From positions 83,452,001 to 83,516,000 of the forward strand of contig OX597823.1 in assembly GCA_951406725.2 (NCBI GenBank): DNA of 64,000 bases. The letters run 5' to 3'. The stretch is from Octopus vulgaris (lineage: Eukaryota). Position numbers and translations under genes: made by a program. Under the pieces are notes generated by a model. It did not search any database. It had not been told where the DNA came from and worked only from the letters and a program-made list of their open reading frames with translations. Below are positions 1 to 64,000 of this stretch, piece after piece; position 1 is the first letter of the stretch; each line of letters begins with the position of its first letter.

Positions 1-391
1 AATAAAAACACATGTACTATATATTTGGTGTTACTTTGCTTCAGTGTTATTTATTTTTTACATTAATCTTAATCTTATTTCGGCCAGAGTTCTTTCGTCA
101 CACTCCTGTGACCGCATCAGTGGTCCTTTGTTTTCTTCTTACTTATTTGTGTCTCTCCTTACTAACCGTCAGCCATTTTCAGAAAATGGTTAGTAAGGAG
201 AGACACAAATAAGAAAGAAGAAAAGAAAGGACCACTGATGCGGTCACAGGAGTGTGACGAAAGAACTCTGGCCGAAATAAGATTAAGATTAATGTAAAAA
301 ATAAATAACACTGAAGCAAAGTAACACCAAATATATAGTGCCTGTGTTTTTATTGGCTAAACTGGCAAAATCACCATTCCTAAATACAACA
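1..391. mobile_element. Fold-back (inverted-duplicated) pLTR-like repeat ending in (TA)n; partial HHR-like core
   Basis: 1-~167 is a near-perfect reverse complement of ~187-354. The plus arm has CTGATGC-GGTCA...TGGCC-GAAA (235-277) and runs into (TA)n at ~392. The window may truncate it on the left. Confidence 0.6.
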
Positions 392-412
392 ATATATATA
401 TATATATATATA

Positions 413-788
413 TCTTCTCTCTATATATAAACGGCAGTTTGTCTGTGTGTGTTTCTGTGTGTCTGTTAGGTTGTACCCTCACCCTGACCATGGCTTTCAA
501 CCGATTCTGATGAAACTTAACACACACATAGCCCAATGTCATAATTCAAAACTAACGCAGCGAAAGTTTTGAAAAGTTCCCCCAGTTCTGAAAAAAATCG
601 ATAAATTCGACATGGGGTCGAGAATCAGAAACACAAACCACAGACTGTCTAGGGGACGCAACTCGACCTTTTTAACTAAAAAAAAAATTTTTACCATAAT
701 TTTTTTTCCATTTTTTGGCTATAACTCTCTAAAAATGCTTTATAGTTATTTCCCTTACAAACCCGAGCAACGCCGGGCGATACTGCTA

Positions 789-789
<1 letters not shown>
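413..789 (+). mobile_element. Non-autonomous Helitron-like element
   Basis: 5' TC(TC)TATATATAAA start, subterminal hairpin CCCGAGCAACGCCGGG, 3' CTAG followed by T. The same ends recur five more times in the window. Confidence 0.8.
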
Positions 790-865
<76 letters not shown>

Positions 866-1139
866 TTGTATTTCTGGATGGTATATATTATTTGGGGGAG
901 CAACTTTTTTTTATCGAAAGTGTATAAGTTGTTAAATGATCGAAATACAAAACTAGGAAAACAGCCAACAACTGATAAAGGGTCGTTCTTTATGTTGTTT
1001 GTTTTGTTTTCCATTTGTGTCTTTCGTTGTTCGAAAGAATAGTTTATGTTCCATGTATTTGTGCTTCGCACATTTTTGCTGTACATTTTTCGTGGCGTCA
1101 TTTGCTCTTTCTCTCTCACACATACACACACACACATAT

Positions 1140-1530
1140 ATGATGGATGGAAGCACTCCGTCGGTTCCGACGACGAGGGTTCCGGTTGATCCGATCAACG
1201 GAACAGCCTGCTCGTGGAATTAACGTGCAAGTAGCTGAGCACTCCACAGACACGTGTACCCTTAACGTAGTTCTTGGGGATATTCAGCGTGACACAGAGA
1301 GTGACAAGACTGGCCCTTTGAAATACAGGTACAACAGAAACAGGAAGAAAGCGTGAGAGAAAGTTGTGGTGAAAGAGAGTACAGCAGGGATCACCACCAT
1401 CCCTGCCGGAGCCTCGTGGAGCTTTAGGTGTCTTCGCTCAATAAACACTCACAATGCCCGGTCTGGGAATCGAAACCGCGATCCTATGACCGCGAGTCCG
1501 CTGCCCTAACCACTGGGCCATTGCGCCTCC
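1140..1530 (-). mobile_element. tRNA-derived SINE (type A)
   Basis: The minus strand starts GGAGGCGCAATGGCCCAGTGG (A box) ... GTTTCGATTCC (B box). Shared with copies at 1853, 34002 and 37395. Confidence 0.85.
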
Positions 1531-1742
1531 ACACACACACACATATATATATGGAAAAAAAAGTCAAGATAGAAAATGCTAAAATAATTTTATAAAAAAC
1601 ATTTCAGTACCGATTTCGGTCTTTGAGACTTTTTCAACTGTAAGTATGGAAGACAATTAAATTTTGGAAAAATTAGAAGAAAAGTTTTTTTAAAGAATAT
1701 TTGCGCAGTGCTCAAATACAAGTGGTATTTTCCTTGTTTCTG

Positions 1743-2168
<426 letters not shown>

Positions 2169-2647
2169 TAGATAGATAGATAGATAGATATTATATTTCG
2201 GGATGGTATATATATATATATATACATACACACACACATATTTCCTATCCTTTGCCATGCTGGACCGCTGAAATCTACAACTGTTTTTCATTCTCTCTCT
2301 GTTTATTTTCTCTTATTCCTTTCTATTGAAGAGCGTAGGCTCGAAACGTAAAGGAATTTTTCATTTTCCCAAGCGTCGACCTAATACGCTTGCTTGTTGT
2401 TCGTACACTTGTCTTCGTCTTTTGTTTTTCTATAAATTTCAACTTTATGTGTGTATGTGTGTTATATTCATACATATGCATACCTGTGTATGTACATCTA
2501 TACATGTAAATACATATGCGTTTGTGAGTGCATGAATGTGTGTGTGCGCAAGTATGTTTGTTTACATTTTTAGATCAATAAAATCATTTTATTGTAATAT
2601 ATATGCCTCTTTTTGTGTGTGTGCATGTGAGAAATTCATAAATATAA

Positions 2648-3048
2648 TCTTTATATATAAAAGAGAAGTTGTGTGTCTGTCTCCAACGATTTAGATTCCT
2701 AACTACTCCCACATTTTGCGGTGCAGTTTAACCAAAACCGGGTATCTTATAGTTGTGATTCATATCGAGCCCTTCTGGGTATTAGCGCGCGTTTACGATG
2801 AGTCTACGATTTTAAAAAAAATTACCATCATTTTTTTCCATTTTAATGCATTTTTTCGCTATTATATAAGGGAAGTAACTCTCTAAAAATGTCTACGATG
2901 AGTCAACGATTTTTTAAAAAAAATTACCATAATTTTTTTTTTCCATTTTTAATGTATTTTTTTTGCTATTTTTTGGTTATAACTCTCTAAAAATGCTTAT
3001 ATAGTTATTTCCCTTACAAATCCGAGCAACGCCGGGCGATACTGCTAG
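2648..3048 (+). mobile_element. Non-autonomous Helitron-like element
   Basis: TC start, 3' hairpin and CTAG end. Inverted partner at 3330-3732. Confidence 0.8.
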
Positions 3049-3329
3049 TTTACTATAAAAATTTAATTTCATTTTCATTAAAATACTGGTGAATTCAGAG
3101 CTCACTACAGTTCGCTTGTAGTTAGCTGCCTCTGACTATCACTCGCTGCCACTCCGTTTGCTGTTTTACTCTTCTTTCCTTAGTGTATTCAGAGCAAAGC
3201 CTTTAAATATTTTCCACCTTCTTTAGTGCCTCTCACTGTCACCCACTCCCATTTTGTCTGTTGTTTTACTCTTCATTGCCCACAGCGTGACAGACGGGAA
3301 CATAATATGCGTTATATTATATTAAAAGA

Positions 3330-3732
3330 CTAGCAGTATCGCCCGGCGTTGCTCGGGTTTGTAAGGGAAATAACTATAGAAGCATTTTTAGAGAGTTATA
3401 GCCAAAAAAATAGCAACAAAAAAATGCATTAAAAATGGAAAAAAAAATGATGGTAATTTTTTTTTTAAATCGTTGACTCATCGTAGACATTTTTAGAGAG
3501 TTACTTCCCTTATATAATAGCGAAAAAATGCATTAAAATGGAAAAAAATGATGGTAAATTATTTAAAAAACCGTAGACTCATCGTAGACCCGCGCTAATA
3601 CCCAGAAGGGCTCGATATGAATCACGACTATAAGATACCCGCTTTTGGTTACACTGCACCGCAAAATGTGGGAGTAGTTAGGAATCTAAATCGTATGAGA
3701 CAGACACACAACTTCACTTTTATATATAAAGA
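3330..3732 (-). mobile_element. Non-autonomous Helitron-like element
   Basis: Close reverse complement of 2648-3048. Confidence 0.8.
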
Positions 3733-3749
3733 TTAGAAGTTATAGCATT

Positions 3750-4082
3750 GAAGGTGCATGGCTTAGTGGTTAGCGTGTTCGGCTCACGGTTGTAAGGTCG
3801 TCAGTTCGATTCCTAGAGGTGTGTTTTGTTCTTAAGCAAAACATTTTATTTCACGTTGCTCCATCCGCTCAGCTAGCAAAAATTAGTTGTAACTCTAATT
3901 CAAAAAGCCATCCTTGTAACATTCGGTGTCGTGTTGAATCTACCTGAGAGCTGCGTTAAGGGTACACGCGTCTGCAGGGTGCTCAGTCACTTACATGTCA
4001 ATTTCACGAGCAGGATGTTCTGTCGGTCGGCTCAACTAGAACACTCGTTGTTGTACGGGTGCTCGCCCGGAATGCCTTGAGA
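3750..4082 (+). mobile_element. Diverged tRNA-derived SINE
   Basis: TGGCTTAGTGG A box and GTTCGATTCC B box. The tail matches the 1140-1300 region in reverse. Confidence 0.7.
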
Positions 4083-4119
4083 AATTGTGAATAGCCTCAT
4101 TTGGAAACCAGAAGGTGTA

Positions 4120-4179
<60 letters not shown>

Positions 4180-4626
4180 GTTTTTGTCACATTTTTTTTC
4201 CTTGTTTTTACCCCTCTGCAAAGGAATTTTATTTAATTCCTTCGCAGAAAGGACTAGTTCGACGAGACGTGTTCTGTCCTCACCTTCGAAACACGCTGGA
4301 GTTGAACTAGGGACGGCTGATGAAGGGGATTTTTCCTTGTGTAGTTGTCTGGTACTCTGATTTTTCGTTGTTAAAGGAATGGTCCGTTCCATGCTGTTTT
4401 TACGTTTTCGTTTCTCGTTGAGTTCTACGTCTAATTGTGGTGTCCTGTACACACGTATATATATTTATATATGCATGTATATATACATTTAGATGTAGGT
4501 ACGTACATATATGTTTGTATGTATGCATATATTTTATTTATTACACTATTGTATGACTGAGCGCCTTCGCGTCGATTCGATTCGTTTGGTTTCGTTTCGT
4601 TTCTTCTTCTTCTCTAAGCTGGTTTA

Positions 4627-4703
<77 letters not shown>

Positions 4704-5137
4704 GAAACAAACGTTCCAGATGTTATCTAAATCATTTATATCAGCATATCACCAACATATGTTTCAACAGATGCATTAAAATAAATCGGAGAAGAATAAT
4801 GATATGAAAAAATGCATCTCTTATCTGGGAGGATATAAATAACACTGCTCATCAATAAGTCATTATCAGATAAAAAAAAAATTATCAACTTTTATTATAT
4901 TCATGATATATATTGTTTCTGGTATAAATTAATATTACCAAGAAATATTACCGGTTCCTGGCACATTGGAAAAATAATAATAAAAACTGCCAGTACGCCA
5001 CATCAGATAGCTTGAGAAGCGCTGACATACGCCATTCAGCTGAAAAAGAAATCTAAGAAACGTAATCTTTTACAGAAATTGCCGAAGAAATAATTCCAGT
5101 TTTCAAATATAAGCAAAATGTCGCCCTTTATTGTTTA

Positions 5138-5513
5138 CTAGCAGTATCGCCCGGCGTTGCTCGGGTTTGTTTCGACCCTTTAGAATTGGAATTTTTTAAA
5201 AGTAAAAATTTTGCATTATGTAGCTTGTTATTCTCTTTAAGTGAACATTTTTCTGGTTGAAATACACCGAAAAATGGCGACACAGCAGTCAAAAAATCGT
5301 AAAAAATAGGGGTTCTCATAGAAAAAAAGCCCCTTTTTGGAATTAACATGGTCCGATTTGAATTTTTTGTTCTACGGAAGGAAGAGCAAGCCTTCTTCTA
5401 TCATACTCTCAATTTTGGTCAACTTGCGCCGCAGGGTCTCGGAGGAGATAGAGTTAGTTGAAGGCTACCAAACCTGTCATACACAGACAACTTCAGCTTT
5501 ATATTTATAGAGA
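5138..5513 (-). mobile_element. Non-autonomous Helitron-like element (second subfamily)
   Basis: End CTAGCAGTATCGCCCGGCGTTGCTCGGG. Near-identical to 38241-38631. Confidence 0.8.
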
Positions 5514-5742
5514 TTACATTCTATTTCAGACAATACCTTTAAAAAAATCTATTTGCATTAATTTACCCAAGAATTTCATAGAAAAAGAGCGTGATGCTTT
5601 ATCGAGAAAGTGAAACAGCTTCACTCAGACTACATGAAATGAGTGTAAGGCGGGAAACATATTGGAGGCCATGGCAAAATATCTCCAGTGTGTAGGCTAA
5701 ACTGTGGTTGACACATTTCCTCAACATTCCGTTGTTGATATA

Positions 5743-6248
5743 GGCGTGGCTCTGTGGTAAGAAGCTTGCTTCCTAACTACATGATTCAGGGTTCAGTCCC
5801 ACTGCGCAGTACCTTGGGCAAGTGTCTTTTAATATAGCCTCGGGCTGACCAAAGCCTTGTGGATGAATGTGGTAGACGGAAACTGGGAGAAGCCCGTTGT
5901 ATGTATGTATTTATGTATGTATGTATGCATGCATGCAATATATATATATATATATATATATATCTTTTACTTGTTTCATCCATTTGACTGCGGCCATGCT
6001 GGGGCACCGCCTCGAAGGGTTTTTAGTCGAACAAATGGACACCAGGAGTTATTTTTTTAAAGCCAACTACTTATTCTATCTGTTCTGTTTGCCGAACCGC
6101 TACGTTATGTATGTCTTTGTGTCTGCAAAAGTACTAGGCTTAAAAAAAGTCCTGGGGTCGATTTGTTTGACTAAAACTCTTTAAGGCGGTTGCTTCGGCA
6201 TGGCCACAGTCAAACGACTGAAACAGGTAAGAGAGTAAAAGAGTAAAC
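5743..6248. mobile_element. CORE-like SINE fragments (head on +, tail pieces on both strands)
   Basis: GGTTCAGTCCC B box, CCTTGGGCAAGT CORE-like motif, tail GGCGGTGCTCCAGCATGGCC-like. Confidence 0.7.
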
Positions 6249-6649
6249 AGAAAGAAAAAAGTTCTGGAAGTTACAAGAAAAGAAGGCCGAGGCAGAGGCA
6301 AAGTTGTGAAGGCGAACAGAGAAAATAATACATATGTATTAGATGACAACATATGATTATGTTATTCATTAAAAAGCGGAACTTGTTTAATTAAAGCAAG
6401 CCTGGTTTTACATCTTTTCGAATGAGTCAAGACAGTCTGGATCTAAAGAAGAAAAAAATAATAAAAAATTGGGCAAAACTGCTTATAGCGCCCACAAAAG
6501 GTGATGATGAAACGAAGAGGCATGATATCACATGGTAAAAACTGGAATTTCCAGCGAAATACGTAAACAAATAAAGAAGGTTGGAAATACTAACAAAATG
6601 CACAGATGTTTGCTCTTTTTACAAGGTCTCATGGGAAAGCTAGCGAACT

Positions 6650-7225
6650 GACAACATCAGTAACACGTCAGACAAAATGCTTAACGGTATTTCTTTCTGC
6701 GTAGGCGTATTTCGTCTGTCGTTACGTTGTGAGTTCAAATTCCGCCGAGGTCGATTTTGCCTTTCATCCTTTCGGGGTCGATAAATTAAGTACCAGTTAC
6801 GCACTGGGGGCGATGTAATCGACTTAATACCTATGTCTGTCTTTGTTTGTCCCTTCTTGTTTAGCCCCTTGTGGGTAATAAAGAAATAGGTATTTCTTTC
6901 TTAAGACGGTGAGCTGGCAGAAACGTTAGCACGCCGGGCGAAATGCGTAGGCGTATTTCGTCTGTCGTTACGTTGAGAGTTCAAATTCCGCCGAGGTCGG
7001 CTTTGCCTTTCATCCTTTCGGGGTCGATAAATTAAGTACCAGTTACGCACTGGGGACGATGTAATCGACTTAATACCTATGTCTGTCTTTGTTTGTCCCT
7101 TCTATGTTTAGCCCCTTGTGGGTAATAAAGAAATAGGCATTTCTTTCGACTCTTTAAGTCGTGAGTTCAAATCTCGCTGAGGTTGACCTTGCGTATTATG
7201 CTTTCAGGGTTGATAAACTGAAATA
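6650..7225 (+). mobile_element. Tandem Nin/Deu-domain SINE copies
   Basis: Repeated GAGTTCAAATTCC B box followed by GCCTTTCATCCTTTCGGGGTCGATAAATTAAGTACCAG. Confidence 0.8.
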
Positions 7226-7571
7226 CGTACGGGTCTTTACAGATTTTAATTTTAAAATTAAGGGAAATTTTGCAAATTTGGTATAAAGGTGTAACTTTTC
7301 ACTCTGAATCCAATTTTGTTACTCATTTATAGGTTTTAGAAAAATGTTACAGAGGTTTAAAGTTTGATCATTTTTACCCACTCACAAAACAGGATTTAGA
7401 TGCTAGCATTTTCTGCATGAGAGCTGTTTCACTAATTTAAAGCAAAAATATTACGACGACGGAGAATTAATTAACTAAATGAAAGCGAAATATTACGACC
7501 ACGAAAGTTGTAATAAGTTTTGATATTTTAATGAATAAATTCTTGTGAAACGACTGGAAAGGTATATACTC

Positions 7572-7985
7572 TTACTCTTTACTCTTTTACTTGTTTCAGT
7601 CATTTGACTGCGGCCATGCTGGAGCACCGCCTTTAGTCGAGCAAATCGACCCCGGGACTTATTCTTTGTAAGCCCAGTACTTATTCTATCGGTCTCTTTT
7701 GCCGAACCGCTAAGTGACGGGGACGTAAATATACCAGCCAGCATCGGTTGTCAAGCAATGTTAGGGGGACAAACACAGACACACAAACACATACACACAC
7801 ATACATATATATATATATACATATATACGACAGGCTTCTTTCAGTTTCCGTCTACCAAATCCACTCACAAGGCATTGGTCGGCCCGGGGCTATAGTAGAA
7901 GACACTTGCCCAAGATGCCACGCAGTGGGACTGAACCCGGAACCATGTGTTTGGTTAGCACACAGCCACAGCCACTCCTGCGCCT
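7572..7985 (-). mobile_element. Full-length CORE-like SINE (type B)
   Basis: Reverse complement of the 10018-10432 family, with an internal (TA)/(CA) tract. Confidence 0.85.
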
Positions 7986-8277
7986 ATAAATATTTATTTT
8001 TAAAAAAAACCTTCAATGTAATTTGTTTGTGAAAATTTACACCTTTTATATTAGTGTTCAGGGAACAGGTTAGGATTAAGGTTTGGGTTAAGGCTATGGT
8101 TTAGGGTTTAGGGTTAAGTAAAAAAACTTACTTAGGCTAAAAATCACACGCGTTATGGGGGGTTAGGTTCAGACAGGAGACTACAAGTTCACTTGTATGT
8201 AAGTCTTAATGAATTTTAAAGAATGAAGTCATGTGAAACGGTCAATCAAGCATGTAAATGATTTAAAAAGAAAATGC

Positions 8278-8521
8278 GGATCTTTTCACTTTGACCGGCA
8301 GATTTAAAAAATAACTTTTTGTAACTCAACACTTTAAAACTTCATTGAAATTGCCGAAATACGAGAAATTTAACAAATAGCTTACAAACTACAGAATTTT
8401 CTTAAGAACGGCAAGAGAAAAAGATGTTTTATGTGACACATTCTGCCTGTATACGAAGTTTTAAAGTGTTTAGTTACAAAAAATTACTTTTTTAAATCTG
8501 CCGGTCAAAGTGAAAAGATCT
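8278..8521. mobile_element. GG-terminal MITE with 8-bp TSD
   Basis: TIR GGATCTTTTCACTTTGACCGGCAGATTT, TSD GAAAATGC on both sides, empty paralogous site at ~12807. Confidence 0.85.
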
Positions 8522-8742
8522 GAAAATGCACCTGTAGAGAAAATACACATTACACAAATTACATTTAAACAGACAGCAACTTTGGTTGTTACTATGGATA
8601 CAGGCACCAATGTGTCTGTGAGTTTTGATTAACTAAAATTACCCAAAATTTGCAAAATTAAACGCTATTAACTTTTTATTTATTAATTTATAGAAAAAAT
8701 GAATTTCATTTTCATAATTAACATACAAAACTAAATCAGTAC

Positions 8743-9419
8743 GGTACTACTTGAGAACAGTGGTCCCGGTGCGTGCACTCGCGTACTCACGCATCCGCGC
8801 TAGCTAGTCATGACTAGTCGATCCTTACTTTGTGTTTTTGTGTTATTTACTTTGTTTAAAAAATTATTTACTTTACTCTTTTACCTGTTTCAGTCATTTG
8901 ACTGCGGCCATGCTGGAGCACCGTCTTTAGTCGAGCAAATCGACCCCGGAACTTATTCTTTGTAAGCCCAGTACTTATTCTATCGGTCTCTTTTGCCGAA
9001 CCGCTAAGTGACGGGGACGTAAACAAACCAGCATCGGTTGTCAAGCAATACTAGGGGGAAAACACAGACACACAAACATATACACACACATACATATATA
9101 TATATACATATATACGACGGGCTTCTTTCAGTTTCCGTCTACCAAATCCACTCACAAGGCTTTGGTCGGCCCGAGGCTATAGTAGAAGACACTTGCCCAA
9201 GGTGCCACGCAGTGGGAATGAACACGGAACCATGTGGTTGGTAAACAAGCTACTTACCACACAGCCACTCCTGCACTTTGTGTAAAAAAAAAATGATTTA
9301 TTTTGTGTTTTATTTACTTTGCTACGTAGTCGTTGTAGGATCAACTAGTCACGACTAGCTAGCGCGGATGCGCGAGTACGCGAGTGCGCGCACCGGGACC
9401 ACTGTTCTCAAGTAGTACC
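8743..9419. mobile_element. MITE with ~80-bp GC-rich TIRs and a nested CORE-like SINE (8868-9274, -)
   Basis: TIR GGTACTACTTGAGAACAGTGGTCCCGGTGCG..., flanking duplication CTAAATCAGTAC, empty site at ~13011. Confidence 0.85.
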
Positions 9420-10017
9420 CTAAATCAGTACTCCAAATTTGTAAAACAATGGGAACGAAATTAATAATAGAAAACTTTGAGAACAAAAGAACAGACCCTA
9501 AAGTAGTAGTTAGCACTGGTGTCGATGCAATCGACTTGTTCCCTTCCCTCTAAATTACTGGCCTACAACGAACCTGCAACCCTATTCGGCGTGTTGTGAT
9601 TTCGGTCACTTTTACGTCATTGAAACTAGGAAACAACGCCTTATGAATTTTAGAGCTCAAAAATAGAAGAAAAAAAGTTCTGGAAGTTACAAGAAAAGAA
9701 GGCCGAGCCTAGGCAAAGTTGTGAAGGCGAACAGAGAAAGCAATACTATGTATTAGATGACAACATATGATTAGTTTATTCATTAAAAAGCGGAACTTGT
9801 TTAATTAAAAGCAAGCCTGGTTTTACATCTTTTCGAATGAGTCAAGATAGTGTGAAAAAGAAAATAGATAATTTGAATCGTGCGATACTGCTTATAACGC
9901 CCCACAAAAAATGCTGAAACGAAGAAACATGATACAACATGATGAAAACTGGAATTCCCAGTGAAATATGTAAACAAATAATGAATGTTGGTAAAAATTT
10001 TTTAGAACAATGTTACA

Positions 10018-10432
10018 GGCGCAGGAGTGGCTGTGTGGTAAGTAGCTTGCTAACCAACCACATGGTTCCGGGTTCAGTCCCACTGCGTGGCATCTTGGGC
10101 AAGTGTCTTCTGCTATAGCCCCGGGCCGACCAATGCCTTGTGAGTGGATTTGGTAGACGGAAACTGAAAGAAGCCTGTCGTATATATGTATGTATATATA
10201 TATATATATATATGTAAGTGTGTGTCTGTGTTTGTCCCCCTAGCATTGCTTGACAACCGATGCTGGTGTGTTTACGTCGCCGTCACTTAGCGGTTCGGCA
10301 AAAGAGACCGATAGAATAAGTACTAGGCTTACAAAGAATAAGTCCCTGGGTCGATTTGCTCGACTAAAGGCGGTGCTCCAGCATGGCCGAAGTCAAAATG
10401 ACTGAAACAAGTAAAAAAGAGAAAAAGAGAAA
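10018..10432 (+). mobile_element. Full-length CORE-like SINE (type B)
   Basis: Head GGCGCAGGAGTGGCTGTGTGG, B box, CTTGGGCAAGT, AAAAGAG tail. Confidence 0.85.
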
Positions 10433-10670
10433 GAGGTTTAGAGTTTGCTTATTTTTACTCACTCACAAAACAGGATTTAGAAGCTAGCTGTTTCAACTAA
10501 TTTAAAGCCCTTTACGGCGGATGCTTCGGCATGGCCGCAGTCAATCGCTAAAACAAGTAAGAGAGTAAAAGAGTAAACAGAAAATAAAAAGAAAGAAAAA
10601 TTCTACAGGCAGAGGCACAGTTGTGAAGGCGAAGTGAGAAATGTATTAGATGACAATATATTAGTTATAT

Positions 10671-11097
10671 GGCAATCTTTCGTCTCTAGTAGACCTTTCC
10701 GTCGATTTCCGTAAAAAACTTCTTTTTTTTTTACATATGGACTTGCGGGAACTTTTGAAGTAATGAGAGCGAAAGAGACTAAGAGAAAGCGATTGTATGA
10801 CGAGAGAAGTTCTTTTGAAGTTACCGTGCATGGCAAGCATTGATGTACATGTGTGTGTGTGTGTGTGTTTGATGGGGTGTGGGAGACAGACAGTATGTTG
10901 TGTAAGTGAAGTGCTTCTGTTAGTGTGTGTGAAGAGACAGAGTAATGTGTGAAAGAAAGAGATAACTGAAATTTTTTACTCGGTGTATGTGTATACGTAT
11001 GTATATTACTTCAAAAGTTCCCGCAAGCCCATATGTAAAAAAAAAAATTTTTTTTACGGAAATCGACGGAAAGGTCTACTAGAGACAAAAGATCGCC
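10671..11097. mobile_element. GG-terminal MITE with ~90-bp TIRs and 8-bp TSD
   Basis: GGCAATCTTTCGTCTCTAGTAGACCTTTCC ... GATCGCC, TSD AGTTATAT/AGTTATTT. Second copy at 22639-23071. Confidence 0.85.
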
Positions 11098-11345
11098 AGT
11101 TATTTATTAAAAAGAGGAGCTTGTTTAATTAAATCAAGCCTGGTTGAGTCAAGCAGAGGCCTGGCCCACTCAAATTACATTACCGGCCACTTTAATAAAA
11201 TATAGTTTTTTGAGTGCCACTTGTATACTGACACAATCGAAAGCATGCTATTATTATTCTAGTAATAACATGCTTTCTCATGCTATTACTACAACAATAA
11301 TGAATAAATAATCGTAGATTTAACATGAAATATTATCGTTGTATT

Positions 11346-11731
11346 CTCTCTTTTTACTTGTTTCAGTCATTTGACTGCGGCCATGCTGGAGCACCGCTTT
11401 TGGTCGAGCAAATCGACCCAGGGACTTATTCTTTGTAAGCCTAGTACTTATTCTATCGGTCTCTTTTGCCGAACCGCTAGGTGACGGGGACGTAAACACA
11501 CCAGCATAAGTTGTCAAGCAATGCTAGGGGGACAAACACAGACACACAAACATACACACACACACATACATATATACGACAGGCTTCTTTCAGTTTCCGT
11601 CTACCAAATCCACTCACAAGGCATTGGTCGGCCCGGGGCTATAGCAGAAGACACTTGCCCAAGATGCCACGCAGTGGGACTGAATCCGGAACCATGTGGT
11701 TGGTTAGCAAGCTACTTACCACACAGCCACT
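11346..11731 (-). mobile_element. CORE-like SINE (type B)
   Basis: Near-identical to 7572-7985 and 10018-10432. Confidence 0.85.
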
Positions 11732-11797
11732 CTTTTTATTACCATCTTTAATTTGTGATGAAATTTTTTAAATGTTTGTTTAAATAAACCCATTTCA

Positions 11798-12065
11798 GGT
11801 ACTACTTAAGAAGAGTGGTCCCGGTGCGCGCACTAGCGTAGTCGCACATCTGCGCTAGCTAGTCGTGACTAGTCGATCCTACAATGACTACCTAGCAAAG
11901 TAAATAAAACACAAAATAAATATTTTTGTATACAAAGTAAATAATCTTTTTTAAACAAAGTAAATAAAACATAAAAACACAAAGGATCGACTAGTCACGA
12001 CTAGCTAGCGCGGATGCGCGAGTACGCAAGTGCGCGCACCGGGACCACTCTTCTTAAGTAGTACC
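11798..12065. mobile_element. MITE, same family as 8743-9419, uninterrupted
   Basis: GGTACTACTT...AAGTAGTACC TIRs, flanks CCCATTTCA/CCCATTTGA. Confidence 0.85.
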
Positions 12066-12297
12066 CCCATTTGAAGAAAGTATCAAAGCCAGTCTACATA
12101 AAATAAAAGGAAAACAACTTTAAAATTGTCGATACTGCTTATAGCGCTCCACAAAAGAAAATGATGAAATATGGTAAAAACTGGAATTTCCAGCGAAATA
12201 TATATAAGCAAATAATGAATGTTGGAAATTCTAAGAAAATGCACAAAAGTTTGACATGCCGGCTCTTGCTTCAGTATCATATCGGAGAGCTGGCAAC

Positions 12298-12328
<31 letters not shown>

Positions 12329-13221
12329 TTATATATGTGTGTGTGTGTGTATGTCTGTGTTTGTCCCCCCCAACATCACCTGACAACCTATGCTGGTGTG
12401 CATACGCCTCGGTAACTTAGTGGCTCGGCAAAACAGACTGATAGAATAAGTACTAAGCTTACAAAGAATAAGTCCTGGGGTCGATTTGCTCGACTAAAGG
12501 CGGTGCTCCAGCATGGCCGCAGTCAAATAACTGAAACATATAAGAGTACTTTATTTGCGAAAATTTACCCCCCGCCCCCCCAAAAAAAACACCCCCTGTA
12601 CATTGATGTTCAGGGTAGAGGTAAAGGTTAGTATTAAAGTTTGGGTTTAGGGTTAGGGGTTAGTTTCTGGGTCAGGGCTAAGGCTAGGGTTTAAAACACA
12701 CGCGTGGTTCAGGCAGCAGACTACAAGTTCACTTGTAAGTCTTAATGAATTTTAAAGAATGAAGTCATGTGAAACGGTCGATCAAGCATGTAAACGATTT
12801 AAAAAGAAAATGCACCTGTAGAGAAAATACACACGACGGTGGTTTAAACAGACTACAACTTCGCTTGTTACGATGGATACAGGCACTAAAGTGTCTGTGA
12901 GTTTTGATTAACTAAAATTACCCAAAATTTGCAAACTTTAAAAGCTATTAACTATTTATTTATTGATTTACAGCAAAAATGAATTTCATTTTCATAATTA
13001 GCATACAAAACTAAATCAGTACACCAAATTTGTAAAACAATGGGAACGAAATTTTAAAAAAAAAATCAAGAAAACCTCGACAGCAACAGAAAAGACCTAG
13101 GTGTTGATGTAATCGACTTGCCCCTTCCCTCAAAATTACTGGCCTACTATAGACTGGCCTCACTTTTCAGGGTCAGTGTTGTGATTTCGGTCCCTTTTAC
13201 ATCATGGAAACCAGGAAACAA

Positions 13222-15210
13222 GGGATTTTTTCCTTTTGAACGGCAATTTTCAACACAATTTCTAGTTAACTAAACACTTTTAAACTTCGTATACTGGTAG
13301 AATTTGTCAAAATAAAACATTTTTTTCTCTTGGCTTTCTTGAGAAAATTGTAATTTGTAAGTTTAACGTAGTTTAATTTTTCGAATTTTAACCAATCGAT
13401 TGCCTCTATTTAGCTAAAATCATTTGCTGCATCTAAAACTGAGACAACATCCTGTCACTAACCTTCACCCTCACTCTAACCCTAAATTTTAGCCCTTCGT
13501 CTTTTTTCTTAATTGTTAAATTAATTTAATTGTTACGCGTTTTGTTTTTGTTTTGAGTTTTAGTCTTTCGTTTTTTTTCTTAATTGTTAAATTAATTTAA
13601 GGATAGCAATCAAGAAAAAAAAAACGAAAGGCTAAAACGAAAGCAATGGAAAATAATTTTAATTTAACAATTAAGAAAAAAAAACGAAAGGCTAAAACGA
13701 AAGCAAAAACTCAAAACAAAAACAAAACGAATAATTTTAGACACACGCGTAACAATTAAAATAATTCTATAATTTTATACACACGCTATACACACGCTTT
13801 CCGTATATCTCTCTCTATATAAACGGCAGTTTGTCTGTCTGTGTGTCTGTCAGGTTGTACCCTCACCCTGACCACGGCTTTCAACCGATTCTGATGAAAC
13901 TTGACACACGCATAGCCCAATGTCATAATTCAAAACTAACGCAGCGAAAATTTTTTTAAATTCCCCCAGTTCTGAAAATAATCGATAAATTCGACATGGG
14001 GTCGAGAATCTAAGCTTTTTATATGCAACACATTTTCTGTTGTAGTTTTCGCAACTTGCAATCGATTTTCACCAAACTCATGGTGAAGCTTAATGTTACC
14101 CTAAGAAACTTAATTCTGATGTTAGTTTTCCATGCAATACCTTACCATCAGAAAAAATCGATAAAATCATGCCATTTTGGGAAATCGCGTTCAAATTCAA
14201 GATGACATCTTTTCGACAATATCTTTCACAAATTGGCAGGAGTTTTTTTAAAATTCACAGCGAGCATCATGTCTGCTCCAAGGAGTTATATGGCCCTTTT
14301 TATTCCAATAGGATACTTTATTACTGGAAAAAATCGGTTAATTAAATCATATGTGGCACACATAGCAAACCGATTTGTGTATTAAACACAAACTGTCTAG
14401 GGGACACAACTCGACCTTTTTATCGCCCAAAGGGACAGCTAGGAACAGTCGTATACACAGAAGTATTGGAGTGAAGAGAAGACATTGCATCCTACACATG
14501 CGCCTTCGTTCCGTAGAGGGAAAGGACTAGATTGGGATTAGTCGTTGCCTACTAGGGGCTCTTACATACCCGGGCTATGCAGCTAGTTCTGTATAAATAG
14601 CTGTTTACGTAAACATAAGTGACAGGATGTTGTCTCAGTTTTAGACGGAGCAAATGATTTTAGCTCAATAGAGGCGATTCATTGGTTAAAATTCGAAAAA
14701 TTAAACTACATTAAACAAACAAATTACAATTTTCTCAAGAAAGCCAAGATAAAAAAATGGGATCTTTTCCTTTTGAACGGCACTTTGTAACATAATTTCT
14801 AGGTAACTAAAAAGTTTTAAACTTCGTATACTGGTAGAATGTGTTTATAAAACATAATTTTCTCTTGGCTTTATTGAGAAAATTCTATAGTTTGTAACAT
14901 ATTTCGTCTTTAATTTCGAGCATTTCGGCAATTTTAACCAATCGCTGACGTCCATTTAGGTAAATAACATTCTGTGCATAATGAATATGTCCCGCCTTTA
15001 AGAAACAGATTGGGTTTATTTACATTTGTGAAGAAAAAAGATACCCTTCCCCAACCCCTACCCCTAAATCTAAAATAGATTGAAATGCAATAGATCGATA
15101 CTTGGGCCATAATTATGGGTAACATTTTCATTTGACACCGCTAGAAAAAAATCCTATTTTCCGTAGCGGTGTGGTATGAAATTGTCACCCATAATTATAA
15201 CCCTAGTATC
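13222..15210. mobile_element. Nested GG-terminal MITE-family copies with internal inverted repeats
   Basis: GGGATYTTTTCCTTTTGAACGGCA starts at 13222 and 14759. 13320-13460 is inverted at 14620-14755. The internal sequence is shared with the 39199 and 40086 MITEs. Confidence 0.65.
13808..14586 (+). mobile_element. Helitron-like element nested in the MITE
   Basis: The 5' ~200 bp match 413-630. Ends CCCGGGCTATGCAGCTAG. Confidence 0.7.
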
Positions 15211-15239
15211 TATCTATCTTTCTTAACTAGTATTAACTA

Positions 15240-16500
15240 TTGTCACCTTGCAGCTTACATAACCGTCGTTTTTATAAACCGCTCCAACTGTGACCGCCAT
15301 TCTTTTCAAAGCCTTACAACTGTGGCTATCAACACTTTTAAAAGTTTTCTAAATGTAATCATACGGTTTTTTAAAAAGCGCTTTAAATGTGACCATGTCG
15401 ACTCTTTTAAAAACTTACAACTGACAATGCTATCTTCTAAAAAAAAGCGCCCCAACAGTGACCATCCATTAAAAAAATATTATAACCATGATTAAACTTC
15501 TTTTTTTTATTTAAACGCAGTCCATCTATGACCGTCCACGCTTTTTAAAACCCGATAACCGTAACAATAAAGTCTGGCTATGTTTGGAATGTAAGATGGT
15601 TGGTTATAGTTAGAATGCTGTTAAAAAAATATCCAGGTGAGATCAGTTGGTATACTTTAAAACGAATGGATGGTCACAGTTGGACCACTTTTTAAAAACT
15701 CTGACCATACACTTTTTAAAATCTTATGACTGTGTGCACGTATCTTTAAACGTGAGGATATGAATGCCGAGAGGGTGTCTAGCGCCAACTACATAACGCA
15801 ACTACATAAAAATCGAATGTGTATTCGTGCGATATACTACTTGCTATGCAGTCATGCGTGACGAGTGTTGTATTTTTAATACAACATTATAAGCAACAAA
15901 TAAACTGACAATGCCATGTTTTTTTAAAAGCGCTCCAACTGTGTCTATCCGCTCTAAAACCTCGTAGCCGTAACAATAAAGTATTTTTTAAAAGCGCTCC
16001 AACTTTGATTACCACAGTTTTTGAAAGCTTATAATCGTGACTATGCCAACTATGCCAACTATGCCCACCAACTCATTTAAATGTCCTTTAACAGAGACCA
16101 CACCGTCCTTTTTAAACGCTCTCCTACTGTGACCATATTGTCTCCTGTAAAAGGCGCCCCAACAATGACCATCAACTCTTAAAACCTGTAATGGTTAAAG
16201 TTTCGTTTCGTCTTTCAAAAGACGTTCTATATGTGACCATCCACTCCTTTTAAGAACTTACAATTAACAAATGGCATCCACACTTATTGAGAATCTTATA
16301 ACCGTTACCGTACCGTCTTAACCATTCTGTCTCTTTTAAACGCGCTCCAATTGTGACTGTCTCCTCGTATTCAAGCATTATAATAGTGTCTATACCGTCT
16401 TTTAAAACCTTATAACTGAGAAAATAATACCTGTTTTTAAAAAGTAGTCCAACTGTGACCATCGATTCTTTTTAAAGCATACCAACTGATCACCTGGATA
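15240..16500. repeat. Degenerate minisatellite array (GCGCTCCAACTGTGACCATCCAC-like core)
   Basis: The core recurs many times at irregular ~55-60-bp spacing. Paralogous array at 19230-20060. Confidence 0.7.
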
Positions 16501-16567
16501 TTTTTTTACAGCTTTGTAACCATGACCATCTCGCATTGCAAACATAGCCATCTCGTCTTTTTTAAAC

Positions 16568-16659
<92 letters not shown>

Positions 16660-17133
16660 TCCGTTTTTTTTCTCCTTTTGTTAATTATTAGGTAATATAT
16701 AGTCGAGAGTATACTTTGCCTGTGAAGTAAAGATGGGATGGCATGGATGGAATACTTTTAATCATAAGTCTCAGTTGGATTCAAAACCAACCTGTCTATA
16801 AATTATCGGCTTAACTACAGGACTGCAAATCCCCATCGCGATTTTCGTTTATTATTTATTTTTTTAAAATTTCACTTGTATCAGTCATTGGACTGCGGTC
16901 ATGCTGGAGTCCTGCCTTGAAGGGTTTTAACCAAATGAAGCAACTCCGATAAGTGCGGGTGTTTTTTTTTTTTTCGTATTTTTACTCTTAAGTTTGGTGC
17001 TTAATCTATCAGTAAGTCTTTGCCGAACCGCTAAGTTACGGGTGACGTAAACAGACCAGCACTAGTTGTCAAGCGGTGTTGGCGGACAAACACGCATATA
17101 TATATATAATGTGTGTGTGTGTGTGTATATATA

Positions 17134-17202
<69 letters not shown>

Positions 17203-17208
<6 letters not shown>

Positions 17209-18065
17209 TTAATAAGGGTGAGAGAATTAGATACTAATTTAATAGTATATCTATTCTACACCAAGTGGCCTAGTGCTCCGAGAAACCTGGATTATTATAA
17301 TATTTTATAATATATTATAATATTTTTACAAAATAAATATAAGAGAGTGGTCACTATATGGCTCACTCTAGCACCAGTTAATCCAAAAGGTTTCAACCAC
17401 AAAAATACATGCTTCCCATGAAAGTCAGTACGATTGTTAGCTCACACGGACAGGGCAAATAAAAAATAACAAAATACAGATTATTTTGGGACAATTGTTT
17501 CGCTATTAATGAATTAAATGTAATTTTACTTACAATAAAATCCACTTGTAGCTCTTCAGCCAAAACTATCTGGATGAAATCCACTCAATCACACGCCAGA
17601 TTTTACCATAACGATAAATACGCGTGTGGTTCAATTGATTACATCCGACGTTATAATTCAAATGCCCCAACTAACAGCGCGCCAAACTTTCACGGAAAAC
17701 AAATACAGCATTTAGAAATAAATGCAGCATAATTATAATTAATTAATAAGGGTGAGAGAATTAGATACTAATTTAATAGTATATCTATTCTACACCAAGT
17801 GGCCTAGTGCTCCGAGAAACCTGGATTATTATAATATTTTATAATATATTATAATATTTTTACAAAATAAATATAAGAGAGTGGTCACTATATGGCTCAC
17901 TCTAGCACCAGTTAATCCAAAAGGTTTCAACCACAAAAATACATGCTTCCCATGAAAGTCAGTACGATTGTTAGCTCACACGGACAGGGCAAATAAAAAA
18001 TAACAAAATACAGATTATTTTGGGACAATTGTTTCGCTATTAATGAATTAAATGTAATTTTACTT

Positions 18066-18068
<3 letters not shown>
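17203..18068 (-). mobile_element. HHR-bearing non-coding tandem element (534-bp unit, ~1.6 copies) inserted in (TA)n
   Basis: 17203-17535 is repeated exactly at 17737-18069, with (TA)n on both sides. Shares AATAAGGGTGA...ACACCAAGTGGCCTAG with 53787-54845. Confidence 0.8.
17484..17565 (-). ncRNA. Type I hammerhead ribozyme, canonical core
   Basis: Minus strand UUUUGG-CUGAAGA-GCUA-(43 nt)-UAGC-GAAA-CAAUUG-UC-CCAAAA: 6-bp stem I, 4-bp stem II, palindromic stem III, GUC triplet. Confidence 0.85.
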
Positions 18069-18106
<38 letters not shown>

Positions 18107-18814
18107 TGGTGGAGCTCCAGCATGGCCATAGCTTTAGGGATGAACCGTATAAATGAATAAAAGAATATAGGTGTGTGTGTATAAGATGTGTTCCTTTTAG
18201 TTTCTCATCCAAACCAATTTTCAAGGATTTTCTTCGGCCCGGGACCGTAGTAGAAAACACTTGCCTAAGGTGCCATGCAGTAGGAGTGAACACAAAAACA
18301 TGTTGTTGGGAAGGAAATTTATTAACACATATCCATGCCCACGCATGATTATATCAACAAAATTTTGTTCAGAAAATCAACAAAAAACCATGCCTTGAAT
18401 TCAGCCGGAATCTAGGTTTAATTAAATAATTGAGGGTATATTTTTTCTCTTACATCCGTTCCGTGTTATGTGACTGATGTGAAAGGAATCGTAAAAATAT
18501 AATGAGAAAGAGCTCGGAATTTGGGGTGGGTGGCAGTAAATTGTAAAGCAATTCTTTCACAGAGAGACACGACCACCAAATTCCTTTGACCCTTTCCTTC
18601 TTCATGAGGTAATAGGTGTAATAGTAAAAATTTACCTGAGTGACTGTTTATAGTTATTTTTCTTTGTCGTGAAATACTTATAATTTAATGGAATTCGTGA
18701 GAAAGTACAAGAGCCTAGTAATTTGGTTGTTGAGTTTCATGAACAGAATGGAGGGTCTCATTCCTGCACACGTGAAGATGTGAGGACCGAGAGAGTGTCT
18801 AGCGCCTACTACAT

Positions 18815-19074
18815 AAAAATAAATAAATGCGCCCTTTTAAACCCAGCCAAGCTCATGGGCCCGGTTTCCCGGTTTCATTGGGGGTATGTGTTCCCTAGCT
18901 GGACGGGACGCCAGTCCATCGCAGCGTCACTCATTTTTGCCAGCTGAGTGGCCTAGAGCAACGTGAAATGAAGTGTTTTGCTCAAGAACACAACGCATCG
19001 CCCGGTCCAAGAATCGAAACTACAATCTTACGATCATGATACTGACACCCTAACCACTAAGCCACGCGCCTCCA
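18815..19074 (-). mobile_element. tRNA-derived SINE with flanking duplication CTACTACATA
   Basis: A and B boxes on the minus strand. It interrupts a block that is continuous at 23540-23580. Confidence 0.8.
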
Positions 19075-19229
19075 CATATCGTCTACTACATACGCGCCTA
19101 AAACAAGTGAATGTTTGTTGGTGTGATACACTGCTTGCTATGCAGTCATGCGTGGCGAGCGTTGTATTTTAAATGAAATATGGAATTGTAGATTATAAGC
19201 AACAGGTAAACTCAATGCTATCTCTTTTT

Positions 19230-20060
19230 TTAAAACAAGTGCTCCAGCCGTGGCCATCCATTTTGAAACCTTACAACTATGACCATATAATCTTTTATAA
19301 AAAGCGCAGTACTGTGACCATCCATGCTTTTTAAAATCTTATAACCATAACAATAGTCTTTTCAAATAGATGTTCCAGCCGTGACCATCCACACATTTAA
19401 AAAACCTTATAACCGTGACAGAATCTTTTTAAAAGACGCTCTCTGACCGACCACCCCTTTAAACCATACCGTCGTTTGTAAAAGGCGCGCCAGTAGTGAC
19501 CATCCACTCATTGAAGACCTTATGACCGTAACCATAGTATATTTTAAAAGACTGTAACCATCCACTCCTTTTGAAAACTTAACTGACAAATGGCAGCTTT
19601 AAAGAAAACGCTCCAATTCTGACCATCCATTCTGTTTTATATCATAAACATAAACCGTTTTTTAAACGCGGTCTGTGACCATTTACACTTACTGAAACCT
19701 TATAATCGTGACAATAGTCTTTTATAAAGGCGCTCCAACTGTGACTATCCATTTTTTCAAATCGGATAACCGTCGTCATAAAAAGCGCTCCAACTGTGGC
19801 CATCCACTGTTAATAGTGACTACACCGTGCGATCATGCACTCTTTTAAAAGTCTTGTAATTGTGATCATACTTTTTAAAGCCTTACAACTAACCATTGTC
19901 TCTTTTAAATGTGCTCCAACTGTGACCATCCACTCGTATTCAAGTTTTATAACTCTGATCATACCGTCTTTTACAACCTTTTAACTGTGAACATATTGTT
20001 TTTAAAAAGCGCTACAACTGTGACCATCTAATCTTTTTAAAGTATACCTACTGATCACCT
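19230..20060. repeat. Degenerate minisatellite array, paralogue of 15240-16500
   Basis: Recurring GCGCTCCAACTGTGACCATCC and CCTTATAACCGTGAC motifs. Confidence 0.7.
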
Positions 20061-20263
20061 GGTTATTGTTGTATAGCTTTCCAACCATGACCGCCCCACA
20101 TTCCAAACATAGCGATCTTGTCTTTTTTAAAGCCAAACACGCAGTCCCGTTTTTACCTTTTGTTAATTATTACGTAATATATAGTCGAAAGTATACTTTG
20201 CCTGTAAAGTAAAGATGGAATGGCATGGATGGAGTACTTTCGAACATAGGTCTCCGTTGGATG

Positions 20264-20479
20264 AAGGCGGCGAGCTGGCAGAAACGTTAGCACGTCGCGT
20301 CTGCCGTTACGTTCTGAGTTTAAATTCCGCCGAGGTCGACTTTGCCTTTCATCCTTTCGGGGTCGATTAAATAAGTACCAGTTACGCACTGGGGTCGATA
20401 TAATCGACTTAATCCGTTTGTCTGTCCTTGTTTGTCCTCTCTATGTTTAGCTCCTTGTGGGTAGTAAAGAAATAGGTAT
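20264..20479 (+). mobile_element. Nin/Deu-domain SINE
   Basis: Head AAGGCGGCGAGCTGGCAGAAACGTTAGCAC followed by the Nin-like body. Confidence 0.85.
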
Positions 20480-20977
20480 CAGTTGGATTCAGAACTAACC
20501 TGTCTTTAAATAAATGTCTTAACTACAACACTGAGCAAATCCCCTTTTCGACGTTGATTTATATTTTTTCTCAAATTTCGCTAGTATCACTGATTGGACT
20601 GCGGTCATACTGGAGCACCGCATCGAAGAGTTTAACCGAACAAATCGACTTCGGTAATTATTTGTTTTTCGTTGTTTTTCTTTTCTCTGAAGTTTGGTGC
20701 TTTTTCTGTCGGAAACTCTTTGCCGAACCATTAAATTACGGTTGCCACTGGTTTTCAAGCGGTTGTGGGGGAAAAAAACCATAAATATGTCTCCCTGTTT
20801 ATGTGTGTGTATGTGTGTGTGTGCGTGTAGGAGAAATTTAATCATAACTAATTCTGACTGAGGGTGCTGAATCGCATCTATATTGCTAGAAATAAGAGTT
20901 AAAACCCTTCAAAGTGCATAAACGCACATTTATATACACTGACAGGGGGAGATAACCGCCACATGAGCAAAGATGGA

Positions 20978-21025
20978 AACAGCGGACTAGTTTCGCCTGT
21001 TAATCGCAGGCTCCTCAGCAGTGTT
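20978..21025 (-). ncRNA. Minimal type I hammerhead ribozyme
   Basis: Minus strand AACACUG-CUGAGGA-GCCUG-cgauuaa-CAGGC-GAAA-CUAG-UC-CGCUGUU: perfect core, 5-bp stem II, palindromic stem III, GUC triplet, stem I with one C-C mismatch. Confidence 0.8.
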
Positions 21026-21214
21026 GCTCGGATCGTTCAGCTAAAACCACTGACAGTCTTTATGTTTACCATATAAAATTTATGGCTGATTTAGCGAAAT
21101 GCTTATATGTATACTAAAAATTAAGGCGATCCTTCGGTATAAGTACACATGCGACTTTGTTTACATTTCTGAAGAAAACAGAAACCCTTTTCTCCCACCC
21201 CTAACGCTAAACCC

Positions 21215-21271
<57 letters not shown>

Positions 21272-21339
21272 CAAACACTTTCTTGAAATGTATCCGGTAC
21301 TTATACCGAAGTTACGCCAAAATTAATATAAGCAGCTAA

Positions 21340-21686
21340 GCGCAAACTCTGAGCACCTCTTCAAACTCCACCCATCTAACACCCGTGGACATATTTACAA
21401 AGTAAGAAAACAGCACAGCTCCCATGACTTCAGGAAACATTTTTTCACGCTGAGAGTTGCTGAAGCGTGGAACAAACTGCTGGCATCGGTTGTTAGTTGT
21501 CGGAGCACTGCATCCTTCAAAACTTCCATGCTTCCTGAGATTCGCCAACACTATACTTGATACACACACAAGCATGTTCACTTTCCAGACATTTCTACAT
21601 TACTGCATGTACTTTATATGCACTTTCTGACAAGTTGTGGTGCACCTGAGCACTGTATACAATAATTTCATTATTATTATTATTAT
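21340..21686 (+). mobile_element. CR1-like LINE 3' end
   Basis: Translates to ...TRGHIYKVRKQHSSHDFRKHFFTLRVAEAWNKLLASVVSCRSTASFK, the CR1 ORF2 C-terminal pattern, followed by an (ATT)n tail. Confidence 0.75.
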
Positions 21687-22638
21687 AAATTCATAACGGA
21701 AAAATTTAATCTTCACTAATTGTGCCTGAGGGTTCTGAATCGCACCTATATTACTAGAAATAGAAGTGAAAGCCCAGAAGCTGCATTAACGCACATTTGG
21801 TTTGGTCGGTCTGGGGCTATAGAAGAAGACTTGCAAAGGTACCTATCGGTGGGACTGAACTCGGAGCCATGTGGTTGTGAAACAAATTTCTTACTACACA
21901 GCCATGCCTGTGTGCATGATGCCAACAGAATTTAGAAAAGAAAAATAACAAAAGCTCGTGGTATGAATTCAGAGCTAGTGTCAAAATAAATAAATGGGTA
22001 TTTTATTTTTCTGTTACACTTGTCATATGAGATGGGTGTAGAAGAAATTGTAAAAAACTAACCGAAAATGAGCACGGAATTCGGGGTGGGTGAAACTTTA
22101 TGTCAAAAAAAAAAAAAAAATTCTTTCAGAGAGGGGAACAACCACCTAATTTCTTGCGCTTTTCCTTCTCCATGAAGTAGGGATAGCAGTTCCCGAAGTC
22201 CGTCGACAAGAGGGCATACCTATACAATTGTGCCCCGCCGCTTTTGTTTTCTTACAACTTCTAGGAAAATGAATATTTTTTCTCTTTTTAATGAAATTGT
22301 TTACAGATAATTTTCAGATGGGAGAAGATTGCTATTATATCGGTATTTAATATGAAATTTTTTTCGCAGGGTAGCGCGGGGAGTTTCGGAAATTTCACAA
22401 AAATCAGTTTTGTTGCCTCATATCTTTTAGAAAAATGGGTAGTTTTTAAATGACATTTTCTACAAAAACTTTTCAGAGTCAATTACAATTATATAAGAAT
22501 TTAATATGAAAAAGAAAACTCCTGCACTCGTTCGTACCCATACATATTGATACATCACAATATTTTGTTTCTCCGAAATTTTAAGTTTCATTTTGTAGAC
22601 ATATTTTATATGTGTCGCTATATATGTGTACTTTTTTG

Positions 22639-23071
22639 GGCAATCTTTCGTCTCTAGTAGACCTTTCCGTCGATTTCCGTAAAAAAATTTTTTTTTTTAT
22701 ATATGGGCTTGCGGGAACTTTTGAAGTAATGAGAGCGAAAGAGACTAAGAGAAAGCGATTGTATGACGAGGGAAGTTCTTTTGAAGTTACCGTGCATGTG
22801 AAGCATTGATGTACATGTGTGTGTGTGCGTGTGTGTGTGTTTGATGGGGTGTGGGAGACAGATAGTATGTTGTGTAAGTGAAGTGCTTCTGTTAGTGTGT
22901 GTGAAGAGACAGAGAGAGTAATGTGTGAAAGAAAGAGATAACTGAAATTTTTTACTCGGTGTATGTGTATATGTATGTATATTACTTCAAAAGTTCCCGC
23001 AAGCCCATATGTAAAAAAAAAGAAATTTTACGGAAATCGATGGAAAGGTCTACTAGAGACGAAAGATCGCC
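22639..23071. mobile_element. GG-terminal MITE, copy of 10671-11097
   Basis: Same TIRs and body, TSD CTTTTTTG/CTTTTTTT. Confidence 0.85.
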
Positions 23072-23723
23072 CTTTTTTTTTTTCATATTTAATTCCGATA
23101 TAATCGTAATCTACATATTTTGAAAGGTATTTGTTAAAGATTTCATCAAAATTATCCGCTTCTTTGAAAGTTGACAAAGCAAAGTCGATTCATTTTCTGT
23201 AGTTCTATCGACACAAATTCCAATATAATCAGAATTTGCATCATCTGAAGCGTATTTGTAGAAAAATTCGTTAAGAAATATCCATTTTTCCGGAATTTAT
23301 GAGGAAACAAGGTTGAAGCGGCGGGGAGCACACTTGTGTAGGTATGCCAATCAGTTTGGTGACAGGTGTAATAGTAAAAATTAACCTGAGTAGGTGTTTA
23401 TAACAGGTTTTCTTTGTCATGAAGTATTTATATTTTAATAGAATTAGTGAGAAAATACGTAACCTAGTAATTTGGTTGTTGAGTGGATGAACACAATGGA
23501 GGGTCCCATTCCTGCACATGTGAAGATGTGAGGACCGAGAGGGTGTCTAGCGCCTACTACATACGCACCTAAAACAAGCGAATGTTTGTTGGTGATATCC
23601 TGCTTACTATATAGTCACACCTTACGTCTGTTATATTTTAAATCAAATCTGGAATTGTTGGTCACATGGCAGGTAGACAATTTTCTTTTGTATATTTCCT
23701 GGTGACTTACAAGTTTCTTTCTG

Positions 23724-23892
23724 AATTACGTAATTTCTTTGATGTTTTGGGTTTTCTAATAGTTTGGGGAAATACTATTTCTCATGTTATCTTCTCAGCC
23801 TGAGTGAGTTATCGTTACGTCACTGCTTTGACAGTAGTAACTACTTTGACACCTGGACTATTTAAACACATCGCCCAGTACTTTTTTAGTGT
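23724..23892 (+). promoter_or_regulatory. Candidate core promoter of the p38-like gene
   Basis: TATTTAAA at 23859-23866 with an Inr-like TTAGT whose A (23888) lies 29 nt downstream. bZIP-type TTACGTCA (23815) and palindromic AATTACGTAATT (23724). Confidence 0.5.
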
Positions 23893-23936
23893 GAACAACT
23901 AATTGTAAAAGTGCTGGAAAGAGAGAAACAGATACG

Positions 23937-25007
23937 ATGGCCGTTATCCCATCGTGCTTCCAACTCACTGAAGAATTCGGTATTAAATGGATTCACCCAG
24001 ACTATTACAGTTGTTTGGAATATATAGGAGGAGGCAGTTTCAGTAACGTGTCATTTGCTCATAACAAACTTACTGAATCGAAGGTGGCCATTAAGCAACT
24101 GTATCGGCCTTTCTCTTCGTTGACTACAACTAAACGTACATACCGCGAGGTTTGCTTGCTAAAACACATGAAACACAAAAATGTTATCGATCTGGTCGAT
24201 ATATTTACAACAGCAATATGTAAAAATGACTTGGATAATCTCTACCTCGTTTCCACATTCTATCCGAAAGATTTGAAAACGATGTTGAAAAGCGAGGAGA
24301 TGGGGTTACCCCTCATCAAGTCCCTGGTCTACCAAATATTCTGTGGACTCTATTATATTCATTCAGCCGGGGTCATCCACCGTGACTTAAAACCCAACAA
24401 CATCGGTGTTACGTCTGATAATTGCATCAAAATTATGGATTTTGGCCTGGCCCGACAGGTCAGTCTTAAAATGACGGGTTATGTGCAAACCCGATGGTAC
24501 CGAGCTCCAGAAATAATCCTTAACTGGGAAAAATACAATCAGACAGCCGATGTGTGGTCTGTGGGTTGTATCCTGGGTGAAATGTTAACAAAACAAGCTG
24601 TGATTCGAGGGCATAATTTCAATGACCAGGTAAAGCAGATATTATGTCTAGTCGGAACACCGGATTATGAAATGCTAAAGAAATTTACCAGTGAAGATGC
24701 TATGGATAGGATTAAACAATTCGGAACCTTTGTAAAACAAGATTTCTCAACTTTTTTTAATACCACAGATGAAGATACACTTAATCTTTTGGATCAAATA
24801 TTTAATTTAGATGTAGATAACCGAATCTCTGTGGACGATGCAATGAAACATCGTTTCTTCGAGGACCATTTCCAAAAGACTGACTGTAAGCATGCGCCAA
24901 ATTTTTGTGACAGATTTTGCGATATTGAATTGAACCAAATGGAATGGTTAGGACTTATTTACGAGGAAATCAAAGACTTCAACTCTAATACACAAACACA
25001 CACATAA
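23937..25007 (+). CDS. Intronless divergent p38-family MAP kinase (MAPK11-14-like), 356 aa
   Basis: Uninterrupted ORF with GGGSFS loop, VAIK, REVCLLKHMKH, HRDLKPNN, DFGLAR, MTGYVQTRWYRAPE and DVWSVGCI. TGY is diagnostic of p38. Confidence 0.95.
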   Translation: MAVIPSCFQLTEEFGIKWIHPDYYSCLEYIGGGSFSNVSFAHNKLTESKVAIKQLYRPFSSLTTTKRTYREVCLLKHMKHKNVIDLVDIFTTAICKNDLDNLYLVSTFYPKDLKTMLKSEEMGLPLIKSLVYQIFCGLYYIHSAGVIHRDLKPNNIGVTSDNCIKIMDFGLARQVSLKMTGYVQTRWYRAPEIILNWEKYNQTADVWSVGCILGEMLTKQAVIRGHNFNDQVKQILCLVGTPDYEMLKKFTSEDAMDRIKQFGTFVKQDFSTFFNTTDEDTLNLLDQIFNLDVDNRISVDDAMKHRFFEDHFQKTDCKHAPNFCDRFCDIELNQMEWLGLIYEEIKDFNSNTQTHT

Positions 25008-25609
25008 TATAAACTTCCATTTCTGCGCTATTTAAAAACAAATGTTTTCAGATTATTTACGGATCTCTTTTTTTAAAAAAATGACTTTTATTTCAATTCC
25101 ACATTTGTCACAAATACCTTAAATTATAGACATTTAGGAATCTAAAAAAAAAATATTTCTCAACCTGATCTAAGTCCAATATAAGTTTAAATACAGATGT
25201 AAATAGCTCTCATATACCGCTATATCGCCAAAGAAAGCCCCAATATTTTCTTTCTGTTTTGTTCAACATGATTTAATCTTTTAATTTAAGACAGAAATAC
25301 ATTCATTTTAAATTAATATTGTTTTTTTATAATTGTTCAGAAATTAATTGTTAATTATGCCAAAGTATTTTTACAACTTTTTTTCCCCCAGTGTGTGTAT
25401 GATTGTCGTTTTGTTGACCTACAAACTTAATTACTCAATTATTAAAGTACATGTGAGCGAATTACTATCGTAGGTGATTAATGTTGATATGGAATTAGGG
25501 CCTTATTTTATGAATCATTTGTTATTCCATTTCTAAATTAATTATTACAAGTTTATGTCATTGTTCAGTCATTGCATTTTTATTTTTTTACATTTCTAAA
25601 ATAAGTTTT

Positions 25610-25615
25610 AATAAA
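25610..25615 (+). terminator. Candidate polyadenylation signal of the kinase gene
   Basis: AATAAA ~600 nt after the stop in an AT-rich 3' region with several ATTTA motifs, followed by a U-rich tract at ~25655. Confidence 0.35.
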
Positions 25616-25858
25616 TTCTAGTCGGAACTGACATACATGCATCTCTATTCGAATATTTTTGTTTTCTTTTCGAGGTGAGTTGATAGTTTGCAATTACTTT
25701 GACATATATTGCTATTTATTTTTAAGGTGTATCTACACCTGTGTGTGTGATTCCTTATAATTTCCAGATGCCTTTCCGGCATTCCTCCTGTTTCACTCGC
25801 AGAAACGTCAAACTCGATCATATGGGTTGTTCATTAATTTTCGTAAAAAAATTTTTCT

Positions 25859-26628
25859 ATTACATCCGCCTTTGAAGACAGAGGTGTTGTTTTCAGTCGC
25901 GTTTGTTTGTCCGTGGGCAAGATATCTCAAGAACAGCTAATGGATTCGGATGAAACTTTCAGAGATGCTTGGCCTCGTGACTGGCACGAACTGATTAGAT
26001 TTTGGGATCGATCCGGTACCGGACAAGGATTCTGGATTATTTTTCCGTTTTTTTTTTTTTTTTTTTTTTTTTTGGCATTCCTTCGATATAACTCGACAAA
26101 ATCAAAACATTTCACTTTGGGTATTTCCGTGGGTTGTGGAGTATAGATATAATGTCTCTTTTTAAACTTGAAGAAAAAAAGCCTTGCATATTTGTTCTCA
26201 CCTGTTTCATGTGTGTAGGTAAAATCCGCGAATTTCCAAGCAGAAAACAGAATCGAACTGTCATTTCACCCGAAGTCAAATGTTTTGATTTTGTCGAGTT
26301 ATATCGAAGGAATGCCTTTTTTTTTTTTATTTAATTTTGAGATCGACCGGGTTCATTTCTTGTGAGAGCTGTCGAGGTGCGCGCGCGTGTCGTATTCAAC
26401 TCTGTATTTGTACTCAGTCACACTCGCACACACACACACACACACACGTACACCGATTATCTTTCATATACACGTACATACATAAATACATATGCATACC
26501 TGCTTTTGGCGAAAGTAAAGAGTACGTACACCCGGTGTTTAGGGTTTAGTGTTAGGATTAAGGTTACGGTTTTTGTTACGCCGAAAACGGGTGGTGTCCA
26601 TATTCCTTACCTCCGCTATGGAGGTAAT
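25859..26628 (+). mobile_element. Helentron-associated (HINE/DINE-like) element
   Basis: Start ATTACATCCGCC...AGAGGT, GTTTGTTTGTCCGT microsatellite, GATATCTCAAGAAC...GGATTCGGATGAAA, terminal palindrome TTACCTCCGCTATGGAGGTAA. Related to 45040-45303. Confidence 0.55.
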
Positions 26629-26796
26629 AAATAATTTAGACAAATGCGTATAATTCGATTTGTGTGTTTAGATGTTGAGCAGAGAACCGGCACAGTTTAA
26701 GCTACCTGTTGTCATCCTCAGCTGTGGTACATTTCCGCTGGATCTACTTCAGGGACTCCGCAGTGGCAGTTAGGGCAATAGTATTACTTAATAGTA

Positions 26797-27649
26797 AGGC
26801 GGCGAGCTGGCAGAAACGTTAGCACGCTGGGCGAAATGCTTAGCAGTATTTCGTCTGCCGCTACATTCTGAGTTCAAATTCCGCCGAGGTCGACTTTGCC
26901 TTTCATCCTTTCGGGGTCGATTAAATAAGTACCAGTTACGCACTGGGGTCGATATAATCGACTTAATTCGTTTGTCTGTCCTTTGTCTTCTCTGTGTTTA
27001 GCCCCTTGTGGGTAGTAAAGAAATAGGTATTTCGTCTGTTTTTACATTCTGAGTTCAAATTCCACCGAGGTCGACTTCACCTTTCATCCTTTGAGGGTCG
27101 ATAAATTAAGTACCAGTTGCATACTGAGGTAGATCTAATCGACTGATCCCCTCCCCCAAAATTTTGGGCCTTGTGCCTAGAGTAGAAAAGAGTATTAATA
27201 AGTAGTAGGAGACACTTGCCCAAGGTGCCACGCAGTGGAATTGAACCCAGAACCATGTGGCTGGTAAGCAAGCTACTTACCACACTGCCACTCCTGTGCC
27301 TAGTGAAGCATTTAGTAAAATAACTTTGTCTTTATTAAGTTTGTATGCAAGCTGGTGAGCTGGCAGAATTGTTAGCTCCACGGACAAAATGTTCAGTGGC
27401 ATTTCTTCTGGGTTTTTACCTTTCAATTCTGGTGGGGTCGACTTTGCCTTTCATTCTTTCAGGGTTGATAAAAAAGATGCCAGTGAATGAGTGGCTGTGC
27501 TGTAAGTAGCTTGCTTACCAACCACATGGTTACGGGTTCAGTCCCACTACATGGCACCTTGGGTAAGTGTCTTCTACTATATAGCCTTGGGCCGACCAAA
27601 GCCTTTTGAGTGGATTTGGCAGACCGAAACTGAAAGAAGCCCATTGTAG

Positions 27650-27691
<42 letters not shown>

Positions 27692-27890
27692 TTGTGTGTC
27701 TATGTTTGTTGCCCCAACATCACTTGACAACTGATGCTGGTGTGTTTACATCCCCGTAACTTAGAGGTCCGCCAAAAGAGAAGGATAGAATAAGTACTAG
27801 GCTTACAAAGAATAAGTCCTGGGGTTGATTTGCTTGACTAAAGGTGGTGCTCCAGCATGGCTACAGTCAAATGACTGAAACAAGTAAAAG
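26797..27890. mobile_element. SINE cluster (Nin-type tandem and CORE-type copies)
   Basis: Nin-type at 26797-27195 (+), CORE head at 27200-27300 (-), CORE-type at 27488-27890 (+). Confidence 0.8.
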
Positions 27891-28289
27891 GGTAAAGGAG
27901 TTGCAGTAATTGACTTACCCTCTTCCATAAAATTGCTGGCCTTGTGCCAAAATTTGAAATCTTTATTTAAACTGGTATTTGGGACATAATATGAAAAATG
28001 AAAATTTAATGGAAAGTTTTTATTTAAATCAGTTTTAAAACATAAAGTTTGTATCATAGTAACCTGGATCAGTCTGAGTTGGAATAGTATGGAAGGGGTT
28101 GAGAAAGAAGTTAACCCAATATCATTTAGAGAGACCATATCCAGCCTAAATATTCAACCTGTTTTATGTTTAGATCAATCAGTCTTAGCCTCTGACATTG
28201 AACTTCTAAGTTATGGGTTCATAAACACACCAGCACGGGTTGTCAAGCAATGGTGGGAGACAAACACTGACATAAAAACACACACACAG

Positions 28290-28495
28290 CCATTCAAGAA
28301 TTTGGACCTGGAGATCTCCATTTCCAGCGACTTCGAGGGCCACCTCCCAGTGGTGTCGGGTGTCAACGAAGAGCCCTCGACTACAACAAAACGACCAAAG
28401 TTTTTTTTTTTTCCAAGGTCTGGGGTCTCCCACCCCTAAGCCCTAGGCCATCACTAAATCACGCTTACCCCTCTTGTTGCTTAACAACAACAACA
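28290..28495. repeat. ~200-bp unclassified interspersed repeat (second copy 34373-34560) with HDV-like fold candidate
   Basis: Two near-identical copies, each abutting CAA/CAG repeats. Confidence 0.7.
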
Positions 28496-28606
28496 CACAC
28501 ACACACTATATCAAAATCTGAAGGCCATGAGATATGTGTGTGTATACATATGTATGTATATATATATATTTATGTGTGTGTGTGTGTGTGTGTATATATG
28601 TATATA

Positions 28607-29445
28607 TCATCATCATCGTTTAACGTCCGTTTTCCGCGCTAGCACGGGTTGGACGGTTTCGACCGGGGTCTGGGGAGCTAGGGACTGCCCCAGGTTCCAG
28701 TCTAGTCTGGCAGTGTTTCTACAGCTGGATGCCCTTCCTAACGCCAACCACTCCGCAAGTGTAGTGGGTGTTTTTTACGTGCCACCTGCACAGGTGCCAG
28801 AGGGGTCTGGCATCGGCCACGTTCGGATGGTGCTTTTTATGTGGGGGGGGGTGCAGAAATATAGGGGAGCACCAGTGGGGAGGGGTGGTTCAGAGAAATG
28901 ATGGCAGGTTCTAGGCAAGTAGAACGTAGGATATCAAGAGAGGGGTAATGCATGGTGAAATAGCGTATTGAAGAGGGGTTCGAAGAGTAGACACCTATAA
29001 TGGTGGTGGGAGAAGCGACATCCGGTATAGATGGAGCAAAAATATAGAGATATCCGGTATTGGTATTGGTATTGGTGGTGGTGGTGGTGGGGGGGCAGGG
29101 CGGGTGCACCGCGAATACACGATGGTTGATTATAGTCGAGAGGAGAAATGGATAAATTAGTTAAATAATTAGATAGATAGAAAAATTAGATAAAAATAGT
29201 TAGATAGATAAGAAAGCATGTATGATCGATCGAGAAGTGAAAATAAATAAGCATTCAAACTTATCTGCGCTCGGGTGCTAGATGACAACCACTCCGCGAG
29301 TGGAGTGGGTGCTTTTTACGTGCCACCTGCACAGGTGCCAGGGTGGGTCTGGCATCGATCACGATCGGTTCGAGCTTTTAACGTGCCAGTGGCACGGAAG
29401 CCAGCCAAGGCGGCGCTGGCATCGGTCACGTTCGGATGGTGCTTT
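28607..29445 (-). mobile_element. Meta-domain-like SINE / RTE 5'-like repeat pieces
   Basis: GGATGCCCTTCCTAACGCCAACC and repeated GGTGCTTTTTACGTGCCAC, with a (CAT)n end. Confidence 0.65.
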
Positions 29446-29787
29446 TTGGGGGTGCAGGTAATATAGGGAAGCACCAGTGGGGAGGGTTGGGGTGAGGAAC
29501 GATGACAGCTAGGGTTGATGCAGGTTCGTAGGAAATAAAACGTAGGACTTCACGAGTGGGGGAGGTGACTGGAAGGAGATAGCCGGTTGAGGCAGTGACA
29601 GATTCAAAAACAGGAGGAAACGTAGGATAGGTGGGGGGGGGGGGGGGTTGATGAGCTGCGGCGCTAGCTGCTTGTCTTGGTGGGGGGGTAACACACAGTG
29701 AAAGCATGTGAGGAGGAGGGGTAGGAGGGAGAGACACACATAATGGTGGTGAGGGAGTGCATATCCGGTGTAGATGGTGTGAACGGT

Positions 29788-29915
29788 GAGAACAGTGTTC
29801 ACCGGTATTGGTGGTGGGGGTGAGAACAGTGTTCACCGGTATTGGTGGTGGGGGTGAGAACAGTGTTCACCGGTATTGGTGGTGGGGGTGAGAACAGTGT
29901 TCACCGGTATTGGTG
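29788..29915. repeat. 34-bp minisatellite, ~4 copies
   Basis: GAGAACAGTGTTCACCGGTATTGGTGGTGGGGGT repeated. Confidence 0.9.
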
Positions 29916-29952
29916 GTGGTGGTGGTGGTGGTGGGAAAGGGCGGGCGCACCG

Positions 29953-30590
29953 CGAATGGTGAAGATCGAATTAAAGGATTGAAGGTTCTTTAGAGAAACG
30001 GGTGGGAATGGCGATGTTTTTTAGGGTGGCATAGAGAAAGAAAAGGAAAGCAAAGCAGATTGGTGGTTATAAGTTCAAAACATTTAAACGGTAGACAAAT
30101 GTATGTATGTATGTATGAAAAAGAAGGGAGAAAATCTTCTTAGCTTGCTTATGGACATCGCTGTAAGTCGGAGAAGAAATGATAGTGAATGGTGAAGATC
30201 GAATTAAAGGATTGAAGGTTCTTTAGAGAAACGGGCGGGAATGGCGATGTTTTTTAGGGTGGCATAGAGAAAGAAAAGGAAAGCAAAGCAGATTGGTGGT
30301 TATAAGTTCAAAACATTTAAACGGTAGACAAATGTATGTATGTATGTATGAAAAAGAAGGGAGAAAAGCTTATTAGCTTGCTTATGGACATCGCTGTAAG
30401 TCGGAGAAGAAATGATAGTGAATGGTGAAGATCGAATTAAAGGATTGAAGGTTCTTTAGAGAAACGGGCGGGAATGGCGATGTTTTTTTTTAGGGTGGCA
30501 TAGAGAAAGAAAGGAAAGCAAAGCAGATTGGTGGTTATAAGTTGAAAACATTTAAACGGTAGACAAATGTATGTATGTATGTATGTATGG
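29953..30590. repeat. ~233-bp tandem repeat, ~2.7 copies
   Basis: GAATGGTGAAGATCGAATTAAAGG starts at ~29954, 30187 and 30420. Confidence 0.9.
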
Positions 30591-30598
30591 TGTGCATA

Positions 30599-30635
<37 letters not shown>

Positions 30636-30639
30636 CATC

Positions 30640-31520
30640 ATCATCATCATCATAATTGTCATCGTTTAATGTCTGCTTTCTATACTGGCATGGGTTAGAC
30701 GGTTTGACTGAGGACTGGTGAGCCAGAAGGCTGCACCAGGCTCAATCTGATCTGGCAAAATTTCTACAGCTGGATGCCCCTCCTAACACCAACCACTCTG
30801 AGAGTGTAGTGGGTGCTTTCACGTGCCACCAGCACGAGGGCCAGTCAGACATTTCTGGCAATGACCATGCTCAAAAGGTGTTTTTTATGTCCTACCTGCA
30901 CAGGAGCTAGTCCAGCGGCACTGGCTATGATCATGCTCAAATGTAGCTTTTCTGTGCCACCAGCACATGCCGGTAAGGCAATGCTGCCAACAATCGCTGA
31001 AATGGTGCTTTTTACATGTCACTGGCACAGGAGCCAATCCATGGCCCTGGCAACAATCACGCTTGGATGTGCTTTTAGCGTTCCACTGGCACAAGTGCCA
31101 ATCAGGTAGTACTGTCATCAGCCATGTCAGCAATTTTGATTTGATTTCACTTGCCTCGATAGGTCTTCGCAAGCAAAGTTTATTATCCAATAAATGAGGT
31201 GTACTCATAAGTGGGCTGTCTACACCCCATGCTTGGAGGTGCTTTTAACATTTCACTGGCACGAGTAACAATCAGGCAGTACTGTCATCAGCCACATCAG
31301 GAATTTTGATTTCGATTTTGCTTTTGATTTCACTTGCCTCAATAGGTCTTCGCAAGCAAAGTTCATTATCCAATGATTGAGGGGGTACTCATAAATGGGC
31401 TGGTTACACCCACTTGTTTAGGCCAGGGGCTATGGTCTCACTTGGCTTGTCGGGTCTTCTCAAGCACAGCATATCTCCAAAGGTCTTGGTCATTAGTCAT
31501 TGCCTCAGTAAGGCCCAATG
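30640..31520 (-). mobile_element. Meta-domain-like SINE with internal ~55-bp repeats
   Basis: (CAT)n, CAGCTGGATGCCCCTCCTAACACCAACC, repeated GTGCTTTT...GTGCCAC/TCACTGGCAC. Confidence 0.7.
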
Positions 31521-31522
31521 TT

Positions 31523-31524
<2 letters not shown>

Positions 31525-31610
<86 letters not shown>

Positions 31611-31633
31611 GTATATATATATATATGTATATA

Positions 31634-31699
<66 letters not shown>

Positions 31700-31754
31700 A
31701 TTATATATATATATATTATATATATATGTATATATATATATATATATATATAGA

Positions 31755-31806
<52 letters not shown>

Positions 31807-31846
31807 TAAGTATATATTGATATATATATGATATATGTATATATGT

Positions 31847-31888
<42 letters not shown>
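31525..31888. repeat. (TA)n microsatellite
   Basis: Direct observation. It is the source of the spurious YI-repeat ORFs. Confidence 0.95.
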
Positions 31889-31890
<2 letters not shown>

Positions 31891-32129
31891 AGCATTACAC
31901 TTGCCAGAATAATCTGAGTGCTAAAGAGTTAAGCATTCATGCACAACTGTCAGAATGATTCTAAATTATATGAATGTCTCCATAGTGACAGTTGTATAAT
32001 TGTGATAAGATCTTTCACAGCACTGAATGACCTTCAATATATATATATAAAAGAAGAGCTGCAAGAAAGAAGTCAATGATTACAAAATTTTAATAAGACC
32101 AAAATAAAACTAGACTAAAAGAGTTCTAT

Positions 32130-32343
32130 ACTCTTTTACATGTTACAGTCATTTGACTTGCAGCCATGCTGGAGCACCGCCTTTAGTTGACCAGATCGAC
32201 CCAGGACTTATTCTTTGTAAGCCTAGTACTTATTCTATCGGTCTCTTCTGCCGAACTGCTAAGTTACAGAGACATAAACACACCAGCATCGGTTGTCAAG
32301 TGATTGGGGTGGGGGGACAAACACAGACACACAAACATATAGG

Positions 32344-32386
<43 letters not shown>

Positions 32387-33110
32387 CATCATCATCATCA
32401 TTTAGCGTCCGTTTTCCATGCTAGCATGGGTTGGACGGTTCAACTGGGGTCTGTGAAGCTGGAAGGCTTCATCAGGCCCAGTCAGATCTGGCAGTGTTTC
32501 TATAGCTGGATGCCCTTCCTAACGCCAACCACTCCGTGAGTGTAGTGGGTGCTTTTTACGTGCCACCCACACAGGTGCCAGACAGAGCTGGCAAACAGCC
32601 ACGAATGGATGGTGCTTTTACGTGTCACTGGCATGGGGGCCAGGCGAGGCTGGCAACGGACATGAACGGATGGTGCTTTTACGTGCCACCAACACGGAGG
32701 CCAGACAGAGCTGGCAAACGGCCACAAAACAGATGGTGCTTTTACGTGTCACCGGCACGGGGGCCAGGCGAGGCTGGCAACGGACACGAACGGATGGTGC
32801 TTTTACGTGCCACCAACACGGGTGGCCAGACAGAGCTGGCAAACGGCCACGAAATACATATATATACATACATATATACGACGGGCTTCTTTCAGTTTCT
32901 AGTTTGCCCTAGATGCCACACATTGAGACTGAACCCCGAGCCATTTGGTTGGTAAGCAAGCTGCTTACCACACAACCACTCAATTCATCATCATCATCAT
33001 TTAACATCTGTTTTCCATGTTGGCACGGATTGGATGGCTTGACAGGAACTGGGAGGCCAAGGGCCACACCAAGTTCTATTTTGGCTTGGTTTCTATGGCT
33101 GGATGTAATC
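32130..33110 (-). mobile_element. CORE-like SINE interrupted by a Meta-like SINE, plus a further Meta-like piece
   Basis: CORE tail at 32130-32340 and head at 32870-32980 flank the Meta-like element at 32388-32850. Confidence 0.75.
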
Positions 33111-33390
33111 TCTCTCTCTCTCTCCTCCTCCTCCCTTTCCCACTCTCCCTCTTCTCTCCCTCTCTCTCTCCTCCTCCTCCCTTTCCCATTCTCCCTCTTC
33201 CCTCACTCTCTCTCTACATGTATGCATATATATCTGTGCACACATGCATCTGTGTGTATTGCCTCCAGTGCCAAAAAGTACCAGTCATCTGTGTGAAATA
33301 GTCGTGTCCATTTACCTTGTTCTTTGTTAATACATTAACTGCTGTCAACCTGGATACACAAGTGACTTTATTACTAATTATGAAATATTT

Positions 33391-33546
33391 CATTATTTAC
33401 ATTATTTACATTATTTACATTTGATGGATATTTGTCCTCATCTTGTTTGTTGCTAACACATTTCGGCTGATATGCCTTCCAGCCTTCATCAGGTGTGTTG
33501 GGGAAATTTCGAACCTGGGTTCTCATTCCTCAGATATTTTTCAATG

Positions 33547-33603
<57 letters not shown>

Positions 33604-33766
33604 TTGCTGCTTGGAATCGAACTTGGAACCTTGGGGTTAGTAGCCTGTGCTCTTAACCACTACGCCATATGCCTTTGGGCATATGGCATAGTCAAATGTA
33701 AATGATGTAAATGTAAATAATGTAAATAATATACATAATTCCTCATCTCTTAAATATAGAACTGTA
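33391..33766 (-). mobile_element. tRNA-headed SINE-like element with HHR-like tail, 5' inversion and ~14-bp flanking duplication
   Basis: Minus strand: TGGCGTAGTGG A box, GTTCGATTCC B box, (AAT)n, CTGATGA-A-GGCTGG...TCAGCC-GAAA, (AATGTAAAT)n tail. ATTATGAAATATTT occurs on both flanks. Confidence 0.7.
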
Positions 33767-34001
33767 TTATGAAATATTTTGTTTTCTAATAGTCTCCAAA
33801 TTACTCGCTGAATATTCACATATCTGACATCGAAATATCAGGCTGGTTTGTCATAAACAATATTAAGTTGTATTCCGTTGTTCAGTCTGGCCAATTTTGA
33901 TGTTGGCACTTTCTTAGCTCCTTATATACTTGATCAATATATCCTTTATAGATAGAATGGAAGGACATATAACCACATTATCATCATCAGCAGCAGCAAG
34001 T

Positions 34002-34345
34002 GGAGGCGCAATGGCCCAGTGGTTAGGGCAGCGGACTTGCGGTCGGAGGATCGCAATTTCGATTCCCAGACCGGGCGTTGTGTGTGTTTATTGAGCAAGC
34101 TCCACGAGGCTCTGGCAGGGGGTGGTGGCAACCCCTGTTTTACTCCTTCGCTACAACTTTCTCTCACTTTTTCTTCCTGTTTCTCGTCCCTGACTTCCTA
34201 TGCAACCGCTGAGCCTGGATGCGCGTTCATCCATGCGTCGATGCTCTCAGTGTCGGGGGTTGATCTGCTTTCTTTTCTGCGGGTCTTACGAATAGCAAAG
34301 GACCACGTTTCGGACTTCTCCCAAGAGGACGAACACCGCTTCACT
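34002..34345 (+). mobile_element. tRNA-derived SINE (type A head, different tail)
   Basis: Head nearly identical to the 1853 copy. Confidence 0.8.
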
Positions 34346-35554
34346 CAACAGCAACAGCAACAGCAGCAGCAGCCATTCAAGAATTTGGACCTGGAGATCT
34401 TCATTTGCAGCGACTTCGAGGGCCACCTCCCAGTGGTGTCGGGTGTCAACGAAAAGCCCTCGACTACAACAAGACGACCAAAGTTTTTTTTTTCAAGGTC
34501 TGGGGTCTCCTGCCCCTAAGCCCTACCCGTCTTGTTATTTAACAACAACCACAACAACAGCAGCAGCAGCAACCCCTGGCACTACTATTTCAACTCCTAG
34601 AACACATAGGGCCAGCTACTGAGTTTCCATGGCATATAAGTGACCAAGATTGCAACATTTACCCTGATTATTAGTGTAAAACCCTAACCACATGACCCTA
34701 CAGCTTCATATTCCCCCCACACTTGTATTTAAAACATAACATTAAGTACAAGCCTAGTGCTTTAAGTAGGAGTGAAGGGCTTTAAGTATGAGCCAAGCTG
34801 TATGTAGATATAACAACCAGGCTGTTGTATTTAAAGTACAACTGTTTGTTATACAAAAGGACATCTCTGTTTGTTACACTTCTGTGTTAAACTTTATCCT
34901 TTTGTTTGCTATTCTGGAACATCCACCCCATTTACATCTATTTCCTCCTTATATTATTTTGGATTATTTCGTTTTTGGATTTGGGTTGCAAGATTCTTTA
35001 TATGAGTTTGTGTGTTGAAGCATATTCTGTTGTGTCTGGGGAGAGTTATTTTCTTTTTGTGCCTTCTAATATAACACACTCACCAGTAAAATTTCCACTT
35101 ATTTCTTATTTTTAATTATTCATTTTTATTATTTATTTTTCTATTTTTCATTAAAAAATTTTTTTATTTTCATTTTTATTTCTATTTTTTATTAAAAAAT
35201 TTTTTTAATTTTATTTTTATTTTTATTTTTATAAAAAAAAAGAAGAAAGAAGTGGAAATTTTGCTTTGGATTGTTTTTTTTGCATACTTATGTGATGCAC
35301 TTTACTTAACACTTCCTCATGATTCCTATATCAAGCATTCTAGTACTATTTCATAAACATGGCCTGTCCTTTGCTGCCTTCTGTATACTGAATAACCCTC
35401 AGCATTAATATCTGTTTTTTTTTTTATTATTTATATTGCTTTAGTTAGTTTTTTTTTTTATACATTTGCCATAATCCATATATGACGCATTTAGCATTTA
35501 GTTTATCTCCTCCACATACTTCGTGCTTAAGAAGAATACTCAGCATCAAGTGGC

Positions 35555-35880
35555 AGCAAAGTGTCTGAAATGACGCAAATGAGACAACGGTGGGCATCAA
35601 CAGGGTCAGTGATGAAATAATGATGCAAAAGCTGGAACAGGATCAGACACGTCCTCAAATGAAACTGAGAAAGCGATTATATGGTGGCACTGAAGTGGAA
35701 GCCTGAAGGGGAAAAAGAAACAGAGTGCTCCAAAACCCCATGGTGAAGGACCATTGACAAAAAAACAGGAGTTGAGAAGGGTGGAGAAGCTGAAATGAGA
35801 CCAGAACAGTGAGAGAAAACAAAACTGGTTGGAAAGATTGTATTATGGATTTTGGTGCCCCATGGCACAGAGAGAACTTA
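35555..35880 (+). mobile_element. Decayed RTE-like LINE 3' end
   Basis: Broken frame resembling IRHVL...VALKWKPEGEK...PKTPW*RT...W, the RTE C-terminal pattern. It ends in the (ACTA)n tail. Confidence 0.55.
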
Positions 35881-36500
35881 CTAACAAACAAACAAACTAA
35901 CTAACTGACTGACTGACTGACTGATTAACTAACTGACTAACTAACTGATTGACTGGCTGACTGACTGACTAACTAACTAACTGACTAATTGACTGACTAA
36001 CTAACTGACTGACTGACTGACTAACTGGCTGACTGACTGACTAACTAACTGACTAATTGACTGACTAACTAACTGACTGACTGACTGACTGACTAACTGG
36101 CTGACTGACTGACTAACTAACTAACTGACTAATTGACTGACTAACTAACTGACTGACTGACTGACTAACTAACTAACTGACTGACTAATTGACTAACTAA
36201 CTAACTGACTGACTAATTGACTAACTAACTAACTGACTGACTAATTGACTAACTAACTAACTGACTGACTGACTGACTAACTAACTATCTAACTGACTGA
36301 TTGATTGACTAACTAACTATCTAACTGACTGACTAACTATCTAACTGACTGACTGACTAACTATCTAACCGACTGACTGACTAACTAACTATCTAACTGA
36401 CTGACAGACTGACTAACTAACTATCTGACTGACTGACTGACTGACAGACTGACTAACTAACTATCTAACTGACTGACTGACTGACTAACTATCTAACTCA
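35880..36500. repeat. Compound (ACTA/ACTG/ATCT)n microsatellite
   Basis: Direct observation. Confidence 0.95.
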
Positions 36501-36914
36501 GATAACTGGGATAACTCCGACATAAAACCTGCGGCTCAGTGGTTACCGATGATGTTGACTTGTTCTTCTTTTCGGATTATGGCTGCTGTTGCTTAGTGAG
36601 TGGGATTGACTCAGTGCACAGCCTTTCCTCACTTTAAAAAAAATCTTTTTGCACAGGCATTGTACGATAACAACATTGATTAAGCTTCGTGCAATGGCCA
36701 TACTCGATAATGAGGGGGCAGCCACCATATGTGCACAGACATATATGCGTACAGATAGAGAGAGAGAGAGAGAGTGAGAAGAGAGGAGTGGAGGGGAGGG
36801 GGAAAGGAGAGAGAGAGATATTACATTCAGCTGTAGAAACCAAACCAAAATAGACCATGGAACCTGGCATGGTCCTTGACCTCCCAGTTCCTGTCAAGCC
36901 ATCCAACCCATGGA

Positions 36915-37615
36915 AAGGATGAAAGGCAGAGTTGACCTGGGTAGAATTTGAACTTAGAATAGGAAGTTGGATGAAATGCTGCTTAGCATTTTTCCCAGCA
37001 TGCTAATGATTCTGCCACCTGATCACTTTGTTCCTTTGAAATATAATTTATATATTAGGCACAAGGCCTGAAATTTCGAGGAAGTGGGGGTAAGTTGATT
37101 ACATTGACCCACCCACCAGTGCACAGCTGGTGTTTATTTCATTGATTTTGAGAGGGTGTTAGGCAGAGTTCACCCTTGGTGGAATTTGAACTCAGAATGT
37201 AAAGAACTGGAAAAAGTACCACTAAGTATTTTGTCTGGCGCGTTATGTGCCCTTGAAATATCGATTTCAAATTTTAGAACAAGGCCTGCAATTTTCGGTA
37301 AAGGGGTTAAGTTAATTACATCAGTGCTGAACTGGTATTTATTTTATCAGCTCCAAAAAGATGAAAGGAAAAGTTAGCCTTGGTAAAACTTTAAATGACG
37401 CCACCCCGCTGGCTAAGCGAGCAGGCCAGCAGAAGAAAGAGTGAGAGAAAGTTGTGGCGAAAGAGTGCAGCAGGGATCGCCACTACCACCCTGCCGGAGC
37501 CTCGTGAAGCTTTAGGTGTTTTCGCTCACTAAACACTCACAACGCCCGGTCTGGGAATCGAAACCGCAATCCTACGACCGCAAGTCCGCTGCCCTAACCA
37601 CTGGTTTGCGCCTCC
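36915..37615 (-). mobile_element. Degenerate Nin-type SINEs plus a type A SINE (37395-37615)
   Basis: Reverse Nin motifs GAATTTGAACT and GATGAAAGG. Type A head at 37540-37615. Confidence 0.7.
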
Positions 37616-37634
37616 ACACACACACATATATATG

Positions 37635-37676
<42 letters not shown>

Positions 37677-38240
37677 AGTGTTGTTGATTCACTAAAGAAG
37701 TATTTAAAAAACTTTATACGTGCAGTGTATAAACAAATGTTTATATCAGCCTGCACTTTCAGTTAAAAGTCAGGCAGTATTCATGAATCCTACTCATTTA
37801 CACAACCCCCACCTATTTTTATTAATTATTCTTGTTTTCCTGCTCCGTATCCTATTGCTTTGTTTCCTACTCTCGTCACAGACTCACTTCATTTGACAGA
37901 GTAAGGTTATTTTAATGTACGTACGTACGTATGTATGTAATCTGATAATTTGATTGGCTGAAAGAAATGTTTATAGTATTCAGAAAAATTCAACAGGAGT
38001 TAATCGTATTCCACTCAAGAAGCGCCCACGCAAACGATAAAGAGATACAATGTTTATAGTTTAAACGTATTTTCAAAAATAGTTTGTCAGGATTAAAATA
38101 TGATTAGGACATGGCGTTATGCATGAAGCAGAAACATTATTTATGGTATCCAGGATTCATGCTAGAAGTTTTGAGACTTGTTTATTTTTAAATGAAAGAC
38201 AGCTGTTGCTATCCTAAGTTAATGGAATTTTAGTATATCA

Positions 38241-38631
38241 CTTGTAGTATTGCCCGGCGTTGCTCGGGTTTGTTTCGACCCTTTAAAATTGGAATTTTTG
38301 AAAAGTAAAAATTTTGCATTACGTAGCTTGTTTAAGCTTCTTTAAGTGAACATTTTTCTGTTTGAAATACACCGAAAAATGGCGACACAGCAGTCAAAAA
38401 ATCGTAAAAACTAGGGATTTTCATAGAAAAAAAAGCACCTTTTTGATGTAAATAATTTTTTGTGTTAACATGGTCCGATTTGAATTTTTTCTTCTATGGA
38501 AGGAAGAGCAAGCCTTCTTCTATCATACTCTCAATTTTGGTCAACTTGCGCCGCAGGGTCTCGGAGGAGATAGTTTTAGTTGAAGGCTACCAAACCTGCC
38601 ATACAGACAACTTCAGCTTTATATATAGAGA
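38241..38631 (-). mobile_element. Non-autonomous Helitron-like element
   Basis: Near-identical to 5138-5513. Confidence 0.8.
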
Positions 38632-38799
38632 AATTACTGTACATTTAATAGGATAGGCTGTCAACTTTTGTTATCATATATTGAAGGAAATACCTATAAC
38701 AGCAATTTGAACGCGTCTATTGCTCACTGCTTGTCACAACTGACTAGTTTGCAGAATGCAGTCGGGATGTGAAGACAATTTGGATGCTTGGTATGCAAT

Positions 38800-39197
38800 A
38801 AAGTTTCGTGTTAAATTGGCGGGGAAAAACGCTATAAAAATTTATGAAAAACTCCAGACCAAGCACTTGTTCCGTCGCTGCTTTGAGGTGACGGAGAGCA
38901 CAAACCTCATCTTTTGAGAGTTCTGGAAGGACCACTATAACATCGTGATATGCCTCAGAATTATCGATATGGCCTATCAGGGTGTCACGTAGAGGACCTT
39001 GACTTCTGCGTGGAAGAAGCCGTGGGCTGAAGTTGTGTCTGAAATGGACTTTGAAAGAATCGAACCCGAAGTGCAATGGTGGAGGAGATTGTATCCCTCG
39101 GCAAGTCCATGGGCTTGGATGTGGATGAAGGTGACATCAGTGAGCTCATCGAGGAGTACTCCGAGGAACTGATAGAGAAGAGCTAAAGGAGCTACAG
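38800..39197 (+). pseudogene. Adjacent mariner-like N-terminal and Tigger/pogo C-terminal transposase remnants
   Basis: YAIKFRVKLAGKNAIKIYEKLQT (mariner HTH start), then EFWKDHYNIVICLRIIDMAYQGVT*RTLTSAWKK...VEEIVSLGKSMGLDVDEGDISELIEE (Tigger/TIGD1-like), with stops and frameshifts. Confidence 0.7.
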
Positions 39198-39198
39198 A

Positions 39199-39619
39199 GG
39201 ATCTTTTCGGTTAGAACGGCAGTTTTTAACATAACTTCTAGGTAACTAAACACTTTTAAACTTCGTATACTGGTAGAATGTGTTTATAAAACATCTTTTT
39301 CTCTTGGCTTTATTGAGAAAATTCTATAATTTGTAAGATATTTGTTGTCTTTTTTTCTTCAATTTCTGCAATTTCAACCAATCACTGACGTCCATTGAGG
39401 TAAAAAAAAACATTCTGTGCCGTATGAATATGCCCCTTGTTTACGAAATAGATTGGGTTTATTTACATTTGTAAAGAAAAAAGATACCCATCTCCCCACC
39501 CCTAACCCTAACCCTAAAACAGATTGAAATGCAATAGATCGATACTAGGGTCATAATTATGGGTGACAATTTCATATGATACCGCTAGAAAAAACTTGCT
39601 GTTCAAACCAGAAAGATCC
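39199..39619. mobile_element. GG-terminal MITE carrying CCCTAA repeats
   Basis: GGATCTTTTCGGTTAGAACGGCAG ... GTTCAAACCAGAAAGATCC. Confidence 0.8.
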
Positions 39620-40085
39620 CCGAAATGATTAACTGACAAAAATATATAATGAAGGAGGGGAGACAACTGTTGTATTTCTTATCTTCAGCCATTGGTGGTG
39701 ACAACTCGAGGCATGCTTTTGATTTCTTTTTTTTTTTAATCTTTTTCTTGTTTTAGTCATTGGATTACGGCCATGCTGGGGCATTGCCTTGAAGGGTTTT
39801 AGTTGAATACATCGACCCCCATAACTAATGCAAAACCGCTTAAGCATCACCGGTTGTGAAGCGGTTGAGAGAGAGTGTGAGTGGTGAAGGCAAACGCAGT
39901 CATACATCTACACACCAAACGCAAAAATGCGAGAAAAAAACAAAAAGAACTGCTGAGAAAGTCATGTGACGGGATATCAGCTGACATAACGAGAGTCAAT
40001 TGCCATACTTAAAACGAAAGCATGCCCGACCGCATGAAATCTGCTAAAATTAATTACCTAAGGACTAGGTATAGAAAGGGGGGGG

Positions 40086-40565
40086 GGATTTTTCGGTTTG
40101 AACGGCAGTTTTTAACATAATTTCTAGGTAACTAAAAAATTTTAAACTTCGTATACTGGTAGAATGTGTTTATAAAAGTGGCAGTTTTTCTAGCGGTGTC
40201 ATATGAAATTGTCACCCATAATTATGACCCTAGTATCGATTTATTGCATTTCAATCTGTTTTAGGGTTAGGGTTAGGGGTGAGGGAAGGGTATCTTTTTT
40301 CCTTCACAAATGTAAATAAACCCAATTTGTTTCTTAAAGGAGGGACATATTCATACGGCACAGAATGCTTTCAAATCAATAGACGGTCAGTGATTGGTTA
40401 AAATTGCCGAAATACAAGAAATTAAAAACGAAATATGTTACAAAATTTTCTCAAGAAAGCCAAGAGAAAATGTTTTATAAACACATTCTACTAGTATACG
40501 AAGTTAAAATTTTTTTAGTTACCTAGAAATTATGTTAAAAACTGCCGTTCAAACCGAAAAAATCC
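40086..40565. mobile_element. GG-terminal MITE of the same family, body in opposite orientation
   Basis: TIR GGATTTTTCGGTTTGAACGGCAG, GAAAGGGG on both flanks. Confidence 0.8.
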
Positions 40566-40649
40566 GAAAGGGGAGTCTGTGCTGTCCGAAGGAGCCTTTG
40601 AATTTTCCACCCCTCCTTAGGGCAGTACAGTCTATGCATACTTATACAA

Positions 40650-40777
40650 TACGAGGGATGTATGAAAAGTCTTGAGCCTTAAAAAAAACAAAAAAAAAAA
40701 TATAACAAAGCATGGTACAAGACTTCTGACGAAGGTACAAGACTTGAAGGCTCAAAACGTTTCATACACCCCTCGTA
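40650..40777. mobile_element. Tiny mariner-type MITE
   Basis: TA-CGAGGGATGTATGAAA ... TTTCATACACCCCTCG-TA. Confidence 0.65.
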
Positions 40778-41589
40778 TCTTTGCTTCGTACCTTTTGTAT
40801 CTTTCATTAAAATATCTTACATAGACTGGTGTTACGCAGTAGATTTAGGAAAAAGAGCTACTGTGAGTTAAGTGGTTTGAATCCCTTCAGGGTATTTTTT
40901 TCCAGATGTTTATTTTCATACTGACCTCGAAAGGCTGAAATACAGAGTAATCCACGGTTGGATTTGAACCTAGGAAGTAAACAATACGAATTCTATCACT
41001 TTCCTACACTTGCTGCTGTGGCCAAAGAAGTCAATCTATAAAACCCTTGACTCAGGTAGGTCGTAGGTGAATAACAAGAGACATAACCTCATCCTTCTGC
41101 TATTCCTGGCCATCAGCTAAGCTTACTTTTTTCACCATCTGTCCTCTCTGCCAAGTCGTCAACTATATTCAAGTACTTTACTTCTCCTTGTCATCCTGTT
41201 CAGTAGCGTAGCCAGCGGAGCAGGGCCCGCTCCTAGTGAAGATTTTATGGGTCAACCATATAAGCCTGTATAAACTTGACTTTCAAACGTTTTGGCATGG
41301 CTGTGTGGGCGCCGGTGATTTATATGACATGAAAGGTTTTAATGTTTCCCGTCTGCTCCCTCGCAATCTTCTTTTATGTGTATACGGGGAAAAAGAAAGT
41401 GGTTATGTCAATCATGTACAGGCGTGGTTGCGTGGGAAGAAGCCTGCTTCTCAACCACATGGTTCCAGGTTCAGTTATATTGCGTGACAACTTGGGCAAG
41501 TGTCTTCTACTATAGTATTGGGCCGCCCAAAGCCTTGTGAGTGGATTTGGTAGACGAAAACTGAAAGAAGGTCACCCCCACACACGTGT

Positions 41590-44500
41590 GTCCACTAGAT
41601 AAACTGTCTACAGGTGCAAATTCAATCTACTGTCCACTAGCGCAAATTAGATCAATTGTCCACGAGCGCAAATTCGATCAACTGTCCAATATGCAAATTA
41701 GATCAACTGTCCACTAGCGCAAATTCGATCAACTGCCTACGAGCGCAAATTCAATCTACTGTCCACTAGCGCAAATTGGATCAATTGTCCACGAGCGCAA
41801 ATTCGATCAACTGTCCAATATGCAAATTAGATCAACTGTCCACTAGCGCAAATTCGATCAACTGCCTACGAGCGCAAATTCAATCAACTGTCCAATATGC
41901 AAATTCGATCAACTGTCCACTAGCGCAAATTCGATCAACTGCCCACAACTTTTCAATAGTGAAAATTCGATGAACTGCCCACAAGCACAAATTGGATGAA
42001 CTGTCCAATAGTGAAAATTCGATCAACTGTCCACTTGCGAAAATTCGATCAACTGTCCACTAGTGAAGATTCGATCAATTGTCCACTATCGAAAATTTGA
42101 TCAACTGTCCACTTGTGCAAATTCGATCAACTGTCCACTTGTGTAAATTCGATTATCTGTTAACTAGCAAAAATTCGATCAACTGTCCACTTGCGAAAAT
42201 TCGATCAACTGTCCATTTGTGAAAATTCGATCAATTGACCACTATTAAAAATTCGATCAACTGTCCACATGTGCATATTCGATCAACTGTCAGTTTGTGC
42301 AAATTCGATCAACTGTCCACTAGTGCAAAGTCGATCAACTGTCCACTGGCAAAAATTCGATCAAATGTCCACTTGCAAAAATTCGATCAACTGTCCACTT
42401 GTGCAAATTCGACCAACTGTCCACTTGTGCAAATTCGATCAACTGTCCACTTGTGCAGATTCGATCATCTGTTCACTAGCAAAAATTCGATCAACTGTCC
42501 ACTGGCGAAAATTAGATCAACTGACCATTTGTGAAAATTCGATCAATTGTCCACAAGCCAAAATTCGATCAACTGTCCACTGGTGCAAATTCGATCAATT
42601 GACCACTATAAAAAATTCGATCAACTGTCCACCTGTGCATATTCGATCAACTGTCAGTTTATGCAAATTCGATCAACTGTCCACTAGTGCAAAGTCGATC
42701 AACTGTCCACTGGCAAAAATTCGATCAACTGTCAACTTGCAAAAATTCGATCAACTGTCCACTAGTGCAAATTCGATCAACTGTACACTTGTGCAAATTC
42801 GATCAACTGTCCACTTGTGCAAATTCGATTAACTGTCCACTTGTGCAAAATTCGATCAACTGTCAACTATTAAAAATTCGATCAACTGTCCACCTGTGCA
42901 TATTCGATCAACTGTCCATTTGTTAAAATTCGATCAACTGTCCACTAGTGCAAATTCGATCAACTCTCCACTGGCAAAAATTCGATCAACTGTCCACTTC
43001 TGCAAATTCGATCAACTGTCCACTAGCGAAAATTCGATCAACTGTCCACTATAAAAAATTCGATCAACTGTCCACTTGTGCAAATTCGATCAACTGTCCA
43101 CTACTGAAAATTCGATCAACTGTCCACTAGCGAAAATTCGATCACTTCTGCAAATTCGATCAACTGTCCACTTGTGCAAATTCGATCAACTGTCCACTAG
43201 CGAAAATTCGATCAACTGTCCACTATTAAAAATTCGATCAACTGTCCACTAGTGGAAATTCGATCAACTCTCCACTGGCAAAAATTCGATCAACTGTCCA
43301 CTTGTGCAAATTCGATCAACTGTCCAATAGTGAAGATTCGATCAATTGTCCACTTGTGTAAATTCGATCAACTGTCCACTACTGAAAATTCGATCAACTG
43401 TCCACTTCTGCAAATTCGATCAACTGTCCACTTCTGCAAATTCGATCAACTGTCCATAAGTAAAAATTCGATCAACTGTCCATTTGTTAAACTTCGATCA
43501 ACTGTCCACTAGCGAAAATTCGATCAACTGTCCACTTGCGCAAATTCGATCAACTGTCCACTTGTGCAATTTCGATCAACTGTCCACAAGCGAAAATTCG
43601 ATCAACTGTCCACTACTGAAAATTCGATCAACTGTCCACTTGTGCAAATTCGATCAACTGTCCATTTGTTAAACTTCGATCAACTGTCCACTAGCGAAAA
43701 TACGACCAACTGTCCACTTGTGCAAATTCGATCAACTGTCCCCTAGCGAAAATTCGATCAACTGTTCACAAGCGAAAATTCGATCAACTGTCCACTTGTG
43801 CAAATTCGATCAACTGTCCACTAGCAAAAATTCGATCAACTGTCCATTTGTTAAACTTCGCTCAACTGTCCACTAGTGCAAATTCGATCAACTGTCCACT
43901 TTCAAAAATCCGATCAACTGTCCATTTATTAAAATCCGATCAACTGTCCATTTATTAAAATTCGATCAACTGTCCACTAGTGCAAATTCGATCAACTCTC
44001 CACTGGCAAAAATTCGATCAACTGTCCACTTGTGCAAATTCAATCAACTGTCCACTTGTGAAAATCCGATGAACTCTCCACTTGCGCAAATTCGTTCAAC
44101 TGTCCACTACTGAAAATTCGATCAACTGTCCACTAGCGAAAAATTCGATCAACTGTCTGTTTGTTAAACTGCGATCAACTGTCCACTAGCGAAAATTCGA
44201 TCAACTGTCCACTTATGCAAATTCGATCAATTGTCCACTTGTGCAGATTCGATCAACTGTCCACTAGCGAAAATTCGATCAACTGTCCACTATCAAAAAT
44301 TCGATCAACTGTCCACTAGCGAAAATTCGATCAACTGTCCACTTGTGCAAATTCGATCATCAACTGTCCACTTGCGCAAATTCGATCAACTGTCCACTAC
44401 CGAAAATTCGATCAACTGTTCACAAGCGAAAATTCGATCAACTGTCCACTAGCGAAAATTCGATCAACTGTCCATTTGTTAAACTTCGATCAACTGTCCA

Positions 44501-44995
44501 CTAGCGAAAATTCGATCAACTGTCCACTTGTGCAAATTCGATCAACTGTCCAATAGCGAAAATTCGATCAACTGTCCACTTGTGCAAATTCGATCAACTG
44601 TTCACTTGTGTATATTCGATCAACTGTCCACTAGCCAAAATTGGATCAACTGTCCACTTGCCAAAATTCGATCAACTCTGTACTAGCGCATATTCGATCA
44701 AATATCCACTAGCGTAAATTCGATCAACTGTCCACAAGCCCAAATTCGATTAAGTTTCCAGTTGTGCAAATTCGATCAACTGTCCACTAGTGCAAATTCG
44801 ATCGTCCGCTAGCGAAAATTCGATCAGCTGTCCACTAGCGAAAATTCGATCAACTATCCATTTGTGAAAATTCTATCAACTGTCCATCTTGTGCAAAATC
44901 GATCAAATGTCCTCTGACGCAAATTCAATCTACTGTCCACTAGCGCAAATTCACTCAACGGTCCACTCGCTCACATTCGATCTATTGACCACTAG
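41590..44995. repeat. 26-bp tandem satellite, ~130 units
   Basis: Constant AAATTCGATCAACTGTCCAC plus ~6 variable nt (TTGTGC, TAGCGA, TAGTGC, TACTGA, TATTAA, TGGCAA). Confidence 0.97.
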
Positions 44996-45039
44996 ATGAT
45001 GATGATGATGATGATGGATTTCTACTATAGGTACAAGGC

Positions 45040-45303
45040 CTGAAATTTTCCTAGCTAGCCCGCAGCTGTTCGTCTGTCACGAATCCTGCCCTACAAGAGC
45101 ACTCATAGAGGGCAAACTTCCGCCAAGGCAACACCAACGTTCACTCAACGATTAGCCAGAGATGATTATTAGAATGCGCACGAGGCCAACCTTTCCTGAA
45201 AATTTCATCCGAATCCATCCAGCGGTTCTTGAGATATCTTGTCCACGGACAAGCAAACAAACATACACGACTGAAAAACAATACCGTCGCCTTGGCGGAG
45301 GTA
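45040..45303 (-). mobile_element. Helentron-associated (HINE-like) element
   Basis: Terminal GCCTTGGCGGAGGTAA with an internal inverted copy CTTCCGCCAAGGC. Body related to 25859-25960. Confidence 0.55.
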
Positions 45304-45569
45304 AAAATTGCATTTTGATTTATCGAAATCCTCGTTAAATCGTTTTCGATTAATCCGGATACTGGATAAACCGAACGAAATCCAAGTTAAGAAGCGATTA
45401 ACAGACAATTTCGACTTGCGCCGCCAGTTTCACCCTCGTAAAATGATTTACAACAAAATGGAAAAGAAGAGCGCAGTCACGAAAGAGCTGGAAGTACATC
45501 GTGATCAGTGGTGTATAACAACATCAGATAATCTTGTAGATTTCGGCGATACAGTTAATCCCCTACTCT

Positions 45570-45965
45570 CTCTTTTACTCTTTTACTTGTTTCAGTCATT
45601 TGACTGTGGCCATGCTGGAGCACCGCCTTTAGTCGAACATATCGACACCAGGACTTATTTTTTGTAAGCCTAGTACTTATTCTATCGGTTTCTTTTGCCG
45701 AACCGCTAAGTTACAGAGACGTAAACACACCAGCTTCGGTTGCCAAGCGATGTTGGTGGTGGTGGGGGGGGGGCAAACACACATACATATATATACATAT
45801 ATACGACGGGCTTCTTTCATTATCCGTCTACCAAATCCACTTACAAGGCTTTGGTCGGCCCGAGTTTATAGTAGAAGACATTTGCCCAAGGTGTCACGCA
45901 GTGGGTCTGAACCCGGAACCATGTGGTTGGTAAGCAAGCTACTTACCACACAGCCACTTCTGCGC
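45570..45965 (-). mobile_element. Full-length CORE-like SINE
   Basis: Same family as 7572-7985. Confidence 0.85.
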
Positions 45966-46725
45966 CATATTTCATACACCTCCGACGGAGGTGTATGAAA
46001 TATGGCTCAGATTTTTTTTAGAACGACGATTTATTCCTCTTTTAACAACATGACTTTCGATCCATCTGAATTGTTGAGCAAGCTGTGACATGTCTACTTC
46101 ACAATTTCCCTTTCAAATTAATTACGTTCGAATTCCAATTAATTTAGTAGTTTTAATCAATTTAGTATTTTTAATTAATTTAGTTTTGTTGCCAATCAAG
46201 TTAATATCGTTCATAAGAAGTATTAATCCGCAAAACATGATTATAACTAATTTTTTTTTATTAATTACTATCAGATTTCAATTAACTTCGCATCGTTCAT
46301 TGAATTAATTAAATTCCATTTTCAATCAAGTTACGCATAAAAAAAAAAACAACAAAAAACAAAAAAGCAGCAGTTATAGTAATTAGTACACTATGGATTT
46401 TTAAATGATGTCAAATTGGATTTAATAGTTTAATTCAAATTAACACGCACAATTAAAAAAAAAGTATAAGACTCATTCCATTGTAGTTACGACAATTATT
46501 CTCACAATCATAAATCGTAGGTTCGATTGAGGCCCTAAGCACTTGAAAAACTCCCGTGCCTCCATATATATATGTAATTTAAAATATGAACCATAAAATA
46601 ATTTTCTATTTTTCAAATTGAAACAAAACTAGCTGTAAGATAGACGATAGTATATTTTTGTATATTTCCACTTTATTCATATTTGAGAAATTTTCTTCTA
46701 CTTTTTAAATTGTAAAGTCTTTTAA

Positions 46726-46767
<42 letters not shown>

Positions 46768-46869
46768 TGCGTGTATGTGTATGTGTGTGTGTTAATGCCT
46801 TAGGGCTGAAACCTATAAAAGAATAAAATATATGTGTATGTGTGTACGTCTATCGGTCTGTCTGTTTGT

Positions 46870-46944
<75 letters not shown>

Positions 46945-49177
46945 CCTACCTACCTACCTACCTACCTACCTACCTACCTACCTACCTACCTACCTATCTA
47001 TCTATCTATCTATCTATCTAGCAAATAAATGTGTTAACATGTAATATTATGACAGAGGTTACCATGGTCTTTTCTGTAGGCTTTTCTTTCCACGGGTAAA
47101 CCTTATCTGTTTTCCCCTTTGCACTTTACATCATGACGTTTCTGTGATACACGGATCCCTATTGAGCATTTTTTTTTACGATCCCTTTTGATCGAAAACC
47201 TACCCCCACTTTTTTTTTCTCCTCCCCAAAAAGAAAAGCTCTACTTTGTAATTTGTCCCCTCTGTGTTCATCCCTGTGTGACTAATAAAGAAACGTATCT
47301 ATCTGGTGCTGTCGTCTCTCATCGTTTCTTCTACTGGGTCAAGGGAGGGAGGGCTGAGAGGGCCGAGAACACAGAAACGGTGTTTGTATTTGGTCACAAC
47401 TACAGAGACACCAAAAGCTGTTTGAGAATGCACATTGGATGGTATTAGGACAGCTCCCCGCCTCAGTGATGGCCATAATATTACGGCTGGAAAGCAACAT
47501 GGTATGTTTTTGTTATCTCCCTTTTACCATATTAGAACCACCTATCAACTTTCAAGTTGGCTACATTGAAATAACGGCTTTATTTAATTAGATTAGATTA
47601 ATGTGGTTGTGCTTGTTGGTCTTGTATTGTAGCGACGGGGGATGTGTTGGCTACGTGGATGGTAACTGAAACAAACCTAACGAACCATTAACTTTAATAC
47701 TTATTACTGAGCATGATATTTTGTGCTGGCTGTTTACAATGAAAGATTCACTAGATGAAAAAGGGTGTTCAAAAATTCTCTACTTTGTAATTTGTCCCCT
47801 CTGTGTTCATCCCTGTGTGACTAAAAAGTCTTGTAAAGTCACAATGATTTTATTGGTGCAGTCGTCTCTCATCGTTTCTTCTACTGGGTCAAGGGAGGGG
47901 TGAGAGGGCCGAGAGCACAGAGACGGTGTTTGTATTTGGTCACAACTACAGAGACACCAAAAGCTGCTTGAGAATACACCTGGGATGGTAATAGGACAGC
48001 TCCCTCAGTGATGGCCATAATATTACGGCTGAAAAGCAACATGGTATGTTTTTACTTTGCCTCTCATCCTTTCGGGGTCGATAAATTAAGTACCAGTTAC
48101 GCACTGGGGTCGATGTAATCGACTTAATACCTATGTCTGTCCTTGTTTGTCCCCTCTGTGTTTAGCCCCTTGTGGGTAATCACTACAGTCCCAAACAACA
48201 ATATCCAGTCTGTTATGTTTGCAGTTGACAGAGGTTTTGATGGGAATGTTCTACCTATCAACTTTCAAGTGTTGTTGTTTACGTATGTGTTCAACGGCTT
48301 TATTTAATTCCAGTATTATGTATGTATGTATGTATGCATGCATGTATGGTATGTATGTAGCGACGGGGGATGTATGTTGTATGTGGATGGTAACTGAAAC
48401 AAACCTAACGAACCATTAACTTTAATACTTATTACTGAGCATGATATTTTGTGCTGGCTGTTTACAATGAAAGATGTTGATAATACAGTGTTCAAAAAGT
48501 CTCTCCACAATGATTTCTTTCATCCTGACTCTCCAAGAGTCAGACTCTCCAAGATATGTTTCAAAACATGCGTAGAAGTGTCAACTTGTGTTTTGCAAAC
48601 GAAGGACGATACTTTCAACACCTCATATAAAGTTTTAAAAGTCTTGTAAAGTCTAATACATTCTTTTGTAGCCTTATATCATCTTATAAGTATTCATTTT
48701 GCAATAATATACTTACTGCAGTGAGACTTTTTGAACACCCTTTATAATTGCCGATAGGGAGGAGAGAAAAACTGTCTCATAGGCAGCTACTTATGAGACA
48801 TCATGTGAATGTTCAGAATCTATTTTTTCGTAGTACTCGAAGTCGTCTGCACAAAAGTCCGAAACTATCTGCTTGCTGAGTTAGGGGCCAAACGGATTTT
48901 ATGAGGCGAAAAGAGCGTAGATTCTTGAACAGCCGAGGAGACATATCACGCCACAGCTTCACGTTGATCGGTGGATATGTAGATTAAGCACGTGAAACTG
49001 TGGTGGCTCACTCGTGATGCCTAACTGATTATCTTGAGGTCAGGGTTCGAATCGCTACAGCCCCAAACAACAATATCCAGTCTGTTGTTTGCAGTTGGCA
49101 GAGGTTTTGATGGGAATGTTCTACCAATATTCTTTGTGCTGATGTTTACATGTGTTCAAAATTTATATTTATTCCAG

Positions 49178-49720
49178 TATGTATGTATGTATGTATGTAT
49201 GTATGTATGTATGTATGTATGTATGTATGTATGTATGTATGTATGTATGTATGTATGTATGTATGTATGGATGGATGGATGGACGTATGTATGTAAGTAT
49301 GTATGATGTTTGCATGTATGTGTGTATGTATGTATGTATGTATGTATGTATGTATGTATGTATGTATGTATGTATGTATGTATGTATGTATGTATGTATG
49401 TATGTATGTGTGTGTGTGTGTGTATGTGTGAATGTATGTATGTATGTATGTATGTATGTATGTATGTATGGATTATGTATGTATGTATGTATGATGTTTG
49501 CATGTATGTGTGTATGTATGTATGTATGTATGTGTGTATGTATGTATGTATGTATGTATGTGTGTGTATGTGTGTATGTATGTATGTATGTATGTGTGTG
49601 TATGTATGTATGTATGTATGTATGTATGTATGTATGTATGTTGTTATGTATGTATGTATGTATGTATGTATGTATGTATGTATGTATGTATGTATGTATG
49701 TATGTATGTATGTATGATGT
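49178..49720. repeat. (TATG)n microsatellite
   Basis: Direct observation. Similar tracts at 55120-55260, 55463-55643 and 57258-57380; (TCTA)n(CCTA)n at 46870-47020. Confidence 0.95.
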
Positions 49721-51229
49721 TTGCATGGGGTACTTAAACCAGAATTCTGCCAAATGTGTTACTGTGTTGCTTCTTCTAATGTTTATACAAGGTTCACTGC
49801 TTGTTTTACGATATATCGTATCTATCAACTATTTAAAACTCGACCGAATTAATCGCACTTAGCTTCCTTTCCTAACACATACGAGAAACTAAGATATGGT
49901 GAGATAACTCATGAGACTAAAAGTTGTTTCCCTTTTTCGTTACCGCCTCGTCTCTTCTTGTTTAGATTTTTGATATTCGCATTTATTGTTTTCTATTGCT
50001 TAGAGGTAATTATTAACCAGAGTTCAACATTTACAGTTGGATATGGATATTGCATGATAAAAACCAAAAATATAATTTTTTTGTTAATAGGATAGACCTG
50101 TTTGTTTACTTGAAACACAAATAATATATTCTTTTCTACTCTAGGCATAAGGCCCGAAATTTTTTGGGAACTCCCGTATGCAACTGGTACTTAATTTATC
50201 GAACCCGAAAGGATGAAAGGCAAAGTCAACCTCAGCGGAATTTGAACTCAGGAAATACCACTAAGCATTTCGCCTGGCGTTCTGACGTTTCATATTACTT
50301 TATTGCCCACAAGGGGCTAAACATAGAGGGGACAAACAAGGACAAAGGGATTAAGTCGATTATATCGACCCCAGTGCGTAACTGGTACTTATTTAAAAGC
50401 CGGTTGCTTATGAAAACCGGCTGGTTTGTTTATGTCAGTGTAACTTTTCAGGCTGATAAAAGACACCGATAAAATAAATATCAGGCTTAAATTTAAGTAC
50501 TGGGATCGAATTTTTTCTACTAAAACCATTCTAGGCGTTGCTCCAGCATGGCTGCAGTTCATGACTGAAACAAGTAAGCGATAAAGGATAAAAGAGAGCT
50601 CTATACATTGTTGCCTTTATTAGGGGCAACGAAAGTCGCAAATGGTCTTATTCGCCATGCCCCATAGGCTTAAAAATGAGGCAAGCAAATTGGCCATGTT
50701 TGATAAAAATTTAGATGGTTCCCAACTTTTTAAACTTTTCCGAAACAGCGAATAAAGGCGAAATATATGGCTGAAAACTTCGTTTTGTCTTATTTATAAG
50801 TTAGTTGTGGAAGGTAACCTTAAAATTTCTTTCATGCTTTGGCAGGGTCTTGAATTTATTAGTTTGGGTAGATTCTTTAGCATGTCACCAAAAAGATGTC
50901 TCTTTTGAAGGGACATAACTCTTAGCAATAAATAACATAAGGGGAGAAAAAAGCGTTTCTTAACTGCTTTACAGGACTGTGATGATGAGAAGAAAGAAAA
51001 AAAAATATTTAAAAAAGGAACAAAATAGCAACAACACAACTAACAAAACCAAAGCAATTATGAATCTACAGTAACCCCTGGACTATCGCGGGTATTATAT
51101 TCCAAAAGTAGAAACAATACTGTACTGCATATTTTTTATATAATTATTTTTAATAATTTGTATATATTTATTTTATTATAAATGGAAAGCAACCCAGGGG
51201 AGGAATTGGCGTAAGCTTAAGTAATTCTT

Positions 51230-52161
51230 TCTACTATAAGCACACGGTCTGAATTTAGGAGCGGGGGTGGCGGTGAATAGTCGATTACATCGACCCCAGT
51301 GTTTCACTGGTACTTAATTTATCGACCCTGAAACGATGAAAGATCTCAGCGGAATTTGCATTCAGAACATAGCAGCAACCGAAATACCGCTAAGAATTTC
51401 GCCCGGCGTGCTAACGATTCTTTTTTAATCTAGGTACTTATTTAATCGACCCCGAAAGGATGAAAGGCAAAGTCGACCTCGGCGGAATTTGATTTCAGAA
51501 CGTAACGGCAGACTAATTACCTATTTCTTTACTACCCACAAGGGGCTAAACACAGAGAGGAAAAACAAGGACAGACAAACGGATTAAGTCGATTATATCG
51601 ACCCCACTGTGTAACTGGTACTTATTTAATCGACCTCGAAAGGATGAAAGGCAAAGTCGACCTCGGCGGAATTTGAACTCAGAACATAAAGACAGACGAA
51701 ATACCGCTAAGCATTTCGCCCAGCGTGCAAACATTTCTTATTTCTTTATTGTCAACAAGGGGCTAAACATAGAGGGGACAAACAAGGACAGACAAAGGGA
51801 TTTAGTCGATTACATCGACTCCAGTGCATAACTGGTGCTTAATTTATCGATCCCGAAAGGATGAAAGGCAAAGTCGACCTCGTCGGAATTTGAATTCAAA
51901 ACGTAAAGACGGACGAAATACCTATTTCTATTTCTTTAGTACCCATATGGGGCTGAACACAGAGAGTACAAACAAGGCCAGACAAACGGATAGAGTCGAT
52001 TATATCGACTCCAGTGCGCAACTGGTACTTATTTAATCGACTCCGAAAGGATGAAAGGCAAAGTTGACCTCGGCGGAATTTGAACTAAGAACGTAATGGC
52101 AGACGAAATACCGCTCAGTATTTCGCCCGGCGTGCTAACGTTTCTGCCAGATCGCCGCCTT
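51230..52161 (-). mobile_element. Head-to-tail array of Nin/Deu-domain SINE units
   Basis: GAAAGGATGAAAGGCAAAGTCGACCTCGGCGGAATTTGAAC recurs ~5 times at ~190-bp spacing. Further copies at 50130-50392 (-), 52780-52991 (+) and 62676-62906 (+). Confidence 0.85.
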
Positions 52162-52577
52162 ACTTAAGCTTAAATAATAAAGTGCGGAATGTGAACCACG
52201 ATAGGTGAACCGCGATAAGTGAACCGCGATATGGCGGGGGATTACAGCAGTTGACACTTTAATTGCGAAACTGAATTTCATGTTTATTCCAGTATTGATG
52301 TTAAATATCTACTAAAAAATTGAACTGGTATTTTGTGCAAGTCAATGTGGTTAAATGAACTTGACATATTTTTTCGTTTTCTCTTTTCACTTCTTTCAGT
52401 AATTGGACTGCGGCCATGTTGGAGTACCGCCTGGAAGAATTGTTTGTCGAATGTATCGTACTTACATTTTTTCTTAAAGCTTAAGACTTTTTATATCGAT
52501 CCCTTTTGCCGAACTATTAGCATACGGGGACGTAAATACACCGGTTGTCAAGTAATATTGAGGCAGACATACAAAAG

Positions 52578-52618
<41 letters not shown>

Positions 52619-53049
52619 TCTTTACTCTCTTTAGCTCATCGAGTAATTGATGATGAATATGAAAAAAGAAAGTGATACCAGTTGAAAGTTCTGGATATCG
52701 GACAGCATCAGGCTTATGGTGTCATCAGGAGGGGATGTGTACCGTTTCGAGACTTCCCTCTCGATGGCATTAGTGCGACGTTAGCACGCCGGGCGAAATG
52801 TCTAACCGTATTTTGTCTGCCGTTACGTTGTAAGTTCAAATTCCGCCGAGGTCGACTTTGCCTTTCATCCTATCGGGTCGATAAATTAAATACCAGTTAC
52901 GCACTGGGGTCGATGTAATCGACTTAACACCTATGTCTGTCCTTGTTTGTCCCCTCTATGTTTAGCCCCTTGTGGGCAATAAAGAAATAAGTATTAGTGC
53001 GCACCGCTTACCCCATTTGCTATATCAAGTAGCTACTAGGCTTCACTCA

Positions 53050-53285
53050 ATATTCTTTTAGCCATTGTTTACCATCTCTTTCTAGCCAAATCCAGTGGCT
53101 TGCCTTCTCCACTGCAGCTTAGATATTGCTCATGTTGGTATTTGTGGACGTCGAGTTAGGCCTGACGACAACATCCATTACCTCATAACGCTTCTAAAGA
53201 ATCCTCTACATTCAACATCGATTGGATAATGCCATGCTTTCCAAATTCCGTCTTCACATTCTTCAAAGAAATGTTCAAAAGAAAA
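53050..53285 (-). pseudogene. HERO-like (RLE-clade) non-LTR retrotransposon C-terminal remnant
   Basis: EECEDGIWKAWHYPIDVECRGFFRSVMR, then AVEKASHWIWLERDGKQW. This matches the EC..GW...P.EVGCRGF...AE.AS.WIW pattern. Confidence 0.6.
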
Positions 53286-53728
53286 CTGAGACAGGAAGCA
53301 AAATACAAAAGCCAGAAAAAAAACACACAAAACAAAGAAAGCAAGCGCACACACGCACACATACCCCTACCAAAAAAAAAACAACGATTGAAAACCAAAT
53401 TTTTTAATGAAATTTTAATCTGCGATATTTAAAACAGAAATCTGAAGACATTTTCGAAAAAATAAAATAAAAAAGTATAATACAGAGGGATGGGGGTGGG
53501 GTGGGATGCATAGTTATCGGGCGGGGAGGGAGGGCAGGGGTTGAATCTTGGACGCTTATTTCGAAATATTGCTGTGTATATTTCATTATAATGTGATAGA
53601 AGACGCAATGCGCACGTGTGTGCATATATACATACATATCTATATGTATATATGTGTGTATATATGTATGTATATATATGTATATATATATATGGATATA
53701 TATATGTATGTATGTATATAAATATATG

Positions 53729-53788
<60 letters not shown>

Positions 53789-53941
53789 AGTAATAAGAGA
53801 GAGACCACATGTGGTCACTCTAACGCTAGAAATAGATCCGCAAAGGGAATCCACCACTAAAGAATTGTTCTCAAGCATTAATTCAACACGCCAAGAATGT
53901 AAGCGGGCAGGACAAATGAAAAATAACGAAAAAATAGATTA

Positions 53942-54017
53942 ACTCTATACAATTGTTTCATCGTTAATAGATTGTGTAATTTTACTTACATAATCATTTT
54001 CGAATCCTCAGTAGAGT
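53942..54017 (-). ncRNA. Type I hammerhead ribozyme (U-U at base of stem II)
   Basis: ACUCUA-CUGAGGA-UUCG-(37 nt)-CGAU-GAAA-CAAUUG-UA-UAGAGU. Confidence 0.75.
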
Positions 54018-54501
54018 ATATCGAAAATATAATTTGCTGAACCGAACGCCAAAATCCATACGAAGCCGAGCATAGGCGAACGGCACAGCCGATTATATTT
54101 GCAGTTACGTTCAAATATCCCCACTCCCCACTTTTAGTGGTGGATTCCCTTTGCGGATCTATTTCTAGCGTTAGAGTGACCACATGTGGTCTCTCACTTA
54201 TTACTTGTATTAATAATTTTTACTGTATCACAGTTTTTTTACGCTAGGCCACTTGGTGTTTTAAATTGATGTTATTAATTAATATTCAATTTTTTTCACC
54301 CTTATTGTGATTTTAATTATAAATTAATATGTTCTCAAACCGGCAGTAAATTACTGGGGTAGTATTTACATCCGGTATTTTCAACGCGCCAGGAGTGGGG
54401 ATATTTGAACGTAACTGCAAATATAATCGGCTGTGCCGTTCGCCTTTGCTCGGCTTCGTATGGATTTTGGCGTTCGGTTCAGCAAATTATATTTTCGATA
54501 T

Positions 54502-54577
54502 ACTCTACTGAGGATTCGAAAATGATTATGTAAGTAAATTTACACAATCTATTAACGATGAAACAATTGTATAGAGT
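54502..54577 (+). ncRNA. Type I hammerhead ribozyme, inverted twin of 53942-54017
   Basis: Same motif on the plus strand. Confidence 0.75.
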
Positions 54578-54836
54578 TAATCTATTTTTTCGTTATTTTT
54601 CATTTGTCCTGCCCGCTTACATTCTTGGCGTGTTGAATTAATGCTTGAGAACAATTCTTTAGTGGTGGATTCCCTTTGCGGATCTATTTCTAGCGTTAGA
54701 GTCACCACATGTGGTCTCTCTCTTATTACATGTATTAATAATTTTTACTGTATCACACTTTTTTTACGCTAGGCCGCTTGGTGTTTTAAATTGATGTTAT
54801 CAATTAATATTCAATTTTTTTTCACCCTTATTGTGA

Positions 54837-54899
<63 letters not shown>

Positions 54900-55229
54900 T
54901 AACGAGAAGGTTTACGAAAATAAACAAAAGATGAAAGCAGGTGGAGTACAAACAAACAAATGTATTAGTATGGCGCTCAGGAATAGAAATAGAACAAGTC
55001 TTTTACGTTTCGAGCTTACGCTCTTCGACAGAAAGATACACAGAAAAAAAACAAGGAGAGAAAAAATGCGTGTAATAGCTAACGGTCAATCATGCATCTA
55101 CATATTCAAGCATTGATGACATACATACATACATACATACATACATACATACATACATACATACATACATACATACATACATACATACATACATACATAC
55201 ATACATACATACATACATACATACATACA

Positions 55230-55265
<36 letters not shown>

Positions 55266-56319
55266 TACCAACATCTACATAAACATGCATAGATTACATA
55301 CATATATATACATATACATATATTCTTTTATTCTCTTACTTGTTTCAGTCATTTGACTGCGGCTATACTGGAGCACCACCTTTAGTCGAGCTCATCGGCC
55401 CCAAGTTGATAAAAGGTTACGATTTTCTTGTATACACACTTCGACACTCTGCTTATGAGTAAATACATACATACATACATACATACATACATACATACAT
55501 ACATACATACATACATACATACATACACACATACATACATACAATACATACATACATACATACATACATACATACATACACATACATACATACACACACA
55601 TACATACATACATACATACATACATACATACATACATACATACAGTTTAGTACTTATCCTATCGTTCACTTTTGCCGAATCGCTAGGTAACTGGGACGTA
55701 AACACACCGGCATTGGTTGTCAAGCGATGTTAGGTGGATGGGGGACAAACACACACACACATTATATATGCACACACACACTCACACACACATATATATA
55801 TATATATATACACACACGTATACACGCACATACGCACGCACACATACATATCTGTATATAGATATAGATATGTAAATATCTATCTATCTATGGAAAAAAT
55901 GTGTCGAAGCTGTCAGGAGGCGTTCGATGCAACGGTGGTGTACCCCCTACTGTCACGTTCTTGTTAGATTGACAGTATACAACCATTCTATCGCCCCACC
56001 ACCGTACATGTCTCTACGAGAGATTTAGAAATTCAATATTTCTTATATATATATATATGTAATAAAAATAGTAATGCAATACGAGAGTATTGCTTTCCAG
56101 TAAAGAATAGCCCGTGAGGGAAAATTATACATAGAAGTAAATATATGGTACAAAGAAGTACCGATATTTACTGGAAAATAGCGAACGTAATAAATACGAC
56201 GCTAATGTATAGCTTCACCGCGTATGTACTAGCAAAAATGCGTGTGTGCAACAAACTTGAAAAAAATTGTCTTACCTCCAGGGAGAACATCTGAAAGATG
56301 AAATACCTAGAAAGGGATA

Positions 56320-56392
56320 ATGTGGTACCGGTTTCAGATTTTTCAAGATATGTCTGCACACATATACTTGATTTATCTTCATCAGCCAACAT
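56320..56392 (-). ncRNA. Type I hammerhead ribozyme with extended stem II
   Basis: AUG-U-UGG-CUGAUGA-AGAU-aaa-UCAAG-u-AUAUGU-gugcag-ACAUAU-CUUGA-aaa-AUCU-GAAA-CCGG-UA-CCA-CAU. Confidence 0.85.
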
Positions 56393-56696
56393 ATACCTCG
56401 ACAACATTTCAAATGTTGCCGCAGCGATGCCAATACACTCGACTGAAACGCCAAAACGCTGACAGAACGAGAACAGTGAAGAAGTTTCAATAAAAATAGT
56501 AATGCAATACGAGAGTATTGCTTTCCAGTAAAGAATATACTTCTATGTATAATTTTCCCTCACGGGCTATTCTTTACTGGAAAGCAATACTATTTTTATT
56601 GAAACTTCTTCACTGTTCTCGTTCTGTCAGCGTTTTGGCGTTTCAGTCGAGTGTATTGGCATTGGTGCGGCAACATTTGAAATGTTGTCGAGGTAT

Positions 56697-56769
56697 ATGT
56701 TGGCTGATGAAGATAAATCAAGTATATGTGTGCAGACATATCTTGAAAAATCTGAAACCGATACCACAT
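56697..56769 (+). ncRNA. Type I hammerhead ribozyme, inverted twin with a G>A change in stem III
   Basis: As 56320-56392 but GAAACCGAUA instead of GAAACCGGUA. Confidence 0.7.
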
Positions 56770-56950
56770 TATCCCTTTCTAGGTATTTCATCTTTCAGAT
56801 GTTCTCCCTGGAGGTAAGACAATTTTTTCAAGTTTGTTGCACACACGCATTTTTGCTAGTACATACGCGGTGAAGCTATACATTAGCGTCGTATTTATTA
56901 CGTTCGCTATTTTCCAGTAAATATCGGTTGTACCATATATTTACTTTATG

Positions 56951-57030
<80 letters not shown>

Positions 57031-57746
57031 GTATATATATATGCTGCATATTCCGAAACGAAGACAACGAGTGAGGAAAGGATAAAATTGAATTTAAAAG
57101 AAATATCTTTTTTTTCTTGAAATGTTAATCTACGATATCGAAAACAGAATTCCGAAGACATTTTCAAAAACATTAAATAAGTAAAGTAAATAAAAATAGA
57201 TAGATAGATAAATAAATAAATAAATAAAAGGTTACGACTCTTTGCTTATGAGTACCTACATACATACATACATACATACATACATACATACATACATACA
57301 TACATACATACATACATACATACGTACGTACATACATACATACATACATACATACATACATACATACGTACTTACATACATATATACACACACACGTGGA
57401 TCACTATATGATAAAGAAATGTCGTTGTGTGTGTGCATGTATATAGTTGTGTGTATGTATATATATATATACGTATATGCGAATGTGTATGTATAAATGT
57501 TTATACACACACACATATGTATAATGGAAAAAGAAAAAGTTACTGCAATTTTGAAATAATCACAAACTCAGTTAGTAACCAATCAATTGATCCGTGCATG
57601 ATATTTTTTTTCTCTTTGACTTGCGTTCTTCAAATCGCGTACCATTTCGACTTTGCGTTCCTTTGTTTTTTCTTAAAAACATCTAATACTTCAGTTACAA
57701 AATGTCTAACCTGATCTGAACGTGTTCTGAAAAGTTTTTCAATATA

Positions 57747-57917
57747 GGCGCAGGAGTGGCTGCGTGGTAAGTAGCTTGCTTACCAACCACATGGTTCGGG
57801 ATTCAGTCCCACTGCGTGGCACCTTGGGCAAGTGTCTTCTACTATAGCCTCGTGCCAACCAAAGCCTTGTGAATGGATTTGGTAGACGGAAACTGAAAGA
57901 AGCCCGTCGTATATATG

Positions 57918-57948
<31 letters not shown>

Positions 57949-58135
57949 ATATGTTTGTGTGTCTGTGTTTGTCCCCCTAGCATCGCTTGACAACCAATTC
58001 TATCGGCAAAAGAGACCGATAGAATAAGTACTGGGCTTACAAAGAATAAGTCCGGGGGTCGATTTGCTCGACTAAAGACGGTGCTCCAGCATGGCCACAA
58101 TCAAATGACTGAAACAAATAAAAGAGTAAAAGAGT
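57747..58135 (+). mobile_element. CORE-like SINE
   Basis: Same family as 10018-10432. Confidence 0.85.
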
Positions 58136-58219
58136 AATAAGAATATAATTCAGTTTAAAAGAACGGAAAACGAATTGATAACCCTAGGCAAGTAGCCTCC
58201 TTGTGTCGAGAGCTCCTTG

Positions 58220-58700
58220 TATCAAGATTCGTCAATATCCCCTTTGTGGTGTCTCATGCATACACTCGGCCAGGCTTTTGTGTCAGGTCTTCGATGTTGT
58301 CAGATCACAAGTGTCTTTGACGGCTTCTTGCTCTCTTCCTCTCCACACTTCCTATCAGGATAGTCTTTGGTAGTGACTCATCGTGCCTTCTATGTCCAAA
58401 TACAATAGCTTTGAAGATTTAATTCTCAGCAATAGGTGTTTTCGAACTTTCAGCTTTACTATTACTACAGCTTTTGTTACCCTGTCAACTCAGCGTATTC
58501 TGTCCAATTTGCAAAGGATCCACAACTCAAAGATATCTATCTTCTTTATCATTGCTCTTTACAACTATAAAAGAACAGAAATAACAAGAAACCCTTTATA
58601 TTATTTCTCGACCTTTTCGAAATTGCCCTTATTTCCCTCCCTTCAAAAAGCACCATACTGCCTTCAAAAAAGAAGGGCATATTAGATAATACTGTTTTAA
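58220..58700 (-). mobile_element. Decayed RTE-like LINE 3' fragment
   Basis: Minus frame FGHRRHDESLPKTILIGSVERKRARSRQRHL*SDNIED, the RTE pattern FGH..R...K.I..G.V.G.R.RGR.R..W.D.I. Confidence 0.6.
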
Positions 58701-59299
58701 TCATAGAAAAATGCAGGATAGTCACAATTGGAACGTCTGCTCAATCACAGCTGATTTAGTACTATACATCTATCTTATTCTTAGGGTCATAGGGGTAGCT
58801 TAGGTGTTTCGCTCATAAACACATACATCGCCCGGTCTGAGATTCGAACCCGCGATCCCTCGACCGCGAGTCTGTTGCTCTAATCACTAGGCCATGTTCC
58901 TCCACATTTGATGTGCTGGTAACAACAGGCTCAATCGAAAACGGTTTCGGGATCTATCAATTGAGGACTGTAAAACTATCACTACTATTTCTAAATTTTT
59001 CTTGAACCAGGATTAATCTAAGATCATAGTATCTAATATGGAGCTTGATTTGGAGGGACATAGCTGTTATTTCTAGCTGTTACATCTATCACAAACAATT
59101 TGTTGTTGGTTCGTCATCTAGACAACCTTTCATACGTGGTGTATTCTCGGTAAGTTGTCTAATACAACGAGTATGTTGGTATGGAATTGTATTTTGGTCG
59201 TTGTTTATAAAGTTTTCAAGAACTGTTTGATGTTCCTAGACATAAACAGACACCCATGCACATACCCATACATTCACTTGAACAATCACCTACACATGG

Positions 59300-59810
<511 letters not shown>

Positions 59811-60605
59811 TGAATGATAGCTCCAAATCCAAAATGCAGTCTGACCTTTGAGCGAAAAGATAAGAATCTTATTCCAAAATAGAAATGGCTGGAACAAAAA
59901 GAAAAACAGAATTACTGGCTCATTGTATTCATGAAAGTGAATACCTTGATTTTCGATTTTGTTCAATGAAAAAGTGTTTATTTCGAAGTGGCAATTCTTT
60001 TGAAATGTTTTCAAAAAATTGTTTAAGTAGTAACAGACAATTCTTAAGCGAAGAATAATTTTAGACTGACCCTTACCTTATATTAGGTTGGATACTATGT
60101 TCAACAATTTATAAAAGTTGCGAAGATATTTAGATAAACAACCATAAAAAAAAATGGAAAACGTGATCTCGAAACCACTATCCATCCGTCCATTCATCCA
60201 TTTTCGCTACTCACTATTCATAAGAAGGGTCCTATCTTCAATAGGGTCCTATCAGAAACAACCGTCATTAGACTTTCATGCTGGACACCCAAGAATTTCT
60301 GACTCAAATTATAGATATCCTAGCATCTCGTTCTTGGTCTACCTAAAGGTTTCTTGCTATTCTGGCCTGTCTTGAAGAATATATCTTGCAATCCTTTCCT
60401 TTGACATTCTATCTAACCGTTTTTATAAAACATCAGTTGAATGACTTTTTGAAAATCATAATGATAAGCGTTTCACAAGAATGGTTCCTAAAAATATATG
60501 AAATATAATATAATATAATATAATATAATATAATATAATATATAATATATATAATATATATATATATAATATATAATATAATATAATATAATATAATATA
60601 ATATA

Positions 60606-60641
<36 letters not shown>

Positions 60642-60665
60642 TATATTATATTATATTATATTATA

Positions 60666-60796
<131 letters not shown>

Positions 60797-60859
60797 ATAT
60801 ATAATACATATACATGTATATATATATACATACATATATATGTATTTGTATTATATATA

Positions 60860-61412
60860 AGTTCAGCCAAATTTAGATTCAGATGAATATGGTACTTAAG
60901 TTAAAGGCACCAGAATTTTGTATGGTATTATCCATATAAATCAAATGGGGTGATTATAATCAAAATAAGCAACAAAGATATCCAAGGTAGAGTAGTATAA
61001 TTGTTTCATGCTATTTCATTTTATTAAACCGTGTAAGTATTACATCAGTTTTAAAATGTCGAGCAATCTTCAGCCACATATAAATTTTTTCAATTAAACG
61101 GACAATGCGCATTCTTATACCTTTTCGTTTGCCAACATTGCAAAGAGGGTAGATATATAGACAGAGAGGTTAATTTCATCATTAAGAACATGATGGTAGT
61201 ATGTTCATTCTCCGGATTTATCTACCCTCTTTGTAATGTTGGCAAATGAAAAGGTATAAGAATGCGCATTGTCCGTTTAATTGAAAAATTCTATATGTGG
61301 CTGAAGATTGCTCGACATTTTAAAACTGATGTAATACTTACACGGTTTAATAAAATGAAGTAGTATGAAACAATTATACTACTCTACCTTGGATATCCTT
61401 GTTGTTTATTTA
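60860..61412. mobile_element. HHR-bearing element with inverted duplication, in (TA)n
   Basis: ~60963-61155 is inverted at ~61219-61412. HHR motifs at 60992-61077 (-) and 61297-61382 (+): GUGG-CUGAAGA-UUGC...GCAU-GAAA-CAAUUA-UA-CUAC. Confidence 0.7.
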
Positions 61413-61430
61413 TTATATATATATATGCTG

Positions 61431-61530
<100 letters not shown>

Positions 61531-61705
61531 CTAACATCCACCCTATTAAATTAACTCAGCATAACTCCCTTAACAACACTAACCCTCTTAACTCTGACTA
61601 TAATTCCACTGATTGTAACCGATCCTTAAATTTACCGCAACGCCCAGCTATACCTCTTGTAGAAAAAAAAAGAGAACAACGCAGAGGATACCGCCGGACA
61701 AATAA

Positions 61706-62270
61706 TTATCATATTATACAACCCTAAAACATCACCCACAACCCCTTAAAAATACTAATCTTAACGCCAGCAATAATAAAGAACCTAACACCGGTTCCTT
61801 ACTAGATAGCAATCTCCTCACAAGATCATCCGGAACACCCCCTACAAGTCTATGCTGCTGCAGACGCCTAGCCTCCTGCCCTTTCGATAACCACTGTCTT
61901 ACAAAAAACATCACTTATAAGTGTACAGTATCAACTGCCAACTGTAACTCCATATATATAGGCTCATATAGCCCCACCTTCAAAGGTAGAATGAGCAACC
62001 ACTACTCCAGCTTCAAGTCCCAAACAAAATCCAACAGTACATCGTTATCTCAGATTATCAATAAACTAAAGTTGGATTCAACCCCTTACACTCTCAAGTG
62101 GCCCCATTGTCACCCACGCCATGCCATACAACAGCTATAATAACAAGTGTGATCTCTGCATAGCCGAGGTCTTGGCTATTTTGCAATCCACGGATTGTCA
62201 CAATGAACGCAGCAGTATAATATTTACCTGCAATCATCGGTCACTAAATCTATCCTCAAAATACAAATAA
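61706..62270 (+). pseudogene. Penelope-like element GIY-YIG endonuclease domain with one frameshift
   Basis: CCCRRLASCPFDNHCLTKNITYKCTV...IYIGSYSPTFKGRMSNHYSSFK...TSLSQIINKLK...YTLKW/IV...PYNSYNNKCDLCIAE...NERS...CNH. This is the Cys-rich PLE endonuclease signature. Confidence 0.8.
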
Positions 62271-63213
62271 CACCAACCCCACCCCCACTTTCCCCCTAAT
62301 CTTCATAAATCTTTCTCTCTCATCTACCCTCACCACTACTGTATATTACATCAACAACGTCTCGCCTTTAATTCCTTATTGTCATTTACATGTTTCCCTC
62401 CGTTTTTTCCTTACCATTTAAAATTTTTTTCCTTCTTATTTCAACTGCCTCCCTTCCCTCCTCTCTCCGTAAACTTACAAGTACATACGCCAATATACAC
62501 CTCCACTACTTCATACTGTAAACACGCTCACCAAGCCCTATATACATTCCTTTATTGAAAAATCTATAGTAGCCGCCACGATTCTTCCCCATTCTTTCTT
62601 TCTTCATGCATATATATCTTTTTCTCCCCCCTTGACCAAAGACATTTCCCCACCCTTTTCCCTTCGTATTATGTCAAGGCGGCGAGCTGGCAGAATCGTT
62701 AGCACGCTGGACGAAATGCTTAGCGGTATTTCGTCAACTGTTACGTTCTTAGTTCAAATTCCGCCGAGGTCGACTTTGCCTTTCATCCTTTTCGGGTCGA
62801 TTAAATAAGTACCAGTTACGTACTGGGGTCGATATAATCGACTTAATCCGTTTGTCTGTCCTTGTTTGTCCTCTCTATGTTTAGCCCCTTGTGGGCAATA
62901 GAGAAATTATTATGTTTTTCTAATACCACTCCTCTTGCTAAATTTTGTGATTCAGCCAAAACAACCCCATTGAACACTATCGGTCAATTGACTGTGCTTA
63001 AATTCACCACCCTATCTTGCCCTCTTCATACACACTTTCTTACTCCCCCATGATCAAAAATATTTCCCCCACCCTTTTCCCTCCAAATTAGCTTTTTTTC
63101 AAATACCACTCCCCTTTCTAATTTCTGTGATTCAGCCAATACTGCCTTATTCATTACTTTCGGTCATTCCTTTCGCACCCTTTTATTTTCTTCTTTCCTT
63201 CTTTTAACACTTA

Positions 63214-63724
63214 CCGTAAATCCTCGAGTATAGTCAGCCCTTGAGTATAATACGCAGGGGATTTTTAGGGGTCTGTACCTCTGAAAAACCTAAACCTTGT
63301 GTATAATACGCACCCCTTCTCTAACTTGAGTCAAGGAGGTCTATATAACGTCCTTGGTTTGTAAAAATGTATATGGTAACGTCCTTTATTATTATTGCGT
63401 ATATAACAATGCAAACGTGTAGCTTTTTTGTGCATTTTGCTTGCAGAAAAAATAAGAAATAACAGTGATAACGTTTAATAAATGTTGCTTACTGCAAGTT
63501 ATGGATGTTTCTTTTATGACTTCATTGCTTTCAGGCTTAGCTTTAGGTATTTTCGCGCTCGACATCACAAAATGCGTCTGAATAAACATAGCCAAACAGC
63601 AAATAGAGACTCGGACATTGCTTAGAAAACAATTTTCCTTTTTAGCCTCGTATATAGTACGCACTAGGGATTTTGACCTTTAAATTTTGGGGAAAAAATG
63701 CGGATTATACTCAAGGATTTACGG
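63214..63724. mobile_element. pogo/Tc1-type MITE with TA target
   Basis: TA-CCGTAAATCCTCGAGTATA ... TATACTCAAGGATTTACGG-TA. Confidence 0.8.
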
Positions 63725-63843
63725 TATTTCTCCTTACATTTATATTCTCCTCTTCTACTGTGCTCTCTATAAATTCTGATTGAATCTTCTATGTGTTAAC
63801 ATGTACCACCTTGCGACAATGTAAACTTTCATTTAATCAAGAT

Positions 63844-63921
63844 ATCCCCGGCCTGAAGAGCAGCCTGCAGTATACACCTCACTTGGATATTTACCACTTA
63901 TGAAACATATGTAGCCCGGAT
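63844..63921 (+). ncRNA. Hammerhead ribozyme motif in the presumed 3' pLTR of the Penelope-like element
   Basis: AUCC-CC-GGC-CUGAAGA-GC...AU-GAAA-CAUAUG-UA-GCC-C-GGAU: core and palindromic stem III intact, stem II weak. Confidence 0.65.
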
Positions 63922-64000
63922 CTTATCTACTTCATTCCGTAAATCTTGCATTCTTATTCGCACACCCGGCAACACTGGTCGCCTGCTGTGAAATATAAAA

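What the first reader, a model, noticed from the sequence alone, without database searches (positions are those of the whole stretch)
17484..17565. Canonical HHR with an unusually large loop II and stems that covary across subfamilies
Seen: stem I is UUUUGG/CCAAAA here, ACUCUA/UAGAGU at 53942/54502 and GUGG/CUAC at 60992/61297. Stem II is GCUA/UAGC, UUCG/CGAU and UUGC/GCAU respectively. CUGARGA, GAAA and ACAAUURU are kept throughout. Different stem sequences with pairing preserved argue for selection on the fold. Loop II is ~37-50 nt, long enough for tight HHR descriptors to miss it (inference).
Basis: partly seen in the sequence, partly recalled or inferred. Interest (0 to 1): 0.8.

Follow-up and report, generated by a model that had tools for sequence, protein, structure and literature searches.

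The report
Long-armed hammerhead in Penelope-mobilised repeat
This is a real hammerhead (self-cutting RNA) motif whose second arm is predicted to be a long hairpin rather than a big loop; it sits in a 534-base protein-free repeat with about two thousand copies that was likely spread by Penelope-like jumping genes carrying a similar long-armed motif, and its cutting is predicted, not shown.

Summary
The motif is real: a type I hammerhead on the minus strand (17566-17483) with an intact core. Helices I and II covary across 15 distinct families (55/60 and 41/45 cells paired; permuted 29 and 20). The 'large loop II' folds as a 44-77-nt extended helix II with a 3-6-nt end loop. Only the 17.5k copy is canonical: the 54k and 61k copies have U10.1-U11.1, the 61k pair also breaks helix III, and each pair is one inverted insertion. 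The motif lies in a 534-bp ORF-less tandem unit (2,053 exact matches, control 0) inserted in (TA)n. Long-form motifs number about 6,000 (control 19). Intact Hydra-type Penelope-like elements (PLEs) in the genome carry the long form in their pseudo-LTRs. In 23 of 23 inverted insertions only one arm carries a ~110-nt 'tail', a PLE signature. Reading: a non-LTR retrozyme mobilised by Hydra PLEs. Cleavage and circles are untested. It is a new variant of a known kind: the 26 published Hydra rows have domain II of 26 nt or less. The scan noted PLE-type (TA)n repeats on other DNA, not this one.

The parts
17483..17566 (-). Type I hammerhead: helix I 17566-17560/17489-17483; core CUGAAGA 17559-17553; GAAA 17501-17498; palindromic helix III ACAAUUGU 17498-17491; C17 at 17490 (predicted cut 3' of it)
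   Evidence: z -4.3 for 17476-17573
17502..17552 (-). Domain II, 51 nt: 4 bp, 2x2 internal loop, 8 bp, 4x3 internal loop, 5 bp, 6-nt end loop (extended helix II, predicted)
   Evidence: (-12.6 kcal/mol, z -3.5)
17477..17572 (-). Outer extension of helix I (17572-17568 with 17481-17477) beyond an A.A mismatch; its 3' strand UAAUCU is invariant in 12 of 12 related sequences
17200..17733 (-). One full 534-bp ORF-less repeat unit (31% GC), highly self-paired as RNA
   Evidence: (z -6.8)
17734..18069 (-). Upstream partial unit, 5'-truncated inside helix II (keeps GAAA, helix III and GUC, lacks CUGANGA)
17200..17300 (-). 'Tail' between the two 3'-end sites of the family (short site about 17296-17310, long site 17200)
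17126..17203 (.). (TA)n target on the 3' side of the insertion; (TA)n also at 18069-18103
53790..54845 (.). Related 525-bp-unit family as a head-to-head inverted insertion; hammerheads 53942-54017(-) and 54502-54577(+) with U10.1-U11.1 and GUA; tail only on the + arm
60860..61411 (.). Inverted pair of pseudo-LTR fragments of a Hydra-type PLE; hammerheads 60992-61077(-) and 61297-61382(+), both with a broken C15.2-G16.2 pair; tail only on the - arm
   Evidence: (77% over 139 nt to PLE locus L057)
56326..56385 (-). Fourth long-helix-II hammerhead family (helix III ACCGGU, GUA); mirror copy 56704-56763(+) has G16.2 changed to A
61850..62270 (+). Frameshifted GIY-YIG endonuclease fragment with Hydra-type CxCX5C, CxxC..E and N..CxH motifs; probably a separate, older insertion beyond a (TA)n tract

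Best explanation
The motif is a type I hammerhead with a predicted long helix II, carried once per unit by a 534-bp protein-free tandem repeat that is likely a non-LTR retrozyme copied into (TA)n by Hydra-clade Penelope-like elements. SHOWN: intact core, covarying helices, tandem and inverted arrays in (TA)n, two fixed 3' ends with scattered 5' ends, and intact RT-endonuclease elements in the same genome with a long-armed hammerhead in their pseudo-LTRs. INFERRED: arrays are transcribed; neighbouring hammerheads cut after GUC (17490), best as dimers through the palindromic helix III; the 534-nt monomer is ligated into a self-paired circle; the PLE protein nicks (TA)n and starts reverse transcription at one of two internal AU-rich sites, running round the circle (or along an uncut multimer) to give arrays of 0.2-12.8 units; the second nick primes at the other site, so an inverted insertion has the tail on one arm only. 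The long helix II is likely a structural extension. Its first internal loop lies 4 bp from the core, where loop 2 normally sits, and would be the partner for the helix I mismatch region.
For: Core and helices. Abundance: 6,056 vs 19; 2,053 vs 0 for this family; 40 near-full matches at 99-100% identity. Covariation, one sequence per 80% cluster (15 clusters): helix I pairs 1-4 55/60 paired vs 29.3 permuted, helix II pairs 2-4 41/45 vs 20.1, 0 of 5,000 permutations as high, slid registers 32-39%. Twelve close relatives: 90.9% of 364 cells paired vs 80.1% shuffled and 33-41% slid. Domain II z <= -2 in 22 of 29 representatives. Helix III varies but stays self-complementary (ACAAUUGU, ACGAUCGU, ACAUAUGU, ACCGGU; ACGAUUGU with G-U). 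Ends: of 63 array segments in 39 loci, 32 end at the short and 31 at the long 3' site; 23 of 23 inverted insertions have one of each, matching the PLE 'tail' and its two RT start sites (PMC8557442 Fig. 2 legend; PMC11167929). Partners: a 957-aa ORF flanked by two hammerheads 4,650 nt apart (L180); Hydra motifs in L176 and L184; a long-form hammerhead in 10 of 11 PLE loci examined. U10.1-U11.1 occurs in 14 of 26 published Hydra rows (my count) and in a cleaving axolotl retrozyme. Weak hint of transcription: clustered T>C and A>G differences in two guessed-RNA runs, nearly absent from a third run.
Against: There is no cleavage or circRNA data. 0 of 63 5' ends fall at the cleavage site (about 1.4 expected if uniform), so the insertions record no cleavage. 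In vitro, only 1 of 9 Xenopus retrozyme dimers cleaved; the anole PLE hammerhead cut only with protein and was dispensable for insertion. No autonomous element with a 17.5k-type pseudo-LTR was found: no match in 16 RT loci and only a 24-nt hit in 9 loci, so the driver of this family is inferred. In the extension most changes are one-sided G-U swaps, and only 2 of 13 pairs change on both sides. Some PLE copies fold weakly (L176 whole motif z -0.5, L184 z +0.2, L187 domain II z -1.3). Pfam does not call the RT. Relatedness was handled by clustering, not by a tree-based test.
Confidence: 0.66

Rival explanations
1. Same element and same PLE driver, but the hammerhead is kept mainly as a protein-binding fold or a protein-assisted, rarely cutting ribozyme; the template is uncut multimeric RNA and no circle is involved.
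For: No 5' ends at the cleavage site. The anole PLE uses unprocessed RNA and hammerhead mutants still insert. 8 of 9 Xenopus dimers did not cleave. Pair 10.1-11.1 is paired in only 7 of 15 clusters.
Against: The 17.5k family keeps every catalytic residue with G10.1-C11.1 and GUC. Palindromic helix III is preserved through several sequence changes, which is expected if dimer catalysis is selected. Arrays of up to 12.8 units in a dispersed family are most simply made from a circle (inference).
Confidence: 0.24
2. The 534-bp unit is only the truncated pseudo-LTR end of an autonomous PLE family not found here, amplified locally as a minisatellite by unequal crossing-over.
For: The 61k pair is such a fragment. 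My search for a 17.5k-type autonomous element was limited.
Against: Units join head-to-tail with no ORF in all 39 loci. Multi-unit arrays occur on both arms of fresh inverted insertions at 99-100% identity on many contigs, so the multimer was the inserted copy.
Confidence: 0.08
3. Chance resemblance in AT-rich repeat DNA, with no selection on structure.
For: The region is AT-rich and Rfam gives no hit.
Against: 6,056 vs 19 control matches; covariation; a model built without the 56k family finds it.
Confidence: 0.01

Closest known systems
Non-LTR retrozymes of animals (Cervera and de la Pena 2020, PMC7229834: passages and section 15 read; Li, Clavereau and Pollet 2026, bioRxiv 2026.07.22.740005: parts 1-3 of 5 read, abstract to discussion)
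   Same: ORF-less, low-GC tandem repeat with one type I hammerhead per unit; helix III of 2 bp plus a tetraloop; self-paired monomer; proposed PLE origin.
   Different: 534-nt unit against about 170-400 nt in the 2020 paper (within the 51-972 bp of the preprint); domain II of 51 nt; dispersed, often inverted arrays in (TA)n with a one-sided tail; neither paper, in what I read, covers a cephalopod.
Hammerheads of Hydra-clade Penelope-like elements (Craig et al. 2021, PMC8557442: section 11, passages, supplement Files S1 and S2 and parts of the alignment read)
   Same: (TA)n targeting, frequent U10.1-U11.1, short helix III, GUA/GUU/GUC sites, position near the 3' end; an octopus member (Hydra-1_Obim) is listed.
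   Different: All 26 Hydra rows have loop 2 of 3-10 nt and domain II of 26 nt or less (my count); here 44-77 nt. The intact elements here repeat at 4.65 kb, against under 3 kb for most described.
Minimal hammerheads of PLE pseudo-LTRs (Cervera and de la Pena 2014, PMC4209133: parts 1-2 of 4 read)
   Same: Palindromic helix III, proposed dimer cleavage, many covarying families per genome, copies on opposite strands 100-700 bp apart.
   Different: Helix II there is 6-8 bp with a conserved G10.1-C11.1; here about 17 predicted pairs and a relaxed 10.1-11.1.
PLE-X1_sMoe and PLE-X1_sTam hammerheads of spike mosses (File S2 of PMC8557442)
   Same: A long loop 2 (35 and 29 nt by my count) in a PLE hammerhead: a precedent for a long domain II.
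   Different: Plant, endonuclease-less, 28S-targeting elements, marked as deviating; single rows with no covariation shown.

Membership tests
Type I hammerhead ribozyme | Core C3-A9 (CUGANGA), G12-A14, A15.1-U16.1, H17 | tested here: met
   (17.5k, 54k, 56.3k; the 61k pair and the 56.7k copy break 15.2-16.2)
Type I hammerhead ribozyme | Helices I and II around the core, helix I open-ended, supported by covariation | tested here: met
Type I hammerhead ribozyme | G10.1-C11.1 pair | tested here: met
   Met at 17.5k; not met at 54k and 61k (U.U); paired in 7 of 15 clusters
Type I hammerhead ribozyme | Site-specific self-cleavage | not testable with these tools
   Only contigs were available
Type I hammerhead ribozyme | Canonical loop 1-loop 2 tertiary contact | not tested
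   No terminal loop 2 at the usual place; an internal-loop substitute is inference
Non-LTR retrozyme | Tandem units each with a type I hammerhead | tested here: met
   (14 matches in L120)
Non-LTR retrozyme | No protein coding; GC under 45% | tested here: met
   longest sense stop-free frame 63 aa, longest sense ATG frame 17 aa; GC 31%
Non-LTR retrozyme | Expressed as a monomeric circular RNA | tested here: inconclusive
   head-to-tail joint and a closed 565-nt contig (534+31) in guessed-RNA runs; tandem DNA or multimer RNA would give the same
Non-LTR retrozyme | Sequence kinship to a PLE pseudo-LTR | tested here: inconclusive
   Shown for the 61k family; for 17.5k only shared helix III, architecture and tail pattern
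Hydra-clade PLE (partner elements L176, L180, L184) | RT with RWK and DKT motifs; C-terminal GIY-YIG with CxCX5C linker and CxxC/CxH beside E and N | tested here: met
   Read by eye (L184 has RWA for RWK); GIY-YIG E 4e-5 in L057; RT support and a weak maturase-RT hit (E 0.99); no Pfam RT hit
Hydra-clade PLE (partner elements L176, L180, L184) | (TA)n insertion and hammerhead in the pseudo-LTR | tested here: met
Hydra-clade PLE (partner elements L176, L180, L184) | Placement in the Hydra clade on an RT tree | not tested
   No tree was built
Autonomous PLE (the 17.5k element itself) | RT-endonuclease ORF | tested here: not met

The most novel reading that the evidence does not exclude
The extended helix II is a selected functional module: a handle for the Hydra RT-endonuclease or a substitute tertiary-contact partner, shared by autonomous elements and their circular-RNA parasites. 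The one-sided tail records a rule that the two target nicks are primed at two different fixed sites of one circular template. Long-armed hammerheads of this kind would be a large, overlooked class in animal genomes, possibly including some of the 'half-core' cases (core halves 35-50 nt apart) noted in Naiad PLEs.
Probability: 0.22. Interest if true: 0.75.

Novelty: new variant of a known kind. Interest (0 to 1): 0.5.

Why it matters
It adds several thousand hammerheads of an architecture that short-spacer descriptors would skip. It also gives a young, near-identical retrozyme family alongside intact candidate driver elements in one genome. That makes two open questions directly testable: whether PLE proteins mobilise non-LTR retrozymes (so far argued from co-occurrence and trees), and what the hammerhead and the PLE tail do in transposition. 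The 23-of-23 one-sided tail is a sharp mechanistic constraint. The ribozyme class, the PLE link and palindromic helix III are already known, which caps the surprise.

Tried and rejected
Rfam: no hammerhead among 91 window hits or at E <= 10 on the motif; the short-arm control was also missed, so it says nothing about the long arm. RNA runs: no RNA holder listed on record; only contigs could be laid, so ends and strand of an RNA cannot be read. Pile-up of 5' ends at the cleavage site: none (0 of 63; 8 values of '1' are mostly alignment breaks, because my reference unit was shifted by 14 nt). MAFFT across all long families misaligns the middle of domain II, and unconstrained RNAalifold recovered only 9 and 5 distal pairs, so I used core-anchored counts. 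Three rows with domain II over 66 nt (internal duplications or a wrong anchor) were dropped before the counts (80 of 83 kept). The 90% clustering split some families, so the 15-cluster set is the safer one. The GIY-YIG fragment at 61850-62270 as the parent of the 61k pair: not supported, as it lies beyond a (TA)n tract and is 41% identical to the intact family. Two same-strand hammerheads 5.6 kb apart (L204) flank no ORF of 250 aa or more. L183 had no long-form match; L185, L186 and L188-L190 were not tested with the general pattern. Lunse et al. 2017 was not held, so only its title was seen in reference lists; it may already describe long-stem variants. Literature searches with no report of this variant. 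bioRxiv supplements and paper figures could not be seen. The scan's own notes held nothing on this sequence or genome.

Full report
OBSERVATION. The finding lies on the minus strand. A strict scan of the window for type I hammerheads returns one site, 17566-17483: a 7-bp helix I, CUGAAGA, a 51-nt domain II closed by GCUA/UAGC, GAAA, ACAAUUGU and C17 at 17490. The other copies cited are present but imperfect. The 54k pair has U.U at 10.1-11.1 and GUA. The 61k pair has U.U, and ACAAUUAU breaks C15.2-G16.2. Each pair is the two arms of one inverted repeat, so the window offers three independent examples, plus a fourth family at 56.3k/56.7k with helix III ACCGGU. A covariance model trained without that family finds it at E 2e-4 and 2e-3 and misses the 61k pair.

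THE 'LOOP' IS A HELIX. Domain II folds as one hairpin with internal loops and a 3-6-nt end loop: z -3.5 (17.5k), -3.1 (54k), -4.6 (61k) and -3.8 (56k) against dinucleotide shuffles. 22 of 29 long-form representatives have z <= -2 against mononucleotide shuffles. Helix I also continues past a mismatch for 5 bp.

ABUNDANCE. The window is G000:C10:83452001-83516000 in a 2.8-Gb genome. CTGANGA-N35-65-GAAACAATTGTH has 6,056 matches (control 19). The same helix III with a 6-34-nt domain II has 1,941 (control 8), and the ACCGGU form has 672 (control 52). The 17.5k family alone has 2,053 exact 29-mer matches (control 0). Domain II lengths in the fetched loci fall at 13-19 or 44-77 nt; these loci are the first listed hits, mostly on contig C1. 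Runs from five coded organisms hold over half of the unit's words.

COVARIATION. The search patterns did not require pairing. Among 15 long-form clusters under 80% identity, helix I pairs 1-4 are paired in 55 of 60 cells (permuted 29.3) and helix II pairs 2-4 in 41 of 45 (permuted 20.1), with several pair types per position. Slid registers give 32-39%. Pair 10.1-11.1 is paired in only 7 of 15 (U.U in 6). In 12 close relatives of the 17.5k motif, 90.9% of 364 cells pair (shuffled 80.1%, slid 33-41%), and 13 pairs change on both sides. In the extension the support is weaker: 12 of 13 pairs stay paired in most rows, but only 2 show two-sided changes. Helix III changes sequence and stays self-complementary. 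The tool warns that relatedness can inflate such counts, and no tree-based test was run.

THE CARRIER. The motif sits in a 534-bp unit (17200-17733), preceded by a 5'-truncated copy, between (TA)n tracts. It has no sense ORF and 31% GC, and folds strongly as a whole (z -6.8). In 39 loci, 63 array segments of 0.2-12.8 units have scattered 5' ends, none at the cleavage site, and two 3' ends about 110 nt apart (32 and 31 segments). All 23 head-to-head inverted insertions have one arm ending at each site (two loci have extra rearranged pieces, and one arm ran to a locus edge and was completed from the overlapping locus). The 54k family (525-bp unit, homologous downstream region and tail), the 61k pair and an intact PLE show the same one-sided tail. 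Craig 2021 describes a 30-40-bp PLE tail often present at one end only, and Frangieh 2024 maps it to two internal RT start sites.

THE LIKELY DRIVER. A GIY-YIG fragment in the window (61850-62270) has the CxCX5C, CxxC..E and N..CxH motifs that define the Hydra clade. It led to RT-bearing loci, many with open frames of 800-1,090 codons. L176 (980 codons) and L184 (842) show DKT, CxCX5C and the C-terminal motifs. Of 16 such loci, 11 were examined for a long-form hammerhead and 10 have one: L176-L181, L182, L187, L191 (in L191 it is on the strand opposite the RT) and L184. In L180 two copies 4,650 nt apart flank a 957-aa ORF, with the predicted cut about 210 nt upstream of the ATG. The 61k arm aligns with this pseudo-LTR through the tail. 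No intact element with the 17.5k-type sequence was found, so for this family the link rests on shared target, tail rule, helix III and architecture.

EXPRESSION HINT. Contigs of two guessed-RNA runs from different studies show T>C at 17406, 17413, 17429 and 17437 in 9-18% of depth (X1) and 7-38% (X2), against under 0.1% in a third, much larger run. Single contigs also carry runs of A>G or T>C. That pattern would fit A-to-I editing, mostly of the ribozyme strand. But the runs are not on record as RNA, no matched DNA exists, and diverged copies could mimic it. A 565-nt contig closes head-to-tail (534+31), as a circle, a multimer or tandem DNA would.

MECHANISM. Shown: structure, covariation, arrays, ends, partner elements. 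Inferred: transcription of arrays; cleavage after GUC, helped by dimer formation through palindromic helix III (a 2-bp stem with tetraloop may also allow monomer cleavage); circularisation; target-primed reverse transcription by the Hydra protein from two internal sites. The absence of 5' ends at the cut site argues against a cleaved linear monomer as template but does not separate a circle from an uncut multimer. Published tests urge caution: 1 of 9 Xenopus dimers cleaved, and the anole PLE ribozyme needed protein and was dispensable in vitro.

COMPARISON AND VERDICT. It works like a non-LTR retrozyme and meets the sequence criteria; circular RNA and cleavage remain open. The U.U pair and short helix III are known Hydra features. 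What is new is the 44-77-nt helix II in thousands of copies of both autonomous and non-autonomous elements; published Hydra rows stop at 26 nt. Two spike-moss PLE rows are a precedent for a long loop 2, and Lunse 2017 could not be read. New variant of a known kind; interest 0.5.

Noticed in passing
window 23895-25007 (+): Uninterrupted 370-codon frame for a protein kinase (Pfam Pkinase E 5e-58) with a TGY motif, p38 MAPK-like by recall; intronless, so possibly a retrocopy.
   Followed up: no
window 63853-63913 (+): Hammerhead-like core with palindromic ACAUAUGU, the helix III of the 842-aa PLE family; domain II does not fold (z +1.1), probably decayed.
   Followed up: partly
window 41598-44995: 26-bp satellite of about 116-130 copies with 52- and 78-bp higher periods.
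   Followed up: no
window 1-354: Near-perfect 167-bp inverted repeat with a 20-nt spacer, cut by the window edge.
   Followed up: no
window 29954-30585 and 51522-52112: 233-bp tandem of 2.7 copies at 98% identity; tandem copies of an abundant SINE-like repeat.
   Followed up: no
L062:5208-5303 (-), L066:5516 (-): Hammerheads with a 77-nt, predicted branched domain II next to GIY-YIG matches: a still longer variant.
   Followed up: partly
L068, L121-L150: Short-helix-II families with the same ACAAUUGU helix III, often as close inverted pairs, with A.A, U-A or A.G at 10.1-11.1.
   Followed up: partly
G000, loci (L176-L191): Dozens of Hydra-type RT frames of 800-1,090 open codons in at least two families, suggesting recent activity; Pfam does not recognise their RT.
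   Followed up: partly
window 17356-17437: Clustered A>G and T>C differences in guessed-RNA contigs, a possible A-to-I hyper-editing pattern on both strands.
   Followed up: partly
PMC8557442 File S1: Eight Naiad PLEs, two from cephalopods, are marked 'HHR_half_core' (core halves 35-50 nt apart); some may be long-armed or permuted hammerheads. Not checked.
   Followed up: no

Follow-up and report, generated by a model that had tools for sequence, protein, structure and literature searches.

A pair of hammerhead ribozyme motifs on opposite strands raises the question of what kind of element laid it down and of whether either motif can still act. Such a pair lies in the genome of Octopus vulgaris (contig OX597823.1, positions 83,452,001 to 83,516,000; this stretch of 64,000 nucleotides is referred to below as the window, and all positions are counted within it). 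The initial annotation, made from the sequence alone, had placed it at 56320..56769. The pair is indeed found there, but the element that carries it reaches further, from 56061 to 56956.

The hammerhead motif and the element that carries it

The intact type I hammerhead occupies 56385-56326 on the minus strand, with C3 at 56385, a GUA triplet, and the predicted cleavage nucleotide, A17, at 56326. Read 5′ to 3′, it is composed of UGG, the core CUGAUGA (56379..56385, identified by sequence and descriptor), a stem II domain of 43 nt (56336..56378), GAA, the hexamer ACCGGU (56327..56332), A, and CCA. The core CUGANGA, GAAA, and NUH site of a type I hammerhead are present as CUGAUGA, GAAA, and GUA, and the intact core with a palindromic ACCGGU that had been announced is confirmed. 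UGG and CCA belong to stem I, whose 5′ strand (3 bp, a bulged U, 5 bp, and 4 bp) spans 56386..56399 in the constrained fold and has its partner at about 56312-56325. ACCGGU forms stem III, and the descriptor, folding, and the palindrome-keeping variants of the family designate it as the predicted dimerization element.

The stem II domain, delimited by sequence, folding, and pair probabilities, starts with AGAU/AUCU, where the closing pair is A-U, and continues through an AAA/AAA loop, UCAAG/CUUGA, a bulged U, and AUAUGU/ACAUAU to the terminal loop GUGCAG. The helices UCAAG/CUUGA and AUAUGU/ACAUAU had been named beforehand and both stand, but the A-rich loop said to separate them lies instead between AGAU/AUCU and UCAAG/CUUGA, and the named helices are split by the single bulged U. 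The domain folds at −11.7 kcal/mol, a value reached by 1 of 1000 shuffles. The terminal loop (56354-56359, minus strand) contains the self-complementary UGCA, which is paired intermolecularly in a two-molecule fold.

Stems I and II can be folded around the core, with the ends in stem I, at −18.8 kcal/mol under constraint as compared with a minimum free energy of −21.6 kcal/mol. In the circular 428-nt unit, pair probabilities are 0.89-0.99 for the proximal helix of stem II and 0.22-0.43 for stem I. The whole 106-nt hammerhead region folds no better than its shuffles (z −1.15 and −0.83). With a relaxed hammerhead descriptor, 8 motifs are detected in the window, whereas a shuffled window yields 0.05 on average (100 shuffles), an excess indicating that the motif is not due to chance; the strict descriptor finds none in 100 shuffles.

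Rfam yields no hammerhead match in the whole window at the gathering score and none among the 14 matches obtained for 56250-56850 with E up to 10; miRNA-type Rfam matches at the junction hairpin lie far below the family thresholds and were discarded. The min-HHR consensus (Cervera 2014) has a G10.1-C11.1 pair, an extra base before it, and a short helix II, whereas the octopus motif has an A-U pair, no extra base, and the 43-nt domain. By each sequence feature tested, the motif is a palindromic, dimer-type type I hammerhead, but the base and the length of its stem II set it outside Rfam and the min-HHR consensus. The hammerheads described in the pseudo-LTRs of Penelope-like elements (PLEs) share with it the CUGANGA/GAAA core, the NUH site, and a short palindromic helix III that needs a dimer (Cervera and De la Pena 2014, PMC4209133). 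They have, however, a helix II of at most 7-8 bp with a short loop, whereas the octopus unit has a three-segment stem II domain of 43 nt, an A-U closing pair without an extra base before helix II, and no ORF attached (PMC4209133).

The element consists of two arms. The left arm (56061..56537, minus strand, read from 56537 to 56061) comprises one unit and a 49-bp terminal repeat, that is, 1.11 units, and 56061-56109 is exactly equal to 56489-56537. The unit has a GC content of 37% and an exact period of 428 bp, which corrects the 429 bp first given. The right arm, or inverted twin (56535..56956, plus strand), starts at the equivalent of 56142 and ends at the equivalent of 56124. It differs from the left arm by deletions of 16, 7, and 1 nt, the 16-nt deletion falling where the unit junction is crossed, and by 3 substitutions in the main body; from this small divergence, the insertion would be either young or homogenized. 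Each arm is slightly longer than one unit and passes both the unit junction and the predicted cut site. The alignment of the arms stops at 56124/56956, and a 3′ extension of 63 bp, the tail (56061..56123, minus strand), is present in the left arm only. At the head-to-head junction (56507..56593), the arms overlap at 56535-56537, and the terminal repeat forms a local palindrome with its inverted copy. The 5′ ends of the arms meet there, and the 3′ ends face (TA)n tracts, namely, a target remnant at 56044..56058 on the left and a tract at 56955..57042 on the right, within which a target-site duplication would not stand out.

A head-to-head inverted copy, a partial tandem, a one-arm tail, and a (TA)n target are all features of Penelope-like insertion. 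Craig et al. (2021) described PLE inverted copies, one-sided tails, and (TA)n targeting, with (TA)n targets in the Hydra, Naiad, and Neptune types (PMC8557442). Head-to-head is the usual PLE inversion, and the tail is optional (PMC3846280, PMC8557442); Frangieh et al. (2024) explained it by the use of two RT start sites, the tail being the interval that separates them (PMC11167929). At 63 bp, the tail of the left arm is above the published 30-40 bp.

Coding capacity was searched in the window and in the unit. RT and GIY-YIG gave no match in 150 of the 171 long frames of the window, the left-out frames being mostly satellite, SINE, and kinase, and no autonomous PLE structure (an ORF with RT and GIY-YIG between pLTRs) is found at the locus. 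A 124-codon frame (56171-56542) has no match among the longer proteins (89 candidates), in Pfam, or in Atlas, and its coding role was rejected because it is broken by the twin and by common 1-nt deletions at 56175 and 56191-56192. On the minus strand of the doubled unit, a frame of 153 codons without a stop extends from 56133 across the junction to 56171; 3 of 1000 shuffles give one as long. The ATG of this frame lies near the short 3′ end; the frame is without homologue and is broken in the twin. Splice-like signals are also observed on the minus strand of the unit at 56275-56171 and 56466-56459 (GAG/GUAAGA, UUUUCCAG, and the pyrimidine-rich UCUGUCAG), and introns occur in Penelope-like elements. 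A candidate 105-nt intron at 56275-56171 (GUAAGA ... UUUUCCAG) was rejected, as it has no matching joint among the 9 joints listed.

Stem III, the twin, and the predicted dimer

Type I hammerheads with a palindromic helix III occur in PLE terminal repeats, where they are dimer-dependent and of low activity in vitro (PMC4209133). Low or no cleavage in vitro has been reported for genuine motifs of this kind (PMC4209133; bioRxiv 10.64898/2026.07.22.740005), and Li et al. (2026) observed cleavage in 1 of 9 dimers (bioRxiv 10.64898/2026.07.22.740005). Dual hammerheads on opposite strands, 100-700 bp apart, are present in Schistosoma (PMC4209133).

The twin hammerhead (56704..56763, plus strand) is identical to the minus-strand motif at 56385-56326 in all but its stem III, which reads ACCGAU, as the initial annotation had recognized. 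The difference is a G-to-A change at 56761, by which the palindrome is broken, the GUA triplet becomes AUA, and the pair 15.2-16.2 is lost. That the intact motif is of the dimer type and that the lesion is damaging had both been claimed, and both claims agree with the models. The palindrome duplex is predicted at −8.3 kcal/mol for the intact motif and at −1.3 kcal/mol for the twin. A modeled double hammerhead with swapped stem I strands reaches −47.3 kcal/mol for two intact copies against −43.2 for two monomers, −40.6 for an intact copy with a twin, and −33.9 for two twins against −38.2 for the two monomers. In the monomer, stem III would be reduced to one pair, as a 2-nt loop is impossible, at a cost of about 5 kcal/mol (−13.5 vs −18.8). 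The unconstrained two-molecule fold is inactive and, at −55.9 kcal/mol, lies below the modeled double hammerhead, so that the model speaks for feasibility and not for activity.

The G-to-A change of the twin is absent among 40 of 49 family variant rows, and the lesion is likely a private mutation that, judging from the modeled energies, disables the twin. The two motifs, which differ by this one base, thus offer a natural control for dependence on the dimer. Since the twins are on opposite strands, neither can be the dimer partner of the other within one transcript. In the predicted fold of a read-through RNA of the locus, the transcript doubles back and all of the core is paired; given one hammerhead per strand and a predicted snap-back hairpin of about 400 bp, both motifs at this locus are probably inert.

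The 428-bp family and its neighbors in the window

The repeat stretch is present in 20 of the 24 sequencing runs listed (8 studies, 4 organism labels); these data are contigs, and no run is on record as RNA. In four runs, 683, 1124, 123, and 335 contigs match the 428-bp repeat, which is multi-copy in all four. A common variant has GUC in place of GUA at the cut site (7, 13, 4, and 7 contigs in the four runs). Two stem III variants are perfect palindromes, ACCUGCAGGU, found in one X1 contig (depth 3683 of 18962) and in loose ends of X9 and X16, and ACCGGCGCCGGU, found in one X9 contig; a palindromic stem III is retained in both longer length variants of the family. Variant rows at one X1 depth have a base added within the UGCA loop and UGCA added to stem III.

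Diverged contigs (X9 record 31, 176 nt with 16 differences, and X16 record 16) span the tail-to-unit junction, which is also contained in one diverged X9 loose end. Its presence in other copies indicates that the short 428-bp period is a family trait. Inversion-type joints account for 6 of the 9 joints listed, at differing places and in one contig each; among the 9, 3 change strand, 3 lead into the inverted arm (56549-56560), and 3 are internal deletions. Summed over the contigs, depth on the 3′ side of the cut site exceeds that over the motif several-fold. This fall near the cut site was set aside as evidence, because the depth of contigs does not measure copy number and diverged subfamilies are lost from it.

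The window holds 8 hammerheads at 5 loci. Besides the 56-kb pair, the descriptor finds a hammerhead at 17 kb (17559-17490, minus strand), an inverted pair at 54 kb (54011-53948, minus, and 54508-54571, plus), and an inverted pair at 61 kb (61073-60996, minus, and 61301-61378, plus). A hammerhead-like single motif at 64 kb (63853-63913, plus strand) has the palindromic ACAUAUGU and a GUA site. In all 8 motifs, the core halves are 42-59 nt apart, and stem III is palindromic or damaged at one pair. The 17-, 54-, 56-, and 61-kb motifs have a short proximal helix, an internal loop after the first 3-5 bp, and distal helices; the 64-kb motif has a 42-nt stem II region that does not form a single helix. 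The 64-kb and 61-kb units are weakly similar (1 of 200 shuffles). At the base of stem II, the 61-kb motifs share U-U with Hydra-clade motifs. The 61-kb inverted pair (60955-61417) has a 59-nt stem II domain, ACAAUUAU on both motifs, the palindrome being broken in both, and (TA)n flanks. The 17-kb locus (17203-18070) contains 1.6 direct units of period 534 between (TA)n tracts, and its upstream unit is cut inside stem II and is without CUGANGA.

Homology links the 17-kb and 54-kb units (0 of 200 shuffles), which are ORF-less and have periods of 534 and 525. The initial annotation considered the 56-kb element as unrelated to this family, as apparently an independent lineage, and as having the same insertion behavior; the last point holds, and the others hold in part. 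Lenient local alignment of the 56-kb unit with the 17-kb and 54-kb units is not significant (14 of 200 and 130 of 200 shuffles as good, respectively), but the 200 nt downstream of the 56-kb cut site give an alignment with the 17-kb unit that 1 of 300 shuffles equals, which is the one significant result among 8 anchored tests for the 56-kb unit. From these alignments, the 56-kb unit appears as a separate family that may be a remote relative of the 17-kb unit. The long multi-segment stem II recurs in the 17-, 54-, and 61-kb motifs; it is therefore no mark of the 56-kb lineage and appears common to these octopus elements.

As a circle, the 428-nt unit folds at −121 kcal/mol (z −7.3, 0 of 100 shuffles), and the circular z of the 17-kb and 54-kb units is −7.2 and −9.2; since z < −5 is also reached by 2 of 10 control stretches, this measure is not specific. 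The two controls, at about 4500-4930 and 21000-21430, fold far better than their shuffles (z −5.4 and −6.2). Other repeats of the window are a near-perfect palindrome at its start (1-354, with 167-bp arms), which is without a hammerhead by the descriptor, and a minisatellite at 41800-44750 with about 100 copies of a 26-bp unit. The window also contains an intronless p38-type MAP kinase frame of 356 aa (23937-25007, plus strand) with diverged paralogues in octopuses and Argonauta. Its best named relatives, which by themselves point to an octopus as host, are in Octopus vulgaris (85% identity), O. bimaculoides (95% over half the length), and Argonauta (73%); identity to the p38 of other animals is about 45%, and the frame looks like a member of an octopod-specific retrogene family.

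Relatives were also sought elsewhere. Nine short family-specific motif queries gave no match in the published Naiad/Hydra sequences, which include one octopus Hydra family and in which line breaks weaken the search; a generic 9-mer matched an unrelated coding region there. A link with Naiad through the published HHR_half_core label (35-50 nt spacing; octopus and squid Naiads) was rejected, as the 3′ ends of two Octopus Naiads are unlike these units. A metagenome scan with a 21-mer gave 1 match, inside an unrelated coding region and attributed to chance, and viral contigs gave no match to the element.

Nature of the element and its significance

Hydra-clade hammerheads, including that of Hydra-1_Obim, share with the octopus units (TA)n targets and a motif near the 3′ end (PMC8557442). 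Their stem III is likewise palindromic or near-palindromic, being ACC...GGU in Hydra-1_Obim, and U-U or A-U is found at the base of stem II both in this clade and in the 54-, 56-, and 61-kb motifs (PMC8557442). However, the Hydra-clade elements are autonomous and 2-2.7 kb long, the spacing between their core halves is at most 26 nt in 26 of 26 rows as against 42-59 nt in the window, and no sequence shared with the octopus units was seen (PMC8557442). A Hydra-clade element with a hammerhead of short stem II has already been published from Octopus bimaculoides (PMC8557442). Plant PLE-X motifs have long loops and Chara Chlamys motifs have ACCGGU (PMC8557442), so that both features have precedents among PLEs.

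Metazoan non-LTR retrozymes are non-coding units of 150-450 bp with GC <50% and a type I hammerhead (PMC7229834; bioRxiv 10.64898/2026.07.22.740005), for which Cervera and de la Pena (2020) regarded PLEs as candidate mobilizers (PMC7229834). The octopus unit agrees in size and composition (428 bp, GC 37%, a type I hammerhead, and no known protein). It is retrozyme-like also in its highly self-paired predicted circle that leaves the motif foldable, and retrozymes have been proposed as non-autonomous PLE derivatives (PMC7229834). Retrozymes form direct tandem arrays, whereas the 56-kb locus has 1.0-1.1 units per arm, inverted (PMC7229834); no direct tandem of two complete hammerheads, the two-unit arrangement of non-LTR retrozymes, is found there. 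The 428-bp element probably behaves like a non-LTR retrozyme mobilized by a PLE and, having no ORF, is not an autonomous PLE.

It appears rather probable, on the whole, that this 428-bp multi-copy octopus repeat with a palindromic-stem-III type I hammerhead is a non-autonomous, retrozyme-like, Penelope-derived element, inserted here as a head-to-head pair in (TA)n. What it builds on is observed directly: the motif and the length of the unit, the geometry of the arms with the tail and the (TA)n flanks, the many copies of the family with their stem III variants, and the junction found in other copies. Less favorable to it are the lack of an autonomous partner or RT/GIY-YIG sequence among the frames searched, the missing direct tandem, the long tail, the A-U closing pair, the inactive two-molecule fold of lower energy, the 153-codon frame, for which it offers no explanation, and the negative queries of the Naiad/Hydra sequences. 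Source loci or RNA circles would yield a multi-unit RNA, in which two hammerheads would pair via ACCGGU, swap their stem I strands, and cut after GUA. The cutting would release unit-length RNA, possibly ligated into circles. A (TA)n-targeting Penelope-like RT/endonuclease, for which the Hydra clade is the best candidate, would then act in trans and reverse transcribe uncut RNA, tandem or circular, beginning at two sites; the product would be two arms longer than one unit, one of them with a tail. In one purified system, the hammerhead is protein-assisted and its cleavage is dispensable for insertion in vitro (PMC11167929). Recently active Penelope families have been listed in O. vulgaris in a paper whose main text does not mention ribozymes (PMC13282606), and phylogeny supports the mobilization of retrozymes by PLEs (Li et al. 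2026, bioRxiv 10.64898/2026.07.22.740005).

Alternatively, the locus might represent truncated inverted pseudo-LTR debris of an autonomous PLE, in which case the 428-bp unit would not lead an independent life cycle and its hammerhead would serve the parent. Indeed, PLE hammerheads mostly occur singly, scattered in truncated copies (PMC4209133), an inverted pLTR with a tail is standard (PMC8557442, PMC3846280), the higher depth 3′ of the cut site is as from 5′ truncation, and an ORF junction could lie beyond the 24 of 205 loose ends listed. However, both arms cross the tail-to-unit junction with no ORF between, the same junction occurs in diverged copies of other runs, and the 17-kb and 54-kb loci likewise have short ORF-less periods of 534 and 525 bp; an origin as debris is considered unlikely.

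The long stem II of the retrozyme-like element is most likely a tolerated extension in which the first internal loop would replace loop 2. It might instead characterize an atypical, faster hammerhead, with the A-rich loop docking on the irregular stem I or UGCA acting as a second dimer contact; cleavage would then depend on more than stem III, and the twin might keep some activity. Loop-loop contacts raise the activity of natural hammerheads (PMC3088659), the internal loop after the first 3-5 bp recurs in the 17-, 54-, 56-, and 61-kb motifs, and UGCA pairs between molecules in the unconstrained fold. This proposal is nonetheless doubtful: the 64-kb motif folds otherwise, a family variant at 56356 inserts a base in the UGCA loop, the loops of other families are non-palindromic, and a monomer bears the cost of about 5 kcal/mol for its one-pair stem III.

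A foldback DNA transposon or a palindrome left by local DNA repair, in which the hammerhead was merely carried along, would fit the near identity of the arms (about 99% alike in substitutions) and the (TA)n flanks, which are also typical of some DNA transposons. It is, however, very improbable, as the arm ends are unequal, each arm exceeds one unit, the inversion points differ among copies, and the 54-kb and 61-kb hammerhead loci are also inverted pairs. Finally, a chance likeness within an AT-rich hairpin, to which the negative Rfam search and the ordinary folding of the 106-nt region might be referred, is scarcely credible in view of the 8 motifs against 0.05 expected and of the palindrome- and triplet-keeping variants of the family.

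For a retrozyme-like, Penelope-derived element, the motif itself is no surprise, since the element class has already been published. What is new is an octopus ORF-less unit that combines the full PLE insertion signature with a long stem II missed by standard searches. No octopus retrozyme or long-stem-II motif was found in the literature, a search to which the repeat libraries Repbase and Dfam did not belong, and the supplements of PMC7229834 and PMC4209133 may show mollusc motifs with a long helix II. Published searches limited the spacer between the core halves (7-17 nt in one descriptor, PMC8557442), and long-stem-II hammerheads may consequently be under-counted in cephalopods. The mobilization of animal retrozymes by PLEs has so far been proposed from co-occurrence and phylogeny, and an ORF-less 428-bp unit with a PLE signature offers a clean test case for it. 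More tentatively, octopus genomes might be densely populated by ORF-less hammerhead retroelements that no catalogue lists (5 loci in 64 kb) and that their long multi-segment stem II hides from Rfam and from short-spacer descriptors. Their insertions would combine the anatomy of a retrozyme with the Penelope signature, and the arms, which cross the cut site and the unit junction, would be the footprint of a Penelope-like RT rolling on circular RNA. If true, this would be direct structural evidence that the PLE machinery mobilizes retrozyme circles and would reveal a new stem II architecture tuning cleavage.
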